From Candidatus Hermodarchaeum yapensis (GTDB lineage Archaea; Asgardarchaeota; Hermodarchaeia; Hermodarchaeales; Hermodarchaeaceae): a stretch of DNA of 54,847 nucleotides. The stretch spans positions 1 to 54,847 of the forward strand of contig JAEOSK010000018.1 in NCBI GenBank assembly GCA_016840405.1. Reading direction: 5' to 3'. Both the position numbers and the translations under genes were made by a program. The stretch's first letter is position 1. Each line of letters starts with the position of its first letter. The notes below the pieces were generated by a model. It did no database searches, was not told where the DNA came from, and saw nothing but the letters and a program-made list of their open reading frames with translations. This document shows positions 1 to 54,847 of this stretch, one piece after another.

Positions 1-29
1 GGAATTGCCGGTAACGCCTATAGCTGGAG

Positions 30-1955
30 ATGACAACGGGAATGGCGTTATCACAACGAAATCGTCTTTTTCTCTTCGCAGTCCTATTCATAGGTTTGTT
101 AAGCTGGACCAGCCTCTTTTCTGCTGACAAACAGTTAGCCTGTCGAGCAGAGTGGACTTATCCTGATGGATACGATCCCCATGGGGGGTACATAGACCGA
201 GTGACGTTCGTCGTTTATCCTCCCGAGGATGAACAGCTCGGGCTTCAAGCGGTACAGGCGAATCTCATCGATGCGTGGGACGAACGCGTGCCGGCTGAAA
301 ACATCGCCGAGCTCCAGGCGACAACTGGTGTGGAGGTGACCACTGAGCCAGGAGATATGTACCGGATGTTTTGCCTGAACTGCGGACGCTTCCCCACCAA
401 CATCACAGCGTATCGACAGGCTATAGCCTACGCGTTAGATAAGACAGCTGTGATCCAAGCATCCACGGGTGGTCTAGCCTTCCACCAGGATTGCGCCCTG
501 CCAATCAATTTGGGGAACTGGACCTTCGAAAACATTTTAACTGAAACCTACTATGCCCAAGATATCGAAAAAGCCAACGCCACCTTGGAAGCTTCAGGCT
601 TCCGGGACCTCGATGGAAACGGGTGGCGGGACTTTGACACGAACAACAACAGCATTCTAGATGCTGGGGATATACTCGATGACGACTTTGAGGTAGAACT
701 GTATCATACAGCAGGGTACGTTCCTGCTGGCAATGCCGTCAGCCTGGCTGCAGATGGTATGGCTCTGTGTGGGATCAGGGCATCGGTTGAGCCTTTAGAC
801 TTCAATATGATGATTGACAGAATTACATTTGGTAATTACTGGCTTGGCTGTTTTTCTTTCTCGCATGTAAACAGTCCAGAATTTCTTTATGACACGTTTC
901 ATAGCTCTACTGGTAATAGCGAGTGGTTCTTTGGTGGATACAATAGCTCTGCCTATGACATGTTTGCCGAGAACATGATGGCTGCTAGCACCCAAGGGGA
1001 AGCAAATCAATGGGCTTGGTTATGCCAGTATCAGCTCTGGTTGGATGTACCAATGATTGTCTGCTACAACGACGTATACACCCACGCCTACCGCACGGAT
1101 CGCTGGGAAGGCTACATCAATATGGTAATGAGGAACCGAATCTGTAATGGTTACAGTCTGGTACACATCAGGTTGAAGGAAGATTATGGTGGACCCTGGG
1201 GGTGCATCCCAACCGAATACCACATGAGCCTCCAAGAGGGGCTTGACACTACAAACTGGTTGATGAGCAACTCGGAACATACTACAAAGGTATTTCAACT
1301 CGTCTATGAAGAACTTTGGACCATCTCACCCTACGACTTGACACCACAACCGGGACTAGCATATTCCTGGGAGGTTGAACCCACAGTGGCTTTCGGGGAT
1401 ATTCAAGATGGGGAGAAATACACGTTCCACTTGTATGAGAACGCGACCTGGCACGATGGCACACCGGTCACTGCTACGGATGTAGCCTTCAGTTTGTCGC
1501 TGGGTTTACAAGATCCATATGATGCAGACCACTATGCAAACGTGTACATGACCAATATCCTTGATTCCAACACAATTGAAATTTATACCAATGCAACAGG
1601 TTACTTCGAGTGGATACGGGCAACAGGTTTTACCATCTATCCTGCTCACATTTGGTCTACTCATCCAAATGTTACAATGTGGCAGCCAAGCGTTGAAGAC
1701 CTGGTAGGTTCAGGACCCTATATGTTTAGGACCCATGTTCCCGGCCAATGGCTAGTGTTGGAGCGTCATCATGCGTGGCATTTCGCCGTGGTGATGCCCC
1801 TCCGGCCAGATTGCGGGTGGGGTCCACCACCAGGATATTACCTGCTTATCAACATTGGGATTTTGGTCATTATTATCCAGGTCGGAATCCTTGGATTCCT
1901 TCTGTACAGGCGACGGGAGTCTAAGTCGAAATTCAAAGCCTATTCTAGGAGCTGA
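30..1955 (+). CDS. ABC transporter solute-binding protein, family 5 (OppA/DppA-like), circularly permuted, membrane-anchored
   Basis: Family-5 motifs LAYSWE..DGEKYTFHL..NATWHDGTPVTATDVAFS, VGSGPY and RQAIAYALDK. N-terminal signal peptide; C-terminal Pro-rich linker, TM helix and basic tail. DxDGxG Ca-loop-like insert. Confidence 0.9.
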   Translation: MTTGMALSQRNRLFLFAVLFIGLLSWTSLFSADKQLACRAEWTYPDGYDPHGGYIDRVTFVVYPPEDEQLGLQAVQANLIDAWDERVPAENIAELQATTGVEVTTEPGDMYRMFCLNCGRFPTNITAYRQAIAYALDKTAVIQASTGGLAFHQDCALPINLGNWTFENILTETYYAQDIEKANATLEASGFRDLDGNGWRDFDTNNNSILDAGDILDDDFEVELYHTAGYVPAGNAVSLAADGMALCGIRASVEPLDFNMMIDRITFGNYWLGCFSFSHVNSPEFLYDTFHSSTGNSEWFFGGYNSSAYDMFAENMMAASTQGEANQWAWLCQYQLWLDVPMIVCYNDVYTHAYRTDRWEGYINMVMRNRICNGYSLVHIRLKEDYGGPWGCIPTEYHMSLQEGLDTTNWLMSNSEHTTKVFQLVYEELWTISPYDLTPQPGLAYSWEVEPTVAFGDIQDGEKYTFHLYENATWHDGTPVTATDVAFSLSLGLQDPYDADHYANVYMTNILDSNTIEIYTNATGYFEWIRATGFTIYPAHIWSTHPNVTMWQPSVEDLVGSGPYMFRTHVPGQWLVLERHHAWHFAVVMPLRPDCGWGPPPGYYLLINIGILVIIIQVGILGFLLYRRRESKSKFKAYSRS

Positions 1956-1962
1956 TTTTAAC

Positions 1963-2767
1963 TTGCTGATTGGAAAACTGCATTTGATACTCTTCTGTTC
2001 ACTCATTATTATCGGCTTTCTTGGCATCACAAGCCTTCATTCCCCCGACAGGACCGTAACAAGTCGCGCTGAATGAATCTATCCGGATGGGTATGATCCA
2101 CATGGAGGATATTTGGACCGGGTGACCTTCGCCGTGTATCCCCCCGAAGACTAACAACTAGGCCTCCAAGCTCTCCAAGCAAATCTTATCTATGCGTGGG
2201 AAACAGAGACGACTACTGCATCAGGAGATATTCAGGATGGAGAAAAGTACATCTTTCACCTCTACGAGAACGCTACCTGGCACGATGGCACACCAGTCAC
2301 AGCTACTGACGTGGCTTTCAGTGTACCTTTGGGTTTACTGGATCCCTATAACGCTGAAAATTATGAAAACATCTATATGACCAATGTCCTCGACTCTAAT
2401 ACAATCGAGATATTCACGAACAACACTGGCTACGTTGAATGGACACGGGCAACAGGTTTTACAATCTATCCCGCTCACATTTGGCCTTCACCAAACAATG
2501 TATTTGACATGGGAACCAATCGTTGAAGAGTTAGTAGGTTCGAGACCCTATGTGTTTCGTGTCCATGTTCCCGAACAATACGTGGTGTTGGAACGTCATC
2601 CTGATTGGCACTTTGCTGTTCCACAACCACCTCGAATTGATTGCCCATGGCTTACACCTCCTCCACCACCATACATACGTATTTTTTTATACATAATCGT
2701 AATTGAAATTATCATCTTAGTATATTTTCTTAATCGACGCAAGAAAAAATTCCCTAAAGTAGAATGA
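1963..2767 (+). pseudogene. Decayed paralogue of the upstream solute-binding protein
   Basis: Reads RAE*IYPDGYDPHGGYLDRVTFAVYPPED*QLGLQALQANLIYAWE..GDIQDGEKYIFHLYENATWHDG. Stops at TGA 2074-2076 and TAA 2152-2154, a frameshift near 2505, and a large internal deletion. Confidence 0.9.
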
Positions 2768-2801
2768 CAATCATCATCTTTAGAAAAACGGTTCAGTGTG
2801 A

Positions 2802-3137
2802 CTATTTCGGTTTGTAGCGATGGGGTTCGGCGAAAAAGTCCATGGCGCGAGTGAAGGTGTGGGCGGATCCCGAGTGGATAACGCCTTCGGGGATATAATA
2901 GGAGTCACCCGATTTTAGTTCGTGAACTTTGTCTCCGATTGTAAGGCGGAGTGCGCCTTCGATGAGGATTCCCCATTGGGCTTTGTGAGAATGGGGAGGA
3001 ATGGTGACATTGGGTTGGATTTCGAAGAAGACGATTTGGAAGATGTCGCCTTGGGCGAGCCACCCTTTTACACCTTCAATTGGTAGATCTACTTGAGGGA
3101 GCATTTTGAAAAAGTCTGGATAGGGTTCTATCTTCAT
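2802..3137 (-). CDS. Cupin domain protein
   Basis: PPHSH..QWG and G-D-S-Y-Y-I-P-x-G-x-x-H cupin motifs. Confidence 0.85.
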   Translation of the reverse strand: MKIEPYPDFFKMLPQVDLPIEGVKGWLAQGDIFQIVFFEIQPNVTIPPHSHKAQWGILIEGALRLTIGDKVHELKSGDSYYIPEGVIHSGSAHTFTRAMDFFAEPHRYKPK

Positions 3138-3181
3138 GGACTAGTCACCTGTGATATTTCTTCGTATTTTTTCATATCAAC

Positions 3182-4888
3182 CTATTTCATTTTACCTTCT
3201 CGCATTGAATCAAAATAGGCTATTGGACCGGGTACATCTGGATCGATGACAACATCGATAACAGAGGGGCTATTAGTTTTGATGGCTTTTCTAAGTGCAG
3301 GTGTGATTTCGTCTGGGGTTTCTATTCGTTGTCCAGAGCATTTGAGGGTTTCAGCTAACTGCCCGAAATTGATATCGAGGAAATCACATTCGATGGCTTT
3401 ATCGTAGAAGGTTTGTTCATAGTGTTTTTGGAAACCTAACATGCGATTGTTTAAAACGATGATCGTCACCGGGATTTCATATCGTGCAGCGGTTTCCAGA
3501 TCCGAATATGAATAGCCAAAACCACCGTCACCTGTGATGCAAATCACCGGTTTCTTTGGAGCAGCTAGTTTTGCACCCAAAGCCAGAGGTAATCCAGGGC
3601 CAATGATTCCCAACCCTCGTGGACCGATAAATCGTCGTCCAGGGTTAGCAAATTCGATGTGACTGAGGACCCAAAGTGAGCTATAGCTTGCATCTGTCAC
3701 TACAATGGTTTTAGGATCAATGAAGGTTTGCAATTCTTTCATGAGTCGTTGTGGGTTAATGGGCGTTGTTGTTGAATCGCTTTCTGATGCGATGAAATCT
3801 CGCCAGTCTTGAACTAATTGGGCGATTTTCTTTGTGCGGGTTGCTTTTTTGCCTTGTTTTGGAAGTCTTTCTTTGATAATCGTTACTAATTGAGCTAATG
3901 CTAATTTTGCGTCAGCAACGATTCCTAAGGTTGTGGAATAATTTCGTCCGATCTCTTCAGGGTCAATGTCGATGTGGATTATGGTTGAATCATGAGAGGG
4001 AATAGTCCAATTTGTAGTATCTACTTGATCGGTTTGGGTTCCGATGAAAAGCACGACATCAGATTCTGCGACAATCTTGTTGGCAACTTGTCCACGTCCC
4101 GTTGTTCCGCTAGTATATGTTCCCATCACTCCAACGGCGAGATAATGTGTATCGGGAATCGCTCCTTTGCCTAGCATTGTCGTAGCTACAGGCACTGCTA
4201 GAGTTTCAGCTAGTTCAATGAGTTCTTTCCATGCTTGAGATTGGATGACTCCCCCGCCAGCAACAATACAAGGCTTTTGTGCCTTGAGAAGAAGATTTGC
4301 TGCTTTCGAAATTCGGTTGGGTTCAGCAGCTATTCGAATGGCTGGGACAGAACCAAATTCCGGTTCTGCCTTCAGATTCACAGAAGTCTCTTTCCTTATT
4401 TCAGTTTTTAATGCATTATACGTTAGGTTAAGTACCACTGGACCAGGTTTACCAGTTGTGGCAATTCTGAATGCCTTTCGAAGCATTTCAGGAACTTGAT
4501 CAGGCGTTTCTACGCGTGTCACCCATTTTGTCACAGGTTTTAGAAGGGAGACTTGATCAAGCTCTTGAATGGCATGTTTGCCCACTAGTTCTAAATCCAC
4601 AGCGGAAACGAGTCCAATCACCGGGATACAGGAGACATAGGCTTCGGCTAGACCGGTTATGAGATTTGTGACGCCCGGTCCATGGATCGCTGTACAGATA
4701 CCTGGGCGGTAGGTCACTCGGGCATATCCATCAGCCATATGTGCAGCTGACCGTTCGTCATGCACGGTGATTGGACGAATATCGTCTCGGTTTAATTCCT
4801 TATAGAGGCTCTCCGGTGAATCCATTCCAAAAAGGTATTTCACTCCATACCCTTTGAGAAGTTGATATAGTGCTGTAGCACCCTTCAT
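3182..4888 (-). CDS. Thiamine-diphosphate-dependent enzyme, acetolactate synthase large subunit-like
   Basis: HDERSAAHMADGYAR, GPGVTN and the ThDP motif GDGGFG...NN; the exact substrate is unknown. Confidence 0.85.
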   Translation of the reverse strand: MKGATALYQLLKGYGVKYLFGMDSPESLYKELNRDDIRPITVHDERSAAHMADGYARVTYRPGICTAIHGPGVTNLITGLAEAYVSCIPVIGLVSAVDLELVGKHAIQELDQVSLLKPVTKWVTRVETPDQVPEMLRKAFRIATTGKPGPVVLNLTYNALKTEIRKETSVNLKAEPEFGSVPAIRIAAEPNRISKAANLLLKAQKPCIVAGGGVIQSQAWKELIELAETLAVPVATTMLGKGAIPDTHYLAVGVMGTYTSGTTGRGQVANKIVAESDVVLFIGTQTDQVDTTNWTIPSHDSTIIHIDIDPEEIGRNYSTTLGIVADAKLALAQLVTIIKERLPKQGKKATRTKKIAQLVQDWRDFIASESDSTTTPINPQRLMKELQTFIDPKTIVVTDASYSSLWVLSHIEFANPGRRFIGPRGLGIIGPGLPLALGAKLAAPKKPVICITGDGGFGYSYSDLETAARYEIPVTIIVLNNRMLGFQKHYEQTFYDKAIECDFLDINFGQLAETLKCSGQRIETPDEITPALRKAIKTNSPSVIDVVIDPDVPGPIAYFDSMREGKMK

Positions 4889-4995
4889 GGCATTGACTGT
4901 ATATTGCTTCCTTAAATATGTTGAAAGCCGTTATAGGGCTTGGAGAGTACGGGTGACGCTGGTTTCAAAAAAGTAACTTTGATACCGTTGATAGA

Positions 4996-5685
4996 TTACG
5001 TTTTTACGCCGAGGTCGTCGAGTTTTTTTCGGAGACCGGGGTATTTGGGGTTGATTTGCCAAGCGCGTTGATAGTATTTGATGGCTTTGCGTTTGTGGCC
5101 GCTTTTTTCGAGGGTGAGCCCCAGTTGGTAGTAGGCATCGATGTAGTCAGGGTCGATAACGAGGGCTTGTTGGAAGCTACCAGCGGCTTCGTTGAGGCGT
5201 TCGAGGGCCATCATGCGGGTTCCTTTATTGAACCATGCCATAGCAAAGGCAGGGTCGAGGTGGGTGGCGCGTTCGAAGCATTCGAGGGCTTCGGCTTGGC
5301 GTCCCACTTTGGAGAGTTCCATGCCATAGTCGTTCCAGGCCATTGCGAATTCTGGGTCGAGGTGGGTGGCATTCTCAAAGCAGAGGAGGGCATCTTGGGA
5401 GAGGCCCAGTTGGCTGAGAGCTTTGCCTTTGCTGTTCCAGGCGCGTGCGTAGTCGGGGGAGAGGCCGATGGCTTTGTCAAAGCTTTCTATGGCGGTGCGG
5501 TATTTGCGGAGTTGGTAGAGGACGACGCCGCGGTTGTACCAGACGTTGACGCGTTGGGGTTCGGTTTCAAGGATCTTATTGAAACATTCGAGTGCTTTCG
5601 CGTAATTCCCGCGTCTGGTGTAGTTGACTCCTTTGTTGAATAAGGCATTAATATCATCTTGGCCAGGAGTCGTTCGACTACGCAA
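4996..5685 (-). CDS. Tetratricopeptide repeat protein (about 6 TPRs)
   Basis: 34-aa repeats W-x-N-x-G..L..LG...EA..CF..A..LDP; GGAGG upstream of the TTG start. Confidence 0.9.
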   Translation of the reverse strand: MRSRTTPGQDDINALFNKGVNYTRRGNYAKALECFNKILETEPQRVNVWYNRGVVLYQLRKYRTAIESFDKAIGLSPDYARAWNSKGKALSQLGLSQDALLCFENATHLDPEFAMAWNDYGMELSKVGRQAEALECFERATHLDPAFAMAWFNKGTRMMALERLNEAAGSFQQALVIDPDYIDAYYQLGLTLEKSGHKRKAIKYYQRAWQINPKYPGLRKKLDDLGVKT

Positions 5686-5770
5686 AAGGAATCCTCCCTA
5701 ATGATTGTGTTATTCTGTCTTTCAAGGCTAAAGCTGTTTGTATTATTGAAAATTTCCTTTGATTCGGGTT

Positions 5771-6661
5771 TCACTTCGTGCGAAACACGAGCTTCTCTAA
5801 GTCGCTACGTTTCGCTTTCAGTAAACGTGTACAGCCTACACCTTGGACATTGATGGCGCCAGCAGCATTACCCCATTTTGCTGCGAGTATGATGTCGTTA
5901 TCTTGGAGGTAGCTGGCGAGGAAGGCTCCGGCGAAACTATCTCCAGCACCTGTGACATCAACTTCGTTGGAATGAAAGCTTGCCACGTGGTGAACCTTTC
6001 CTTGGTGGTTGACCAAGCACCCGTCAGATCCTTGCGTGACGACGACGATGGGCACTAGTTCGCCCAAGTGTTCAATTGCATTCTTAGAGTCGTCAAGTTG
6101 AGTGAGGAACATCGCTTCGACTGAATTCAGAAAGAGAATGTCCAGAAAGGGTAATTGGGGGATAATCTCATTACGGAGGGTTTTGGCTTGATGAAATATT
6201 GTGGTCATACTGAGGAGTTTGTTCTTTCCCTGAACCCGTTTTATCAGGGCACGTTGTATGTGCGGAGGGAGAATCCCCAGATGAACGGCTTGTGCTTTTT
6301 TAATGCGTTCAGAGAAGAAGCGAAAGGAGAGTCGGTTGCCGACACCAAAATGGAGTCTGTAACTGTTCATCGTTCTATTCTGTGCGAAATCTGCCCAGAA
6401 GTGGGCTGACCGACCTGGTTGTTGACGGACACCTGACAGGTCGACACTCTTTGATTCGAGCATTTGCAGGAATTTGTGGGGAAAGTCATTGCCAATAGTT
6501 GAGACTACGGCTACTTTGCTACCGAGTGTCGCTGCGGCTATGGCTACATGGGCAGCTGATCCACCGAGTACTGGGGTGTGTGGTGTGCCCTTGAAGGAGA
6601 GTTCGTCGATGGCGAGTTTTCCGGCAACTACAAGGTCAATGGTCACAGGTAAGCGAACCAA
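5771..6661 (-). CDS. PfkB/ribokinase family carbohydrate or nucleoside kinase
   Basis: GGSAAHVA and DVTGAGDSFAG signatures. The true start may be GTG at 6646, about 23 nt after a CTTATAA box. Confidence 0.9.
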   Translation of the reverse strand: MVRLPVTIDLVVAGKLAIDELSFKGTPHTPVLGGSAAHVAIAAATLGSKVAVVSTIGNDFPHKFLQMLESKSVDLSGVRQQPGRSAHFWADFAQNRTMNSYRLHFGVGNRLSFRFFSERIKKAQAVHLGILPPHIQRALIKRVQGKNKLLSMTTIFHQAKTLRNEIIPQLPFLDILFLNSVEAMFLTQLDDSKNAIEHLGELVPIVVVTQGSDGCLVNHQGKVHHVASFHSNEVDVTGAGDSFAGAFLASYLQDNDIILAAKWGNAAGAINVQGVGCTRLLKAKRSDLEKLVFRTK

Positions 6662-6776
6662 GTGTTGAGTTATAAGAGCTTTGCCATTATTGAATTGATT
6701 TGGGGTTCCTTCGGTTTGGATTCAGTGCCATAACCTGCTGATTTGAAAACTGATTCAATTCAGTTGAAAGAGTGTT

Positions 6777-8015
6777 TTAACGTCGAAACCGACGGTACGC
6801 GAAGAGAACTATCACGATTAGAAAGATGATTGTGGTACTAACGAGTGCAACGGCGACGATAATCTCCTCGATGGAAGGACCTGGTAGGCTTGGAAATTGT
6901 CCTGCGGCAGGTAGGATGTAGTTTTCTAGGTAGAAGTAATCTTCGATGATGCTCGAGTCTGCAGTGAAGACAACGATCATGTCTAGATCGGCAAAAACAT
7001 AGATAAATTGACCAAGGTATCCGCGGGCAGAGTAGCAGGAAGTCAAGGGTGTTGTAATTGGGCCGTGGACCCACCATTGGTAGCCATATCCCCAATCACT
7101 CCAGAGTGAAACGTGCTGCTGGCTAGCTGAAGTAACCCATTCTGCTGGAACGATTTGTACTCCATCCCAGGTGCCATTATTTAAAAAGAGAAATCCCAGT
7201 TTAGCCATGTCTCGAGGCAGAATGACAAGGGATGAGCCTCCATTATTATTACCTTGTGAATCTCGTGCCCATGCATAGTCGGTAATTCCAAGGGGTCCGA
7301 AAAGATACGTTTCAGCAAATGCGAGGGCAGTCATATTGGTTGCTTGGGTGAGGATAGCGGAGAGCAAGTGAGAGCCACCTGTGTTGTAGACCCACATTTC
7401 TCCTGGAGCATACTCCATTGGTCGGTTAATGACGAATTCGACCCAATTGTCACTTTCAATCATTTGTCTCCAGTCGTTGTCAGGGTGTTGGTATGGAACA
7501 CTTGACTCATCCCAAGGTAGCCCCGAAGTCATTGTGAGCAGGTGTTCAACAGTGATGGCGCGCTTCCTGGAATCCAGATTTTGGATAGTCAGGTTGGGAA
7601 AGAAATCTATCATGTAGTCATCAATGCTGAGAAACCCCATTGAGACTGCAATTCCTATTAATGTGGAAGTGAAACTTTTCGTGCAGGAATAGATATTCCG
7701 AGTATCGTTTTCCCCCATCCCGAAGTTGGGGTTGTAGTAAGACGCATGGACGAGATACCCATTTTTAACTACTAATGCTGAGACGATAGGATTTCCCAAA
7801 TAAGCTTCGTCGATGTATTCATCTAAAGCCGTCAGATACGTTGAATCCATTCCCTGATCTTCAGGAGTTGAGGTCTGCCAGTAGTCAGTGGGCCAATAAT
7901 CCGGCACCTTTGCAGTCGTGAATGTAATTAATTGGGTTGGGATAGTCGTAAAGGAGAGAAGTACAACAGGCAGCAATATCAAAAGGAAGAGTCGAGTTCT
8001 TGTCATCCATCTCAA
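6777..8015 (-). CDS. Serine hydrolase, beta-lactamase/AmpC-like family, membrane-anchored
   Basis: SxxK (SCTK), LLTMTSG, PG..W.YN and RDMAKLG motifs; signal peptide; C-terminal TM + RRFRR. Confidence 0.9.
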   Translation of the reverse strand: MRWMTRTRLFLLILLPVVLLSFTTIPTQLITFTTAKVPDYWPTDYWQTSTPEDQGMDSTYLTALDEYIDEAYLGNPIVSALVVKNGYLVHASYYNPNFGMGENDTRNIYSCTKSFTSTLIGIAVSMGFLSIDDYMIDFFPNLTIQNLDSRKRAITVEHLLTMTSGLPWDESSVPYQHPDNDWRQMIESDNWVEFVINRPMEYAPGEMWVYNTGGSHLLSAILTQATNMTALAFAETYLFGPLGITDYAWARDSQGNNNGGSSLVILPRDMAKLGFLFLNNGTWDGVQIVPAEWVTSASQQHVSLWSDWGYGYQWWVHGPITTPLTSCYSARGYLGQFIYVFADLDMIVVFTADSSIIEDYFYLENYILPAAGQFPSLPGPSIEEIIVAVALVSTTIIFLIVIVLFAYRRFRR

Positions 8016-8209
8016 CTTAATGCTAGCTAGTAAGTAGCATTGAAAAAATCATAGGTATAAACCCACGGGCACTACGGAGTTCGGAAAGTAGCTCTTATTT
8101 AATTGAGCGCAAAGTAAATCGAACCCTGAGGTTCACTATTACACCATTGAAATTCTGTAGGTTCAAAAATAAACATCAACAGCTCTTGTGGATAATTAGT
8201 CTGATATGG

Positions 8210-8275
8210 GAATTCTCTTATTGGAGAGAATGAATATTATGTTTGATTAGAAAGTGGATGGTCTGGGATTGACAA
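8210..8275 (+). repeat. Duplicated 5' region shared with 9643-9706
   Basis: GAATTCTCTTAT(T)GGAGA...GTGGATGGTCTG occurs at the start of both propeller genes. Confidence 0.75.
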
Positions 8276-9621
8276 ATTATTCTCAGAACCTCCGGTTACC
8301 CGGAGTGTATCTCATCCTGACCCTATTGATACTACTTCCTATCATTTCACACGTATCACTCCCAATTTCGAATCCAAAACTACGAAATAATTTCCAACCC
8401 AACCAGCAATTTCGATTGCGGACAAATTTGGAAAATCTTGATCGAGACTTGGTTTGGAACCGAACCTATAACATCTCTCCATATGATCGAGGTTACGCTA
8501 TTGTGGAATGCCAGACTGGCGGATTTGCCCTTTTCGGAGAAACCGAAGATAATCAATCTCAAACTGATTTATTATTGATACGAGTTGATACAGGAGGAAA
8601 CGTCCTTTGGAATTCCAGTTTTGGAACTATTGAGAATGAAATTGGAGTTGATTTCGTTGAGTGTTTAGATGGTGGCTTTGTACTACTAGGGTATCGAGAT
8701 CGTGAAATGTTTCTTATTCGAACGAATTCTTTAGGACATCTTCAATGGCAACAATCTTTCTTTTCAAGTTCAGGGCCCTGTGGTATTTCGATAGTTCGCT
8801 GCCAGACTGGTGGTTTTGCTGTTTTATACGATTCACTTGATGGTTGGACATGGCTGTTAAGATTGGATGATGCGGGTGTTCAATTATGGAACAGAACCTA
8901 TTATGGACGACCGTATTGGGGTTGTGATGTTTTTGTTGAATGTCAAGATGGTGGGTTCGCATTTATGGGCCCCTCTTTTAATGGGAATCCATTTTCCATC
9001 GAACTCTTTAGAACAGATTCAGTAGGGAATTTATTATGGGACCACTTTTTTGTAGTCAGAGATGTTTTTTGGGGTTTTGGCTTAGTAGAATGTGAGGATG
9101 GAGGATTTGCTTTTACAGGAAGGATTGAGGATAGGGGAATTAATGTAAATTGCTTATATTTGGGACGTACCGATCACTTGGGTGAATTGATGTGGAATAA
9201 CACATATGGTGAGGGCTGCGGATATTCTATTCTTCAGATAAATTCAGGGGAGTTTGTCATTACCGGTAACACTGTCGGAGTAATTCCTAGTTATGATGAT
9301 GTGTCGTTTTATATTTTCGATTCCTCTGGTACTGTTCTTATTAACTGGGAGCTTGGGGGAGCTTATTCTCAGAGAGGGAATTCGATTATAGAATGTCGGG
9401 ATGGTGGATTCGCAATTATCGGTGAGACTTACGACGAAGCTGATTTTTCAAATGTGCTACTTATTCGATTCCCCAAAGCTAGATTAGATCCCTTTCAAAG
9501 ATTCCAATGGTACGGTGTTGTAATTGTTCTACCGATTCTTGTCAGTGTAATAATCGTCATAATGACGATTCGGGTGTTCAAATTAAAGAAAGCCACCTTA
9601 AATAAAAAGAAACAATCGTAG
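8254..9621 (+). CDS. Surface 7-bladed beta-propeller protein (WNxTY..VECxDGGF repeats), TM-anchored
   Basis: Seven repeats of about 45-50 aa; N-terminal hydrophobic segment; C-terminal TM + Lys-rich tail. Confidence 0.8.
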   Translation: MDGLGLTNYSQNLRLPGVYLILTLLILLPIISHVSLPISNPKLRNNFQPNQQFRLRTNLENLDRDLVWNRTYNISPYDRGYAIVECQTGGFALFGETEDNQSQTDLLLIRVDTGGNVLWNSSFGTIENEIGVDFVECLDGGFVLLGYRDREMFLIRTNSLGHLQWQQSFFSSSGPCGISIVRCQTGGFAVLYDSLDGWTWLLRLDDAGVQLWNRTYYGRPYWGCDVFVECQDGGFAFMGPSFNGNPFSIELFRTDSVGNLLWDHFFVVRDVFWGFGLVECEDGGFAFTGRIEDRGINVNCLYLGRTDHLGELMWNNTYGEGCGYSILQINSGEFVITGNTVGVIPSYDDVSFYIFDSSGTVLINWELGGAYSQRGNSIIECRDGGFAIIGETYDEADFSNVLLIRFPKARLDPFQRFQWYGVVIVLPILVSVIIVIMTIRVFKLKKATLNKKKQS

Positions 9622-9662
9622 TATTAGCACATAATGAAAAGTGAATTCTCTTATGGAGATTT

Positions 9663-11054
9663 GTGAACTATAGAAATGATTTGAATGTGGATGGTCTGAA
9701 ATTGTCAAAGAGTGGTCAACGACCTTGTTGTATCATGGTGTTTCCTCTTTTTCTTTTGTTGATTTTATTTCCAGTCGTTAGTCAAACATTTCTTCCCTCT
9801 TCGAATCTCATTCTCCAAGATTGTCATGAGGCTAGAAATCAGCTTCCAATACAGATCAAATCACTGAATCTTGATTTAAGTTTGATATGGAATCGAACCT
9901 ATAGTCGGTCAACTTATGATAGGGGTTATGGTATTGTGGAATGCCAAGATGGGGGCTTTGCCATCATTGGTGAAACACGTCAGGAAGGAATTGATTTTCG
10001 ATCTGATGTATGGTTGTTGCGGGTGGATGACGCAGGGAATCTGCTCTGGAACACGACTTTTGGGAGTGTGGATGATGAACGAGGATATGATATCGTTGAG
10101 AGAACGAATGGTGGGTTTGCCTTTGTGGGTGTCCGTGACGGGGATTTGTACTTCGTTGAAACGAATTCTAATGGCTTTCATCTTCGAAGTCGCACCCTTT
10201 TTGCGGGAGGAGTAAGTCTTGGGTTTTCCATTGTCGCTTGCCAACCCCTTGGTTATGCAATTCTCGGAATGATTTCGTATAATCAGACTTGGCTAATCCG
10301 GATTAATACATTGAACCTTGTTATTTGGAACCAAACATATGATTTGGCACTTTTTGAGGGAGGTGATTCACTAGTTGAGTGTCAGGATGGAGGGTTTGCA
10401 TTTACAGGAACTTCGAATTACCGCACTACTCCTGATGTCATGTTAGTTCGTACGGATATGAATGGAACTGTTTTATGGAATCAAACCTATGGAGGGAGTG
10501 GAGACTATTTCAATCAAGGTTTGGTGGAATGTGAGGATGGTGGATTTGCGTTTGCTGGTGCAAAACGTGAATATGACGAGTTAGAGTTTAACATTTGGTT
10601 AGTTCGAACAGATCCACTCGGTGAAATGTTGTGGAATGCCACCTATGGGGATGCAGATGAATATGGAATCGCAAACGCCCTTATTCAGACAAGTGCTGGT
10701 GGATTTGCTCTGACTGGATTTGAGGATATGTATGCGGGTTTCTCTGATATTGTTTTCTTGGTGATAGGTCCTTCTGGTGAACCGCTTATCGATAGTAGGT
10801 TAGGAAGCTTTGTCGCAGAGGTGGGGCATTCAATTGTGAAATGTCAGGATGCAGGGTTTGCTATTGTCGGTGAACTCTTTAATTTCGAAAATGTTTATAG
10901 TGTGATATTAATTCGGATTCCTGGTCCTCAGAATCCGTCCAGATCTTTGTGGTTAGAACTTGCGCTTTGGCTTCCAATAGGTGTGAGTGCCTTGATTGTC
11001 GTGTTGACAATGTGGCTGCTTAGGTCGAAAAAACGGGCATCTGAAAAGCTGTAG
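9663..11054 (+). CDS. Tandem paralogue: surface 7-bladed beta-propeller protein
   Basis: Same repeat type and architecture as 8254..9621. Confidence 0.8.
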   Translation: MNYRNDLNVDGLKLSKSGQRPCCIMVFPLFLLLILFPVVSQTFLPSSNLILQDCHEARNQLPIQIKSLNLDLSLIWNRTYSRSTYDRGYGIVECQDGGFAIIGETRQEGIDFRSDVWLLRVDDAGNLLWNTTFGSVDDERGYDIVERTNGGFAFVGVRDGDLYFVETNSNGFHLRSRTLFAGGVSLGFSIVACQPLGYAILGMISYNQTWLIRINTLNLVIWNQTYDLALFEGGDSLVECQDGGFAFTGTSNYRTTPDVMLVRTDMNGTVLWNQTYGGSGDYFNQGLVECEDGGFAFAGAKREYDELEFNIWLVRTDPLGEMLWNATYGDADEYGIANALIQTSAGGFALTGFEDMYAGFSDIVFLVIGPSGEPLIDSRLGSFVAEVGHSIVKCQDAGFAIVGELFNFENVYSVILIRIPGPQNPSRSLWLELALWLPIGVSALIVVLTMWLLRSKKRASEKL

Positions 11055-11121
11055 TAGTCAATCTTAAATCTATGGATTGCCTCCGAGATAAAATAAGAAC
11101 GATTTCATTCTGTCAAGGTGG

Positions 11122-11760
11122 ATGAACATGCCGATTGGTGACTGGTATATTCCCGAAGGCAAACTCAGCAAAAACTTGATGAAACTTATCCCTGGTGAAG
11201 ACACAATCATCTATACGTCTGCAGTGTTAGTTGAAACTGGGGATGAACTACGTGGCCATATGGTCAAAGTAGGTCAGTTAGCTATCACCAATCGTGGTGT
11301 CGCGTTTTTTGCCAAACGGAAGGGCTTAACCGGCGGAATCCTAGCGTTCCGTGGAGGACCCTTTCAAGAATACATTCGCTATGACCAAATTACCAAAATT
11401 AAGAGTAGGGGAGAACGTGTAACCATTTGGATTGCCCCAGATATTGATTCTAAAGACAAAGAAGAGAAATGGTATGAACTGATCGTTTCCCAGTCCAGGC
11501 CTCACGAGAAGAAGCAGGCCTTTGATCGACGGAAAAAACAATTCAGTGCAGTGTTAGAACACGCGATGTATCGATATCGTACAGGTCAAGCAAAACCGGA
11601 TCTTCCGAAGAAGAGTAAACATCCTGCTGTATCTGTACGTGCGACTCCAAAACGTACACGACGACGACGTGTTCAATACTGTCCTAAGTGTGGAGCATTT
11701 TTAGAAGAGCCTGAAGCCTTTTGTGAAGGTTGCGGAGCCCCTCTCCAGCCACCAGAATAG
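11122..11760 (+). CDS. PH/GRAM-like domain protein with C-terminal zinc ribbon
   Basis: GQLAITNRGVAFF...IRYDQITKIK PH/GRAM-like pattern; basic linker; CPKCG..FCEGCG. Confidence 0.6.
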   Translation: MNMPIGDWYIPEGKLSKNLMKLIPGEDTIIYTSAVLVETGDELRGHMVKVGQLAITNRGVAFFAKRKGLTGGILAFRGGPFQEYIRYDQITKIKSRGERVTIWIAPDIDSKDKEEKWYELIVSQSRPHEKKQAFDRRKKQFSAVLEHAMYRYRTGQAKPDLPKKSKHPAVSVRATPKRTRRRRVQYCPKCGAFLEEPEAFCEGCGAPLQPPE

Positions 11761-11766
11761 TTTTCG

Positions 11767-12309
11767 TTAGGGGACTCGACCACGAACGCGGTTGATGGCA
11801 TAGAGAGCAATGCGCTCAAAGACATTTTCGATGTTATCGCCATCTTTTGCGCTGGTTTCGATGAATTCAGCACCGAGTTGTTTGCCCATTCCTTGACCTT
11901 CGTTCTCTTCTACGACTCGTTCATCTTTAAGGTCAATTTTATTACCGATTACGATTTTGAGTGATTCGCCTGCGTGCTTGTCAACTTGACGTGACCAAGT
12001 GGGCAGGTTGTCAAAACTATCGCGGTTCGTGATGTCATATACCATCAAGGCACCTATGGCGCCAATGAAATATCGCTCCACGAGGTTCCGAAACCGTTCT
12101 TGACCAGCCGTATCGTAAATCAGGAGGGCGATGCGTCGTCCCTCGACGGTGACGATTTTCCGGAAAATGTCAGTACCAATAGTCGCCTTGTAGGAGGATT
12201 CAAAGGATCCGGTGACGTATCGTCCTGCGATACTTGTTTTTCCTACGGCTGCATCGCCTACTGCGATTACTTTTAATGAAACATCTGCGTCATCAATGCC
12301 GCTTGTCAA
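11767..12309 (-). CDS. Rab-like small GTPase
   Basis: G1 GDAAVGKTS, G2 TIG, G3 DTAGQERF, G4 NKID, G5 ETSAK; RabF-like motifs. Confidence 0.95.
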   Translation of the reverse strand: MTSGIDDADVSLKVIAVGDAAVGKTSIAGRYVTGSFESSYKATIGTDIFRKIVTVEGRRIALLIYDTAGQERFRNLVERYFIGAIGALMVYDITNRDSFDNLPTWSRQVDKHAGESLKIVIGNKIDLKDERVVEENEGQGMGKQLGAEFIETSAKDGDNIENVFERIALYAINRVRGRVP

Positions 12310-12402
12310 TGTCTTTTCCCCACAGGCTGAGGGTTATTATTTTGCTATACATTTAGGCTATAAGAAGTTTTCACACATTGTTCGAACTGAGTTGGTTAGG
12401 AA

Positions 12403-12921
12403 TTAGAAGTCGAGTCTGTAGAGGTTTGAGCCATCTGCGCCATGGACGAATTGGAATTGCAGGCGTTGAACAATCCGTAGCATGGGCGTGTTTGTGACAT
12501 TTACAAGTGCAAATAGTCGGTATAACCCCTCTTTTTTCGCGATTTCAACGAGCTGCCGCATCATATTTGTTCCAAGCCGTTTGTTCTGGAAGTCATCACG
12601 GACTAAAATTGAGATTTCAGCACTACCTGAGTTCTTATCAAGAAAGTACCAACAATCACCAATGACATGCAGCTTTCCTTTCTCGTTATAATATTCTGCA
12701 ACCAAACATAAATTTCCTGTGTCAACACAGCCTTTGATGGATCGAAGCCATTCACGGGCATCAGTCCACCCGAACCGTTTTCTTAGGGATTCCTCGGTTG
12801 ATTTCGTATACAATTCTTCAAGCTTGTCATATTCGTCAAAATTGAGTGGCCGAACTTGCACACAGCGTCCATCACTGAGTTCAACTTCACAGTTAAATTC
12901 GGGAGGGTACATTCCACCCAT
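12403..12921 (-). CDS. GNAT acetyltransferase (Pat-type GNAT domain)
   Basis: VRPL..D...S...RF, AEISILVRDDFQNKRLGT and N.PM motifs. Confidence 0.85.
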   Translation of the reverse strand: MGGMYPPEFNCEVELSDGRCVQVRPLNFDEYDKLEELYTKSTEESLRKRFGWTDAREWLRSIKGCVDTGNLCLVAEYYNEKGKLHVIGDCWYFLDKNSGSAEISILVRDDFQNKRLGTNMMRQLVEIAKKEGLYRLFALVNVTNTPMLRIVQRLQFQFVHGADGSNLYRLDF

Positions 12922-13067
12922 ATGCAGTCCTCAGGGATTATTCTTGCTATATTAGTAAAAAGGGTCATTTAAACAATACAGTTTGTACTCAATCCAAGGA
13001 GTATATTCAATTTTTCAGCTAAACGGTGTGATTTAAAATACCGAAAGGTTCTTGGCAAATCCACTGC

Positions 13068-13637
13068 GTGAATGGTTACATGGTGACGAATATGAATGTA
13101 GAACAGGCTATCAAGGAACGTCGAGCCTATCGAGCCCTTGACCTGGTTGATATCACGGAGGAGCTGATTCAGAAACTGGCAGAGGCCGCACAGTTAGCCC
13201 CATCATGCTTTAACAATCAACCTTCGCGATTTGTATTCATTCACACTCCGAAGGTACTAGAAAAGCTGCACCCCGTGCTTACTCGGGGAAACAAATGGGT
13301 TGAAGCCGCTTCGCTGATAATCGTTGTGTACAGTCAGCGTGACCTCGATTGCAAACTTCCCGGACGTGACTATTATCTCTTTGATATTGGACTGTCTACA
13401 GCATTTCTCATTCTCCGAGCAACGGAGTTGGGATTGGTGGCCCACCCGATTGCCGGATTTGATGATGAAAAGGTGAAGGAAATTCTCGACATTCCACAGG
13501 ATATGACAGTTATCACTCTCGTTATTGTAGGCAAGCATTCGGAAACCATTTCAGATCTTCTTTCTGAGAAGCAGGCTAGCGTGGAAACAAATCGACCTCC
13601 AAGAAAAACTGTTGAAGAATTCATTAGTATTCGATAA
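13068..13637 (+). CDS. Nitroreductase family protein
   Basis: RRAYR, APSCFNNQP and ATELGL..HPIAGFD motifs; the start may be the ATG of MNVEQ. Confidence 0.9.
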   Translation: MNGYMVTNMNVEQAIKERRAYRALDLVDITEELIQKLAEAAQLAPSCFNNQPSRFVFIHTPKVLEKLHPVLTRGNKWVEAASLIIVVYSQRDLDCKLPGRDYYLFDIGLSTAFLILRATELGLVAHPIAGFDDEKVKEILDIPQDMTVITLVIVGKHSETISDLLSEKQASVETNRPPRKTVEEFISIR

Positions 13638-13678
13638 TGCGTCCTATCAGGATTGGAGTGCTTGTTTTGTCAAGATTA

Positions 13679-15175
13679 TCAACAGAGATTTGATATTGTG
13701 TGTCGAGTTTCGATAAGTGGTATACGATTCATTTCGGTCAATTGCTTGAGCATTTGGTGTCCATCGATTAATTCGTAGGGCGAGATTATTCCGCCACGTT
13801 GGAGGATTTGTTCGATTGTTCGACCAAAGAGAGTGTTGTCTTCTTTGTGGCGAAATAGCTTAGGTCGCTTTCGGTTATCGAGGATTGGAGGGTATTGGAG
13901 AAGAGCCATGACGAGTAATGTGGTTGGCCAGCAGGTGAGATGTTGCATAGCTGTGAATCCCTTTGGGCTATTAACAGGGATATTGTCATGGAGAGCAATG
14001 AGTTCGATGGCATGTGGTGCGCTTTGAGGAGTGCTTTGTACCCAGACTCGAAGGAGCACCATATCAGGATACCCTGAGTTCTTCGGATTAGTGATGTTTG
14101 ATTTCCAATGAGTTAGGGTCTCGTCAAGTGTGCCGTCTTGGACCATTTTCGTCCAGGTTTGATAGTGCGGTGAAAATCGGAGTGTTTTGTATTCTAAGTG
14201 TTGGACGCTTATTTGAAATTTCGAGTCAAAGCACATTCTGGACGTGCCATCGGCTGTTGGTCTAGCCTGTAATTGTTGGAGAATCAGTGTTGATCCTTGT
14301 TGTTGAAGGAGTTCTGGTTCCACTCGGTCAATTAATAATTGTTGGATATCAGAAGACGTGATTTTGAAGGGTTGAATGCCGATGGGAAGTGGTTTGGTGT
14401 TTGGGTCTTCCCAGTATTCAGAATTGGTGAATGTGCTTGTAGAGGTTAGTGAACCATCTCGGAGGCTGTATGCAGGTTGTTGGTACTCGTATAGGAGGCC
14501 TTCTGGTGAGAAGGTTGGTCCGTAGTGTAGTTGTCCTCCTTTGGCGGTATGTTGTGGTAATCCTCCGACTCGCATTTGAACTGAAAATACTGTGTCTGAA
14601 GGAGATTCGTTTAGTGCTGTTTCAAAGAGGGTGTTTCCGAATATATTGGCTAGCCCTGGGGCTAGTCCACTTTCTTGGATGATGCGAATCGGATCTTTGG
14701 CGTTAATAATTGCTTGATCGAGTTGTTGGAGTGCTTCTATTGTTGGTAATTGTTGTCCTAAATCGATGTAATCGCTTCCGACTTGCTGGGCAAGAGGTAT
14801 ATAGATTTGTTGCGTAAAGAATGGTGCTGCGTTCACGAGTATACGGGGTTCTAACTCTTTGACAGCGCCTGTGAGAATGGAAAGTACCTGATTAATGTCC
14901 TGTGGACTGAGAATATGTTTAGAGATTATCGATTGCAATTTAGTGGTTTGAGTTGTAGAGAAGTGTTCACGCAGGTTTTTGCTTGACCCTAGTTGTGCTT
15001 GTTGTATTTCTTGTTGGCACTGTTCTTCGGCTGGTTGATAGGGATCATAAATCCAAAGATCGAGTGATACTCCTTGGTGCCGTTGTTCTATTAGTAGCAT
15101 TCGGGCGAGTCCTCGTCCCATTTGACCGCAACCAATGAGAAGTACTGAGGAGTACACCATCCTTGTAACGCTCAC
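13679..15175 (-). CDS. Saccharopine/lysine dehydrogenase family oxidoreductase with insertions
   Basis: GCGQMG Rossmann motif; YIDLG, GLAPGLAN, VGGLP, FSPEGLLYEY, LEYKTLR and TAM motifs. Confidence 0.8.
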   Translation of the reverse strand: MSVTRMVYSSVLLIGCGQMGRGLARMLLIEQRHQGVSLDLWIYDPYQPAEEQCQQEIQQAQLGSSKNLREHFSTTQTTKLQSIISKHILSPQDINQVLSILTGAVKELEPRILVNAAPFFTQQIYIPLAQQVGSDYIDLGQQLPTIEALQQLDQAIINAKDPIRIIQESGLAPGLANIFGNTLFETALNESPSDTVFSVQMRVGGLPQHTAKGGQLHYGPTFSPEGLLYEYQQPAYSLRDGSLTSTSTFTNSEYWEDPNTKPLPIGIQPFKITSSDIQQLLIDRVEPELLQQQGSTLILQQLQARPTADGTSRMCFDSKFQISVQHLEYKTLRFSPHYQTWTKMVQDGTLDETLTHWKSNITNPKNSGYPDMVLLRVWVQSTPQSAPHAIELIALHDNIPVNSPKGFTAMQHLTCWPTTLLVMALLQYPPILDNRKRPKLFRHKEDNTLFGRTIEQILQRGGIISPYELIDGHQMLKQLTEMNRIPLIETRHTISNLC

Positions 15176-15184
15176 TATGTGTGG

Positions 15185-15907
15185 TTATTCAGGTTCAGTT
15201 AATTCATAGGTTATACGAATTGTGCCTTTTCCTTTGCTTTTGCGTTTTGTAATTCGAATACCATTTAGTTCGCCTGTTGATTGCACGTGCGTACCTGCAC
15301 AGGGATAGGCATCATATTCGCCAATTTGGACTAATCGCACTTGTTTAACAGAACTGGGTAATTTTGTAAGATCAGACCGATCTGGTCCCATTCTATTTAC
15401 TAATTCTTCACGAGGGATGACTTCTATGGTGACAGGGAGATTCTGACTAATGATATCGTTAACAGCATTCTCAATACCAGGTAAATCACTGGATTGAAAG
15501 GTTGCAGGTGCAAAGTCAATATGAGAGTATTCGGCACGAATTTGGTTGCCGGCAGTTTGTGCCCCAAATTGGTCAAAAACGATTCGGCTTACAATATGTT
15601 GGGCAGTGTGCATGCGCATGTACTTGTAGCGGTTCTCCCAATCCAGTCGCATGAACACTTCATCTCCTACCTTCGGAATAGGACCTTCTAGATGGTGAAG
15701 GATGCGGTTGCCTTTCTTAGCAACATGCGTGATGATTGCTGTTCCAGCAGGTGTGTCTAGTCGTCCTGTATCGGTTGGTTGGCCTCCTCCCTCAGGATAG
15801 AATATCGTATCACGTAATGTAACAGCATCTTCGAGAACTTCAGTTACTGTAGTAGCTGCTTCTCGGAGGTAGCTATCTTGCAGGAATAGGAGTTCAGTTT
15901 GTGCCAA
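15185..15907 (-). CDS. alaX: Alanyl-tRNA editing protein AlaX (AlaXM size class)
   Basis: FYPEGGGQPTDTG, HxxxH (HTAQH) and CxGxH (CAGTH) Zn motifs. Confidence 0.9.
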   Translation of the reverse strand: MAQTELLFLQDSYLREAATTVTEVLEDAVTLRDTIFYPEGGGQPTDTGRLDTPAGTAIITHVAKKGNRILHHLEGPIPKVGDEVFMRLDWENRYKYMRMHTAQHIVSRIVFDQFGAQTAGNQIRAEYSHIDFAPATFQSSDLPGIENAVNDIISQNLPVTIEVIPREELVNRMGPDRSDLTKLPSSVKQVRLVQIGEYDAYPCAGTHVQSTGELNGIRITKRKSKGKGTIRITYELTEPE

Positions 15908-15964
15908 TTAGATGACCTCTCGGAGTTTCCAATAGTTTTGTAGTTCTTAAGGATTGACCCGTTT

Positions 15965-16426
15965 CTAAATTACTCGACCGAATTTTATCCCTGATATTTC
16001 GATTGGTGTAATGAGAATGACCCGAACCTCGGCTAGTTCTTCATCGCGTTTGCGACCAGGTTTTTTCATATAGGGTTCAAACCCTTCCGGGACCCGATAC
16101 TTATTGATATGTAATTGTAGATATGGAATCATATCTTTGGGTTTATCAAGGATTTCCGCTGTTCCTTTGATGATAACACTCTTGTACATGGATGTGTCGG
16201 AGAAAGTTTCATCCACTTCAAAACAGATGGTCGGTTTGGATTTCAGCGCCTTCATTTTTTTACCTGCAACACAGGAGTGGATGGCGATTTTTCCTTTATC
16301 ATAGACATATCCAACGGGGACAATGTATGGACCGTCATCTAAACATAACCCTAAACGACCCACTCGGGCACAGGTAAGGAATTGGTCAATCTCGTCAGAA
16401 GACATAGAGTTTTTACTTTTAGACAT
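15965..16426 (-). CDS. Pyridoxamine 5'-phosphate oxidase-like / NimA-like flavin-binding protein
   Basis: VGRLGL..PYIVPV.Y..H...GKK...CFEVD..YKSVII.G pattern. Confidence 0.85.
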   Translation of the reverse strand: MSKSKNSMSSDEIDQFLTCARVGRLGLCLDDGPYIVPVGYVYDKGKIAIHSCVAGKKMKALKSKPTICFEVDETFSDTSMYKSVIIKGTAEILDKPKDMIPYLQLHINKYRVPEGFEPYMKKPGRKRDEELAEVRVILITPIEISGIKFGRVI

Positions 16427-16536
16427 AACGAAGTGAAACCCCCAAAATGGTTTTCATAAGTCAAATTATACAGAGTACACCCTACATCTATGATATAAGA
16501 TAGCACCATCCATAACTTCCAACTAGAGTGTGATCC

Positions 16537-17496
16537 TTGATGGATACCCTTGATCGAAAACTGCTTTGGGAACTCCATGAAAACTGTCGTGCCTCCTACC
16601 AGAAATTATCGAGCGTGTTAGGCATATCTGCTAATGCCGTGAAAAAACGAGTGGGAAAACTCATCGATACTGGAATCATCTATAATTACACCATCATGCT
16701 CTCTTTGGATATGCTGAAATCAGAAGTTTTGTACGGACTTGTCTACACGGATGGAGAGGAAATTGCTCAGGAGTTCATTAACCAGGTCGGATCGAACTCC
16801 ATGATCCACGTGGTGGGTTCAATTGCTAGCCTGAGTGGGGGCGCATACATTATCTCAGCCCAATACATCGGGTCACAAGGATTAGCCGAGTTAGGTCGAT
16901 TCCTGCGCACTCTCGATCATGTCTTGAAAGTCGAACTGTTCCCGCTCTTAATTCCAAAAGACCACGCTGATTTACAGATGGTTCCTATTCGCTCAAAACA
17001 GACAGGTGGAGAATTTACAAAAACCGAGTTGAAAGTACTCAAATGTTTGGTTGATGATGCAAGGATGCCCATCAGTGATATCGCGAACCAGACAGGATTA
17101 ACCGCCCGTAGAGTAGGTCGAACCATCCAGCAGCTCATGGATCGCGGGGTCATGTTCTCCGTGCGTTGGAATCTCAGTGCTGGCGGATTAGACGTGGTTA
17201 TGATACGAATCCGGATTGATGAACACCAAAAGTCAATCGGTGAAGTTACCGAATATTTACGTTCCGAGTTCCCCGATGAATTTTGGTTACCATATATATC
17301 CGCCGAAGAACCGCTAGTCTTTGCCATCTTTGTAGTGCCAAACATGCAAGTTGCGGAAAAAATCGCCCGTGTAATCAAACAGGCACCCTTCGCTAAATCC
17401 GTTGCTGTTTCTGTGCAATTCTCGGAAACCAAATTCCCCTGGCTAGGAGAAATAAAGATTAAAGAAATGATTAAAGACGCTGGACTTACTAGTTAG
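16537..17496 (+). CDS. Tandem (double) Lrp/AsnC-family transcriptional regulator
   Basis: Two HTH-AsnC units (LDRKLLWELHENCRASY.. and ELKVLKCLVDDARMPISDIA..), each followed by a RAM-like domain. Confidence 0.85.
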   Translation: MMDTLDRKLLWELHENCRASYQKLSSVLGISANAVKKRVGKLIDTGIIYNYTIMLSLDMLKSEVLYGLVYTDGEEIAQEFINQVGSNSMIHVVGSIASLSGGAYIISAQYIGSQGLAELGRFLRTLDHVLKVELFPLLIPKDHADLQMVPIRSKQTGGEFTKTELKVLKCLVDDARMPISDIANQTGLTARRVGRTIQQLMDRGVMFSVRWNLSAGGLDVVMIRIRIDEHQKSIGEVTEYLRSEFPDEFWLPYISAEEPLVFAIFVVPNMQVAEKIARVIKQAPFAKSVAVSVQFSETKFPWLGEIKIKEMIKDAGLTS

Positions 17497-17511
17497 CTTC
17501 CGGAGATCAAT

Positions 17512-18159
17512 GTGTTGTTTTGGCATTTCATTATCTATGGAATTGCCATCGTCTTTGTAATTTTCATCTTCTTTTTTTGTGTCGTTCTACGCATTATTAG
17601 ACGCTATTACCACTTTCCCATCCCTGCCGTTCTGACCCGAGTAATCGACAATCCATGGCGGCGCCGGTTCATCCAAAAACCTCGTGTTGTTGCAGACCGA
17701 TTGAAGCTAGAACCAGGAATGATTGTCGTCGAAATTGGCCCAGGGAAAGGAAACTATACCAAAGCCTTCGCAGAACGTGTTCTCCCGAATGGGAAGGTCT
17801 ATGCTGTTGATATTTCTGAGTCAATTATTGAATATCTGAAAAAGCGTGTGGAAGAAGAAGAGATTCCCAATATAATACCAAAGATTGATAACGCTCACAA
17901 CTTTTCCTTTGCCGATGAGAGTGTAGATCGTGTCATTGCGATAGCCTGCCTTCCAGAAATCCCAGAGCCAGTCAGGGTTCTTAAAGAAATTCGCCGAATC
18001 CTGAAACCTGATGGTCTTCTTTCTCTGAGCGAACTAGCACCTGACCCCGATTATCCTAGACGAAAAACTGTTAAACAGTGGACCAATGAAGCCGGATTTA
18101 TACTCCAAAGTGAATATGGGAATTGGTTTGTATACCAGATTAATTTCTGTAAGAGTTAG
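17512..18159 (+). CDS. Class I SAM-dependent methyltransferase with N-terminal TM helix
   Basis: VVEIGPGKG, YAVDIS, DESVD and RILKPDG motifs. Confidence 0.9.
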   Translation: MLFWHFIIYGIAIVFVIFIFFFCVVLRIIRRYYHFPIPAVLTRVIDNPWRRRFIQKPRVVADRLKLEPGMIVVEIGPGKGNYTKAFAERVLPNGKVYAVDISESIIEYLKKRVEEEEIPNIIPKIDNAHNFSFADESVDRVIAIACLPEIPEPVRVLKEIRRILKPDGLLSLSELAPDPDYPRRKTVKQWTNEAGFILQSEYGNWFVYQINFCKS

Positions 18160-18169
18160 TGGAAAGTTA

Positions 18170-20206
18170 TTAGTCAACAATCTCGTAGTATCGCAGTTCA
18201 AACACTGTTGGATCTAAACCCACTAGTAACTCGTTTTCTCCATCGTTATCGATATCTCCAATTATCACGACTTCTACGCTAACATCTGGATCTGAAACAG
18301 TATATTCAATCCAATTTCCTTCGCTAAATTCATAGTATCTTATAGTCTGGTCAGATGGACGGGTGGGTATATCTTGAAGCCCGATAGCCAGCTCATTTAA
18401 TCCATCGTTATCTAGATCTCCGATAGCTACATGATAAATAGATGTACCGTGAGTTTCGTCTGTCCATCCTCCAGGGACATCGGACACAATATGTTCACAC
18501 CAGTTGTTGTCTTCAAGCTTGTAAACACGTACCTCGTTCTGATTTGCACTATACGCTCCCCAAGCAATTTCTGTTTTACCATCATTATCAACATCTCCGG
18601 TATCTATTCCCCAACTGGTTGGTGGGTCAAGAATGTCGTTACGTGTCCAAGTGCCTGAATCAAATTCGTAGTATGATAAAACTTGATATGTTCCTCCCAT
18701 TCCTGCATATACAAGTTCATTCAACCCATCGTGGTCAATGTCAGCAATTTCTATGCCATCACATTCGCCAAGGTTATTTTCAATATTAAATTGGTTCCAG
18801 GACCCTGTTTCATATTCGTAATAACTTAGTTCGTAACCTGAGCCTTGCATGGTTCCCACTGCGACTTCGTTTTGTCCATCATTATCGATATCACCAATGG
18901 CCACAGCCAATGTGGTTCCATCAGGATTAGCTATGTTATACTCATTCCAACTAGTTCCATCGAATTCATAATATTTGAGTTCATACCCTTGTGAATCGTA
19001 TATGAATGCAACTGCAATTTCATTTAGTAGATCATTATCTACATCTCCGATTGCTAGTTCCCAACCCCATACAGAGTTTTCAACTATGATCTCTTCATTC
19101 CAGCTCTCTGATTGATATTCATATATTCGGATTTGCGCAGTATGGCTTGGTGTATTTATTAATACGGCAATCTCGTTTTCGTTATCGTTGTCAACATCGC
19201 CAATTTTTACTCCACGATATCCAATTTTTCCATCAAAGTCAGCGATATTAAATTCATTGGTTTGGTCATAGCTAATGAAGGTTTGATCTATGTGTAATGA
19301 TGAAATAATCTTGTTACCTTCTGTCTGATCGTTATCTACGACTCGAAGGACAATTATGGTCGATGTGTCGTCTGGGATATCAGCAGTAAAAAGTCTGTCA
19401 ACATCTGGATTTCGAAATTCGAGAATAGGAATCCACGAATCACCGGATTGAAGTTGGAAGATAAATGCTCCATCAGTATCATCGGAGGGAAAATTAGCGT
19501 GCCCAAAAATGTTGAGTACTGTATTTTGGCGTTCTTGTAGGTCTTCGAAAATAAATATCCAACCAAGTTCTGTTGTGTCATCTCTGGGTTTTTTGGTTCC
19601 ATGCGTGTTCTTTTCTTCATTTAGTATTTCATAAGTTCCATCCACGAGGTAAGTACTGACATACGAACCTGAGGTCGTTCCAAAACCGATTATCGGATCT
19701 TGATATTCACTATCAATTGCCTCAATGTCTGGAGGAGGTGAAGGCCCTTCAACTGTAACAGTTCTGGAATCTGACGAACCTGATTTAGCTCGTTGTGCTT
19801 CACTGAAAATTCGAATTTCATAAGTGCCAGGACTACCGGTCAGTTCCCAAAAAACTGAATAGAATTCATCTTTCAGGAGATTTTGGGATTGTGGGTGATC
19901 TCCAGCAATGATTTGGAAATTTGAACCATCTACTGTGTTGAAGTCATTGGACCCTTCTCCAATGCTATATTGAACGTATGAATTGACAGTTCCTGCATCG
20001 TCTCCTTGACACAGGATGTTACCTGAAACCGTGAAACTACCTTCATATTCAATTATGGTTCCGTCAGATGGTGCTGTAATTTCCACTCTTAGTGTGGCTT
20101 TGGGTGGTCGTTTAGATTGAGTGATTGTGATTGATGTAAAAATTAAAAGACCCATGAATAATGCAATAGTTAGGTTTCTTCTCTTCAACCGAGAATCCCT
20201 CCTCAC
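18170..20206 (-). CDS. Secreted FG-GAP/VCBS-repeat (integrin-alpha-like) beta-propeller protein with N-terminal beta-sandwich domains
   Basis: Seven (G/A)D(V/I/L)D(N/H)D..(N/T)E repeats; signal/anchor helix; ITAPSDG Ig-like start. Confidence 0.85.
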   Translation of the reverse strand: MRRDSRLKRRNLTIALFMGLLIFTSITITQSKRPPKATLRVEITAPSDGTIIEYEGSFTVSGNILCQGDDAGTVNSYVQYSIGEGSNDFNTVDGSNFQIIAGDHPQSQNLLKDEFYSVFWELTGSPGTYEIRIFSEAQRAKSGSSDSRTVTVEGPSPPPDIEAIDSEYQDPIIGFGTTSGSYVSTYLVDGTYEILNEEKNTHGTKKPRDDTTELGWIFIFEDLQERQNTVLNIFGHANFPSDDTDGAFIFQLQSGDSWIPILEFRNPDVDRLFTADIPDDTSTIIVLRVVDNDQTEGNKIISSLHIDQTFISYDQTNEFNIADFDGKIGYRGVKIGDVDNDNENEIAVLINTPSHTAQIRIYEYQSESWNEEIIVENSVWGWELAIGDVDNDLLNEIAVAFIYDSQGYELKYYEFDGTSWNEYNIANPDGTTLAVAIGDIDNDGQNEVAVGTMQGSGYELSYYEYETGSWNQFNIENNLGECDGIEIADIDHDGLNELVYAGMGGTYQVLSYYEFDSGTWTRNDILDPPTSWGIDTGDVDNDGKTEIAWGAYSANQNEVRVYKLEDNNWCEHIVSDVPGGWTDETHGTSIYHVAIGDLDNDGLNELAIGLQDIPTRPSDQTIRYYEFSEGNWIEYTVSDPDVSVEVVIIGDIDNDGENELLVGLDPTVFELRYYEIVD

Positions 20207-20308
20207 CTAATATTAACTATGTATTGGTTAATTCTTTTTATAAGTTAATTGGTTTCTTTTGAAAATTAGCATATTACGGTTACTGGCTTCTACTGAAATT
20301 CTTGGTCA

Positions 20309-21499
20309 TTATATTTTATTTAGAATTTCTAGAGCTCTTTCGATATCTTTGGTTGTATTGTACAAGTGTGGTGAGAAACGGAGTAACCCTTCACGGAATG
20401 CAATGAAGATGTTTTCTTCTTGGAGATGTTTGAAGATGGTTTTATTCCGCTCAGGTTCACGGTGACTAATGAGAATGATTGCAGTTCGGTCTTCTTTCGC
20501 TTGGGGGCTGTGAATGGTGTATTTGCTGGAATCTAATCCCGTGAGGAATTGATCAACGAGCTTTGCATTGTGATTATTAATTTGGTCTAGCCCCTGTTCA
20601 TGAAGGTATTTGATGCTTTCAGTCCAGGGAAGGAAGTTGAAGAAGTTGGCAGTACCAAAGACATCGTATTGGGGGGCACCGATATTAGAGAGGATTTGGT
20701 ACTCCCGCATTTTGTCCATTTCTCGGTCGCCTTGCATGGCTAGCCAGTAGGTTTGGTTATAATCTAACTTATCGATCAAATCTCGTTTCATCCAAGCGAA
20801 ACCGGTGCCATAGGGTCCGCAGAGCCATTTGTAACCTGTACAGGTGATGGCGTCCACAGGGTGTTTGGATACGTTGAAAGGTTGACCGCCTAGGCCTTGT
20901 GTGACGTTGAGGAGAAACAGCAAATCGTGTTCATGACAGGATTTTCCGATGGCTTTCGCATCGAATTGATACCCAGTAAAGGAATCGACCCAGGTTGCGT
21001 TTAGAATCTTTGTAGCGGGTGTTATGGCTTTGATGACGTCCGTGACATCAAGGGCGTGCCCTTCAGGTTCAATTTCTCGTACAATGATCCCGCGTTTCCG
21101 AAGATATAGCCAGGAGAGTATACTGGCAGGGAAATCGCCTTTGACGAGTAAGACTTCATCCCCCTTCCTCAAAGGAATGCCGTTGGCCCACAGATGAATC
21201 CCATAAGTTGCACTGTTACCTAAGATGATTTCTTCCTCAGGTGCTCCTATTAGTTTGCCTAAAGCGGTTTTCAGTTGCTTTGGTGATTCTACGAAAACTG
21301 CTTCGCTTAATCTGTAGGGTTGAAGGTTCAGTTTGATAGCTTCTTCTGCAGCCTTGAGCGCCACCCTTGGCATGGCCCCAATACTTGATGCATTAATCCA
21401 GGTTTTGTCGTGAAAGGGTCCAAAATCATCAACAAACGGTTTCATGAGTGATATGTCCCCATAGGCTTTATTAGCTCTTACCTTAAGAATCCTCATCAT
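20309..21499 (-). CDS. Class V PLP-dependent aminotransferase/lyase
   Basis: INASSIG, GYKWLCGPYG (PLP Lys) and RFSPHLYN motifs; the true start is probably the downstream ATG (MKPFVDDF). Confidence 0.85.
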   Translation of the reverse strand: MMRILKVRANKAYGDISLMKPFVDDFGPFHDKTWINASSIGAMPRVALKAAEEAIKLNLQPYRLSEAVFVESPKQLKTALGKLIGAPEEEIILGNSATYGIHLWANGIPLRKGDEVLLVKGDFPASILSWLYLRKRGIIVREIEPEGHALDVTDVIKAITPATKILNATWVDSFTGYQFDAKAIGKSCHEHDLLFLLNVTQGLGGQPFNVSKHPVDAITCTGYKWLCGPYGTGFAWMKRDLIDKLDYNQTYWLAMQGDREMDKMREYQILSNIGAPQYDVFGTANFFNFLPWTESIKYLHEQGLDQINNHNAKLVDQFLTGLDSSKYTIHSPQAKEDRTAIILISHREPERNKTIFKHLQEENIFIAFREGLLRFSPHLYNTTKDIERALEILNKI

Positions 21500-21530
21500 A
21501 TCATTTCACTATTCGAACGGAGTTTTCACT

Positions 21531-22364
21531 GTGAATTTGCTATCAATCACCACCCCTCCATTAGCAGTGTTAATTGACCAACGGGGCTACCAACTTGAAG
21601 CTATATTAGATGTCATGCACCGAATGCTGAAGGAGTCTCTTATCGATGGTTTTGAATTCCAAAACCTTGCTGAATGGGATGCTACTGGACCACCCAAGGA
21701 TAAGGCCAAATTTGAAGTTCGACTTAAAGTCTGGGAGACTTGTGAGAAATACTCAGTTGATGAATTATCTGTGATTTTAAAGGAATCAAAACTACCAATC
21801 TTATCAGTTCATGCGAATCGAGACGTTGGAATCCACCTATGTAGTGATAAACGACGTGAAATCCAACGGGGTGAACGTCTTATTCATGATTCATTGAATC
21901 TCGCACAACAAGTGGGAGCACGAGTATGTGTCTTCCACCTTTGGGACACTTGGAAACACCAATTCGACCCTGCATTTCTTCAACGAACATTAGAAACAAT
22001 TGCGGATGAATATCCAAAAGTGAAGGCGGCTGTGGAAAATGTACCAATTAACCTACCGAACCATACTCCCTTTGAAGTAGTGAAAGAGTTTGAATGGATA
22101 ACGTTGGATCTTCGTTGGGCGGGGATGTATAATGAACTAGACAAGTTTGCAGAGGTTAGTAACCGTATCGTCAATGTGCATTTAAGAGGGCGCCTAGAAA
22201 CTGCAAAATGGGCTATCCATCATGCTCCCTTCACGTTCTATGAAGTACTCAATCTGCTTAGAAGCGAGTGGAATTTTTCAGGGCTTCTGACAGTTGAACC
22301 TGAGGGCGGACTGAAGGGTGCTGAATGGGCTGATTTTACAGCAGCTATGACTTCGATACGGTGA
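21531..22364 (+). CDS. Sugar-phosphate isomerase/AP-endonuclease-2 family TIM barrel
   Basis: SVHA, VFH, VEN, TLD, VH and VE metal-ligand pattern. Confidence 0.75.
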   Translation: MNLLSITTPPLAVLIDQRGYQLEAILDVMHRMLKESLIDGFEFQNLAEWDATGPPKDKAKFEVRLKVWETCEKYSVDELSVILKESKLPILSVHANRDVGIHLCSDKRREIQRGERLIHDSLNLAQQVGARVCVFHLWDTWKHQFDPAFLQRTLETIADEYPKVKAAVENVPINLPNHTPFEVVKEFEWITLDLRWAGMYNELDKFAEVSNRIVNVHLRGRLETAKWAIHHAPFTFYEVLNLLRSEWNFSGLLTVEPEGGLKGAEWADFTAAMTSIR

Positions 22365-22401
22365 ATATCAAGAATTTAATTTCATTCGGTGTAATCGATG
22401 A

Positions 22402-22632
22402 TTAGTCAGAATAGTCTTCTAGGGGGCACCAGTCAGGAATCGTGAAACCTGCTTGGATGAGGTCTTCGAAACTGATGATGAATTTTGCACCGGTTACCAG
22501 ACTGGGATGAGCGCAATAGAGAGCGACTTTTCCACTCCCTGATTCACCTTGATTCCGCACGTAGGGGCATTCAATACAATTCTCAACGACAATGAGTTTC
22601 TTGTTGGTTTCACATTCAGCCATTATATTCAC
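22402..22632 (-). CDS. Small Cys-rich putative metal-binding protein
   Basis: CxxCPY, YCxHP and IPDWCPL motifs. Confidence 0.65.
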   Translation of the reverse strand: MNIMAECETNKKLIVVENCIECPYVRNQGESGSGKVALYCAHPSLVTGAKFIISFEDLIQAGFTIPDWCPLEDYSD

Positions 22633-22651
22633 ATTCTGGGTGAGTGTTATC

Positions 22652-22671
22652 GGGTAAGCCGGAACTTACCC
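22652..22671. promoter_or_regulatory. Perfect inverted repeat GGGTAAG-N6-CTTACCC
   Basis: Seen directly in the 50-nt intergenic gap; could be an operator or a hairpin. Confidence 0.45.
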
Positions 22672-22682
22672 CACAAAAGTGT

Positions 22683-23267
22683 TCAGGTGTTGCCAGGCTT
22701 CGGAGGATAAACTTCATCCTGATCGAGTGCAATAAATTTGTTGCCTTGATTAACGATACGAATCCCCTCTCGATTTTCCCACCGGATTAAACCTATAAGT
22801 GATAACCAAAAACCGGATATTGATGCCCCCATAATGAATGAGAACAATGCTAATGTCATTGACACAAAAAGTGGATTTAGCCAGGAGTGAAAGGGCCATA
22901 GCCATGCTATTACACCAAAGATTGGAATCCAAATTATCATAGCTATGAGGGCATTCCGTGTTGCTTTTGTTTGTCCGAAAGGTTTGGGCACAAAGAAGGG
23001 AAGCCGTTTAAGCCAACCTAATGTATATCGAATTTGTAAAGCCCAACTGGATCCTAACCCACAGAAGAAAAGGATAAGACCTAGAGGATTGAAGAAGAAT
23101 ACGAGAAACCCAGAAAATATGATCCACCAGACAATTAGGATCCATATACTACTCCAAATGATGTTAACAATCCAGTATCGGTTTCGCAGAATATCCCCCG
23201 GGCTTATACTTGTCTCTTCTAGTTCTTTTCCCTCGTCCATAGTGTGAACCACCAGTTGGTAATTCAA
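22683..23267 (-). CDS. Hypothetical membrane protein (about 4 TM)
   Basis: Four hydrophobic, Trp-rich segments. Confidence 0.65.
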   Translation of the reverse strand: MNYQLVVHTMDEGKELEETSISPGDILRNRYWIVNIIWSSIWILIVWWIIFSGFLVFFFNPLGLILFFCGLGSSWALQIRYTLGWLKRLPFFVPKPFGQTKATRNALIAMIIWIPIFGVIAWLWPFHSWLNPLFVSMTLALFSFIMGASISGFWLSLIGLIRWENREGIRIVNQGNKFIALDQDEVYPPKPGNT

Positions 23268-23347
23268 ATACTTTTTCTTCCGTTGATGATAAAAACTTAA
23301 TCAATTCTATAGCATATTATAAAGTAGGTATTTTCGAAGGTGATATT

Positions 23348-24319
23348 ATTCCTAGTTTACTTGATTCATTAAAGGTAAAGGGTGTATTCTTTAAAAACCG
23401 CCTTGTGCTTCCTCCTATGCTTCAAGATGCTGCCACTGTGGAGGGTGGAGTAACTGAGAAAGTCATAAAATTCTACGAAGAACGGGCAGAAGCGGTGGGA
23501 TTGATTATTGTTGAGTGCACTTATGTGACGTTAACCGGACAGCAGACCAAACGACAATTGGGCATATATGATGATAGTTTGGTTCCTGGTCTGAAAGAAT
23601 TAGTGAAACGTATTCAACCTTTTAACACGCGTATTGTGATTCAGTTGAATCATGCAGGAATAAAAACTGATCCGAAACTTGGCATTGAGAAGGTTGCACC
23701 TTCTGCCATGGAGGGGGCACGAGAACTCACTGTACAGGAAATCGAAGTCTTGACGTTTGCGTTTAGTCGCGCTGCAGAACGGGCTGCTAACGCAGGATTT
23801 GATGGCGTGGAGATTCATGGGGCACATGGATATCTGTTGAACCGGTTCGTTTCATCCATCTCGAATCTTCGAACTGATGAATATGGTGGGAGCTTGGAAA
23901 ATCGGATGCGATTTCCGCTTGAGGTGGTTCGGGAAATCCGAAGGCGTATTGGGTCAAAATTATTGCTTTATCGGCTGGGGTCGGTGGATTTGCAGATGAT
24001 GGGAATCCAGATTGAAGATTCGCAACAGTTTGCCAAAGCGTTGGTTCAAGCGGGTGTTGATATATTGGATGTGTCGGGGGGTTTGTGTGGTAGCGCACCG
24101 GCTTCTCTCGAAGGAACAGAGGGTTATTTCGTGCCGCAAGCTCTAGCTATAAAACAAGTGGTCGATGTACCTGTGATTGGTGTCGGTGGCGTGAAAACTC
24201 CTCAGTACGCGAATCAGGTGATTCAAGAGGATAAAGTGGATTTCATTGCGGTTGGGCGAGTCTTACAAAATGATCCCTATTGGGCTATCAAGGCAGTGAA
24301 ATCCCTGAAAGCTGGATGA
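23348..24319 (+). CDS. NADH:flavin oxidoreductase (Old Yellow Enzyme family)
   Basis: KNRLVLPPM, IQLNHAG, GFDGVEIHGAHGYLL and RTDEYGGSLENRMRF motifs. Homologous N-terminal sequence extends upstream of the GTG at 23405 to an ATT at 23348. Confidence 0.9.
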   Translation: MPSLLDSLKVKGVFFKNRLVLPPMLQDAATVEGGVTEKVIKFYEERAEAVGLIIVECTYVTLTGQQTKRQLGIYDDSLVPGLKELVKRIQPFNTRIVIQLNHAGIKTDPKLGIEKVAPSAMEGARELTVQEIEVLTFAFSRAAERAANAGFDGVEIHGAHGYLLNRFVSSISNLRTDEYGGSLENRMRFPLEVVREIRRRIGSKLLLYRLGSVDLQMMGIQIEDSQQFAKALVQAGVDILDVSGGLCGSAPASLEGTEGYFVPQALAIKQVVDVPVIGVGGVKTPQYANQVIQEDKVDFIAVGRVLQNDPYWAIKAVKSLKAG

Positions 24320-24328
24320 GGTGACACT

Positions 24329-25072
24329 ATGTCTGAGAATATTGGTCCAGAATTTTATAGCAATACAAAGTATGACCGAGAAACTCTCCCGCGTGGAAAA
24401 TTAGACCTTTCAACTAAACCACCCCAATTCAAAACCTATGACTCAGTTACACGTGTTCGGTTACCTGGACCCCAGCTAGAAGAAGGGCCAGGGTTTTGGG
24501 GGCTTCTGAAAGGTCGGCGGAGTGTACGGGCTTTTACTGAGAAACCCATTTCTAAAGAACAGTTATCTCAGATTCTTTGGGCGACTCAAGGCATTAGCAA
24601 AGCATTCGTACCAGCGTATGGAGGAACGATTGGATTGCGAACAGCTCCTTCAGCTGGTGGACTATACCCGATTGAGACGTATCTGTGCGTCAATAAAGTC
24701 ACAGACTTGGAGCCAGGTATCTACCATTATTCAGTGGCAGAAAGAGAACTGGAACTCATTAAACCTGGTAAATTTGGAAAGGAACTGGCTGAAGCCGCCT
24801 TAGGGCAGAGTATGTTAGCTAAGGGAAACGCCGTGTTTATTTGGACGGCGATTTTTGAGCGTTCGAAATGGAAGTACAAGCAACGGGCATTTCGTTATGT
24901 GTTTCTTGATGTTGGGCATATTGCGCAGAATCTAGCTCTAGCTGCGGAAGGTGTAGGACTAGGCAGTTGTCAAGTTGCAGCATTCTATGATGATGAAGTG
25001 AATCAATTGTTAGAGATTGATGGGAAAAACGAAAGTGTCCTGTATCTCAGTGTAATTGGCGAAAAACGATGA
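24329..25072 (+). CDS. SagB/ThcOx-family nitroreductase-fold dehydrogenase
   Basis: RRSVRAF, RTAPSAGGLYPIE, WKY..RAFRY..LDVGHIAQN and AFYDD motifs. Confidence 0.9.
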   Translation: MSENIGPEFYSNTKYDRETLPRGKLDLSTKPPQFKTYDSVTRVRLPGPQLEEGPGFWGLLKGRRSVRAFTEKPISKEQLSQILWATQGISKAFVPAYGGTIGLRTAPSAGGLYPIETYLCVNKVTDLEPGIYHYSVAERELELIKPGKFGKELAEAALGQSMLAKGNAVFIWTAIFERSKWKYKQRAFRYVFLDVGHIAQNLALAAEGVGLGSCQVAAFYDDEVNQLLEIDGKNESVLYLSVIGEKR

Positions 25073-25103
25073 GGTTGGTGGCACCAGAAGCGTCTCACAC
25101 GAT

Positions 25104-26423
25104 TTACTTCGGGGATGGTCGTCGAATGCGATAAAGAAAAATCGCGAAGATAATCGCTACGATAGCAAGTACACCAGTGATAGTAAAGGCTAAGAAGTAA
25201 CTTCCAGTGAAGTCGACGATAAGTCCTGCAGCAAGGGCACCTGTGATTCCAGCAACCCCGTAGGCCGTGAAGAGAACACCGTAATTTGATCCAACATTCT
25301 TGGTCCCATAGTAATCAGCGGTGGATGAGGGGAAGAGGGCAAAATTTCCACCAAAGCAGAAACCCACTAAAGATGCTACGATCATGACAGTAATCCAGCT
25401 CGCGTAAGTTGTGCTAAGAAAAGCGAAGCCGAACATGCCAATAGTGAGTAGAGTGAACATAATCACCATGGTAGATACTCTTCCAATGCGGTCTGAGAGA
25501 GCACCCCATACGATTCGACCGATAGCATTGAAGATTGACATAACGCCGACGATTATGGACGCGATTACTCCCCAAATCGGAAGACTTGAAGTGAGGGGAT
25601 CAATAGCTGCGGCAGCGGATTTTACATTCCCTAAGGTCATGAGACCCGCTGTGGCTGCGAAGAGAAACATGAACCATAATAACCAGAACACAACCGTTAC
25701 AATCATTTCTCTTGGAATGTAATCTTTACCTTTGGCGTTTGCTGTACCTGGTGAAGAGGTGTATCCTGGTGGTGTCCATCCAAGTGGGGGGTTGGTTAGT
25801 AATTGTGATCCAGAGACGACTAGTACAAAGTACAATATACCTAGGATTATGAAAGCTCCACCAACAAGTGGAAATATCATTGGTAAACTTAGTAGCCATG
25901 TTTCGACGTAACCCATGACAAGGGCACCAGCCCCGAATCCAGCAACGGCAACACCGGTAATGAGTCCTTTCTTGTCTGGGAACCATTTTACAAGGGCTGC
26001 AATGGGGCAAACGTAGGCAAACCCAATACCAGCTCCGGCAATTATTCCGTAAGTAAAAATAAGCCAAGCTGTACCGATAATTGGATTACCTTGACTGATG
26101 ATATCAACAAGCCCAGCAAGGAGGTAGCCAGTAGCGAGTAATATTCCGCCAAGTGTAGCTACTTTTCGTGGACCAATTCGGTCCTGATAGTAACCAGCGA
26201 TAATCATGAACGTTGCGAAGGAAGCGAGACCTGCTGCGAATGGTAGTTGGGTTAAGAGGGAGGGCCAGACATAGATGCCTTCTCGTAGAGCGGCTTGAAA
26301 GATTGACCAAGCATAGATTGATCCCAGACAGACTTGGATAATGAGGGCACCTAATACGACAAGATAACGTCGAGAGCTACTGATTTTGATTTCCTCTGAC
26401 ATAGCGATACACCATCCATGCAA
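25104..26423 (-). CDS. MFS transporter, oxalate:formate antiporter (OFA) family
   Basis: GSIYAWS, KWFPDKKGLITG..VAGFG, GRIVWGALSDRIGR and NYG motifs. Confidence 0.9.
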   Translation of the reverse strand: MHGWCIAMSEEIKISSSRRYLVVLGALIIQVCLGSIYAWSIFQAALREGIYVWPSLLTQLPFAAGLASFATFMIIAGYYQDRIGPRKVATLGGILLATGYLLAGLVDIISQGNPIIGTAWLIFTYGIIAGAGIGFAYVCPIAALVKWFPDKKGLITGVAVAGFGAGALVMGYVETWLLSLPMIFPLVGGAFIILGILYFVLVVSGSQLLTNPPLGWTPPGYTSSPGTANAKGKDYIPREMIVTVVFWLLWFMFLFAATAGLMTLGNVKSAAAAIDPLTSSLPIWGVIASIIVGVMSIFNAIGRIVWGALSDRIGRVSTMVIMFTLLTIGMFGFAFLSTTYASWITVMIVASLVGFCFGGNFALFPSSTADYYGTKNVGSNYGVLFTAYGVAGITGALAAGLIVDFTGSYFLAFTITGVLAIVAIIFAIFLYRIRRPSPK

Positions 26424-26531
26424 GGTAATGCAGAATCTTTGAGTAAGACGACATCAGCACAGTTTGATAATTTTAATAAGTGTTAGGAACCAGCCAGAAA
26501 CTTCTGTCACCAATCAATAAGAATAAGTTAA

Positions 26532-28958
26532 CTAGAAGACTTCTGTAGGAATCAATAGCTTCTTCTCTCGAAGCTCGAAAATAGCATTCATTAACTCGGT
26601 GGGTTCTTCCCTAACTGTCTCTAAGTATGAATTCATGATTTCTCCCAAGAAGACTAATTCACTGGATTTTGCTAATTCTAAAGCTACAAAATGGAGACGG
26701 TTTTCTAAAACCGAGAGAGAAAGACCCTTAGACACTTCGGGGACTACTTTGTGAGGGAATAAGAGTGATACATGGAAAATTTCTTCAAGAAGATCATTGG
26801 CCCCAGCAAATATTGCAGGTTCGTATCCTCGTTTTTCTAATTGTTGTAAAAATCTTTCTTCGAATCTTGCAGAAAATGTTTGGATCTTTTCTTTTAACGT
26901 GTCACTGGGAATACCACGATATACAAGGGCGGTTCGAGTATAAGTGCCATCATGAATGATAACTCGAAAACCCTCATAAGAAATTTCGGAGAGCCGGGCT
27001 TGTGTTGGTAGAGCTGAATCATCTGAATTTGAGGCAACATCTATGGCAAAGGCTTGTAACGCTTGTAGGAAACCACCGAACAAAGAGGCATCCATCCCCT
27101 TATCCTTGAATGGATCAAAGATAGCTATTCCAGATCCATGATGAAGAACAAGGAAACGGGAAAGATTGGTCACGTCATTGAACATTTCAAGAACTTCTTG
27201 GAGTTTCCGTGCATGTGCAACACGTTTGGGGATAACATATCTTGGGTTGTAGACCTTGCTGTAAAGAATCCAACCTAAGAGAATGGAAATAAGCAGTATT
27301 ACAGCTAGGATAAGGAATTCAGTCTGAATGCCAAATAATGTTGGTGGAATACCCGTGTTTACAACGACTGAAAATTCCAAGGCAGTTCCCGTTGCGGATG
27401 TAGCGTTCAAATAACCTTCTTTTAGAAATTCAATCTCAATTGAGAGGGGAGAGTCGGAATCAGTTTTAATTATTGGCACATGTATAGCATATGATCCGCA
27501 ACCATTGTGAATCATCGAAATAGTGAATGTACTATTGCTTTTATCTGTATAACGTAATGTGACTGTGGCATTCTTAACAAACAGGCCTAAATCCAAATTT
27601 ATCCAAGAAACATTGACGAATAAGCTGCTCCATCCATAGCGACCATTTGGTACTGGAGAATTCAGAACTGGTTCCGTTTGAATAATGGAAATACAATGAA
27701 TATCAAAGGTTTCGCCAGGGATACCTATGTTCTCGTCCATGAGGAGAAACCGAGTGGTTGCGTTATAAGAATAGCTGTTGATTTTGTTTCCAATTTGATT
27801 TCTCACAACAACCAAATTCCACTCATATGGGAGATGAAGTCCAAATTGATAATTCTGATAGTTCGGAGGAGGTCGACCAGATGGAATAGTATAGTTGATT
27901 ACCCAACTTGGTTCCGAATCAGAAGATACAGTAAAGGAAGAAATCGCTGACTCCTCTCCTTCAGTTTTAACAAACATTGTGTATTGAACATCAAATGTAA
28001 TCGAATCATTTGCTGCAAAAATTAACGTTTGATTCGTATTCCAACCTAGAGAGGGGCTAATTTCCTCTTTTAGAATGGGATCGACATAAATATCAACTTC
28101 ACCATTCGCTGCAAAAGTATCGATAACTTCAGTGCTATTGAGAGTTAACTCCACTCCGCTGGGGGCATCATAGGTGCCTATTTGGTATTCAAAATTATCA
28201 AAGTAGATGAGTCCATCTACATCCAGGTTTGAGCTGTCTGTTTTTTGAAGAGTAATTCGGAGGGTTAGTGACCCATTTACTGGGATCGTTGGAAAGCTAA
28301 TGTGAGTCCATGTTGTTGGGGCAAATTCTGAGGTGGGTTGCCACCACATACCCATTGAATCATTGAGGTGATCTTCGATTTCAACACGTATGATAAACCA
28401 GTCTTCTTTAGTTATATCAGCAGAAAAGCGAATGTCAAAAGAAAGGGTGAGGGTTGTTGGTGTGAATTGTGATATGAATTCAAAGTCATTATCGACATAA
28501 TCTGTCTGGGTTCCTAATACTTTACCATTTTTTAGCTCTAAAACATAGCAAGAACCAGGATTACCTTCAGGTATTGTGTAATTATCTTTAATCAAATCAG
28601 TAGATTGCGTGACTGTCCAATTGTTTCCTGGTTCTGGGTATTGCTCAAAATCACCGTTTGGGATAGGATTTATGGTTTTTCGGAGATCTGTGATTGCTGC
28701 ATGAAGACGATATCCGTAATAATTTGGTGGATAAAAGTCAGAGTTGAAAGTAAATATCGTATCATTGTGGGCGTTGGAGAAGATTGGAGTTTTGTTATGA
28801 CAGTACTCATAGACATCAAGTAAAGACCAAATTTCAGAATTTAAGGATGCAAGCGACTCCACTAAAACTGCGTTTCGATTTTGTGATGCAATACCAGGAG
28901 TAGTGAAGCTAGAGACTAGGATGAGAGCGATGGTTACGTATAGTACGTGTTTCCGCAT
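26532..28958 (-). CDS. Single-pass membrane protein: extracellular beta-rich domains, TM, cytoplasmic longin-like and winged-helix-like domains
   Basis: Signal peptide; NGDFE/YFDN jelly-roll-like motifs; TM near 27260-27320; tail LVLHHGSGIAIF..MDASLFGGFLQALQAF..ISYEGFRVII. Confidence 0.7.
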   Translation of the reverse strand: MRKHVLYVTIALILVSSFTTPGIASQNRNAVLVESLASLNSEIWSLLDVYEYCHNKTPIFSNAHNDTIFTFNSDFYPPNYYGYRLHAAITDLRKTINPIPNGDFEQYPEPGNNWTVTQSTDLIKDNYTIPEGNPGSCYVLELKNGKVLGTQTDYVDNDFEFISQFTPTTLTLSFDIRFSADITKEDWFIIRVEIEDHLNDSMGMWWQPTSEFAPTTWTHISFPTIPVNGSLTLRITLQKTDSSNLDVDGLIYFDNFEYQIGTYDAPSGVELTLNSTEVIDTFAANGEVDIYVDPILKEEISPSLGWNTNQTLIFAANDSITFDVQYTMFVKTEGEESAISSFTVSSDSEPSWVINYTIPSGRPPPNYQNYQFGLHLPYEWNLVVVRNQIGNKINSYSYNATTRFLLMDENIGIPGETFDIHCISIIQTEPVLNSPVPNGRYGWSSLFVNVSWINLDLGLFVKNATVTLRYTDKSNSTFTISMIHNGCGSYAIHVPIIKTDSDSPLSIEIEFLKEGYLNATSATGTALEFSVVVNTGIPPTLFGIQTEFLILAVILLISILLGWILYSKVYNPRYVIPKRVAHARKLQEVLEMFNDVTNLSRFLVLHHGSGIAIFDPFKDKGMDASLFGGFLQALQAFAIDVASNSDDSALPTQARLSEISYEGFRVIIHDGTYTRTALVYRGIPSDTLKEKIQTFSARFEERFLQQLEKRGYEPAIFAGANDLLEEIFHVSLLFPHKVVPEVSKGLSLSVLENRLHFVALELAKSSELVFLGEIMNSYLETVREEPTELMNAIFELREKKLLIPTEVF

Positions 28959-28972
28959 GATTCACCCTTCTC

Positions 28973-28989
28973 AAAAGGCTTAGCCTTTT
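28973..28989. promoter_or_regulatory. Palindrome AAAAGGCT-T-AGCCTTTT upstream of the 808-aa receptor-like gene
   Basis: Perfect 8-bp arms immediately 5' of the GGGTGA RBS. Confidence 0.45.
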
Positions 28990-29135
28990 CTTTCGTTAGT
29001 TTTTGTGCTTATATTGGTTTTCTTAATCCAAGATTCATTGCGTCTGTTTTTAGAAGTTCGAGAGTCAATCAGTTGCTAATGTTGCATGAATGATTATATA
29101 TCAAAGTGACATGATAGTAGGCGAAGGGAGGCACA

Positions 29136-29531
29136 ATGTCTGAAGAAGCGTATATCCTCGAGTTTTGTCGCCAATGGCTTCCTGCTTGGACAGGTAATGA
29201 TCCTGACAAGTTACTCCAGTTCTATACCTCAAATGCGTTTTACAGTGATCCTGCAAATCCTGAGGGGCTTCAAGGTCACCAGCAGTTAAACGAGTATTTT
29301 ACTAAGCTTCTAGCTGCAAATCCTAATTGGGTGTGGGAACCGGTTGAGGTTTTTCCGACATTAAAAGGGTTTAATGTGAAATGGCGGGCTGTTATTCCGA
29401 TTGGGAAGAAGAAGATTGTAGAGTTTGGAATGGATATTGTGGAAGTTGAGGATGGCAGAATATCCCGTAATGAAGTGTATTTTGATCGATCCCGTTGGCT
29501 CGAGTCACTTCCTCAACGTAAAAAGAAGTGA
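29136..29531 (+). CDS. SnoaL/NTF2-like protein
   Basis: AW...D....FY...A.Y.DP and G.D....DGRI....YFD pattern. Confidence 0.85.
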   Translation: MSEEAYILEFCRQWLPAWTGNDPDKLLQFYTSNAFYSDPANPEGLQGHQQLNEYFTKLLAANPNWVWEPVEVFPTLKGFNVKWRAVIPIGKKKIVEFGMDIVEVEDGRISRNEVYFDRSRWLESLPQRKKK

Positions 29532-29558
29532 GCTTATTTTTTGTAGAGGTAGTGGTTG

Positions 29559-31139
29559 TTAGGTGTTGAGTCGTCTATAGAAGTCCTTGTTGGTCTTATA
29601 GATGCTCAGATATTCTTTGAAGAGGGTGTCGTAGAGTTCTCGGTTTTCGGGGTTGGGTTTGAAGACCTTTGAAATCTGAATCACGTTTGGAATTTCATCA
29701 AAGGTGATATGACCTAGCCCAACGCTTGCGATGAATGCTGCTCCTCGGGCGTTGGCTTGGATGGGGTTACTCACTTGGTGTATTTCACGATTGAGTACAT
29801 CGGCATAGATTTGGCACCAAATATCTGATTGGGCGCCTCCTCCAATCATATTGAGTGAGGAGAGAGGCTGTTTGATGAACTTCTCCACAGCAGTAAGGAC
29901 CCAGCGACTGTTGTATGCGACACCTTCGAATACGGCTCGTATCATGTCTCCTTTTTCACTATCAAGGGAGAGGTTGAAAAATGCCCCACGTACGGTGTGA
30001 TCCTCAACTGGAGTTCTTTCCCCATAAAGCCATGGTGTGAAGATTATGTTATGGCTCCCCGGTGCTGATTTTTCTACGATGTGGTCAAATTCTTGGTAGA
30101 CAGCCTGATTTCCACATTTGGCTTCATCGTCGGGATAGAAGACTTGATCTCGGAGAAAATTCAGGCAGGCGCCTGCTGTTTCCTGTTCATTGGCGATGAA
30201 ATAGCGTCCTGGAATGGCAGAGGGTAAAGAGGCGATGTTGGTATTGATATCAGTTTTTTTGTATGGGACATGGCACGTGAGCCAACTACTCGTGCCAATG
30301 TAGACGTGTCCTGCGTAGTCTTGTACCGCGCCTGACCCAATGACGGCGGATGGAACGTCAGCTGTGCTGACAAAGACTTTCAAGTCCTCTCGTAAACCAA
30401 TAGCATTTGCGACCTCTTTTTGGAGTGTTCCTAGCACGTCGATTGATTGTTTCATGGGTGGGAGTTTGTCTTTGTGTATGCCTAGGCGTTTGATTAATCC
30501 GTCATCATAGTGAACGTTGTTGATATTCCGGGTGTTGCTTACCCAGTATAGCATCATTGTGGACGGGGAAGAGGCTATCTCACCAGATAACTTGAAATTG
30601 ATGTAATCAGTGGGTTCGAGGAACCAACGTGCTTGTTCGTAAATATCTGGAAGTTCGTGTTTGATATAGAGGATGTGGGCGATGGGGTCTTTCCCGCTTT
30701 TCGTTGGAATGCCAGCTGTTTTGCGTAGCCAGCGTAATAGGTTGAGGATTGAATAACCTTGAATATTGATTATGCCTCTGAATTTCCTTTTTACATAGGG
30801 GGCACCACGTGAATCCATCCAAATCACGGAATTCATAAGTGGCAGACCATTTTCATCGACCGCAACGGTTCCGGACCATTGGCTTGTATTGCACACGGCA
30901 ATGATATCCTCAGTGGGTACTAGTTTCTGATCAATGAGATTTTTTGCGGCTTTTAGAAATGCATTCCACCACTCATCGGGGTTTTGTTCGGCTCCACCTC
31001 CGGATTGAAGGTGGAGTGGAGTATTCTCACAGGCCCAGCCAATGAATTTGCCATGAGTTGACACTATTGCAGGTTTCATGGCAGAAGTTCCATGATCGAT
31101 GGCCAGGATGTATTTTTCTTGGCTTTTTGACGTACTCAT
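29559..31139 (-). CDS. FGGY family carbohydrate kinase (xylulokinase-like)
   Basis: IDHGTS, EQNPDEWW, IWMDSR, IGTS, GERTP, RAVFEGV and GGGAQS motifs. Confidence 0.9.
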   Translation of the reverse strand: MSTSKSQEKYILAIDHGTSAMKPAIVSTHGKFIGWACENTPLHLQSGGGAEQNPDEWWNAFLKAAKNLIDQKLVPTEDIIAVCNTSQWSGTVAVDENGLPLMNSVIWMDSRGAPYVKRKFRGIINIQGYSILNLLRWLRKTAGIPTKSGKDPIAHILYIKHELPDIYEQARWFLEPTDYINFKLSGEIASSPSTMMLYWVSNTRNINNVHYDDGLIKRLGIHKDKLPPMKQSIDVLGTLQKEVANAIGLREDLKVFVSTADVPSAVIGSGAVQDYAGHVYIGTSSWLTCHVPYKKTDINTNIASLPSAIPGRYFIANEQETAGACLNFLRDQVFYPDDEAKCGNQAVYQEFDHIVEKSAPGSHNIIFTPWLYGERTPVEDHTVRGAFFNLSLDSEKGDMIRAVFEGVAYNSRWVLTAVEKFIKQPLSSLNMIGGGAQSDIWCQIYADVLNREIHQVSNPIQANARGAAFIASVGLGHITFDEIPNVIQISKVFKPNPENRELYDTLFKEYLSIYKTNKDFYRRLNT

Positions 31140-31223
31140 GGTGTAAACCTTCCAACGGCGTGAAACAGAATAAATGGGGGGGGTTTCTTCTCAAATAGGC
31201 TTCGGGCGGGGACACCTAGTGTC

Positions 31224-32435
31224 TCATAAGGAGAGATGCTTGATATTGCCTTTGGCGTCAATTGATTCAATGAGAAGCGGAGATTGTTTCCCAGTGATTT
31301 CCTCGAGCTTAAGAGATTCTTGCATAATTCCAAGGAAATCCATTGGATCAACACATGCCTCGGGTGGAAGCACACCTTTTGTTTTGATTTTTCCTCGGTA
31401 CATGAGGGTAGCACCTAATGCTGCAGGAATGCCGGTCCCCTCTCCCATGCCTTGACCAATTGAAGAAAGGGAGAAGACGTATTGATGGGGTTTTCCCTTT
31501 TTCGTTCCTGAAACGACAGTTTTGACGCAACCTCGCTGTTCACCGAAATTGGTTTTACGAAGAATCCGTTCACGCTCCTGGATGATGTAGGCAATTGTGA
31601 AGTCCCGGGGAGCCATCGGGGTGCCTTTCACATCAATTGGCTTTTCACTTGTAACACCTAGTTGTACGAGTTTAATGATGAATTGGAAGTATTCATCGGG
31701 GAGGACGGTGCCCTTGTTCGTTACGCGTTTACATTTGATATGATCAGGCAGGGTTATGGTTTCAGGATGGGGATAGGGATACACTAGGTATTTGCCAATT
31801 TGGTTGAAATCAACTTCTTCACGTAGAGCAATCCCGGCTTCATCGAAGAAGCGTACTGTTTGCGGTTTTCCTTCAAGAAACATGGGAATCGGTGAGGTCA
31901 TGGCGTGAATGCGGTGGGCAATGACAGCGGCTCCTTCAACGGGTTCCCCTCCGTGGGCGTGATAGATATCAATGGCTTCGATCTTATCGAGTAGCTGTTC
32001 GTTCGCAAATCGTGTTAATAGATTTGTAACACCTGGGGAGCTGCCCATTCCAATACACGCTGATATGTTCGCCTTTTTGGCTACACTGTTCATTGCAAGT
32101 AGCGCTCTAGTGGGGTCAACATCATCACAAATATCCACATAGTTAATCTTGGCTTTAATCACGGCTTCAAGTATAGGTTGACCAAATTGGTAGAAAGGAC
32201 CCACACAGTTCAGGACAACATCAGAACCTTTCACAGCTTCCAAGATACTCTCCGAATTGAGGGCATCGACTTCAATTGGCGTGCATTCTTTCCCTAATTG
32301 ACTTGCGAGTTTTTGGGCACCTTGTGTATTAATGTCCGCAATTAGAACCTCATCAAAATCAGGAAGCTCAGTAAGCGTGCGTACAGCGACACTTCCAACG
32401 GCACCACACCCACCAAGCACAGTAATTCGAGCCAT
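31224..32435 (-). CDS. Saccharopine dehydrogenase family NAD(P)-dependent oxidoreductase
   Basis: GGCGAVG, NCVGPFY, YVDICDD, GMGSSPG, HPE and GVLPPE motifs. Confidence 0.85.
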   Translation of the reverse strand: MARITVLGGCGAVGSVAVRTLTELPDFDEVLIADINTQGAQKLASQLGKECTPIEVDALNSESILEAVKGSDVVLNCVGPFYQFGQPILEAVIKAKINYVDICDDVDPTRALLAMNSVAKKANISACIGMGSSPGVTNLLTRFANEQLLDKIEAIDIYHAHGGEPVEGAAVIAHRIHAMTSPIPMFLEGKPQTVRFFDEAGIALREEVDFNQIGKYLVYPYPHPETITLPDHIKCKRVTNKGTVLPDEYFQFIIKLVQLGVTSEKPIDVKGTPMAPRDFTIAYIIQERERILRKTNFGEQRGCVKTVVSGTKKGKPHQYVFSLSSIGQGMGEGTGIPAALGATLMYRGKIKTKGVLPPEACVDPMDFLGIMQESLKLEEITGKQSPLLIESIDAKGNIKHLSL

Positions 32436-32654
32436 ACTTCAATGTAAGAATTCATGCTATTAAGCTCTAATGCTATTCAGATTCAAGCTTTGATTTCCTT
32501 TACAGACAATGATATTGAACGTTTAGAAAGCAAACATTCTTATTCATTTCTTCACGAAATTTACGTGCGCATAAAGGAGCGGGAATTAGTTGTAATTATA
32601 CAACCTAAATTCCTGTAGCTCAAAACTGAAAGACACAGCAAGAGGTAGCTGTTA

Positions 32655-33188
32655 GTGGCTGAATCACCCCCTCCACAACGGTTTATTTTCAAGTTCATCA
32701 TCTTAGGTGATTACGCCGTAGGAAAAACTTGCGTCATTCGACGATATGTGTCTGATACCTTTGACGAAGAGTACAAAGCCAGCATTGGAGTAGACATCAC
32801 CTCTCAACAGCTATTCTTTGACCCCCATCAAGTACAACTCCAAATCTGGGACATGTCCGGACAAACGGATTTTCGCGAGCTTCGAAGGCAATTTATGAAT
32901 GGATCGGATTGTGGAATTATCGTTTTCGATGTAACCCGACATAGTAGCTTAGAAAATATTTCTCGCTGGATTAATGAGGCTCGCGCCAATGTTCCGGGCT
33001 TACAGTTCGCATTGGTGGGAAACAAGATTGATCTTGTCGATGAACGTGTCGTTAAACATGAGGAAGCCAAGCAAGTTGCAAAAGAAAATCAGATGCTGTT
33101 TTACATTGAAACTTCAGCAAAATCGGGTTCGAATATCCAACTTCTTTTCAAGAAGTTAGCTCAACTAATACTAGAGCGTATGAAATAA
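32655..33188 (+). CDS. Rab-like small GTPase
   Basis: GDYAVGKT, SIGVD, LQIWDMSGQ, NKID and ETSAK motifs. Confidence 0.95.
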   Translation: MAESPPPQRFIFKFIILGDYAVGKTCVIRRYVSDTFDEEYKASIGVDITSQQLFFDPHQVQLQIWDMSGQTDFRELRRQFMNGSDCGIIVFDVTRHSSLENISRWINEARANVPGLQFALVGNKIDLVDERVVKHEEAKQVAKENQMLFYIETSAKSGSNIQLLFKKLAQLILERMK

Positions 33189-33352
33189 CACACAAAATTC
33201 TATACCTTTCAAGGTCTCAATTTTCTGTTCTATTTTCATGTAACTTCAATCTACTCTAAGACCTCTTTTAAAGAACAAATCTCTTAACCACACGCATCCA
33301 AAGTGTTGGCTGGAAATAAGAATCCAAATAACAAAACAGGATTGTTGACGGG

Positions 33353-34165
33353 ATGGATTCGATAACTCAAGGTTTGACAATTATCAAATTGGGTGGTGCA
33401 CTAATCACTGATAAAAACAAACCCTACACTCTTCGGAAAGAAGTTCTGAAGCGTGTAACCAAGGAAATTGCCGATGTGTTAGGTCCATGTGTTATTGTCC
33501 ATGGTGCTGGAAGCTTTGGTCATGTACCAGTTATTAAACGAAAACTCTATGAAGGATTTAAAGAAATCTCACAATTGCCTGATTTATCTCAGACAATGCT
33601 GGAAGTGTTTGATCTCCGGATGGCCGTGACCAAGGCTCTTCAAGAGGCGGGCTTAGCACCGGTGGTGTTTCTTCCTAGTAATATTTTCTTCATGACGAAT
33701 GGAGAAATCTCAGGTCATTTTAGTGGCGGTTACCGCCAGTACCTCAGCTTGGGCATGACCTTGGTTTTTAGTGGTGATATGTGTGCTGACACACAACAAG
33801 GGTTCAGTGTATGCTCGGGTGATAAAGTGGTCCAGTTGCTGTCATTACTTTTACACCCAGAACATGTGATTTTTGCCACTGATGTCGCTGGGATTTTTAC
33901 TGCCGATCCAAAACTTGAGCCAAAAGCTAAGCTCATTTCTGAGATTGCATTGAGTCAAATCCATGAGCTTGAAAAAATTGCTGATGAAGCTGCAACTCCG
34001 GATATAACAAAAGGAATGCGTGGTAAACTCGAAGAAATTAAACGGTTTGACCCTATTCTCAAAGCTGGCACAAAAGTGGCGATTCTTGGGATGATGGAAT
34101 CTGGTATTCTACGACGATATATGGAAAACGAGTCTGATGTGCCATGTACTCGAGTCATTCTTTAG
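33353..34165 (+). CDS. ipk: Isopentenyl phosphate kinase (archaeal mevalonate pathway)
   Basis: KLGGALITDK, HGAGSFGH (IPK-type His), SGD, TDVAG and DITKGMRGKL motifs. Confidence 0.85.
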   Translation: MDSITQGLTIIKLGGALITDKNKPYTLRKEVLKRVTKEIADVLGPCVIVHGAGSFGHVPVIKRKLYEGFKEISQLPDLSQTMLEVFDLRMAVTKALQEAGLAPVVFLPSNIFFMTNGEISGHFSGGYRQYLSLGMTLVFSGDMCADTQQGFSVCSGDKVVQLLSLLLHPEHVIFATDVAGIFTADPKLEPKAKLISEIALSQIHELEKIADEAATPDITKGMRGKLEEIKRFDPILKAGTKVAILGMMESGILRRYMENESDVPCTRVIL

Positions 34166-35682
34166 ATGGGTGGCCGTTCGGTTTCAATTTCCTCTGCTAG
34201 CGCATCAGGCAAATCCTGTGCTTTTTCGATTGGATGACTGTAGCCTTTTCGTGTAAGGTACCATCCAAGAAGGGAAACAAGCGAAACAGCTGAGAAAGTG
34301 AGAGGAAAGCCGTAAATAGGTAAAAATAAACTGAAGATGATGAGCAGCGGCATGCCCAGGAGCAAGGCTAGTGTTGGACGGAAGGAATAGAGGCTATTTC
34401 GAAATCGAGTTGGCACTACATCAATCATCACACGCGAATGTAGGATATTTGCAAGTGATGCAAAGAGTTCACCAATGAGGAATATTCCAAAAATCAGGCT
34501 GACTGGAATAATTGAAGCGAAAGGAATTGCCAAAAAGATGGTGACAAGATGTGGGAATGGAAATAGAGAGATCCAAGGAATGGGGATTAGCATGAGGGGA
34601 TCTGGAGTTGGCGGCGGTGGGAAGAAATAGGTTGTCATGGCTAGAAGCATATAGAACAAGAATCCAACGAATTGGAGGAATCGGAATCGGGGAACCCATT
34701 TGACTGGGTCAAAACGTTTAGCTAATACCCCACTACGTTCTTGAATTATAGCTTCTGGAGCAAAAATAACTGTTCGAAAGAAGGAGACCATGACGTCACT
34801 GAAAAGAAAGGCAAAGTAGAGAGGAAATAGGAGAATATTCCACCAGAGGGTGCCAGTTGCCCAGATTAATACTTCACCAAATATTGTGAACCCAACAAAC
34901 TTGGAAGAAAAAGAAAACTTCACGCCATCTTTTAGTATAGATCCGTACTCAGATAACGAAGGTCGACCTTCGTTTGGTTTACGAACACCAGGAAGATCCC
35001 TCACAACGATTACTACAATCAAGGCTATGATGAGACTCAGAATTGCTTGGATTAGAAAGACTAGTTGACGGTTAAACATCGTGGCAATGACACTGCCTGG
35101 AATTAGTACTGCAATTGATGCAATCTGAAAGACCATGCCTAATCTTCCCGAGAAGACACCATACTGTTTTCGGTCTTTATCCTTTGGCATGGCGACTCGG
35201 TAGTTGTTATCAAACCATGCTTGAAAGGCGCCACTCTCTTGAGATGCACCTAAACCGAACAGGACGTAGATGAGGACGAAGTAGGGGAAGGGTGTGAAGA
35301 TTGTGACTTGAGCCGTTATCCAGTAGGCGATGGCGTAGCAGACTAGGGAGGAGGCAATAATCCATCGATGGCCAATCCAATCACCAAGCGCAGCCGTGGG
35401 ATAGTCAAGGGCAACCTGTATTCCCATTTGTATTACAACAAGTATTCCTACGAGTGCTAGCCCAGCGATGTAGTCGCCACCTCCTAAAGACGTAGCGATG
35501 AAAATCATATAGAAGGTTGTGGAGATTTGGAAGACACCTGCGAAGATTGGGAGGAGTATGGCGAGGATTTTGGCTATTCGTAATCCTTCGTGGGTCGCAT
35601 CTTTTAGTCCGAATAGCCGGGCGAGTTTACTCATCACAATTACTCCAGTAGAATGGTCAGGGAAGGTTGGATAGACGCTCAC
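34162..35682 (-). CDS. MFS transporter
   Basis: DYPTAALGDWIG and SGA..AW motifs; about 12 TM; stop overlaps the ipk stop by 4 nt; likely start at MSKLARL. Confidence 0.8.
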   Translation of the reverse strand: MSVYPTFPDHSTGVIVMSKLARLFGLKDATHEGLRIAKILAILLPIFAGVFQISTTFYMIFIATSLGGGDYIAGLALVGILVVIQMGIQVALDYPTAALGDWIGHRWIIASSLVCYAIAYWITAQVTIFTPFPYFVLIYVLFGLGASQESGAFQAWFDNNYRVAMPKDKDRKQYGVFSGRLGMVFQIASIAVLIPGSVIATMFNRQLVFLIQAILSLIIALIVVIVVRDLPGVRKPNEGRPSLSEYGSILKDGVKFSFSSKFVGFTIFGEVLIWATGTLWWNILLFPLYFAFLFSDVMVSFFRTVIFAPEAIIQERSGVLAKRFDPVKWVPRFRFLQFVGFLFYMLLAMTTYFFPPPPTPDPLMLIPIPWISLFPFPHLVTIFLAIPFASIIPVSLIFGIFLIGELFASLANILHSRVMIDVVPTRFRNSLYSFRPTLALLLGMPLLIIFSLFLPIYGFPLTFSAVSLVSLLGWYLTRKGYSHPIEKAQDLPDALAEEIETERPPI

Positions 35683-35951
35683 TTACTTCTTTAATGATAA
35701 AGGTATTGTTCATCAATAGCATTCGTAAATGGTTGATATATTTTAACTCCAACTGAAAACAAAACCAAGTTGTGATGCATACCGCGCTTTTTCATAATCT
35801 TGAATAATTTGCTATAACATCATTCACAAATATAGATATTCTCGGTGAGATTTCCTCTAGTAACTATTGATTTTTACGTGAAGAGGAGTGACTATATTAA
35901 CAAAGAACCCATCACGTAATTTGTGTAAACGAAACTCAAAGGCGAAGCGGA

Positions 35952-37190
35952 ATGGCGGTCAACATTATTACTTTCTTTTCATCAGTGTCCCCTCAAGAAC
36001 GTATTTCCGAGATTAATGGTAAATTAAACGCCACAAAAGCGCGAATTTTTACAACCAACTCGTTTTTCAAAGATGGTGTCAAAGCGGATAAAACGATTAG
36101 AGATCAACATAACTACTTGTTTATTGGAACAGGGGGAACTGAAGCAGAAGTTGTCCAATTCATTACAAAATCCAAGATTACCCCTCCTATCCTCCTTCTA
36201 AGTCATGAGGGAAGCAATTCACTACCAGCTGCGATGGAGATTCGGTCATATTTACAGAAACAGGATATTCCTGCACGAATCATCCATGATTCGCTAGAAA
36301 ATCTCACCTCAAGAATTCAAGAGTGGGAGAAATTTACCGAAGTTATCGCTCGAATTCAAGATAGCCGGATAGGTATTGTCGGAAAAGCTTCCTCTTGGCT
36401 GATGGCGTCAGACATTAATCGATCGGCTGTCAGTAAGAAGTGGGGTGTGGAATTCAGGAACTATTCGATGAACACTATTATTGAGAGAAAAGATGATGAC
36501 TTATGGGAAGAATTTCGACCTAACCTTGAACAGTTTTTGTCCAACGCAACTAGCATCGAATGCAGTAATGCAGATATTCGTCAAGCTGCCATCATTGCTC
36601 AGGCCGTCGCGGCGCTGGTCCGAAATCATGATCTCGATGCTGTGACCATTGAATGCTTCAAGCTCCTTGAAGACACCGAAGTCTCAGGCTGTTTTGCTAC
36701 TTCACATATTAACACCTTAGAGGGGGTTGTTGCTGGGTGTGAGGGGGATTTGCCAACCACTTTCACTATGCTGTTAGCCAAATACCTGACGAACCAACCC
36801 GCATTTATGGCTAATGTTGTGGATGTTAACGTAGACAACAACTCGGTAGTCTTTGCCCACTGCACGGTTCCCACTTCAATTCTCGAATCATATGATATTA
36901 CAAGCCATTATGAATCAGGAAGAAGTGTAGCCATTCGGGGTCGATTTCCATTCCGAGATATTACGGTCTTCAAAATGTTCGGAGAAGATCTCACAAGCTT
37001 CTGGGTGTCGGAGGGGGTAATCACAAAAAACCTTTCAAACGAGGAACAATGTCGGACGCAGATTCGAACAACAATCACTGACCCAGTTAGTTATTTCCTC
37101 TCTTCCTCTCTTGCCAACCATCATGTTATCATCCCAGGCAAACATAAACGCCTTATCATCGACTTTTTTAACTTCATTCAACGCCAATAA
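35952..37190 (+). CDS. L-fucose/L-arabinose isomerase-like protein
   Basis: GTGGTE, NSLPAAMEI, CEGD, AHCTVP, HYES, CRTQ and NHH motifs. Confidence 0.75.
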   Translation: MAVNIITFFSSVSPQERISEINGKLNATKARIFTTNSFFKDGVKADKTIRDQHNYLFIGTGGTEAEVVQFITKSKITPPILLLSHEGSNSLPAAMEIRSYLQKQDIPARIIHDSLENLTSRIQEWEKFTEVIARIQDSRIGIVGKASSWLMASDINRSAVSKKWGVEFRNYSMNTIIERKDDDLWEEFRPNLEQFLSNATSIECSNADIRQAAIIAQAVAALVRNHDLDAVTIECFKLLEDTEVSGCFATSHINTLEGVVAGCEGDLPTTFTMLLAKYLTNQPAFMANVVDVNVDNNSVVFAHCTVPTSILESYDITSHYESGRSVAIRGRFPFRDITVFKMFGEDLTSFWVSEGVITKNLSNEEQCRTQIRTTITDPVSYFLSSSLANHHVIIPGKHKRLIIDFFNFIQRQ

Positions 37191-37344
37191 TCATTCGTGT
37201 TAAACTCTTGAAGGGATGTAATGAATCACAATAACGATGGTCTGTTTTTGGAGATATCCTAAACCTTTATGTAATGGCATTCGAAGCTCTTCCATTCACC
37301 AATTATAATTCGAAACGGAGAAATCTCATTGTAGGTGTCGATGT

Positions 37345-37743
37345 ATGAAAGTGAAACGTCACCCAGACGACCGTCCTTTGACCTGGCATGATCTTTGGTT
37401 CTTGGAAGCCGCCATTTCGTTGGTTATTGTTGGCGGGATTTATGTTCTCATCGCTCAATTCGTTGCCCTTCTCACGCCCTACCTCGTTATTGTAATATTC
37501 TTAGGAATTGCAGGTCTGGGTGTCGTTGTTATGGCTTTGTACATCGTTTCTCATGAACGCCGTTTAGGTCGAAGAACAGAGCTCATCGAGCCTGTTTCAA
37601 ATATTCAAGACCTGACTACTGAACAGAAACATTCTATCAAATGGGATCAATGGGTTAAACGCATGTACGGCAAGAAGCAGCAGACACTCCATGTGGTTAA
37701 AGCCACTAAGATTAAGCGGGATCCTTCTGCTTCCGGCAAATAA
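37345..37743 (+). CDS. Hypothetical membrane protein (2 TM)
   Basis: Hydrophobic hairpin and basic tail; AGGTG RBS. Confidence 0.6.
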   Translation: MKVKRHPDDRPLTWHDLWFLEAAISLVIVGGIYVLIAQFVALLTPYLVIVIFLGIAGLGVVVMALYIVSHERRLGRRTELIEPVSNIQDLTTEQKHSIKWDQWVKRMYGKKQQTLHVVKATKIKRDPSASGK

Positions 37744-37777
37744 GTGGGAAATGTTCACTAATTCCTACTAAAACAGT

Positions 37778-38431
37778 GTGAGTATCTGTCTTGAGGTGGA
37801 ACTCTCACCTTTTTGTCTGCCAATGGATATAGAAATGTTTTCAGGTGAGGAAGTTAATCATTTTGATTGTGATGACACAATTGGCGGCGATGAAATGTAT
37901 AAGGGCAAACGAGTTACACTAAGGGCCGTTGAACAAGATGATATTCCTGAGATGCTTCACCACTTCAACGATTGGGAAGTGCGCCGGTTTCTTCATATGA
38001 TCACACCTGTGTCTGCTGAGGAAGAAGAAAAATGGATTCAAGAAATCACTCGCCAACGAAAAGCAGGTACACATTTCTTGTTTACTATTGAACTTCTAAA
38101 GCTCAAACGGTTTTTGGGGGTTTGTGGGTTAAATAGTGTAGATTGGATTCATCGAAGTGCTGAGTTAGGTATTGCCTTGAGCAACAAAAAATATTGGGGG
38201 AAAGGATTGGGCACCGAGGCAATTCATCTTCTAGTTCAGTTCGGCTTTAACGTACTGAATCTACATCGAATTTACTTGACTGTCTTCGAAGATAACTTTC
38301 GTGCTCAACGAGTTTATGAGAAAATTGGATTTACGAAAACAGGACGTCAACGAGAAACCATTCGCCGATTGGGTAGATATTTCGATTTGTTTTCAATGGA
38401 TCTCTTAGCCAATGAATACAAAAAATCATAG
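37778..38431 (+). CDS. RimJ/RimL-type GNAT acetyltransferase
   Basis: VTLRA, AELGI..YWGKGLGTEA, LNLHRI and N.RA..YEKIGF..G motifs; likely true start at ATG 37895 (MYKGKRV). Confidence 0.9.
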   Translation: MSICLEVELSPFCLPMDIEMFSGEEVNHFDCDDTIGGDEMYKGKRVTLRAVEQDDIPEMLHHFNDWEVRRFLHMITPVSAEEEEKWIQEITRQRKAGTHFLFTIELLKLKRFLGVCGLNSVDWIHRSAELGIALSNKKYWGKGLGTEAIHLLVQFGFNVLNLHRIYLTVFEDNFRAQRVYEKIGFTKTGRQRETIRRLGRYFDLFSMDLLANEYKKS

Positions 38432-38462
38432 TAAATTTCTTATGGATTTTTTTGGCAACCGA

Positions 38463-40166
38463 TCAGGCGCTCATCTCATATAAATCTTTGAGCCCTTGGA
38501 TTGTTTCCCAAACCTTCTGATATCGAGTAGAGTCGTATTCGGGTTTTCGAATCATTTGGTTGCAGAATTCCATTTGCTTCGGCGTAGTGCTGGATTTACT
38601 GTAAAGTTGAAGGGCATACTTTGAGAAATCGCGAACCATGAAATCAAAGATTTGGTCAAGGGTCTGATCATCAATGTTGTGAGTTTTAGCATTTTCCAAG
38701 ACGAGTTGTGCATAGACAATGAGGGCAAAGAGTTCGGCGATAGCCATGGAAAAGTCTGTATCACGTTGCTGGTCTGCATCAGGAGTTGCTTGTCCAAGGA
38801 GGTCTTTGAATTTTCCTATCTGCTCATGGAAGATTTTCAAATTTGGAAGCTCAAATTGCTTGAAAATGTCATTGTAGTCGTGGAATTGGATTTTACCGAG
38901 TCCACGTGTTGGTCCTTGCTCGAAGAGGAACACATCGTGCTGTGGTTGGTCTTGACGTGAAACCGGAGCGTATTCTTTGGGATTGAAAAAGTAGTTGAAG
39001 ATGAATTTCGCTACGAGAGCGAGATTGACGTGGACGGTTCCCTCAAGTTTTGGAAGGGCACGAATGTCACGTGCTGCCATCTCAAAATAGGTGTCTTTTT
39101 CAAAACCCTTTGCAGCGATAACATCCCAAAGGAGGTTGATCACCTCTTCTCCCTGAAGGGTGACTTTCATTTTCACCATGGTGTTATAGAGAATGTATCT
39201 GCGATCTTCAAGGGATGCGACACGCATGTAGTCGATAGCCCGGAGGGCGAAGAGTTTCATGGCGACAAGACGCGAATAGGCATCGATGAACATCTGTTTG
39301 ACATGGGAGAAATCAGTTACATACATCCCATAGAGTTGACGATTTGCTGCATGGTTAATGGCTTCGTAGAAGGCGTGTGTGCAGATACCAATGGAGGCAA
39401 TACCTAGATTGTATTTGCCAATGTTAACGGTATTCAAAGCACTATCCCAGGCTTCACGACCTTCGGAGAGAATTGCTTCTTTGGTTATGGGGTAGTCGTG
39501 AAGGCTGAATTCGGCGACATAATTTTGGCTGTTGCAGACATTCTTGATGAGATCGTAAGCTTGGTTACGATAATCTGCTGTGAAAAAGACGTATTCCTTG
39601 GTGTCGGCCATTTTACCAAAGGTCGAAACCATGGGAGCAGTATTAGCGTTCCCAATATAGTATTTAGCTCCATTTGCCTTGAAGGTTCCATCAGTTTGTG
39701 GAGTCAGGGTCATTTCAGTGGAATAGATATCTGCACCATGTTGTTGTTCTGATAATCCGAAAGCAAACACAGCTCCATCTTTAAGGTGTTGGGCTGCTTG
39801 TTTTTTCAGCACCTCATTTTTACTCATCCAGATAGGTCCCAGTCCAAGAATACTGACTTGCCAGGTATACCAGTAGGCTAGCCCGTAGAATGCTAAAATT
39901 TCGTTGAAAGCATAGTTACGCCACATATCCCATCGAGTATCTTTATCACCATATTCTGGAGGAGTTAGAAGCTGTGAGAAGATCTTCTCTTTTTTCTGAA
40001 ATTTAATGAAATCTTCATAAAAGGTGCGAGAATGATCATCTTCTTTGAGTTTCTTTTTTCCGCGCTTTTCAAAAAACTCAATGGTCTTCAGCATGATTTC
40101 TCTTGAATGTTTATCAGGGAATTCGTGGGTGTATTTACGTGGATTAAGTAGAAATATTATGGTCAC
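38463..40166 (-). CDS. Acyl-CoA dehydrogenase family protein
   Basis: FGLSE..HGAD, NGAKYYIGN, R.LYG and LEGT motifs. Confidence 0.9.
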   Translation of the reverse strand: MTIIFLLNPRKYTHEFPDKHSREIMLKTIEFFEKRGKKKLKEDDHSRTFYEDFIKFQKKEKIFSQLLTPPEYGDKDTRWDMWRNYAFNEILAFYGLAYWYTWQVSILGLGPIWMSKNEVLKKQAAQHLKDGAVFAFGLSEQQHGADIYSTEMTLTPQTDGTFKANGAKYYIGNANTAPMVSTFGKMADTKEYVFFTADYRNQAYDLIKNVCNSQNYVAEFSLHDYPITKEAILSEGREAWDSALNTVNIGKYNLGIASIGICTHAFYEAINHAANRQLYGMYVTDFSHVKQMFIDAYSRLVAMKLFALRAIDYMRVASLEDRRYILYNTMVKMKVTLQGEEVINLLWDVIAAKGFEKDTYFEMAARDIRALPKLEGTVHVNLALVAKFIFNYFFNPKEYAPVSRQDQPQHDVFLFEQGPTRGLGKIQFHDYNDIFKQFELPNLKIFHEQIGKFKDLLGQATPDADQQRDTDFSMAIAELFALIVYAQLVLENAKTHNIDDQTLDQIFDFMVRDFSKYALQLYSKSSTTPKQMEFCNQMIRKPEYDSTRYQKVWETIQGLKDLYEMSA

Positions 40167-40320
40167 CTCAAATGAGCGATTTACTTCGCAATAACCGGCT
40201 TGGAGTTTTTTTGTCTATAGGCTGCAGTATTTACTCTATTTATACTAGCAACTAGCATCATATAGTATCTGTATGTTCTAAACCAGATTTTCCTAGATGC
40301 TTAGGTTAGGAAGTTTTTGA

Positions 40321-41526
40321 ATGGACGAAACTAAAGGTACAAAAATTTACGGTTATCGTTGGGTTGTTTTGGTAGCATTCATGTTCATTGCTGCTGTAAC
40401 GCAATTACTTTGGATTATGTTTGCTCCCATTTCATCTCTTGTTGCGTTATTGTATGGAGCAACCGAACTTGACATCGCACTCCTTTCACTAATTTTTATG
40501 GTCGTCTACATTCCTGTGTCTATCCCCTCGGCTTACGTCATCGATAGCAGGGGCTTCAAAATTGCTTGTGTGATTGGAGCTTTCATTACCGCTATTTTTG
40601 CAATTTTACGGGCGTTTTCACCGACTTACCTTATGCTTCTCATCTTCTCTGCAGGAATTGCCATTGGTCAACCCTTTGTGTTTAATAGTCCAACAAAAAT
40701 CGCCCGGCGTTGGTTCCCCGCAAAGGAACGAGGGCTCGCTACTGGTCTCGGAACCATGGCAATTTTTCTGGGCATATTATTGGGATTATTAGTTACTCCC
40801 TTCGCGACCCTAGCGTTCGGATTTACAAATATGATGTTTCTGTATGCGGGCATCGCAATTGTTGCCGCGATTGTATTCTTGTTCCTAGCTCGGGAACAGC
40901 CCTCTACTCCCCCTGAAATGGACGAACTCGAAGACGAAAAGATGATGACAGGGCTCCGACGCCTCTTTAGCATCAAACAATTCTTCATCCTGCTCGTTCT
41001 CTTCTTCATCGGATTAGGCATTTTCAATGGCATAGCCACTTGGATTGAACAGATACTCCTAGGACGTGTTGTTGACTTGACCCAGGCTGGCATAGTAGGC
41101 GCCACGATAATTTTTGGAGGAATCATTGGAGCAGTAATTATCCCTGAACTTTCAGATCGGTTTCAACGGCGAAAACCCTTCATTCTCTTAGCATTAGTAA
41201 TGGCGATACCCTTCACGTTCCTACTCGCTTATCATCCAGATTACACTGTGATTCTTATCTCAGCGTTTCTCCTGGGATTCTTCCTGATGCCCGCTCTCCC
41301 CATTGGATTACAGGCTGGCGCGGAAATGACAACACCCATACCTGAAGGAACTTCAGCGGGAGTTCTAATGATCTTTGGTCAAGCGGGTGGTATCGTACTC
41401 ATCCTTCTCATGTCCCTCGTCAGAGACGTCATGCTAACCTTCTTCTGGGCCATGATGTTGCTCATTGTTCTTGATGTGTTTGCATTGCTAGGTTCTCTAC
41501 TCTTCAAAGAAACTGCCAAGGGCTAG
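40321..41526 (+). CDS. MFS transporter resembling FLVCR/SLC49
   Basis: YRWVVL..LWIMFAPIS, YIP, GQPF...PTKIA.RWFP.KER and E.T.P.PEGTSAG motifs. Confidence 0.8.
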   Translation: MDETKGTKIYGYRWVVLVAFMFIAAVTQLLWIMFAPISSLVALLYGATELDIALLSLIFMVVYIPVSIPSAYVIDSRGFKIACVIGAFITAIFAILRAFSPTYLMLLIFSAGIAIGQPFVFNSPTKIARRWFPAKERGLATGLGTMAIFLGILLGLLVTPFATLAFGFTNMMFLYAGIAIVAAIVFLFLAREQPSTPPEMDELEDEKMMTGLRRLFSIKQFFILLVLFFIGLGIFNGIATWIEQILLGRVVDLTQAGIVGATIIFGGIIGAVIIPELSDRFQRRKPFILLALVMAIPFTFLLAYHPDYTVILISAFLLGFFLMPALPIGLQAGAEMTTPIPEGTSAGVLMIFGQAGGIVLILLMSLVRDVMLTFFWAMMLLIVLDVFALLGSLLFKETAKG

Positions 41527-41546
41527 CGTAGTGAGTTGTCTTCACA

Positions 41547-42488
41547 ATGGAACGCTCATATTGGTATGGAATATTACTCTTCGTTCTCGCACTCTTTCTC
41601 CAATTTATCCCCTTTTTTCTTCCAGCCCTTATTTCAGGTGTTGGCGTTGACATATGGGGTGGAGATATTTTTGACTATGGTTTGTATGCCACTTTATCTG
41701 CGTTTGGGGATCAAGCTCTCAATAACCTACTACTACCTGTAACAATACTTCTTGGTGGACTGATTGGAGGAATTCTTTTCGTACCATTATACCTTGGCGT
41801 ACATCGTCTGATCTATAAACGATCTCGCAACTACGGATTTTTAGATCATCAAATTACTCCAAGTTTGAGCCGTTGGTTACGAAGGGGAATTCTCCCCACG
41901 CTCTTTGCTGTTTACGTCAGTATGACGCTGGCAAACATCTTGGTTGATACGTTAGGAGACCCTATTCTCAGCCTGATTTTTGCGGACACAATTAATCTCG
42001 CAATTGAGGATATAGTTACCATCAAGATCATGCTATGGGGAATAACCGGTCTTGTTGGCACCTTCGTTTGTTGTGCCTTGGTAGTACCGACTTGGTTTCT
42101 TGATGATGCAGGTTTGCTGACCTCAAATGTTAAAATCGATCAACCTCTTGATACGATTCCCAATCAATTACCCAATATTTCAGGTGTGGGTTTTTGGCTA
42201 GCCCGATTACTCAAAGGTTTTGCAGGCATCGCGGTAATCATTCTCTATGCTACAACACTCACCGAGTCCATTATATTGACTTGGCAATATCTCCTTATGT
42301 TTGGCATCGTTGAATTACCTTATCTGATTGTGAATCTGCTCATGTTCCCGTTGTATCCCATTATCATTCTCTTGCTTAGTCTCCCTCTTCTAATGGTCTT
42401 AGACTATTTTGTTCAATCTCGTCAAAGATATGTAAAGCGAATCGGAGAATGGATGGGAATTCAAACTCATTTCGAGTCAGAGCGTTGA
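41547..42488 (+). CDS. Hypothetical polytopic membrane protein
   Basis: About 6 TM segments; WFLDDAG and G.W....KGFAG motifs. Confidence 0.7.
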   Translation: MERSYWYGILLFVLALFLQFIPFFLPALISGVGVDIWGGDIFDYGLYATLSAFGDQALNNLLLPVTILLGGLIGGILFVPLYLGVHRLIYKRSRNYGFLDHQITPSLSRWLRRGILPTLFAVYVSMTLANILVDTLGDPILSLIFADTINLAIEDIVTIKIMLWGITGLVGTFVCCALVVPTWFLDDAGLLTSNVKIDQPLDTIPNQLPNISGVGFWLARLLKGFAGIAVIILYATTLTESIILTWQYLLMFGIVELPYLIVNLLMFPLYPIIILLLSLPLLMVLDYFVQSRQRYVKRIGEWMGIQTHFESER

Positions 42489-42547
42489 TAAAACAAAACG
42501 GATTTTATACTCTAAAACGATGAGTAACCAAGCAGTCTTTCATAAGG

Positions 42548-44926
42548 GTGTTTATGTATTTGCCTTCAGAACGTGTGCAACGTCTCCGTAATCACAGTAT
42601 CAGCGCTAGACCTTACATTTCTTCGGAACGTGCAGAGCTGCTCACAGAGTTCTTTGAGCAACATGCAAATGAGGGGAAATCAATCCCTGTAACTCGTGCC
42701 CTTGCCTTCAAACATATCCTTGAACACAAAGCGTTGTATTTTGGTGATGGGGAATTAATTGTGGGAGAACGGGGACCAGAACCTAAAGCTACTCCAACTT
42801 ACCCCGAATTATGTTGCCATTCTCTCAAGGATTTCGATGTATTGGAAAGTCGTGATGTGGCCCCCTTTTCTGTTAGTGAGGATGTTCGAAGGGTATATGA
42901 GGAGAGGATTCTTCCGTTTTGGAAAGGCAAAACGATGCGAGAATTTGTGTTCTCTGCTGTGAGTTCGGAGTGGCAATTGGCGTATTCTGTAGGAGTTATC
43001 ACTGAGTTCATGGAGCAACGTGCCCCAGGTCATGCCATTCTTGATGACAAAATCTACAATCGTGGCTTACTGGACTTCAAACAGGAGATTGAAACATCAA
43101 TTTCTTTACTTGATTTTGACAAGGATCCTGAAGCACTTCTTAAGGAAGAAGAACTGAAAGCAATGGCGATTACCATCGATGCCCTAATCCATTATGCAGA
43201 ACGTTATGCGAAAAAAGCCTTAGACCTCGCTGAAAAAGAGAAAGATCAGTTACGTAAAAAAGAACTGGAGATAATTGCTTCCGTTTGTTCTCATGTTCCT
43301 GCTCATGCACCTCGCGATTTCTGGGAAGCTTTACAGATGTATTGGTTCGTTCATCTTGGCGTTATTACAGAGTTGAACGTGTGGGATTCTTTCAATCCCG
43401 GACGACTTGATCAACACTTACTTCCCTTCTTCAAAAAAGGAATTGAAACCGGAACCCTCTCGAAAGAGTTTGCAAAGGAATTACTACAGTGCTTCTGGGT
43501 TAAGTTTAACAATCAACCGGCTCCACCGAAGGTTGATGTTACGGTAGAGCAAAGCGGAACCTATCAGGATTTTGCTCTCATCAACGTGGGTGGGCTGACC
43601 CCAGACGGGGAAGATGCAGTCAATGAATTGTCTTACATGATTCTTGATGTCTGTAAAGATATGCAGCTGATTATGCCCAGCCTATGTATACAATTGAGCT
43701 CCAAGAGCCCAGATCAATTCCTCCATCATGCGTTAACCGTTGTCAAAGCGGGATTTGGTCAACCTTCAATCTTCAATACCGATGTCATCATACAAGAATT
43801 TCTTCGCGCTGGTAAATCCTTGGAAGACGCCCTGAGTGGCGGACCCAGTGGCTGTGTCACAATAAGTGCCTTCGGGAAAGAGAGCTGCATCCTCACAGGA
43901 TATTGTAACTGGCCTAAGATTCTCGAATTAGCCTTGAATAATGGTCAAGACCCACTAACAGGAAAACAAGTTGGTCCCACAACGGGCAAGGCGACAGGTT
44001 TCACTTCATTTAATGATGTACTACTCGCCTATAAACAACAATTACAGTATTTCATCAACCTCAAAATTAACGGCAATAATCGGATTGAACGATTATATGC
44101 CCAGAACATGCCCGCACCGTTTCTTTCCTTACTATTTGATGACTGTATCAAGAAGGGCAAAGACTACCACGATGGAGGGCCACGATACAACTCCACATAC
44201 ATTCAAGGCGTTGGACTAGGAACGCTCACGGATTCGCTGTCGGCTGTAAAATACCACGCATTTGACAAACGGACGGTTTCACTCTCTTCACTAATCAGAT
44301 CTCTGAACAAAAATTTTGAAGCCAATGAGGAATTACGGCAGCGGCTCATCACCGAAGCACCGAAATTCGGTAATGATGATGACTATGCGGATAAAATCGC
44401 CCAAGAAATCTTTGATGCCTACTTTTCACCCATTGATGGACGTCCGAACACAAAAGGGGGCGAGTACCGGGTGAATCTGCTACCTACAACCGTACACATC
44501 TACTTCGGTCGTATTACAGGAGCTACACCCAACGGGCGCAAAGCGGGTTATCCACTTTCTGATGGCATTTCACCAAGTCACGGTTCAGATACTTGTGGCC
44601 CTACAGCAGTAATCCGATCTGTTTCTAAAATTGACCATGTGAAAACTGGAGGAACTCTTCTAAATCAGAAGCTTCTTCCCAAACTTTTGAACACAAACAC
44701 GGGAATAGAGAAACTAGCGGCCCTCATCCGCACATACTTCAAACTTGGCGGTCACCATATTCAGTTCAACGTAATCGATGCACATACTTTGAAGGATGCT
44801 CAACAGCACCCTGAACTGTACCGTGACCTCATTGTCCGTGTTGCAGGATACAGTGACTACTTCGTCGATATTGGGAAAGAACTGCAGGACGAAATTATTG
44901 CTAGAACAACCCAAGATGAGTTTTAA
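42548..44926 (+). CDS. Glycyl radical enzyme, trans-4-hydroxy-L-proline dehydratase (HypD)-like
   Basis: C-terminal RVAGYS glycyl loop; EQRAPGH, WDSFNPGRLDQ, SGTYQDF, SGCVT, LTGY and LPTT motifs. Confidence 0.9.
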   Translation: MFMYLPSERVQRLRNHSISARPYISSERAELLTEFFEQHANEGKSIPVTRALAFKHILEHKALYFGDGELIVGERGPEPKATPTYPELCCHSLKDFDVLESRDVAPFSVSEDVRRVYEERILPFWKGKTMREFVFSAVSSEWQLAYSVGVITEFMEQRAPGHAILDDKIYNRGLLDFKQEIETSISLLDFDKDPEALLKEEELKAMAITIDALIHYAERYAKKALDLAEKEKDQLRKKELEIIASVCSHVPAHAPRDFWEALQMYWFVHLGVITELNVWDSFNPGRLDQHLLPFFKKGIETGTLSKEFAKELLQCFWVKFNNQPAPPKVDVTVEQSGTYQDFALINVGGLTPDGEDAVNELSYMILDVCKDMQLIMPSLCIQLSSKSPDQFLHHALTVVKAGFGQPSIFNTDVIIQEFLRAGKSLEDALSGGPSGCVTISAFGKESCILTGYCNWPKILELALNNGQDPLTGKQVGPTTGKATGFTSFNDVLLAYKQQLQYFINLKINGNNRIERLYAQNMPAPFLSLLFDDCIKKGKDYHDGGPRYNSTYIQGVGLGTLTDSLSAVKYHAFDKRTVSLSSLIRSLNKNFEANEELRQRLITEAPKFGNDDDYADKIAQEIFDAYFSPIDGRPNTKGGEYRVNLLPTTVHIYFGRITGATPNGRKAGYPLSDGISPSHGSDTCGPTAVIRSVSKIDHVKTGGTLLNQKLLPKLLNTNTGIEKLAALIRTYFKLGGHHIQFNVIDAHTLKDAQQHPELYRDLIVRVAGYSDYFVDIGKELQDEIIARTTQDEF

Positions 44927-44951
44927 GTGATCAAATGAGGTAAGGTAAAAA

Positions 44952-46454
44952 TTACCTTTGCCTTTTTCGTCGATTACGGATTGCAATCACACCTGGGACC
45001 ACGATCAATACAAATACACCACTTGTGAAAATGACTGTTACAATTAATTGACTTAGAGGGCCATTGACTAAATCCTGAAGTGCTTGACCAGCGTTTTTCC
45101 ACGCGATAGCTATTCCATTTAGGTGAGTTTGAATTAACACCAGATTCTCTGAATATTGTGTTACTGACTCGAAGATGTTACCGTTGTGTTCAAAAAGGTC
45201 GGCGATACCCCAGAAAGTATCCTTTATGAGCGAACTATACGATGTGGGATCAAATGTTGTGAGAGAGTCGTTTGTACTGAGAGCTTCAAAATGGGGTAAC
45301 GCAGCTTGACCATATGATTGCATTACCGAGAGATCATATTCCGGCAAGAATGCAGGAAGACTCGCGAGGGCAGAACGAAAAGATAAGTGTTGCAAGGTAA
45401 TCATTTGCTCCAAGATGATGCTAAATTCATAGAGCCTATTGACAATAAGATCGTTCTGACCCAAATTAACAAGAAAGTATGCAAGATTAGATGGTGCGAG
45501 ATCAATACTCAACTGACTAAACGCCCTTGCTCCGCAGAAAACTAATGATGGATTGACGTTTACAAGTTCATATGATGTAGGAATGCCCAGAATACGTTCA
45601 TAGATAAATCTAGAGTACTCGTTACTGTTGGGAGTGGGTCCTTGGGCGCCGGGTTTGATTTGAATTGCCCCGAAGGCAAGGTTTTCTCGGGCAAGAGTCA
45701 AATCTGAGTAACTAATGCTATAGTGCCACCGTCCATCGCTTGGATACGCTACATCGTCTCCTAGTGCCCCAACACCGGGGTCCATAAGCCAAACCTCCTG
45801 TGTTGTATCGTTGTATCCGATTGCGAGTACGGCATGGCCTGATCCTGTGTCAGCGGAATGGAGGTTCAGGTCACGTAGAATGTCATAGTCGTGAACCGGG
45901 AGATAATAGGGATCAACCCACAAGAGTAACGGGTAACCGTCATCAATGGAATGACACAAGGTTTCCTGTGCCTCAATTGCACCCTCAATTGTGTGATAGT
46001 CGAGGTTCCAGAAGTCCATATTAATGGTAAAATTCTGCCCATCCTCAGTAGAATTGTCGAAAATCACGATATAGTCTATGCCTTGGAAGGCCTCTAGGTA
46101 CTGTGCTTGGTAGAGTTGACGATAATTAGAACCGGGTATAAGCGTCATGATATCTTCGAATTGGACATACACGGCTGAGAACCCTATTCCAGTCGCAGCA
46201 AATACGTCGTTTAATTTCATTGGGAGACCAATATGTTGTAGCATCATTGAAAGACTCGACCAGTGGCAAAACCCGTTAATCTCTTGCCAGACATAGGGGA
46301 TTTCCTCAATGTATGTTGTACTTTTGGAAAAAGTGGAGGCTGTCAGGAACTCATGACTAGTTCCTGACATGGAGGTGTTCAAAGGAGTAGGAAGGAATGA
46401 GAGGAAGAGAAGCAAAGCAAAGGTTGTCCCAAGTATCGTGGCGTTAAGTCGCAT
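44952..46454 (-). CDS. Membrane-anchored C39-like (papain-fold) peptidase / BtrH-N-like protein
   Basis: PYVWQEINGFC (Q-x5-C) and GHAVLAIGY..WLMDP (H, D); signal peptide; C-terminal TM + RNRRKRQR. Confidence 0.75.
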   Translation of the reverse strand: MRLNATILGTTFALLLFLSFLPTPLNTSMSGTSHEFLTASTFSKSTTYIEEIPYVWQEINGFCHWSSLSMMLQHIGLPMKLNDVFAATGIGFSAVYVQFEDIMTLIPGSNYRQLYQAQYLEAFQGIDYIVIFDNSTEDGQNFTINMDFWNLDYHTIEGAIEAQETLCHSIDDGYPLLLWVDPYYLPVHDYDILRDLNLHSADTGSGHAVLAIGYNDTTQEVWLMDPGVGALGDDVAYPSDGRWHYSISYSDLTLARENLAFGAIQIKPGAQGPTPNSNEYSRFIYERILGIPTSYELVNVNPSLVFCGARAFSQLSIDLAPSNLAYFLVNLGQNDLIVNRLYEFSIILEQMITLQHLSFRSALASLPAFLPEYDLSVMQSYGQAALPHFEALSTNDSLTTFDPTSYSSLIKDTFWGIADLFEHNGNIFESVTQYSENLVLIQTHLNGIAIAWKNAGQALQDLVNGPLSQLIVTVIFTSGVFVLIVVPGVIAIRNRRKRQR

Positions 46455-46474
46455 TATTTGACACCTCGTTCCTC

Positions 46475-48166
46475 CTAGATTTCTGGTCGTGAAAGACGTT
46501 TGACTCCTATCACAAGTGCTAAGCTTCCGACAATGAGGAGACTAATCATGCTTATGAGGGCAAAGGCATAGGGCATTCCCGTTGCCCCTACTGCATCATG
46601 GATCATATTCCAGAAAGGCAATCCTGCCATGTCACCGAACATCGTTATCAAGATGGGAGCGAAGAGAGTGAATTGAGCACCCATGGTGGTGATGATAACG
46701 TTCATTTGATGTTCTGGGGATTTCGTGTCTTCATAGTAGGGATTCCAAGCGGTTACGCCTGTACCAAACATAATTGCTCCAGCAATGATGACATAGCCAT
46801 ATGCAACCAAGAACAGGAAGCGGTCAAGAGTTCCTCCACTAAGGAGCGTCATAACTAATGCCGGGATAAAGCCCAGTGGTATCGCAATTATGAACGCTGA
46901 AACTAATCGAGCTTTAACGTATCGTGCAGTTCCAGATGGTGTGCTTTGGATTATCCAAAGTTGATCTTTACTTTCCATGAATGCAGTTCCTGAGAAGGTA
47001 TATCCTCCAATCATCGCCATCCCAATGCCTCCGACCATGATGAGTGCCATCATATCGAACCCTCCCACGTCGCCAATATTGATCATGATTTGCGACATAA
47101 TAAATGGAAGGACGACTGCAAGGATGATACCGTAGGCGATTTTGGAGATATTTGAAGCCCTTCGGAAGAAGTCTTTGAAACAGGTCACTACTAAGGAGCC
47201 AAAAGATCCTGGGGCTAGTTTCCGTATTCCTCGAATGACAAAATGCTCTCTTGTAATTGTTGTAACTTGTTCAGTTCGAGCACCAATATTGTATGTAAAG
47301 ATACGATCGGCCGAAGCAAGTCCGATTCCTACAACAGCGATGGTAAAGATGCTCATTAACGCTGTACTGAAGAGGAGATCAAAGTTTAGGATTTGTTGGA
47401 ATGCTAGAATTTGTTCAACACTAAATCCGATTTGGCTGGAGTGTATGGTTATCCAGCTGATGACATCTGCGGGCCACGTGAAGGGGAAGAGGAGGAAGAC
47501 GTTTAATCCGAGGATAACGGAGAAGTGTTGACTGAAGAACATAATTCCATAGATGGGGACGATGCTGACAATGGCTAGTAATATGGCTACACCATTGGCT
47601 ATGTCTTTTCCACGAGAGGATTCACCAAGTTTGGCTTGAATTGCGGCTGTAATTAAGTTAGCGAGCCAGATTGTTGTGAGGATCATAAGAAAGAGGGTTA
47701 GATACGTCAAGATTTGGCCAAGTAGAGCAACTTCGAATGCTAGAAAGAAAAGAACTAGAAATGGCGGAGTGATGAAAAGCACAAGGAGACCATAAAGCGG
47801 AATTCTCCCTATGAATGTACCAATGAGAATATCACGGGTTGAAACATTGTTAGAGAGAAAGATTTCCCATTGACCAATCTTGATTTCTTGGAGAGATCGT
47901 GACAGGGGTATGATGAGGATTAAAATCCATATGAAGAACATGGCTGCACGCATGAATCCAGGAAGCATGTTAATCAAGATTATTTGGAGAATTTCAATTG
48001 GAATGATGAAATCTGCCATTATCCCAATGATGTAGGGCGCAAGGAATAATGCCCAGATGAGTCCCAAAGCGTAAAGTATTGTGATATTCCGTGTTCGATT
48101 TTCACGGAATGACACAGTGCTGACTTGGTATTCTGCTTTGGCAATTCTTGACCATTTTCGAGTCAT
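46475..48166 (-). CDS. ABC exporter permease (two ABC-2-like halves)
   Basis: About 12-13 TM; repeated FLSNNVSTRDI / LWIIQSTP coupling-type loops; directly follows the ATPase. Confidence 0.8.
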   Translation of the reverse strand: MTRKWSRIAKAEYQVSTVSFRENRTRNITILYALGLIWALFLAPYIIGIMADFIIPIEILQIILINMLPGFMRAAMFFIWILILIIPLSRSLQEIKIGQWEIFLSNNVSTRDILIGTFIGRIPLYGLLVLFITPPFLVLFFLAFEVALLGQILTYLTLFLMILTTIWLANLITAAIQAKLGESSRGKDIANGVAILLAIVSIVPIYGIMFFSQHFSVILGLNVFLLFPFTWPADVISWITIHSSQIGFSVEQILAFQQILNFDLLFSTALMSIFTIAVVGIGLASADRIFTYNIGARTEQVTTITREHFVIRGIRKLAPGSFGSLVVTCFKDFFRRASNISKIAYGIILAVVLPFIMSQIMINIGDVGGFDMMALIMVGGIGMAMIGGYTFSGTAFMESKDQLWIIQSTPSGTARYVKARLVSAFIIAIPLGFIPALVMTLLSGGTLDRFLFLVAYGYVIIAGAIMFGTGVTAWNPYYEDTKSPEHQMNVIITTMGAQFTLFAPILITMFGDMAGLPFWNMIHDAVGATGMPYAFALISMISLLIVGSLALVIGVKRLSRPEI

Positions 48167-48170
48167 ACGC

Positions 48171-48938
48171 TCATCTCCAAGTTAGGAGTGCTTCTCGGTC
48201 GACTTTCCCACCAACAATTTGTAGATACGCTTCTTCAAGATTTTTGACCTTGGTTGCACTGATAAGATCCTGAACAGAACCTGAAGCAACTAGTTGCCCT
48301 TCGTTGATTATGCCAATCTGGTCACAGACATCCTCTGCAAAAGATGTTTGATGTGTACAGATGAAGAAGGTGGTTCCTGTAGCCTGAGCTAAAATTTCGA
48401 TCAATTCTTTGACAATTACACTTGCACTGGGATCAAGTCGAGCGGTGGGCTCATCCAAGAATACGAGTTCAGGTTCATGTAAGAGTGTCGAAGCGATGAG
48501 CACTTTTTGCTTCATACCAGAGGAATAAGATTCTAGGAGATCATCTTGACGTGATTCTAATCCTAACAATGCGAGTAGTCGATCAATCCTGTTGTGCAAT
48601 GAATCGCCATTTCGATCATTCAAAGCCCCAATAAATTCGAGAAATTCAACAGCTGACAGTTTTGAGTAAAGACCTGGTGTTTCAGGTAATAACCCAGTTA
48701 CTGCCTTGATTTTATTGCGTTTTGAATCAAGTGGTAGACCACAGACTCTAGCGGTGCCACTCGATTGTTGCATAAGTCCTGAGAGAATTCGGACAGTTGT
48801 GGTTTTACCTGCACCGTTCGGACCCAGGAATCCGAATCGGGTTCCTTGGTGGACTTCTAATGTGAGGTTCCGGACGGCGTGGACGTGTCCGAATGTTTTG
48901 CTTAGTTTTTGTGTTTGGATGGTAACGCCATTGTTCAT
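48171..48938 (-). CDS. ABC transporter ATP-binding protein (DrrA/CcmA-like)
   Basis: GPNGAGKTT, YSSGMKQK, LVFLDEP and CTH motifs. Start set at ATG 48938, behind a GAGGTGA RBS; the ORF track starts at 48989. Confidence 0.95.
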   Translation of the reverse strand: MNNGVTIQTQKLSKTFGHVHAVRNLTLEVHQGTRFGFLGPNGAGKTTTVRILSGLMQQSSGTARVCGLPLDSKRNKIKAVTGLLPETPGLYSKLSAVEFLEFIGALNDRNGDSLHNRIDRLLALLGLESRQDDLLESYSSGMKQKVLIASTLLHEPELVFLDEPTARLDPSASVIVKELIEILAQATGTTFFICTHQTSFAEDVCDQIGIINEGQLVASGSVQDLISATKVKNLEEAYLQIVGGKVDREALLTWR

Positions 48939-48979
48939 GCGTTTCACCTCAAAGGAGAATAAGAGGCACCTCCTTATTA

Positions 48980-49014
48980 ACTTTGCCATACAAAGTACTT
49001 TAATATAACAAAGT
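48980..49014. promoter_or_regulatory. Tandem inverted-repeat operator between divergent operons
   Basis: ACTTTG-CCATA-CAAAGT (48980-48996) abuts ACTTTA-ATATAA-CAAAGT (48997-49014); junction palindrome AAAGTACTTT. Confidence 0.7.
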
Positions 49015-49056
49015 ATTTAAGTGGGGCAAAGCTACTATCTACTGGATGAACAAACC

Positions 49057-49698
49057 ATGTCTGAACGTGTAGATTTGAAAGAAATCGAACGAAAGAGTTA
49101 CCTCTCTTATCACCAAGACGGACTTGCTGAAATTTGCCTAGGAATTCCATTAATCCTCTTTGGACTTCTCTTTCATCCATTAATTGCTGGTTATGTACCT
49201 GGAGTTGCAATGAGTCAGATTGTTTGGTTTGTATTCATCTACGCAGCATTAAAAAGGGCGATTACTATTCCACGAATAGGCTATGTAGAGTTTTTACCAC
49301 GACGACGAACCCGTTTTGCATTACTTATCCTAATTCTTGTATTGATTACGTTCGTCCCTCTATTACTTGTTTTTTTGCTCACCGCAGGTCAGCAAATCGT
49401 TCCTGCAATGTCTGATGTTATGATCTTTTATTTACTCATTATTTGTGGTCTTTTCGGTTCGGGGATTTTGACTCTAATTGGGTTATTCACGGAGATTCGT
49501 CGATTCTATGGATATGCAATTATCACTTTGATTCTTTTCATTATCGGCTTTTTCCTAGTCCTTCCCTTTGCATTGCCAGTGATTGGCATTGGTATAATCA
49601 TCACAATTACGGGATTTGTTAAACTCACTCAGTTTCTTCGTAAATATCCGAAGAGCACTGAAGAACACATTTCTGTTGAAGAATGGCAAGAGGAATAA
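49057..49698 (+). CDS. Membrane protein, paralogue 1 of 3 (about 6 TM)
   Basis: IERKSYLSYHQDG, PRIGYVEF and FLRKYPK motifs; ATG 49057 aligns with the starts of the other paralogues. Confidence 0.8.
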   Translation: MSERVDLKEIERKSYLSYHQDGLAEICLGIPLILFGLLFHPLIAGYVPGVAMSQIVWFVFIYAALKRAITIPRIGYVEFLPRRRTRFALLILILVLITFVPLLLVFLLTAGQQIVPAMSDVMIFYLLIICGLFGSGILTLIGLFTEIRRFYGYAIITLILFIIGFFLVLPFALPVIGIGIIITITGFVKLTQFLRKYPKSTEEHISVEEWQEE

Positions 49699-49761
49699 AT
49701 GGAGAGTGAGTGCTGTAAACATTCGAAAAATGTTTGTTGGATTGCGTAGAGGTGGATTATC

Positions 49762-50397
49762 TTGAATGAAAGTATTAACTTACAACAGCTTGAACGTAAA
49801 GCCTATCTTTCCTATCATCAGGATGGAGTGATTGACATTTTCATTGGGTCTGCTATAGTGACCTTTGGACTTTTCTTACTTCCATGGGTTGTTGAGTATT
49901 TATGGATGGCATTCTCGAGCCTATCTATCATCTGGGTGTTGATTTATGCCGGAGTAAAACGGGCCTTTACTGTCCCTCGGATTGGTTATGTTGAATTTAA
50001 GAAACACCGAAGGAGCCGGGTTATGCTAATTGCTGTTTTATTATTCATTATTAATCTAGTATTCTTTCTTATTCAGGCTTTGGGTCTATTAACACCTGAA
50101 CTTCGAATATTTCTCAACGTGTATGGATTTATGGTATTAGCCTTCGTTGTTGGAGGCTTGTTCTTCTTAATTGGATTTTTGACGGAACTACATCGCGTGA
50201 TGGGATATGGAGTTGTCGCTATTGCGGTTTTTCTTCCTCTTCAATTCTATCCAATGCATTTCTCTTATTCGATTATTTTGTTAGGTCTTGTGATGACAGC
50301 GTATGGCTGTGTGCTGCTCTTTCGATTTATCCGGAAATATCCAAAAGAAAATTCCGGAGTTGAACATGAGGATCCGTGGGAAGAACCAACTGATTAA
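49762..50397 (+). CDS. Membrane protein, paralogue 2 of 3
   Basis: LERKAYLSYHQDG, PRIGYVEF and FIRKYPK motifs; GAGGTG RBS. Confidence 0.8.
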   Translation: MNESINLQQLERKAYLSYHQDGVIDIFIGSAIVTFGLFLLPWVVEYLWMAFSSLSIIWVLIYAGVKRAFTVPRIGYVEFKKHRRSRVMLIAVLLFIINLVFFLIQALGLLTPELRIFLNVYGFMVLAFVVGGLFFLIGFLTELHRVMGYGVVAIAVFLPLQFYPMHFSYSIILLGLVMTAYGCVLLFRFIRKYPKENSGVEHEDPWEEPTD

Positions 50398-50412
50398 AGG
50401 AGTTGATCTAAA

Positions 50413-51027
50413 ATGACTAACAATTCAAAACTGCAAGAAATTGAAAGAAAAGCCTTCATCTCATATCACGGAGATGGGATTTTAGACATCTGCATTGGTA
50501 GCGCTCTTTTGGTGATGGCATTCTTTATTTGGCTACTTCCCGAATTCTGGTTCTTTGTAATTGGTGGATTGATTGGTTGGATCTCACTTTATACCGGCGC
50601 TAAAAAGTTAATAACGGCCCCTCGGTTGGGGTATGTCGAATTCTCATCTGTTCGGCGACGAAGAATCCAAAACATTATGATAGCAGGCGTGTTAATGCTG
50701 GTCGTCTTCAACATCCTTGGAGTTCTCGCCATAATCAATCCAATAATCGGGATTTTCATTTTTGAATCAGCGTTTACCATTCTAATCGTGGGAATTATCG
50801 GAGCATTTGTGTTAGCTCTAATTGGAACCATGTTGAATATACGACGATTTTATTCTTATAGCGTTGTGTTTCTAGGTGTAGCAGTTGTAACATTTTTCAT
50901 TCCCCTAATTCTTCTCCTTCCGCTGATCGTGGTTAGTATTGTCATGCTTGTGTATGGGCTATTTCTGCTCTACCAGTTTGTGCAAATGTATCCGAAAGAA
51001 GCCCGTGGAGAGGTGACGGGTGCCTGA
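50413..51027 (+). CDS. Membrane protein, paralogue 3 of 3
   Basis: IERKAFISYHGDG, PRLGYVEF and YPK motifs. Confidence 0.8.
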   Translation: MTNNSKLQEIERKAFISYHGDGILDICIGSALLVMAFFIWLLPEFWFFVIGGLIGWISLYTGAKKLITAPRLGYVEFSSVRRRRIQNIMIAGVLMLVVFNILGVLAIINPIIGIFIFESAFTILIVGIIGAFVLALIGTMLNIRRFYSYSVVFLGVAVVTFFIPLILLLPLIVVSIVMLVYGLFLLYQFVQMYPKEARGEVTGA

Positions 51028-51346
51028 CGAGCCCAGTGACGGTAAGTTTCCAATAATTGATGACTTTGATCGCGTCATCCATGAGCCCGCACGCCTCATC
51101 ATTATGTCCCACCTTTATGTTCTGGACCGTGCGGATTTCTTGTTTCTGAAACGGCAAACAGGACTCACTTGGGGGAACTTATCCTCACATATTACAAAAC
51201 TGGAGACTGCAGGATACGTAGAAGTAATTAAGAAATTTATTGATCGGAAACCCTACACACTGATTGAACTGACGAAAGAAGGGCGTGAAGCCTTTCGCTT
51301 GTATCAACGTCAGATGAAGCACGTGTTTGAGGGGTTGGATGAGTAA
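51020..51346 (+). CDS. Winged-helix transcriptional regulator (ArsR/MarR-like, HTH_34 type)
   Basis: IHEPARL.IM, F..LK...GLTWGNLSSH..KLE.AGYV and LT.EGR motifs; overlaps the upstream stop by 8 nt. Confidence 0.9.
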   Translation: MPDEPSDGKFPIIDDFDRVIHEPARLIIMSHLYVLDRADFLFLKRQTGLTWGNLSSHITKLETAGYVEVIKKFIDRKPYTLIELTKEGREAFRLYQRQMKHVFEGLDE

Positions 51347-51371
51347 TTGTTGTTAGGGGTTATGCGCCATT

Positions 51372-51695
51372 TCAGCCAGCTATGGCTCCACCAATGAGAA
51401 CGAATATCCCTGGCAGGAAGCCACCGATAATTAGTGCGATGAATCCAGTGATGAAGAGTGCTGCCTTGTGGGCTGATGGGTCGTGGCGCCAGTTTAGCCA
51501 GAGAATGATGAAAATAAGACTGATGATTCCACCAATAAAAAAGAATGCTGGGACGAAAATCCAAAGGCCTATTGTTCCACCAAAGAAGATAGGAATTAGG
51601 AAACCAGCGCCTCCGAGAAATAGAATAATTATTGATGCGAGGAGCTGAAACACCGCACCAACCAGAATTAATGTCGAAGCTGTTTCATCAGACAT
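51372..51695 (-). CDS. Small Gly-rich hydrophobic membrane protein
   Basis: 3-4 hydrophobic segments; AGGTG RBS. Confidence 0.7.
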   Translation of the reverse strand: MSDETASTLILVGAVFQLLASIIILFLGGAGFLIPIFFGGTIGLWIFVPAFFFIGGIISLIFIILWLNWRHDPSAHKAALFITGFIALIIGGFLPGIFVLIGGAIAG

Positions 51696-51826
51696 GATCT
51701 AACACCTTAAACTTCCTTTATTGAACTTACTTAAATAATATAACAGAAGATGACGAAGCGGAGTAGCCTTTGACACACTAACTTCATTTTGTTTCATTTA
51801 TTGAACTGTTGTTATCGGTTCCTAGG

Positions 51827-53491
51827 TTAATTGTTGAAGCGGGTTTCTGTAAGGATTAGTAAAAAGCTCGGATTTAGGCCATCATAGTTTCGTGCTGAAT
51901 GTAATTGAGTGATAAACACATTCATACGGTTTAGATTTGTTGTTACCGTGTATCCATTGCGGATGAGTTCATGTTTCGTATTATTGAGGTATACACCAAA
52001 GGCGTCGGTTAAACCGCCACTTTCGGTATTGTCTGGGTCGAGGTGATGCGTGTCTTCGTACCCGTTGATTTCTGCTGTGGGAATTAACACATTTCTTGCA
52101 GCCCAATAATCCAAAGCCACAGGATCGGTACTGGCCATTAGGATGTTAACTCGGGTTGCTGCTTCATAGGTTGTAGCTGGACCACAGAACAAAAAGGGGT
52201 AAGGGTTGGCGTTGATGTAGATTGCGTCGAGAATATTGAGGACGGGATATCGTGTTTCAGCGAGGAGCGTGCCCATTCCGCCTTCGCCAATTTGGTTATG
52301 ACCATTAGCAATTCCCTCATTCAGAATTTCCGATTGGACACCCATATAGTGTTTGCACGCTGCTGTGACTCCATAGATACTATGTGATTTGAGAACAGGC
52401 AGGTTGATGACCTTCAGTCGGTCTTCATAAGTTACTCCATTCCAGATACCGTGTTTGAAGCTAATGTAGGTGCCTTGTTCAGATTGGAATTTGGGATACG
52501 AAACATGGACACCCGTGTCTGGATCTGCAGTGCTGTTTCGCCAATATCCATCCACCATATCCCCGTCTGAGTATTCGTTGACTTGGTTGTTTCGGATGGG
52601 TTGCCAGTCATATGCTGAGACATCATAATCTTGTGCAAACATATTCACAACATCGAGTGCGGATTGAGACGTGTCTTCAGCATTGGCTAATGTCCAATTA
52701 AGATCACCCCATCCTTGTCCATTATCTGCAACGACGATTTCACCACTAAATCCTTCAGGATGGTCTAGTATCGCTTGTATCAATTCTTGTAAGAGATCTG
52801 TATTTGATCCTCCACGTGCATTCCATTGCATGTTGATTTTGAGAATCACCACATCATCTGACGCAATGAGCCCAGAAGGTCCCTGGGTCACCCCTGTCGT
52901 ACTGGATTGGTAGAATAAGAGCCCCTGAGAGCCCATTAGGCTAATGAGGTTGGGGATATGGGCCACGGGTCGACCGTTCAATACATAGATGTCTGAAGCA
53001 GGTGATTCGGTTGCCGTTTGGGGAGTGAGCATGAGATTGACATCACCAGGATAGGCTGGGGGAGTAAGGGTGTTCCACACATAGAATAGACCGAATCCTA
53101 AGCTGGGTACAATAATGGCCAGTGCGAGGATTGGTTTCCAGTATCGTTTCAGAAATCCCTGAGCTTCGGACGCAGCTAAGCGAAGGGAGGACATTCGAAA
53201 CTTGAAGAAAAACGTTGTGAATGCCACTGGAAGAATTGATTGCGCGGCAACAGAAACGTTGTTGACCGCTACTTGTTGGCACGGATAGGTTACTCGCGTT
53301 GGCTTAGTTCCAGTCCGAAAAAGAAACCATATGAGACTGGCTGCCCCCAGAAGAAATAGGCTGCCATTCTTTAATGATTGTTTATGTTCTGGAGACCAAC
53401 ATTTTACCAAGAGGGGTAGAAGGACTGGATTCGCAAGGCAACGTAAGAGAAGTTCGTTTTGCTTTCTGGCTTCTTGATCGTTCTCTCTCAA
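51827..53491 (-). CDS. DUF362-domain protein with N-terminal membrane segments
   Basis: VILKIN, INLPVLKSH..GVT.ACKH and STDPVALD motifs; N-terminal WFL.RTG.KP.R..YPCQ motif; start uncertain. Confidence 0.75.
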   Translation of the reverse strand: MRENDQEARKQNELLLRCLANPVLLPLLVKCWSPEHKQSLKNGSLFLLGAASLIWFLFRTGTKPTRVTYPCQQVAVNNVSVAAQSILPVAFTTFFFKFRMSSLRLAASEAQGFLKRYWKPILALAIIVPSLGFGLFYVWNTLTPPAYPGDVNLMLTPQTATESPASDIYVLNGRPVAHIPNLISLMGSQGLLFYQSSTTGVTQGPSGLIASDDVVILKINMQWNARGGSNTDLLQELIQAILDHPEGFSGEIVVADNGQGWGDLNWTLANAEDTSQSALDVVNMFAQDYDVSAYDWQPIRNNQVNEYSDGDMVDGYWRNSTADPDTGVHVSYPKFQSEQGTYISFKHGIWNGVTYEDRLKVINLPVLKSHSIYGVTAACKHYMGVQSEILNEGIANGHNQIGEGGMGTLLAETRYPVLNILDAIYINANPYPFLFCGPATTYEAATRVNILMASTDPVALDYWAARNVLIPTAEINGYEDTHHLDPDNTESGGLTDAFGVYLNNTKHELIRNGYTVTTNLNRMNVFITQLHSARNYDGLNPSFLLILTETRFNN

Positions 53492-53640
53492 TTGATTGAA
53501 AATTAAGACCAGCTCCTGAGAAATAACCCAATCTTACGATATATAATTCCATAGAAACCGGTCAGTTCGGAAAAAGGACCTTCCCACCCTATTATCATCT
53601 TGATTCGTTAAACCACATTCGGGTTTAGAAATTGATTATT

Positions 53641-54249
53641 TCAGTTTGTGGCGGCACCACAATTGCTACAGAATTTGTCATCATCCTTCAAAGGAGCATT
53701 ACAATTTTGACAGTTTGAGAATTGTCTTGATATTGGTTGTTGGACTTGCTGAAATTGCGACTGAAGAGCGGTTTCGAGGAGTTGTCCCCGTCGCGAGTAT
53801 TCGCGAAAGGTGTAGCGAATACCCCAAATACTTGCACCCCAACACAGAGCCCCAAAAACCCCCATTACAATTGTCATTATGATTACTTCAGCAGACTGAG
53901 GTAGCGTAATTGGGAGAGAAAAGCCTAACGCCCCGGCGATGAGAAAGATCACAACAATTATGCAAAAACCACAACCCTCAATGGCTGATGGATCAAATCC
54001 GTTATCACTTTTCGGTATTGGATCAGGCACCCCTGCTTCAGCAGCTTGCCTTCTGATTCGTTTTGCCTGACGCCAGAATAAGACACCAGTGAAAAGTCCG
54101 AGAGCGATAATTAGGACTAAACCGGTTACAAAGAAGACAGCTAGCCAGAATAATGGATTTCGAAAATCTGGTTGAGCGAACATCATCAAGTACAGCTCAT
54201 TGTTCAATTTGCCGAAAGTCACTTCAATAAATTCTCGTGAAGACATCAT
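53641..54249 (-). CDS. Membrane protein with C-terminal zinc ribbon
   Basis: 3 TM; Gln-rich linker; CQNC..FCSNCG. Confidence 0.75.
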   Translation of the reverse strand: MMSSREFIEVTFGKLNNELYLMMFAQPDFRNPLFWLAVFFVTGLVLIIALGLFTGVLFWRQAKRIRRQAAEAGVPDPIPKSDNGFDPSAIEGCGFCIIVVIFLIAGALGFSLPITLPQSAEVIIMTIVMGVFGALCWGASIWGIRYTFREYSRRGQLLETALQSQFQQVQQPISRQFSNCQNCNAPLKDDDKFCSNCGAATN

Positions 54250-54463
54250 CTCACCACATTAGATCATGTTTTTTCCACGAAGTATTCACTGGCTACGTTT
54301 TATGCTTCGAAACCGTCCTAAATCACCCACGGGTATTGGTCTTTATCTTGTATATAATCCTTATCGGATTGAATTGAACAAATCAGCGGTTTTAGAAACA
54401 GTAGAACGATTTCTGGATCTTTGTTGCATTGTTCGATTTTCCAAGTGGTGAATAATTGGAAGG

Positions 54464-54847
54464 TTAACTAGATTCGATGGCTACGCCACAATTGCCACAG
54501 AACGTTTCTTCCCCACTAAGTTTTGCTCCACAAGCCGGGCATTCAGTTGGACGGACTTCTTCTTTGACTTTTCCTGATAGAGGAACAGTTTGGGGAGGGA
54601 GTTCCTCTTTTTGTTTAGAGTTTCTACAGATGTTGGTCCATAGGCATACTGGGATTGAGAAGAAGGCGGCGATGATTACGAGAAAGAATCCTCCTACTAG
54701 AATCAGTACAAGGCCACTGTCTGTTGACCAGTTGGCAGAGGCTAATAGTGATTGGACGACTGGGTACAGAATTGGTGTCCAAAAAACTACGATGGTGTGG
54801 ACAGCTTCGATCAGGAATACGACAAAAAGGATGGTTGCCGCGACTTT
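54464..54847 (-). CDS. Partial (5'-truncated) membrane protein with C-terminal zinc ribbon; not in the ORF track
   Basis: Manual translation ...LILVGGFFLVIIAAFFSIPVCLW...CPACGAKLSGEETFCGNCGVAIESS*, open to the window edge. Confidence 0.75.
   Translation of the reverse strand, partial: KVAATILFVVFLIEAVHTIVVFWTPILYPVVQSLLASANWSTDSGLVLILVGGFFLVIIAAFFSIPVCLWTNICRNSKQKEELPPQTVPLSGKVKEEVRPTECPACGAKLSGEETFCGNCGVAIESS

Follow-up and report, generated by a model that had tools for sequence, protein, structure and literature searches.

A transmembrane cassette with a longin-like and winged-helix-like tail in a surface protein of a Hermodarchaeota-like archaeon, and its possible relationship to Asgard small GTPases

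Rab-, Arf- and Rag-like GTPases are numerous in Asgard genomes, which also encode more than 100 longin/roadblock families. To our knowledge, however, no endomembrane system is known in Asgard cells, and we know of no account of how their non-lipidated GTPases reach a membrane. A gene of Candidatus Hermodarchaeum yapensis raises the question of whether a surface protein can provide such a connection, as an initial annotation of its sequence had described a transmembrane sensor that couples an external ligand to small-GTPase signalling. Sensing of this kind is unproven, but the topology and folds of the protein, the structure of its family and its homology to a GTPase-coupled soluble longin were established here.

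The gene, designated P0001, lies exactly where it was first placed, at positions 26532–28958 on the minus strand of the window (the whole 54,847-nt stretch of DNA that was analysed), and encodes 808 aa plus a stop codon; all five motif strings quoted from it were found in the translation. A hydropathy scan located a hydrophobic segment at aa 5–24, in line with the signal peptide claimed previously, which is placed here at aa 1–24 (28887–28958, minus strand) and consists of MRKH, a hydrophobic core and PGIA, with the cleavage site probably between PGIA and the following SQ. The only other hydrophobic segment is the single transmembrane (TM) helix at aa 547–567 (27258–27320, minus strand; Kyte-Doolittle mean up to 2.87 over 19 aa), again as annotated, which leaves a cytoplasmic tail of 240 aa (aa 568–808). 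P0001 is a type-I, single-pass glycoprotein on the surface of a Hermodarchaeota-like Asgard archaeon, and its full-length homologues (39–82% identity) were found in Asgard MAGs only.

The ectodomain (aa 25–546; 27321–28886, minus strand) is acidic (pI 4.3) and was modelled by AlphaFold2 as an all-beta structure (mean pLDDT 72), in keeping with the beta-rich region of about 520 aa described earlier. The abundance of N-x-S/T sequons was also borne out: 15 are present in the ectodomain (7.6 ± 2.5 in shuffled sequences) and one in the tail, and at least four of the sequon asparagines (N228, N274, N355 and N518) are invariant across 22 orthologues. The best-modelled part of the ectodomain is a CBM-type beta jelly roll at aa 102–264 (NGDFE ... 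YFDNF; 28167–28655, minus strand), in accordance with the jelly-roll/CBM-like motifs noticed in the sequence. Using VIA-align, model residues 78–240 matched CBM structures with Z-scores of 12.2 (2c4x_A), 11.7 (CBM4-2, 4bj0_A), 11.2 and 11.1, and SGBP-B (7kwc) was matched with a Z-score of 11.4; 126–136 residues were aligned to the top CBM and SGBP-B structures with an rmsd of 2.6–3.0. Close to the membrane, an Ig/macroglobulin-like beta sandwich (aa 425–535; 27354–27686, minus strand) aligned over about 100 residues with the MG domains of complement C5/C4 (VIA-align Z 10.7–11.0, rmsd 2.4–2.5). The combination of a jelly-roll head and an Ig/FN3 stalk with a single TM helix and a folded cytoplasmic domain resembles Eph and RPTP mu/kappa (MAM-Ig-FN) receptors (Foldseek E 1e-7 to 6e-6), but with low TM-scores (0.16–0.21) the likeness is one of layout only, and the cytoplasmic domain is a kinase or phosphatase in those receptors and a longin-winged-helix domain in P0001.

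This ectodomain raises the possibility that P0001 is a glycan-binding surface protein similar to the SGBPs of Bacteroides, which would capture polysaccharide and use its tail as a mere membrane hold. Matches of the jelly roll to CBM4, CBM6, CBM15, CBM27 and SGBP-B (Z 10–12) are in line with such a role, as are the neighbours conserved among orthologues, namely a gene for an FGGY sugar kinase (0.6 kb upstream) and a co-directional MFS gene (108 bp downstream). However, the MFS protein is of the L-lactate/oxalate-formate type (SfMCT, 380 bits, above the cut-off) rather than a sugar carrier, no glycoside hydrolase gene adjoins P0001, no CBM model was matched in a Pfam search of P0001, and the stronger conservation of the tail is left unexplained; we therefore regard this role as improbable. 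A sugar-uptake locus was rejected, given the L-lactate-type transporter encoded by the co-oriented MFS gene and the unrelated housekeeping enzymes encoded by the other neighbours.

The tail begins with a basic membrane-proximal helix (aa 568–597, net charge +3; 27168–27257, minus strand; model residues 2–28, pLDDT ~93 in AlphaFold2), in which P577 does not vary among 24 full-length homologues or 13 close tails but is conserved at only 50–80% in 68 diverse tails. It is followed by a predicted longin domain (aa 598–734, b1 b2 a1 b3 b4 b5 a2 a3; 26757–27167, minus strand), the a1 helix of which carries the family motif D..L..GFL.A...F. The AlphaFold2 model of the tail (pLDDT 89, pTM 0.81) reproduced the beta-beta-alpha-beta-beta-beta-alpha order originally read from the sequence, with strands at model residues 30–37, 43–45, 87–92, 95–101 and 105–112, helices at 55–75 and 117–133, and further helices up to residue 164. 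The five strands make up a sheet with helices on either side, as is typical of longin domains. In a VIA-align comparison with 48,161 chains, the top 46 matches were all longin/roadblock proteins (Z up to 11.4), including the GTPase platforms TRAPP Bet5/Trs23, Mon1-Ccz1, Fuzzy, LAMTOR, MglB and SRX. A second search returned 199 chains at Z >= 8, of which Sec22b (1ifq_B) was the best (Z 12.3, 121 aa aligned, rmsd 3.2); the Loki longin (8yqg; Z 11.7, 131 aa aligned), VAMP7 (Z 11.4) and MK-D1 Roadblock3 (Z 11.3) were also matched, and the alignments to Sec22b, the Loki longin and VAMP7 all cover model residues 24–165, i.e. the whole domain.

Sequence-based searches yielded no counterpart. In Pfam, neither P0001 nor its tail had a match at E <= 0.1, and the longin models (PF13774, PF19036, PF04099 and others) matched none of the 68 diverse tails; likewise, NCBIfam and the PDB sequences, the latter searched with phmmer and with a profile, returned no match to the protein or the tail. 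Foldseek, which had been recommended for checking the tail, gave only E ~1e-3, and the fold assignment thus rests on the VIA-align Z-scores, which support a longin fold for the modelled tail. As the tail consists of a longin/roadblock-superfamily domain and a winged-helix-like end, the longin-like character given in the initial annotation holds, and the different fold named there as evidence against it was not observed.

Within this superfamily, Asgard roadblock (RB) proteins (Thor-RB, 7f8m; MK-D1 RB, 7yh1; Roadblock3, 9jue) matched the beta-beta-alpha-beta-beta-beta core of the tail with Z-scores (9.1–11.3) that are tied with those of longins. Their alignments end at model residues 132–136 (101–106 aligned), whereas those of longins reach residues 163–165 (118–131 aligned), and longin-type C-terminal helices are present in P0001. 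RB domains have the order a-b-b-a-b-b-b, with their N-terminal helix packed on the sheet, and lack the a2-a3 pair of longins. The N-terminal helix of P0001, the TM stalk, does not align with RB helix 1, and the roadblock model PF03259 matched one of the 68 tails, at E 0.19.

The C-terminal end of the tail (aa 736–808; 26535–26753, minus strand) was modelled as a winged-helix-like domain, comprising a strand at model residues 167–169, helices at 181–196, 202–212 and 217–229, and a strand at 233–235. The winged-helix module of the initial annotation was recovered as a three-helix bundle plus wing that superposes on the MecI wHTH (1okr_A; VIA-align Z 7.9, 61 aligned, rmsd 2.2), a single match, obtained with the model of the whole tail. 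As the superposition on the MecI/BlaI repressor involves the last 65 aa, and as language-model neighbours include Asgard clusters annotated as TrmB (52%) or HTH_47 (11%), P0001 might be a membrane-tethered transcription regulator, with a winged helix that binds DNA at the membrane or after ligand-triggered proteolytic release. However, in P0001 the domain is acidic (aa 744–808, net charge −4, pI 4.9), and its third helix has a net charge of −2 and is not a basic recognition helix. Across 68 family members, the charge of the domain ranges from −6 to +8 (mean +0.9), so that there is no conserved basic surface; the conserved positions are mostly hydrophobic, Pfam HTH models matched none of the 68 tails, and the winged-helix assignment itself rests on one structural match. 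From charge and conservation, DNA binding was judged to be unlikely, and a regulator of this type is highly improbable. In the VIA-align searches, none of the PDB chains aligned with both the longin part and the winged-helix part. GATOR1 chains aligned to the longin part only; NPRL2/NPRL3 consist of a longin plus a C-terminal domain (10.1101/2020.10.19.343400) and may be a lead for comparison with the P0001 tail.

The TM helix and the tail module form a cassette that was found in 140 of the 151 Asgard genomes searched and in all 72 high-quality ones, often in 10 or more copies per genome, with approximately 1,600 module genes in total over the 151 genomes. Of 164 family members, 158 have a TM-like segment immediately ahead of the module, and the TM plus module unit is obligate. 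The ectodomains ahead of the cassette are unrelated to one another, range from 26 to 2505 aa and include FG-GAP, Big_1 and CBM-like types, and conservation is higher in the tail than in the ectodomain; the constant part of this very large Asgard family is the cassette and not the ectodomain. No Pfam or NCBIfam model and no paper describing the cassette family was found, nor was any description of transmembrane or receptor-like longin/roadblock proteins found in the Asgard literature.

Profile comparison connected the tail to soluble proteins. When the tail profile was aligned by hhalign with that of the soluble Asgard longin family A5, a probability of 90.2% (E 1.5e-6) was obtained over the whole longin domain, against 0.1–0.2% for two unrelated controls. 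Genes of family A5, some members of which are annotated as PF19036 (Fuz_longin_1), overlap a Ras-family (Rab-like) GTPase gene by 4 bp in the genome of P0001 (contigs C10 and C63) and, with different flanks, in other genomes. The P0001 longin is a remote homologue of this soluble longin, the translation of which is coupled to that of a Rab-like GTPase. The A5 longins, 8yqg and P0001 have a common fold (Z 11.4–11.7 to 8yqg), and the a1 motif D..LlSGFL is common to the A5 longins and P0001; however, the A5 longins are soluble proteins of 273 aa, whereas P0001 is anchored in the membrane (type I), has an ectodomain of 520 aa and a winged-helix end, and has no adjacent GTPase gene. Two soluble paralogues encoded in the same genome, of 207 aa (contig C77; hhalign 98.3%) and 224 aa (contig C42; HMM E 1.5e-16), contain a longin of the same subfamily as P0001 and could be heterodimer partners of the cassette; no GTPase gene was found among the neighbours of either.

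The two Rab-like genes reported for the window, one of them 3.7 kb from P0001, were both retrieved. The nearer gene (32655–33188, plus strand; Pfam Ras E 8.7e-50) is 3,697 bp from the P0001 start codon and encodes a candidate partner, and the other, also intact, is located at 11767–12309 (minus strand). Both GTPases lack a C-terminal Cys. Asgard Rabs are reported to be devoid of prenylation signals (Tran et al., PMC10933270), so that a protein anchor would be needed. Orthologues of the nearer GTPase (60–94% identity) are present 0.8–5.6 kb upstream of P0001 orthologues at seven of eight loci, even where the intervening genes differ. In the window, at least three unrelated genes, not all in the same orientation, lie between P0001 and the nearer GTPase gene. 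With its two GTPase genes in 55 kb, the window is only mildly above the genome density of about one per 90–104 kb (roughly 26–30 Ras-family GTPases in the genome).

Among 90 module genes in 17 ectodomain groups, a sample too small for significance, GTPase density was 2.7 per 100 kb within 4 kb and 1.9 at 4–10 kb, compared with 0.8–1.8 genome-wide, a weak and non-significant enrichment of ~1.5–3 times within 4 kb. Of all neighbour families, GTPases recur most often beside module genes (5 of the 17 groups), and two paralogues are followed on their own strand by a GTPase gene at a distance of 51 and 124 bp, but no GTPase gene was found within 8–10 kb in 10 of the 17 groups. Asgard genomes without the module still contain 8–9 Ras GTPases, indicating that there is no strict co-occurrence. 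No fusion to a GTPase domain was found among 175 family proteins; roadblock-Ras fusions do occur in Asgards.

Tentatively, but quite plausibly, the P0001 cassette is a membrane-anchored longin platform that docks a cytoplasmic partner, most plausibly a Rab-like GTPase. P0001 exposes Ig/MG-like sandwiches and a CBM-like jelly roll outside the cell, and one TM helix links these to the longin-winged-helix tail. In the proposed arrangement, the stalk helix would hold the longin domain flat under the membrane. The longin domain would probably dimerize, either with itself or with the soluble longin paralogues, and then dock its partner, presumably a non-prenylated GTPase, while the winged helix may provide a second protein-binding surface. 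Many different surface proteins would thereby be plugged into one intracellular machinery, which could operate inwards (sensing) or allow the cell to act on the protein (sorting or clustering). With a longin platform placed under the plasma membrane, on the inner side of variable surface proteins, the cassette is an obvious candidate for the GTPase-membrane link. A common fold with GTPase platforms does not establish function. Moreover, not all longin domains work with GTPases: those of SNAREs and of adaptor sigma subunits, for example, have other jobs and score as high as the GTPase platforms in VIA-align.

Alternatively, the cassette may be a generic anchor or organizer of the Asgard surface coat that involves no GTPase, oligomerizing and tying surface proteins to soluble longin-winged-helix paralogues, the cytoskeleton or TPR-like scaffolds and thus setting how they are spaced, clustered or turned over. 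The cells of cultured Asgards are covered by an amorphous protein coat and not by an S-layer (10.1101/2025.11.06.686947), and a constant tail behind unrelated, hypervariable ectodomains would suit such a coat, as would tandem arrays of two or three module genes (loci L055, L066, L067, L079, L082 and L084), which are expected of families of coat proteins or adhesins. GTPase neighbours are lacking in most ectodomain groups, the 207- and 224-aa longins are possible heterodimer partners, and 50 of 164 members have a cytoplasmic extension of >100 aa beyond the module (in the ten scanned, only weak, sub-threshold TPR/MIT-like signals were detected). Nevertheless, a conserved two-domain module of 240 aa is more than a simple anchor requires, the closest longin relatives that sequence comparison detects outside the subfamily are coupled to GTPases, and the GTPase is still the commonest recurrent neighbour; we consider a coat anchor of this kind somewhat unlikely.

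A more far-reaching form of the GTPase-docking platform, which we hold to be rather unlikely, is that the TM-longin-winged-helix cassette is the missing membrane anchor of the prenylation-less Asgard Rab-like GTPases, with dozens of surface proteins per cell each recruiting or switching a GTPase at the plasma membrane. If so, events outside the cell, or which surface protein is involved, would be linked to membrane remodelling or sorting driven by GTPases, and the cassette would be a prokaryotic forerunner of Ragulator-, TRAPP- and longin-SNARE-type platforms. The tail is short (240 aa), soluble and well predicted and is directly testable against a finite set of GTPases; should it prove instead to be a scaffold that works independently of GTPases, the amorphous surface coat of Asgards would still owe its main architecture to it.

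Among known systems, the longin SNAREs are the best structural matches of the tail (Sec22b, Z 12.3; VAMP7, 11.4; Ykt6, 10.3; 118–121 residues aligned), and in both cases the longin is held at the membrane by a TM helix of its own chain. However, sequence identity is only 4–7%, and longin SNAREs have the order longin, SNARE motif and C-terminal anchor with no ectodomain, whereas P0001 has a signal peptide, ectodomain, TM helix, longin and winged helix and no SNARE coiled coil. Membership in this group was rejected because of the reversed domain order and the lack of a coiled-coil segment. TRAPP Bet5/Trs23, Mon1-Ccz1, Fuzzy-Inturned, LAMTOR, MglB and SRX-SRbeta match at the fold level (Z 9.5–11), and Pfam models of longin/roadblock GTPase-platform families found no match in P0001 or the 68 tails at E <= 0.1. 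A tri-longin Rab GEF (Mon1-Ccz1, Fuzzy-Inturned or HPS1-HPS4) was also rejected, as these contain three longin domains and the 240-aa tail contains one plus a winged helix. Ragulator is a membrane-anchored roadblock platform that keeps the non-lipidated Rag GTPases on the membrane (see also PMC10933270) and may be taken, by analogy, as the nearest working model for the P0001 cassette, although the anchor of Ragulator-type platforms is a lipidated subunit and that of P0001 its own TM helix.

RNA corresponding to P0001 was detected in two runs, each selected with the P0001 gene: one identical contig of 254 nt came from a metatranscriptome and two contigs of 151 nt from an oligo-dT library, each at a depth of ~2, a thin hint of expression.

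The minus-strand ORF at 26532-28958 is genuine and encodes an 808-aa protein (P0001), and the motif strings cited in the initial annotation were all found in its translation. Hydropathy analysis identified the claimed signal peptide and single transmembrane (TM) segment: aa 5-24 has a signal-peptide-like layout (MRKH, a hydrophobic core, and PGIA), and the strong TM segment at aa 547-567 is the only other hydrophobic segment. The 522-residue ectodomain between them is acidic, with a pI of 4.3 and many Thr, Ser, and Asn residues, and contains 15 N-x-S/T sequons versus 7.6 ± 2.5 in shuffled sequence, in keeping with the sequon abundance noted earlier. Four sequon Asn residues are invariant across 22 orthologues, the 241-aa tail contains one sequon, and an STT3-type oligosaccharyltransferase is encoded elsewhere in the genome. 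One identical 254-nt contig from a sediment metatranscriptome and two 151-nt contigs from an oligo-dT library, at depths of about 2, lie inside the P0001 gene and give a weak hint of its expression.

An exhaustive HMMER search with aa 575-808 yielded 565 cluster representatives at E <= 1e-3, of which 228 reached E <= 1e-10, and none of the Pfam, NCBIfam, and PDB sequence models detects the tail module. The model of aa 570-808, folded with an alignment of 68 diverse tails (A2), had a mean pLDDT of 89 and a pTM of 0.81. In model numbering (plus 569 for protein numbering), a long helix continuing from the TM segment (2-28) is followed by two strands (30-37 and 43-45), a helix (55-75), three strands (87-92, 95-101, and 105-112), a helix (117-133), and more helices up to 164; the C-terminal part comprises a strand, three helices (181-196, 202-212, and 217-229), and a last strand. 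The best Foldseek matches in the PDB, a check proposed in the initial annotation, were all longin or roadblock proteins, with E-values of only about 1e-3. When the tail was compared with 48,161 representative chains by VIA-align, the first 46 matches were longin/roadblock entries (Z 11.4 to 8.1), including a Lokiarchaeal longin domain (8yqg), VAMP7, MK-D1 Roadblock3, TRAPP Bet5/Trs23, Mon1-Ccz1, Fuzzy, AP sigma subunits, MglB, LAMTOR, and SRX. In a second structure search, Sec22b scored Z 12.3 (121 residues, rmsd 3.2), and a total of 199 chains had Z of at least 8. The Z-scores of longin and roadblock structures are tied. Longin structures, however, align through two C-terminal helices to residue 163-165 (118-131 residues aligned), whereas roadblock structures align to near residue 136 only (101-108 residues), and the topology of the predicted structure is thus of the longin type, as had been proposed. 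The winged-helix assignment also agrees with the model, whose last 65 residues superpose on the MecI wHTH (Z 7.9, 61 residues, rmsd 2.2; a single VIA-align match). DNA binding by this winged helix is unlikely because the domain carries a net charge of -4 in P0001, its charge varies between -6 and +8 among family members, and a basic surface is not conserved.

Both longin and roadblock domains are familiar as signature proteins of Asgard archaea (PMC10933270). No description of an architecture combining a signal peptide, a variable ectodomain, a TM segment, a longin domain, and a winged helix was found in the literature searched. No counterpart in eukaryotes is known to us; in longin SNAREs the domain order is reversed, and Ragulator is anchored through a lipidated subunit, whereas the TM segment of P0001 is in the same chain.

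Full-length homologues (39-82% identity) were found solely in Asgard MAGs labelled Hermod-, Odin-, Thor-, or Promethearchaeota, and the tail is much more widespread than the ectodomain. The module occupies a C-terminal or near-C-terminal position in proteins of 250 to >3,000 aa with unrelated N-terminal parts, which contain FG-GAP or Big_1 domains or no recognisable domain. A TM-like segment immediately precedes the module in 158 of the 164 members with enough upstream sequence, and the stretch ahead of the module spans 26-2,505 aa (median, 701). Fifty of the 164 members have an additional cytoplasmic extension of >100 aa, and the extensions of the ten that were scanned for domains gave sub-threshold TPR or MIT signals only. 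The A2 profile matched 140 of 151 genomes sampled across the phylum, including 72/72 high-quality genomes, often with at least 18 matches per genome. In the genome of P0001, 4 of the 12 matches are full cassettes (TM segment plus module), two of them cut at contig ends. Cassette genes are very often found at contig ends (C42:130301-130915 and C55:17277-17438 in this genome, and many other loci); long paralogous cassette genes seem to break metagenome assemblies, so that copy numbers are underestimates. In other Asgard genomes, cassette genes of 750-1,130 aa form tandem arrays of three (L079, L082, and L084) or two (L055, L066, and L067), and their ectodomains are related to each other, which suggests local expansion of surface-protein paralogues. 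In the ESM Atlas, the neighbours of the module as a whole (TM-score 0.83-0.85) are without exception hypothetical Asgard proteins. The stalk helix and longin domain are matched at a TM-score of about 0.5 by bacterial clusters of the OmpA family (Pseudomonadota) and of SH3_3 (Chloroflexota); analogous membrane-proximal roadblock-like domains may exist in Bacteria.

Soluble proteins of 207, 224, 363, 388, and 712 aa with an N-terminal longin domain of the same subfamily (E down to 1e-16) are also encoded in this genome; the 207-aa protein matches the tail profile at 98.3% in hhalign, and the 388-aa protein has a weak Fuz_longin_1 match. The 224-aa (C42:37004-37675; L004 1505-2176) and 207-aa (C77:8118-8738; L005 1619-2239) proteins, the latter with an HTH-looking C-terminus, together resemble a cassette minus its TM segment and ectodomain. 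The neighbours of these two genes include IFT52-GIFT-like, AAA-lid/VWA, and STT3 genes and no GTPase gene. A more distant soluble family of 273 aa (A5), some members of which are pre-annotated with PF19036, has two members in this genome, and the gene of each shares 4 bp with the Ras-family GTPase gene that follows it. These longin and Rab-like GTPase pairs are located at C10:18528-20131 (L090 509-2115) and C63:9814-11192 (L092 434-1812), and the Fuz_longin_1 matches are sub-threshold. The same gene coupling recurs for A5 members with 80% and 43% identity from other Asgard genomes, where the flanking genes differ. Each pair is a clean candidate for a GEF/GAP and its GTPase. When the A2 and A5 profiles were compared with each other, the probability was 90.2% (E 1.5e-6) over 129 columns, i.e. 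the entire longin domain, versus 0.1-0.2% for two unrelated alpha/beta proteins. The longin domain of the P0001 tail is thus remotely homologous to a longin that, as judged from the conserved operon structure of A5, partners a GTPase.

The two Rab-like genes claimed for the window are located at 32655-33188 (plus strand), 3.7 kb from the P0001 start codon as had been noted, and at 11767-12309 (minus strand). Because this genome contains 26-30 Ras-family genes in 2.7 Mb, two in 55 kb are only mildly unusual. SnoaL/NTF2-like, FGGY kinase, and saccharopine-dehydrogenase-like genes on mixed strands separate P0001 from the nearer GTPase. An orthologous GTPase (60-94% identity) is located upstream and divergent at 0.8-5.6 kb in 7 of 8 orthologous loci with enough flank, one to four genes intervening depending on the locus, which could reflect retained synteny or, alternatively, weak selection for linkage. 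In a family-wide test of 90 non-identical module genes in 17 ectodomain groups, the group-weighted GTPase density was 2.7 per 100 kb within 4 kb and 1.9 at 4-10 kb, versus 0.8-1.8 genome-wide; this 1.5- to 3-fold excess represents about three weighted events and is not significant over the 17 groups. GTPases recur as neighbours more than any other family (5 of 17 groups, followed by families with 3), 10 of the 17 groups have no nearby GTPase, and no GTPase domain was found within the 175 family proteins. The main rival explanation, which we regard as less likely than the GTPase-docking platform described below, is that the cassette is a GTPase-independent organising module of the variable, amorphous Asgard surface coat, perhaps pairing with soluble longin paralogues. 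In favour of a GTPase link, two paralogues are followed on the same strand by a gene of the Ras family, at distances of 51 and 124 bp. Asgard genomes that lack the module nevertheless encode 8-9 Ras genes, versus 23-69 in module-bearing ones. In three Asgard genomes, cassette genes of 1,567-1,873 aa have a divergent neighbour about 1 kb away that encodes a Ras-family protein of 367-373 aa (L050 6687-7793, minus strand, and also L054 and L060); the L050 protein, the one scanned with Pfam, is a Roadblock-Ras fusion.

Tran et al. (PMC10933270) report that prenylation signals are missing from Asgard Rabs and that, as a rule, GTPase genes do not share operons with genes for roadblock or longin proteins; a protein anchor for GTPases is therefore plausible, and missing operons are uninformative. 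The C-terminal residue of both window GTPases is not Cys. We tentatively favour the view that the cassette is a membrane-anchored longin platform docking a cytoplasmic partner. The basic stalk helix would hold the longin domain beneath the membrane, where it would probably dimerise and then dock this partner, most plausibly a non-prenylated Rab-like GTPase, and the acidic winged helix would offer a second protein-binding surface.

The ectodomain, folded with its 22 orthologues, was predicted to be all-beta (pLDDT 72). In this model, aa 102-264 form a CBM-type jelly roll (Z 12.2 to 2c4x, 11.7 to CBM4-2, and 11.4 to Bacteroides SGBP-B, with further matches to CBM27, CBM15, CBM11, and CBM16), and aa 425-535 form an Ig/macroglobulin-like sandwich (complement MG domains match at Z about 11). 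The "jelly-roll/CBM-like" description thereby has support at the level of the fold, and Pfam CBM models gave no match to P0001. In Foldseek, the overall layout resembled Eph and MAM-Ig-FN receptor ectodomains at a low TM-score. Glycan capture by this orthologue is possible, but the adjoining MFS transporter is of the lactate type.

This L-lactate-type MFS gene (25104-26423, minus strand; NCBIfam SfMCT, 380 bits) lies 108 bp downstream of P0001 on the same strand and may be co-transcribed with it; an MFS gene occupies the same position in two Pfam-annotated orthologous loci, and similar-sized ORFs do so in several others. The divergent neighbour of P0001 (29136-29531, plus strand) encodes a 131-aa SnoaL_2/NTF2-like protein (weak NTF2 Pfam match, E 9e-4) and is also found in two Pfam-annotated orthologous loci. 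In the remaining loci, ORFs of 135-143 aa, matched by position and size, take its place; in three of these one extra gene lies between the ORF and the receptor gene, and at one locus the receptor and GTPase genes are separated by such an ORF alone. The 194-aa ORF at 22683-23267 (minus strand) has no Pfam or NCBIfam match, and a gene of equal length occupies the corresponding place in a syntenic locus (L002, 13696-14280).

Follow-up and report, generated by a model that had tools for sequence, protein, structure and literature searches.

The locus and its gene content

The window, by which we mean the whole 54,847-nucleotide stretch of Candidatus Hermodarchaeum yapensis DNA that was analysed, carries a gene of the HypD (trans-4-hydroxy-L-proline dehydratase) family of glycyl radical enzymes (GREs), and next to this gene lie those for an MFS transporter and a membrane protein as well as a peptidase_C39-like gene (Table 1). 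Residues of the window protein are counted from the GTG that opens the reading frame, and those of Clostridioides difficile HypD are marked Cd. The true start is probably the ATG at 42554, giving a protein of 790 aa, because GGGTG lies 4 nt before it and the closest homologues are 788-790 aa long. The TATA-box-like element upstream may be the enzyme gene's own promoter.

Table 1. Features of the HypD-family locus in the window.
Feature	Position	Strand	Remarks
MFS transporter	40321..41526	+	same strand; 20 bp gap to next gene
313-aa multi-pass membrane protein	41547..42488	+	directly upstream of the enzyme gene; also in locus L011
TTTTATA, TATA-box-like	42503..42509	+	some 45 nt before the ATG
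HypD-family glycyl radical enzyme gene, 'CVT' subfamily	42548..44926	+	open reading frame, 792 aa from GTG
His162 (= Cd His160, kept), then Ala163 (Cd T161A, subfamily signature)	43031..43036	+	
Asp280 (= Cd Asp278, proposed acid/base), kept	43385..43387	+	alignment; PMC7077986
Gln335 (Cd E333Q, signature), then Ser336 and Asp341-Phe342 (= Cd Ser334, Asp339, Phe340, kept)	43550..43573	+	
Cys-loop codons TGT GTC ACA	43853..43861	+	Cys436 (thiyl Cys, = Cd Cys434), Val437, Thr438 (Cd Glu436 position)
Ser440 (Cd G438S)	43865..43867	+	Cys loop, 2 residues past Thr438; subfamily signature
Glycyl radical loop RVAGYS, residues 764-769	44837..44854	+	Gly767 = Cd Gly765

In L010 and L011, the closest loci of Hermodarchaeota type, the enzyme gene is likewise preceded by an MFS transporter. 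The 313-aa membrane protein matches no family in Pfam or NCBIfam and is weakly similar (23% identity, E 0.009) to two membrane proteins encoded upstream in loci L013 and L015. Its nearest Atlas clusters are hypothetical proteins found only in Asgard archaea. The 313-aa protein is a candidate partner for substrate uptake.

Family membership

Judged from its sequence, the encoded protein is an intact HypD-type glycyl radical enzyme. It scores 743 bits to the Pfam model PFL-like, 131 bits to Gly_radical and 1200.5 bits to the NCBIfam HypD equivalog NF043068, above the cut-off of 1100. In a phmmer search against the PDB, the alignment with C. difficile HypD (6vxc) runs from end to end and scores 1021 bits, the next solved enzyme reaching 573, and it places SGCVETGCFGKE of HypD opposite SGCVTISAFGKE of the window protein in the Cys loop. 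The same structure is the best match for the AF2 model (TM 0.93), which has a mean pLDDT of 82 and values below 50 in the active-site loops (residues 159-164, 332-338 and 646-658). The window protein and HypD (6VXC/6VXE) are collinear over their full length at about 53% identity and have the same Gly loop and thiyl Cys; they also share Cd residues His160, Asp278, Asp339, Ser334, Tyr450, Thr645, Phe340, Phe152, Trp277, Arg156 and Lys326. An earlier note on this DNA had described a HypD-like enzyme that binds a proline ring, with the His of RAPGH, the Asp of WD, the Ser, Asp and Phe of SGTYQDF, the Tyr of LTGY and the Thr of LPTT apparently retained and the RVAGYS radical loop intact. All of these residues are present, the Asp within WDSF, and that description is supported.

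The differences from HypD begin with the CXE Glu, a feature of GRE 1,2-eliminases and isomerases, which is absent from the window protein: Cys-Val-Thr aligns with Cd Cys434-Val435-Glu436, as the note had read it. They extend to Y144F, T161A, V162I, E333Q, G438S and Y445C, all fixed, and to a Pro preceding SGC. Moreover, the activase gene is unlinked in the window genome, and P5C reductase was not found there. Automatic annotation names these genes trans-4-hydroxy-L-proline dehydratase despite the missing defining residue.

Other glycyl radical enzymes that act on hydroxyproline derivatives, namely the N-methyl-cis-4-hydroxyproline dehydratases HpyG and HpzG (8ID1, 8IOF) and the trans-4-hydroxy-D-proline C-N lyase HplG (7VUA), have the same fold, and HpyG carries a Cys at the Cd Tyr445 position, as the CVT subfamily does. 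However, they are only 31-34% identical to the window protein (415-518 bits), all three have CXE, and their substrate-binding residues are unlike those that it keeps.

Hermodarchaeota and Thorarchaeota have glycyl radical enzymes with a single Cys that were published as fumarate-adding alkyl- or benzylsuccinate synthases (Ass/Bss), an assignment made from 29-33% identity and the single conserved Cys (Zhang et al. 2021, PMC8163825). The window protein does fall within the score ranges of that study (MasD 296 bits, TutD 275, A. fulgidus PflD 445), and it resembles the X-succinate synthases (BSS TutD, 4PKC; MASS, 9O8U) in its glycyl radical fold, its single Cys and the lack of a Glu at Cys+2. Nevertheless, its identity to BSS and MASS is 26-27%, roughly half that to HypD, and these enzymes rank 45-50 in the fold search. 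The HypD-specific substrate residues are all kept, and the nearest Glu-bearing relatives are canonical HypD. The genomic context consists of peptidases, imino-acid enzymes and transporters, and no genes for small Ass/Bss accessory subunits were seen adjoining the enzyme gene among ORFs of at least 80 aa. We therefore regard a fumarate-adding function as very improbable.

Conservation of the Thr and the subfamily signature

The Glu-to-Thr change is the mark of a large conserved subfamily, the 'PSGCV-T' clade; the family as a whole has roughly 8000 members. Among 306 non-redundant relatives with a GGPSGCV-x loop, the residue that follows is Thr in 286 and Glu in 20, with no other residue represented, and CVT occurs in all of the best 120 database hits. 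Four other public metagenome runs, from four studies, yield contigs over 43725-44236 that are identical to the window at 43853-43861. Since these contigs agree and all four Thr codons are in use among hundreds of homologues, sequencing error is excluded; the note had argued against a single such error from the two or more base changes needed. It had also proposed an alignment and a sequence similarity network to see whether CVT defines a conserved clade; such a clade exists and is under selection (dN/dS 0.03-0.10), so that a singleton reading fails. The sequencing-error, singleton and pseudogene readings were thus all rejected, on the four metagenome runs, the 120 best hits and dN/dS respectively.

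The subfamily has a signature beyond the Thr, which the earlier note had missed. Five fixed changes adjoin active-site residues (Y144F, T161A, E333Q, G438S and Y445C, Cd numbering); to illustrate, Cd position 438 is Gly in 32 of 32 canonical sequences and Ser in 69 of 69 from the subfamily. Invariant throughout these 69 and 32 sequences are Cd F152, R156, H160, W277, D278, K326, S334, D339, F340, C434, Y450, T645 and G765; the acid/base network of His162, Asp280 and Asp341 (Cd His160, Asp278 and Asp339) is accordingly the same in all 101. Representatives at 50% identity merge canonical HypD with the CVT clade and are usable for outgroups only.

This conservation bears on whether the gene is a relic, without catalytic activity or in decay, whose essential Glu and adjoining activase have been lost. 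Such a reading could appeal to the E436Q substitution, which kills C. difficile HypD, to the lack of an adjacent activase in the window genome and in Thorarchaeota, and to single in-frame stops in a few orthologues. It is hard to reconcile with the low dN/dS, with Gly and Cys loops and binding residues that do not vary in hundreds of sequences drawn from many phyla, with syntenic retention of the gene across Thorarchaeota, or with an activase that is present in the genome and adjacent to the enzyme gene in bacterial Thr-type loci. We give a relic little credence.

HypD-family genes occur in 163 of the 301 sampled Asgard genomes, the Thr form being present in Hermodarchaeota and in most Thorarchaeota. 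More broadly, the Thr type predominates in sediment lineages, namely Asgard archaea, Bathyarchaeota, Aminicenantes and Phycisphaerae. No paper on the Thr variant turned up in a literature search that combined hydroxyproline dehydratase with Asgard or sediment phyla, nor did the literature searched yield an assay of any subfamily member.

Recurrent interchange of Glu and Thr

The tree has no fewer than six replacements of one residue by the other. About eight Glu lineages are nested within Thr, each requiring a double substitution, and an AU test on 44 rows rejects a single clade of all Thr rows (delta lnL 760, p 6e-52). The Glu-bearing Thorarchaeota genes at L040 and L049 occupy the exact syntenic slot of Thr genes, and L040 shares 86% identity with its syntenic Thr counterpart L033. 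A co-variation scan returned no second site that changes consistently with Glu/Thr. None of the carrier genomes (163 Asgard and 14 Planctomycetota) has two full-length family members, and no sampled genome has a canonical and a variant gene together. The repeated interchange, the shared syntenic slot, the lack of a co-varying site and the lack of co-occurrence all speak for equivalence of the Glu and Thr forms. With only Glu or Thr at the site, and two adjacent base changes needed for each switch, however, the pattern is better explained by two selected states, which may be two specificities, than by neutral equivalence.

Genomic context

In bacterial loci of both forms, an activase precedes the enzyme, and an M3 oligopeptidase, an SSF (sodium:solute) symporter and an M24 Xaa-Pro peptidase come after it; this activase-first order and these peptidase and transporter neighbours are shared with HypD. 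Thr-type loci with an adjoining activase include L029 of Aminicenantes and L054 of Phycisphaerales. Thr-type operons of Aminicenantes begin with GntR, activase and enzyme, followed by an Xaa-Pro peptidase; next come a member of the Pro_racemase family, whose Cys/Thr pair is the one usual for trans-3-hydroxy-L-proline dehydratase, then an OCD/mu-crystallin reductase and finally EamA. The operon partners common to both forms point to catabolism of Pro/Hyp peptides. No proC-like neighbours were found at Glu-type loci, and the contexts fail to separate the Glu and Thr forms.

The window genome has one PFL-like gene, with no activase adjoining it. A glycyl-radical activase is encoded elsewhere (G000:C17:3285-4145) and scores 336 bits to TIGR02494; among equivalogs it matches the HypD activase best, at 299.5 bits, under the cut-off of 425. 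P5C reductase, not found in the window genome (86% complete), was likewise found in 0 of 18 and 0 of 76 sampled genomes of two Thr-type Asgard families (f1 and f6). Because it was equally not found in the Glu-type families f4, f12 and f27, its distribution does not discriminate between the forms.

Proposed substrate and mechanism

In HypD, Glu436 and His160 hydrogen-bond the leaving 4-OH, with Asp278 proposed as the acid/base (PMC7077986). The note's description of the Glu as a base acting on the substrate hydroxyl is thus imprecise for this enzyme, where Glu436 is not proposed as the base. From the similarity to HypD, the unchanged binding residues, the conservation, the interchange of the two forms and the context we lean modestly towards a Glu-independent HypD variant that acts on 4-hydroxyproline. 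The radical-SAM activase encoded elsewhere in the genome would place a radical on Gly767, from which Cys436 would become a thiyl radical. The substrate is most likely 4-hydroxyproline that is imported or freed from Pro/Hyp-containing peptides; the residues that would bind its carboxylate, amine and ring are unchanged (Ser336, Tyr452, Thr647, Asp341, Phe342, Phe154 and Trp279). Cys436 would abstract a hydrogen at C5, while Asp280, assisted by His162, would take a proton from the amine and supply one to the departing 4-OH. The hydroxyl of Thr438, perhaps that of Ser440, or a bridging water may position the leaving group instead of the Glu carboxylate, and the product would be pyrroline-5-carboxylate. 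Several observations count against this proposal. The E436Q variant of C. difficile HypD has no detectable activity (PMC7077986), and a 2026 review states that CXE is kept by every characterised GRE eliminase and isomerase (PMC13450708). In addition, the subfamily lacks two acidic residues close to the site (E333Q and E436T), and this could reflect a differently charged substrate. The two-state pattern at the site, the lack of an adjacent activase in the window genome and in Thorarchaeota, and the failure to find P5C reductase also weigh against the proposal.

A competing possibility, which we consider less likely, is that the subfamily, or its Thr form specifically, acts on a different proline-like substrate, residue 436 toggling between two preferences. 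Another hydroxyproline stereoisomer, 3,4-dihydroxyproline, or O- or N-modified hydroxyproline would be candidates, and the chemistry could differ too. It would suit the contact of Glu436 with the 4-OH in HypD and the inactivity of E436Q, the strictly bimodal site (Thr or Glu only, n=306) with repeated double substitutions that suggest selection for each state, and the fixed second-shell remodelling, in which two carboxylates and two Tyr hydroxyls are lost. The predominance of the Thr type in sediment lineages also favours it, as does the Heimdallarchaeota locus L018, where the next gene encodes a homologue of 2,4-diaminopentanoate dehydrogenase. Conversely, the binders of the Hyp carboxylate, amine and ring and the acid/base pair Cd His160/Asp278 are all unchanged, no second site moves with the toggle, and Thr-type operons with 3-hydroxyproline dehydratase, reductase and prolidase read as ordinary collagen-type imino-acid catabolism. 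The earlier note had proposed different, possibly undescribed chemistry or substrate; as stated, this is unsupported, because the interchanges come with no other consistent change, the two forms do not co-occur in the genomes sampled, and they share operon partners and syntenic positions. A different substrate alone is conceivable, although it is not the reading that we prefer.

Implications

The CXE Glu counts as a defining feature of glycyl radical eliminases. A large Thr clade that repeatedly reverts to Glu supplies ready natural variants for testing the role of this residue. Residue 436 may conceivably, if not probably, be a natural two-state switch, with the Thr form, dominant in Asgard archaea and other sediment anaerobes, acting on a substrate other than trans-4-hydroxy-L-proline, candidates being another isomer of hydroxy- or dihydroxyproline and O-modified hydroxyproline from algae or animals; if so, the reaction would be an undescribed one for glycyl radical enzymes. 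The Glu-independent variant that we favour is a weaker version that would also be new, a HypD reaction without the CXE Glu, and if true would overturn the view of this Glu as essential. HypD-family genes are very common in Asgard archaea, and it is apparently these that were reported as alkyl/benzylsuccinate synthases. Claims of hydrocarbon degradation for Hermodarchaeota, Thorarchaeota and other sediment lineages rest on that label, and the present evidence argues against the label.

Identity of the enzyme

The HypD-like protein of the window scores 1200.5 bits with the NCBIfam equivalog model for trans-4-hydroxy-L-proline dehydratase (cut-off 1100), and Pfam finds in it a whole PFL-like domain (743 bits) and a glycine-radical domain (131 bits). 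In a phmmer search of all PDB chains it matches Clostridium difficile HypD (6vxc) with 1021 bits over residues 8-789, the runner-up among solved enzymes being glycerol dehydratase (573 bits). Its AlphaFold2 model (pLDDT 82, pTM 0.87) has 6vxc as top structural match (TM 0.93, 53% identity), with benzyl- and methylalkylsuccinate synthases only at ranks 45-50 of the fold search (26-27% identity). A fumarate-adding enzyme is highly improbable, as the protein is far closer to HypD than to MasD/TutD-type references (275-296 bits).

In the 6vxc alignment, SGCVETGCFGKE of HypD lies opposite SGCVTISAFGKE of the window protein, so that alignment and codons (TGT GTC ACA) agree on the earlier note's reading of Cys-Val-Thr where HypD has Cys-x-Glu. 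The same three codons occur in contigs of four other metagenome runs spanning the Cys-loop region, and a single sequencing error, as that note argued, does not explain the Thr.

Coordinates of features in the window, in its own genome (G000) and in related genomes and loci
Feature	Location	Strand	Remarks
Multi-pass membrane protein	window 41547-42488	+	313 aa; no Pfam/NCBIfam family; directly upstream of enzyme gene
HypD-like enzyme ORF	window 42548-44926	+	open, 792 residues on translation; probable start ATG at 42554, with GGGTG ahead
TTTTATA element	about 45 nt upstream of ATG 42554		found by sequence
Cys-Val-Thr codons	window 43853-43861	+	bases read directly
Long ORF	window 26532-28958	-	808 aa; no Pfam family
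Long ORF	window 35952-37190	+	412 aa; no Pfam family
Long ORF	window 46475-48166	-	563 aa; no Pfam family
Long ORFs	window 49021-51027	+	204-225 aa; no Pfam family
Complete activase	G000:C17:3285-4145		sole complete activase of own genome
Peptidase_S58 gene	L002:2453-3544		DmpA-type aminopeptidase; adjoins C17 activase
Thorarchaeota enzyme gene	L022:2941-5307		example of ribosomal-operon slot
Gene after Heimdallarchaeota enzyme	L018:12491-13501		2,4-diaminopentanoate dehydrogenase homologue
Orthologue	G067:C27:108-2513		one in-frame stop, TGA
Orthologue	G145:C23:3418-5769		one in-frame stop, TAA
Orthologue	G255:C289:1587-3932		one in-frame stop, TAG
Orthologue	G176:C21:27870-30221		one in-frame stop, TAA

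Conservation and active site

The window derives from an Asgard MAG (2.7 Mb, 86% complete), and the nearest protein, 94% identical, is named Hermodarchaeota. The 120 best matches in a collection of 5.8 billion proteins, 94% down to 68% identical and including Hermod-, Prometh-, Thor- and Heimdallarchaeota, Bathyarchaeota, Theionarchaea and Methanofastidiosia, all carry GGPSGCVT[IV]S[AVT]. At loci of species-representative genomes, residue 436 (C. difficile numbering) is Thr in 59 of 79 and Glu in the other 20, and a second search with a Glu-bearing member returned 107 Thr and 12 Glu. Pooled, sequences with the loop GGPSGCV-x have Thr in 286/306, Glu in 20/306 and nothing else; all four Thr codons are used. 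Pairwise dN/dS is 0.03-0.10 (0.096 between the window and a 91%-identical relative), which, with the Thr count, bears out a conserved CVT clade as opposed to a singleton under relaxed selection. A dead relic is very improbable; the in-frame stops in four orthologues may stem from assembly errors or from an occasional pseudogene. As a variant of a known enzyme family, the Thr form is real, conserved and under selection.

In the maximum-likelihood tree, canonical HypDs (CVE[TVAS]G[AC]) branch at the base and the PSGCV sequences make up one clade (support 100). Between 69 clade members and 32 canonical sequences, F152, R156, H160, W277, D278, K326, S334, D339, F340, C434, Y450, T645 and G765, whose importance is known from structure and mutagenesis of C. 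difficile HypD (PMC7077986), are invariant. Immediately adjoining several of them are substitutions fixed in the clade (Y144F, T161A, V162I, E333Q, I396V, G438S, Y445C and a Pro ahead of SGC). Since these are identical with Thr or Glu at 436, the polar second shell has been rewired in the subfamily as a whole, with two carboxylates and two Tyr hydroxyls gone and one Ser gained on the Cys loop.

Interchange of Glu and Thr

At least six Glu/Thr state changes are required on the tree. A topology uniting all Thr rows is rejected (delta lnL 760, AU p 6e-52), the group having been defined after the tree was seen. The 20 Glu sequences make up about eight lineages, with closest Thr relatives 72-90% identical. 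The clearest switch, L040/L049 (CVEISA), is nested below six supported nodes among Thorarchaeota CVT genes and occupies their chromosomal slot. Codons flanking residue 436 are unchanged across switches, which therefore are point events (AC to GA) as opposed to conversion tracts. No consistent co-change with the toggle was found across alignment columns.

A match at E ≤ 1e-150 is present in 163 of the 301 genomes sampled from the window's phylum, and the matches separate into two classes by identity. Families f1 (the window's own) and f6 (Thorarchaeota-type, about 52 of 76 genomes) make up the 65-76% class; the 57-62% class consists of f4, f9, f12, f21, f23 and f27, with canonical CVE in 20/20 sampled members and an activase directly upstream in 16 of these. 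No sampled Asgard genome holds two full-length family members, second matches (<590 bits) being another enzyme type or gene fragments; the Planctomycetota carriers (14/401 genomes) have one copy each. Glu and Thr forms therefore substitute for each other and do not coexist. In many f6 genomes (e.g. G027, G037, G046) there is, in addition, a glycyl radical enzyme less similar to the window protein (E about 1e-155 to 1e-170), and some have this one alone.

Genomic context

An MFS transporter, the 313-aa membrane protein and the enzyme gene follow one another on one strand, an order common to the closest relatives. The membrane protein has its nearest Atlas clusters among Asgard-only hypothetical proteins and shows weak similarity to two membrane proteins encoded in tandem upstream of the enzyme gene in L013/L015; it may represent a new family of transporters for the enzyme's substrate. 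The complete activase on contig C17 is unlinked from the genome's only glycyl radical enzyme; a second is truncated at a contig end. At 24 Thorarchaeota loci (L020-L049) the enzyme gene is flanked on one side by archease and a PF02598 RNA methyltransferase and on the other by rpl3-rpl4-rpl23-rpl2, on the same strand and with no activase nearby, a slot that is stable but odd for a catabolic gene.

At bacterial loci, Thr and Glu forms alike, an activase precedes the enzyme, and an M3 oligopeptidase, a sodium:solute symporter and an M24 Xaa-Pro peptidase follow. Aminicenantes-type Thr loci encode a GntR regulator, activase, enzyme, Xaa-Pro peptidase, Pro_racemase-family protein, OCD/mu-crystallin reductase and EamA transporter. 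The Pro_racemase-family protein has MCGH and DRSPTGTG, a Cys/Thr pair that marks trans-3-hydroxy-L-proline dehydratases; OCD-family pyrroline-2-carboxylate reductases reduce what these form. The genes make a coherent set for imino acids from collagen-like peptides, in which the enzyme would take 4-hydroxyproline.

The gene after the Thr-type Heimdallarchaeota enzyme encodes a homologue of 2,4-diaminopentanoate dehydrogenase that scores 329 bits, short of the equivalog cut-off. This dehydrogenase is part of ornithine/2-amino-4-ketopentanoate metabolism, the recipient pathway of the HplG product. Within the Asgard sample, P5C reductase (PF14748) is present in f9, f21 and f23 and was not found in f1, f4, f6, f12 or f27, all carrying HypD-family genes. 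ProC is apparently not on the product's route in most of these archaea.

Mechanism and substrate

The earlier note had Glu act as catalytic base on the substrate hydroxyl. For HypD this is imprecise: in the proposed chemistry Cys434 abstracts the C5 hydrogen, Asp278 takes a proton from the amine and gives one to the departing 4-OH, and Glu436 with His160 positions that group (PMC7077986). The hydroxyl of the Thr, the Ser gained two positions later or a bridging water molecule could plausibly take over this positioning.

We lean towards a Glu-independent HypD variant that would share HypD's substrate or use one very close to it, because the binding site is unchanged, and because Glu and Thr forms share genomic contexts, are mutually exclusive and replace one another in place. 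A different but related substrate is possible, if doubtful: the E436Q variant of C. difficile HypD is inactive (PMC7077986), CXE is kept in every characterised eliminase and isomerase (PMC13450708), residue 436 is strictly two-state with a double substitution per switch, and two negative charges are gone near the active site, all of which would fit two selected specificities. Of the earlier proposal, the HypD-like, proline-ring-binding enzyme stands, and different chemistry or substrate does not lead.

Relation to published assignments

Huang et al. (2018) placed archaeal HypDs in a separate clade and did not mention the absent Glu; a 2026 review (PMC13450708) notes that characterised PFL-like enzymes are all bacterial, archaeal clades being without validation. 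Zhang et al. (2021; PMC8163825) labelled single-Cys enzymes of Hermodarchaeota and Thorarchaeota alkyl/benzylsuccinate synthase on the strength of 29-33% identity and bit scores of 262-320 (AssA), 234-294 (BssA), 336-463 (Archaeoglobus fulgidus PflD) and 113-165 (Escherichia coli Pfl). Against the corresponding references the window protein scores 296, 275, 445 and 138 bits, and the comparison takes in loci L011, L013 and L015. As the scores correspond and the gene is its genome's only PFL-like one, it is very probably of the kind described there. A mis-assigned enzyme probably underlies the hydrocarbon-degradation reading of those genomes. A comparable assignment, to fumarate addition, comes from Dong et al. 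(2019; PMC6472368) for sediment MAGs of Aminicenantes, Bathyarchaeota, Thorarchaeota and Lokiarchaeota. The CVT variant is of direct relevance to what has been claimed in print on Asgard metabolism.
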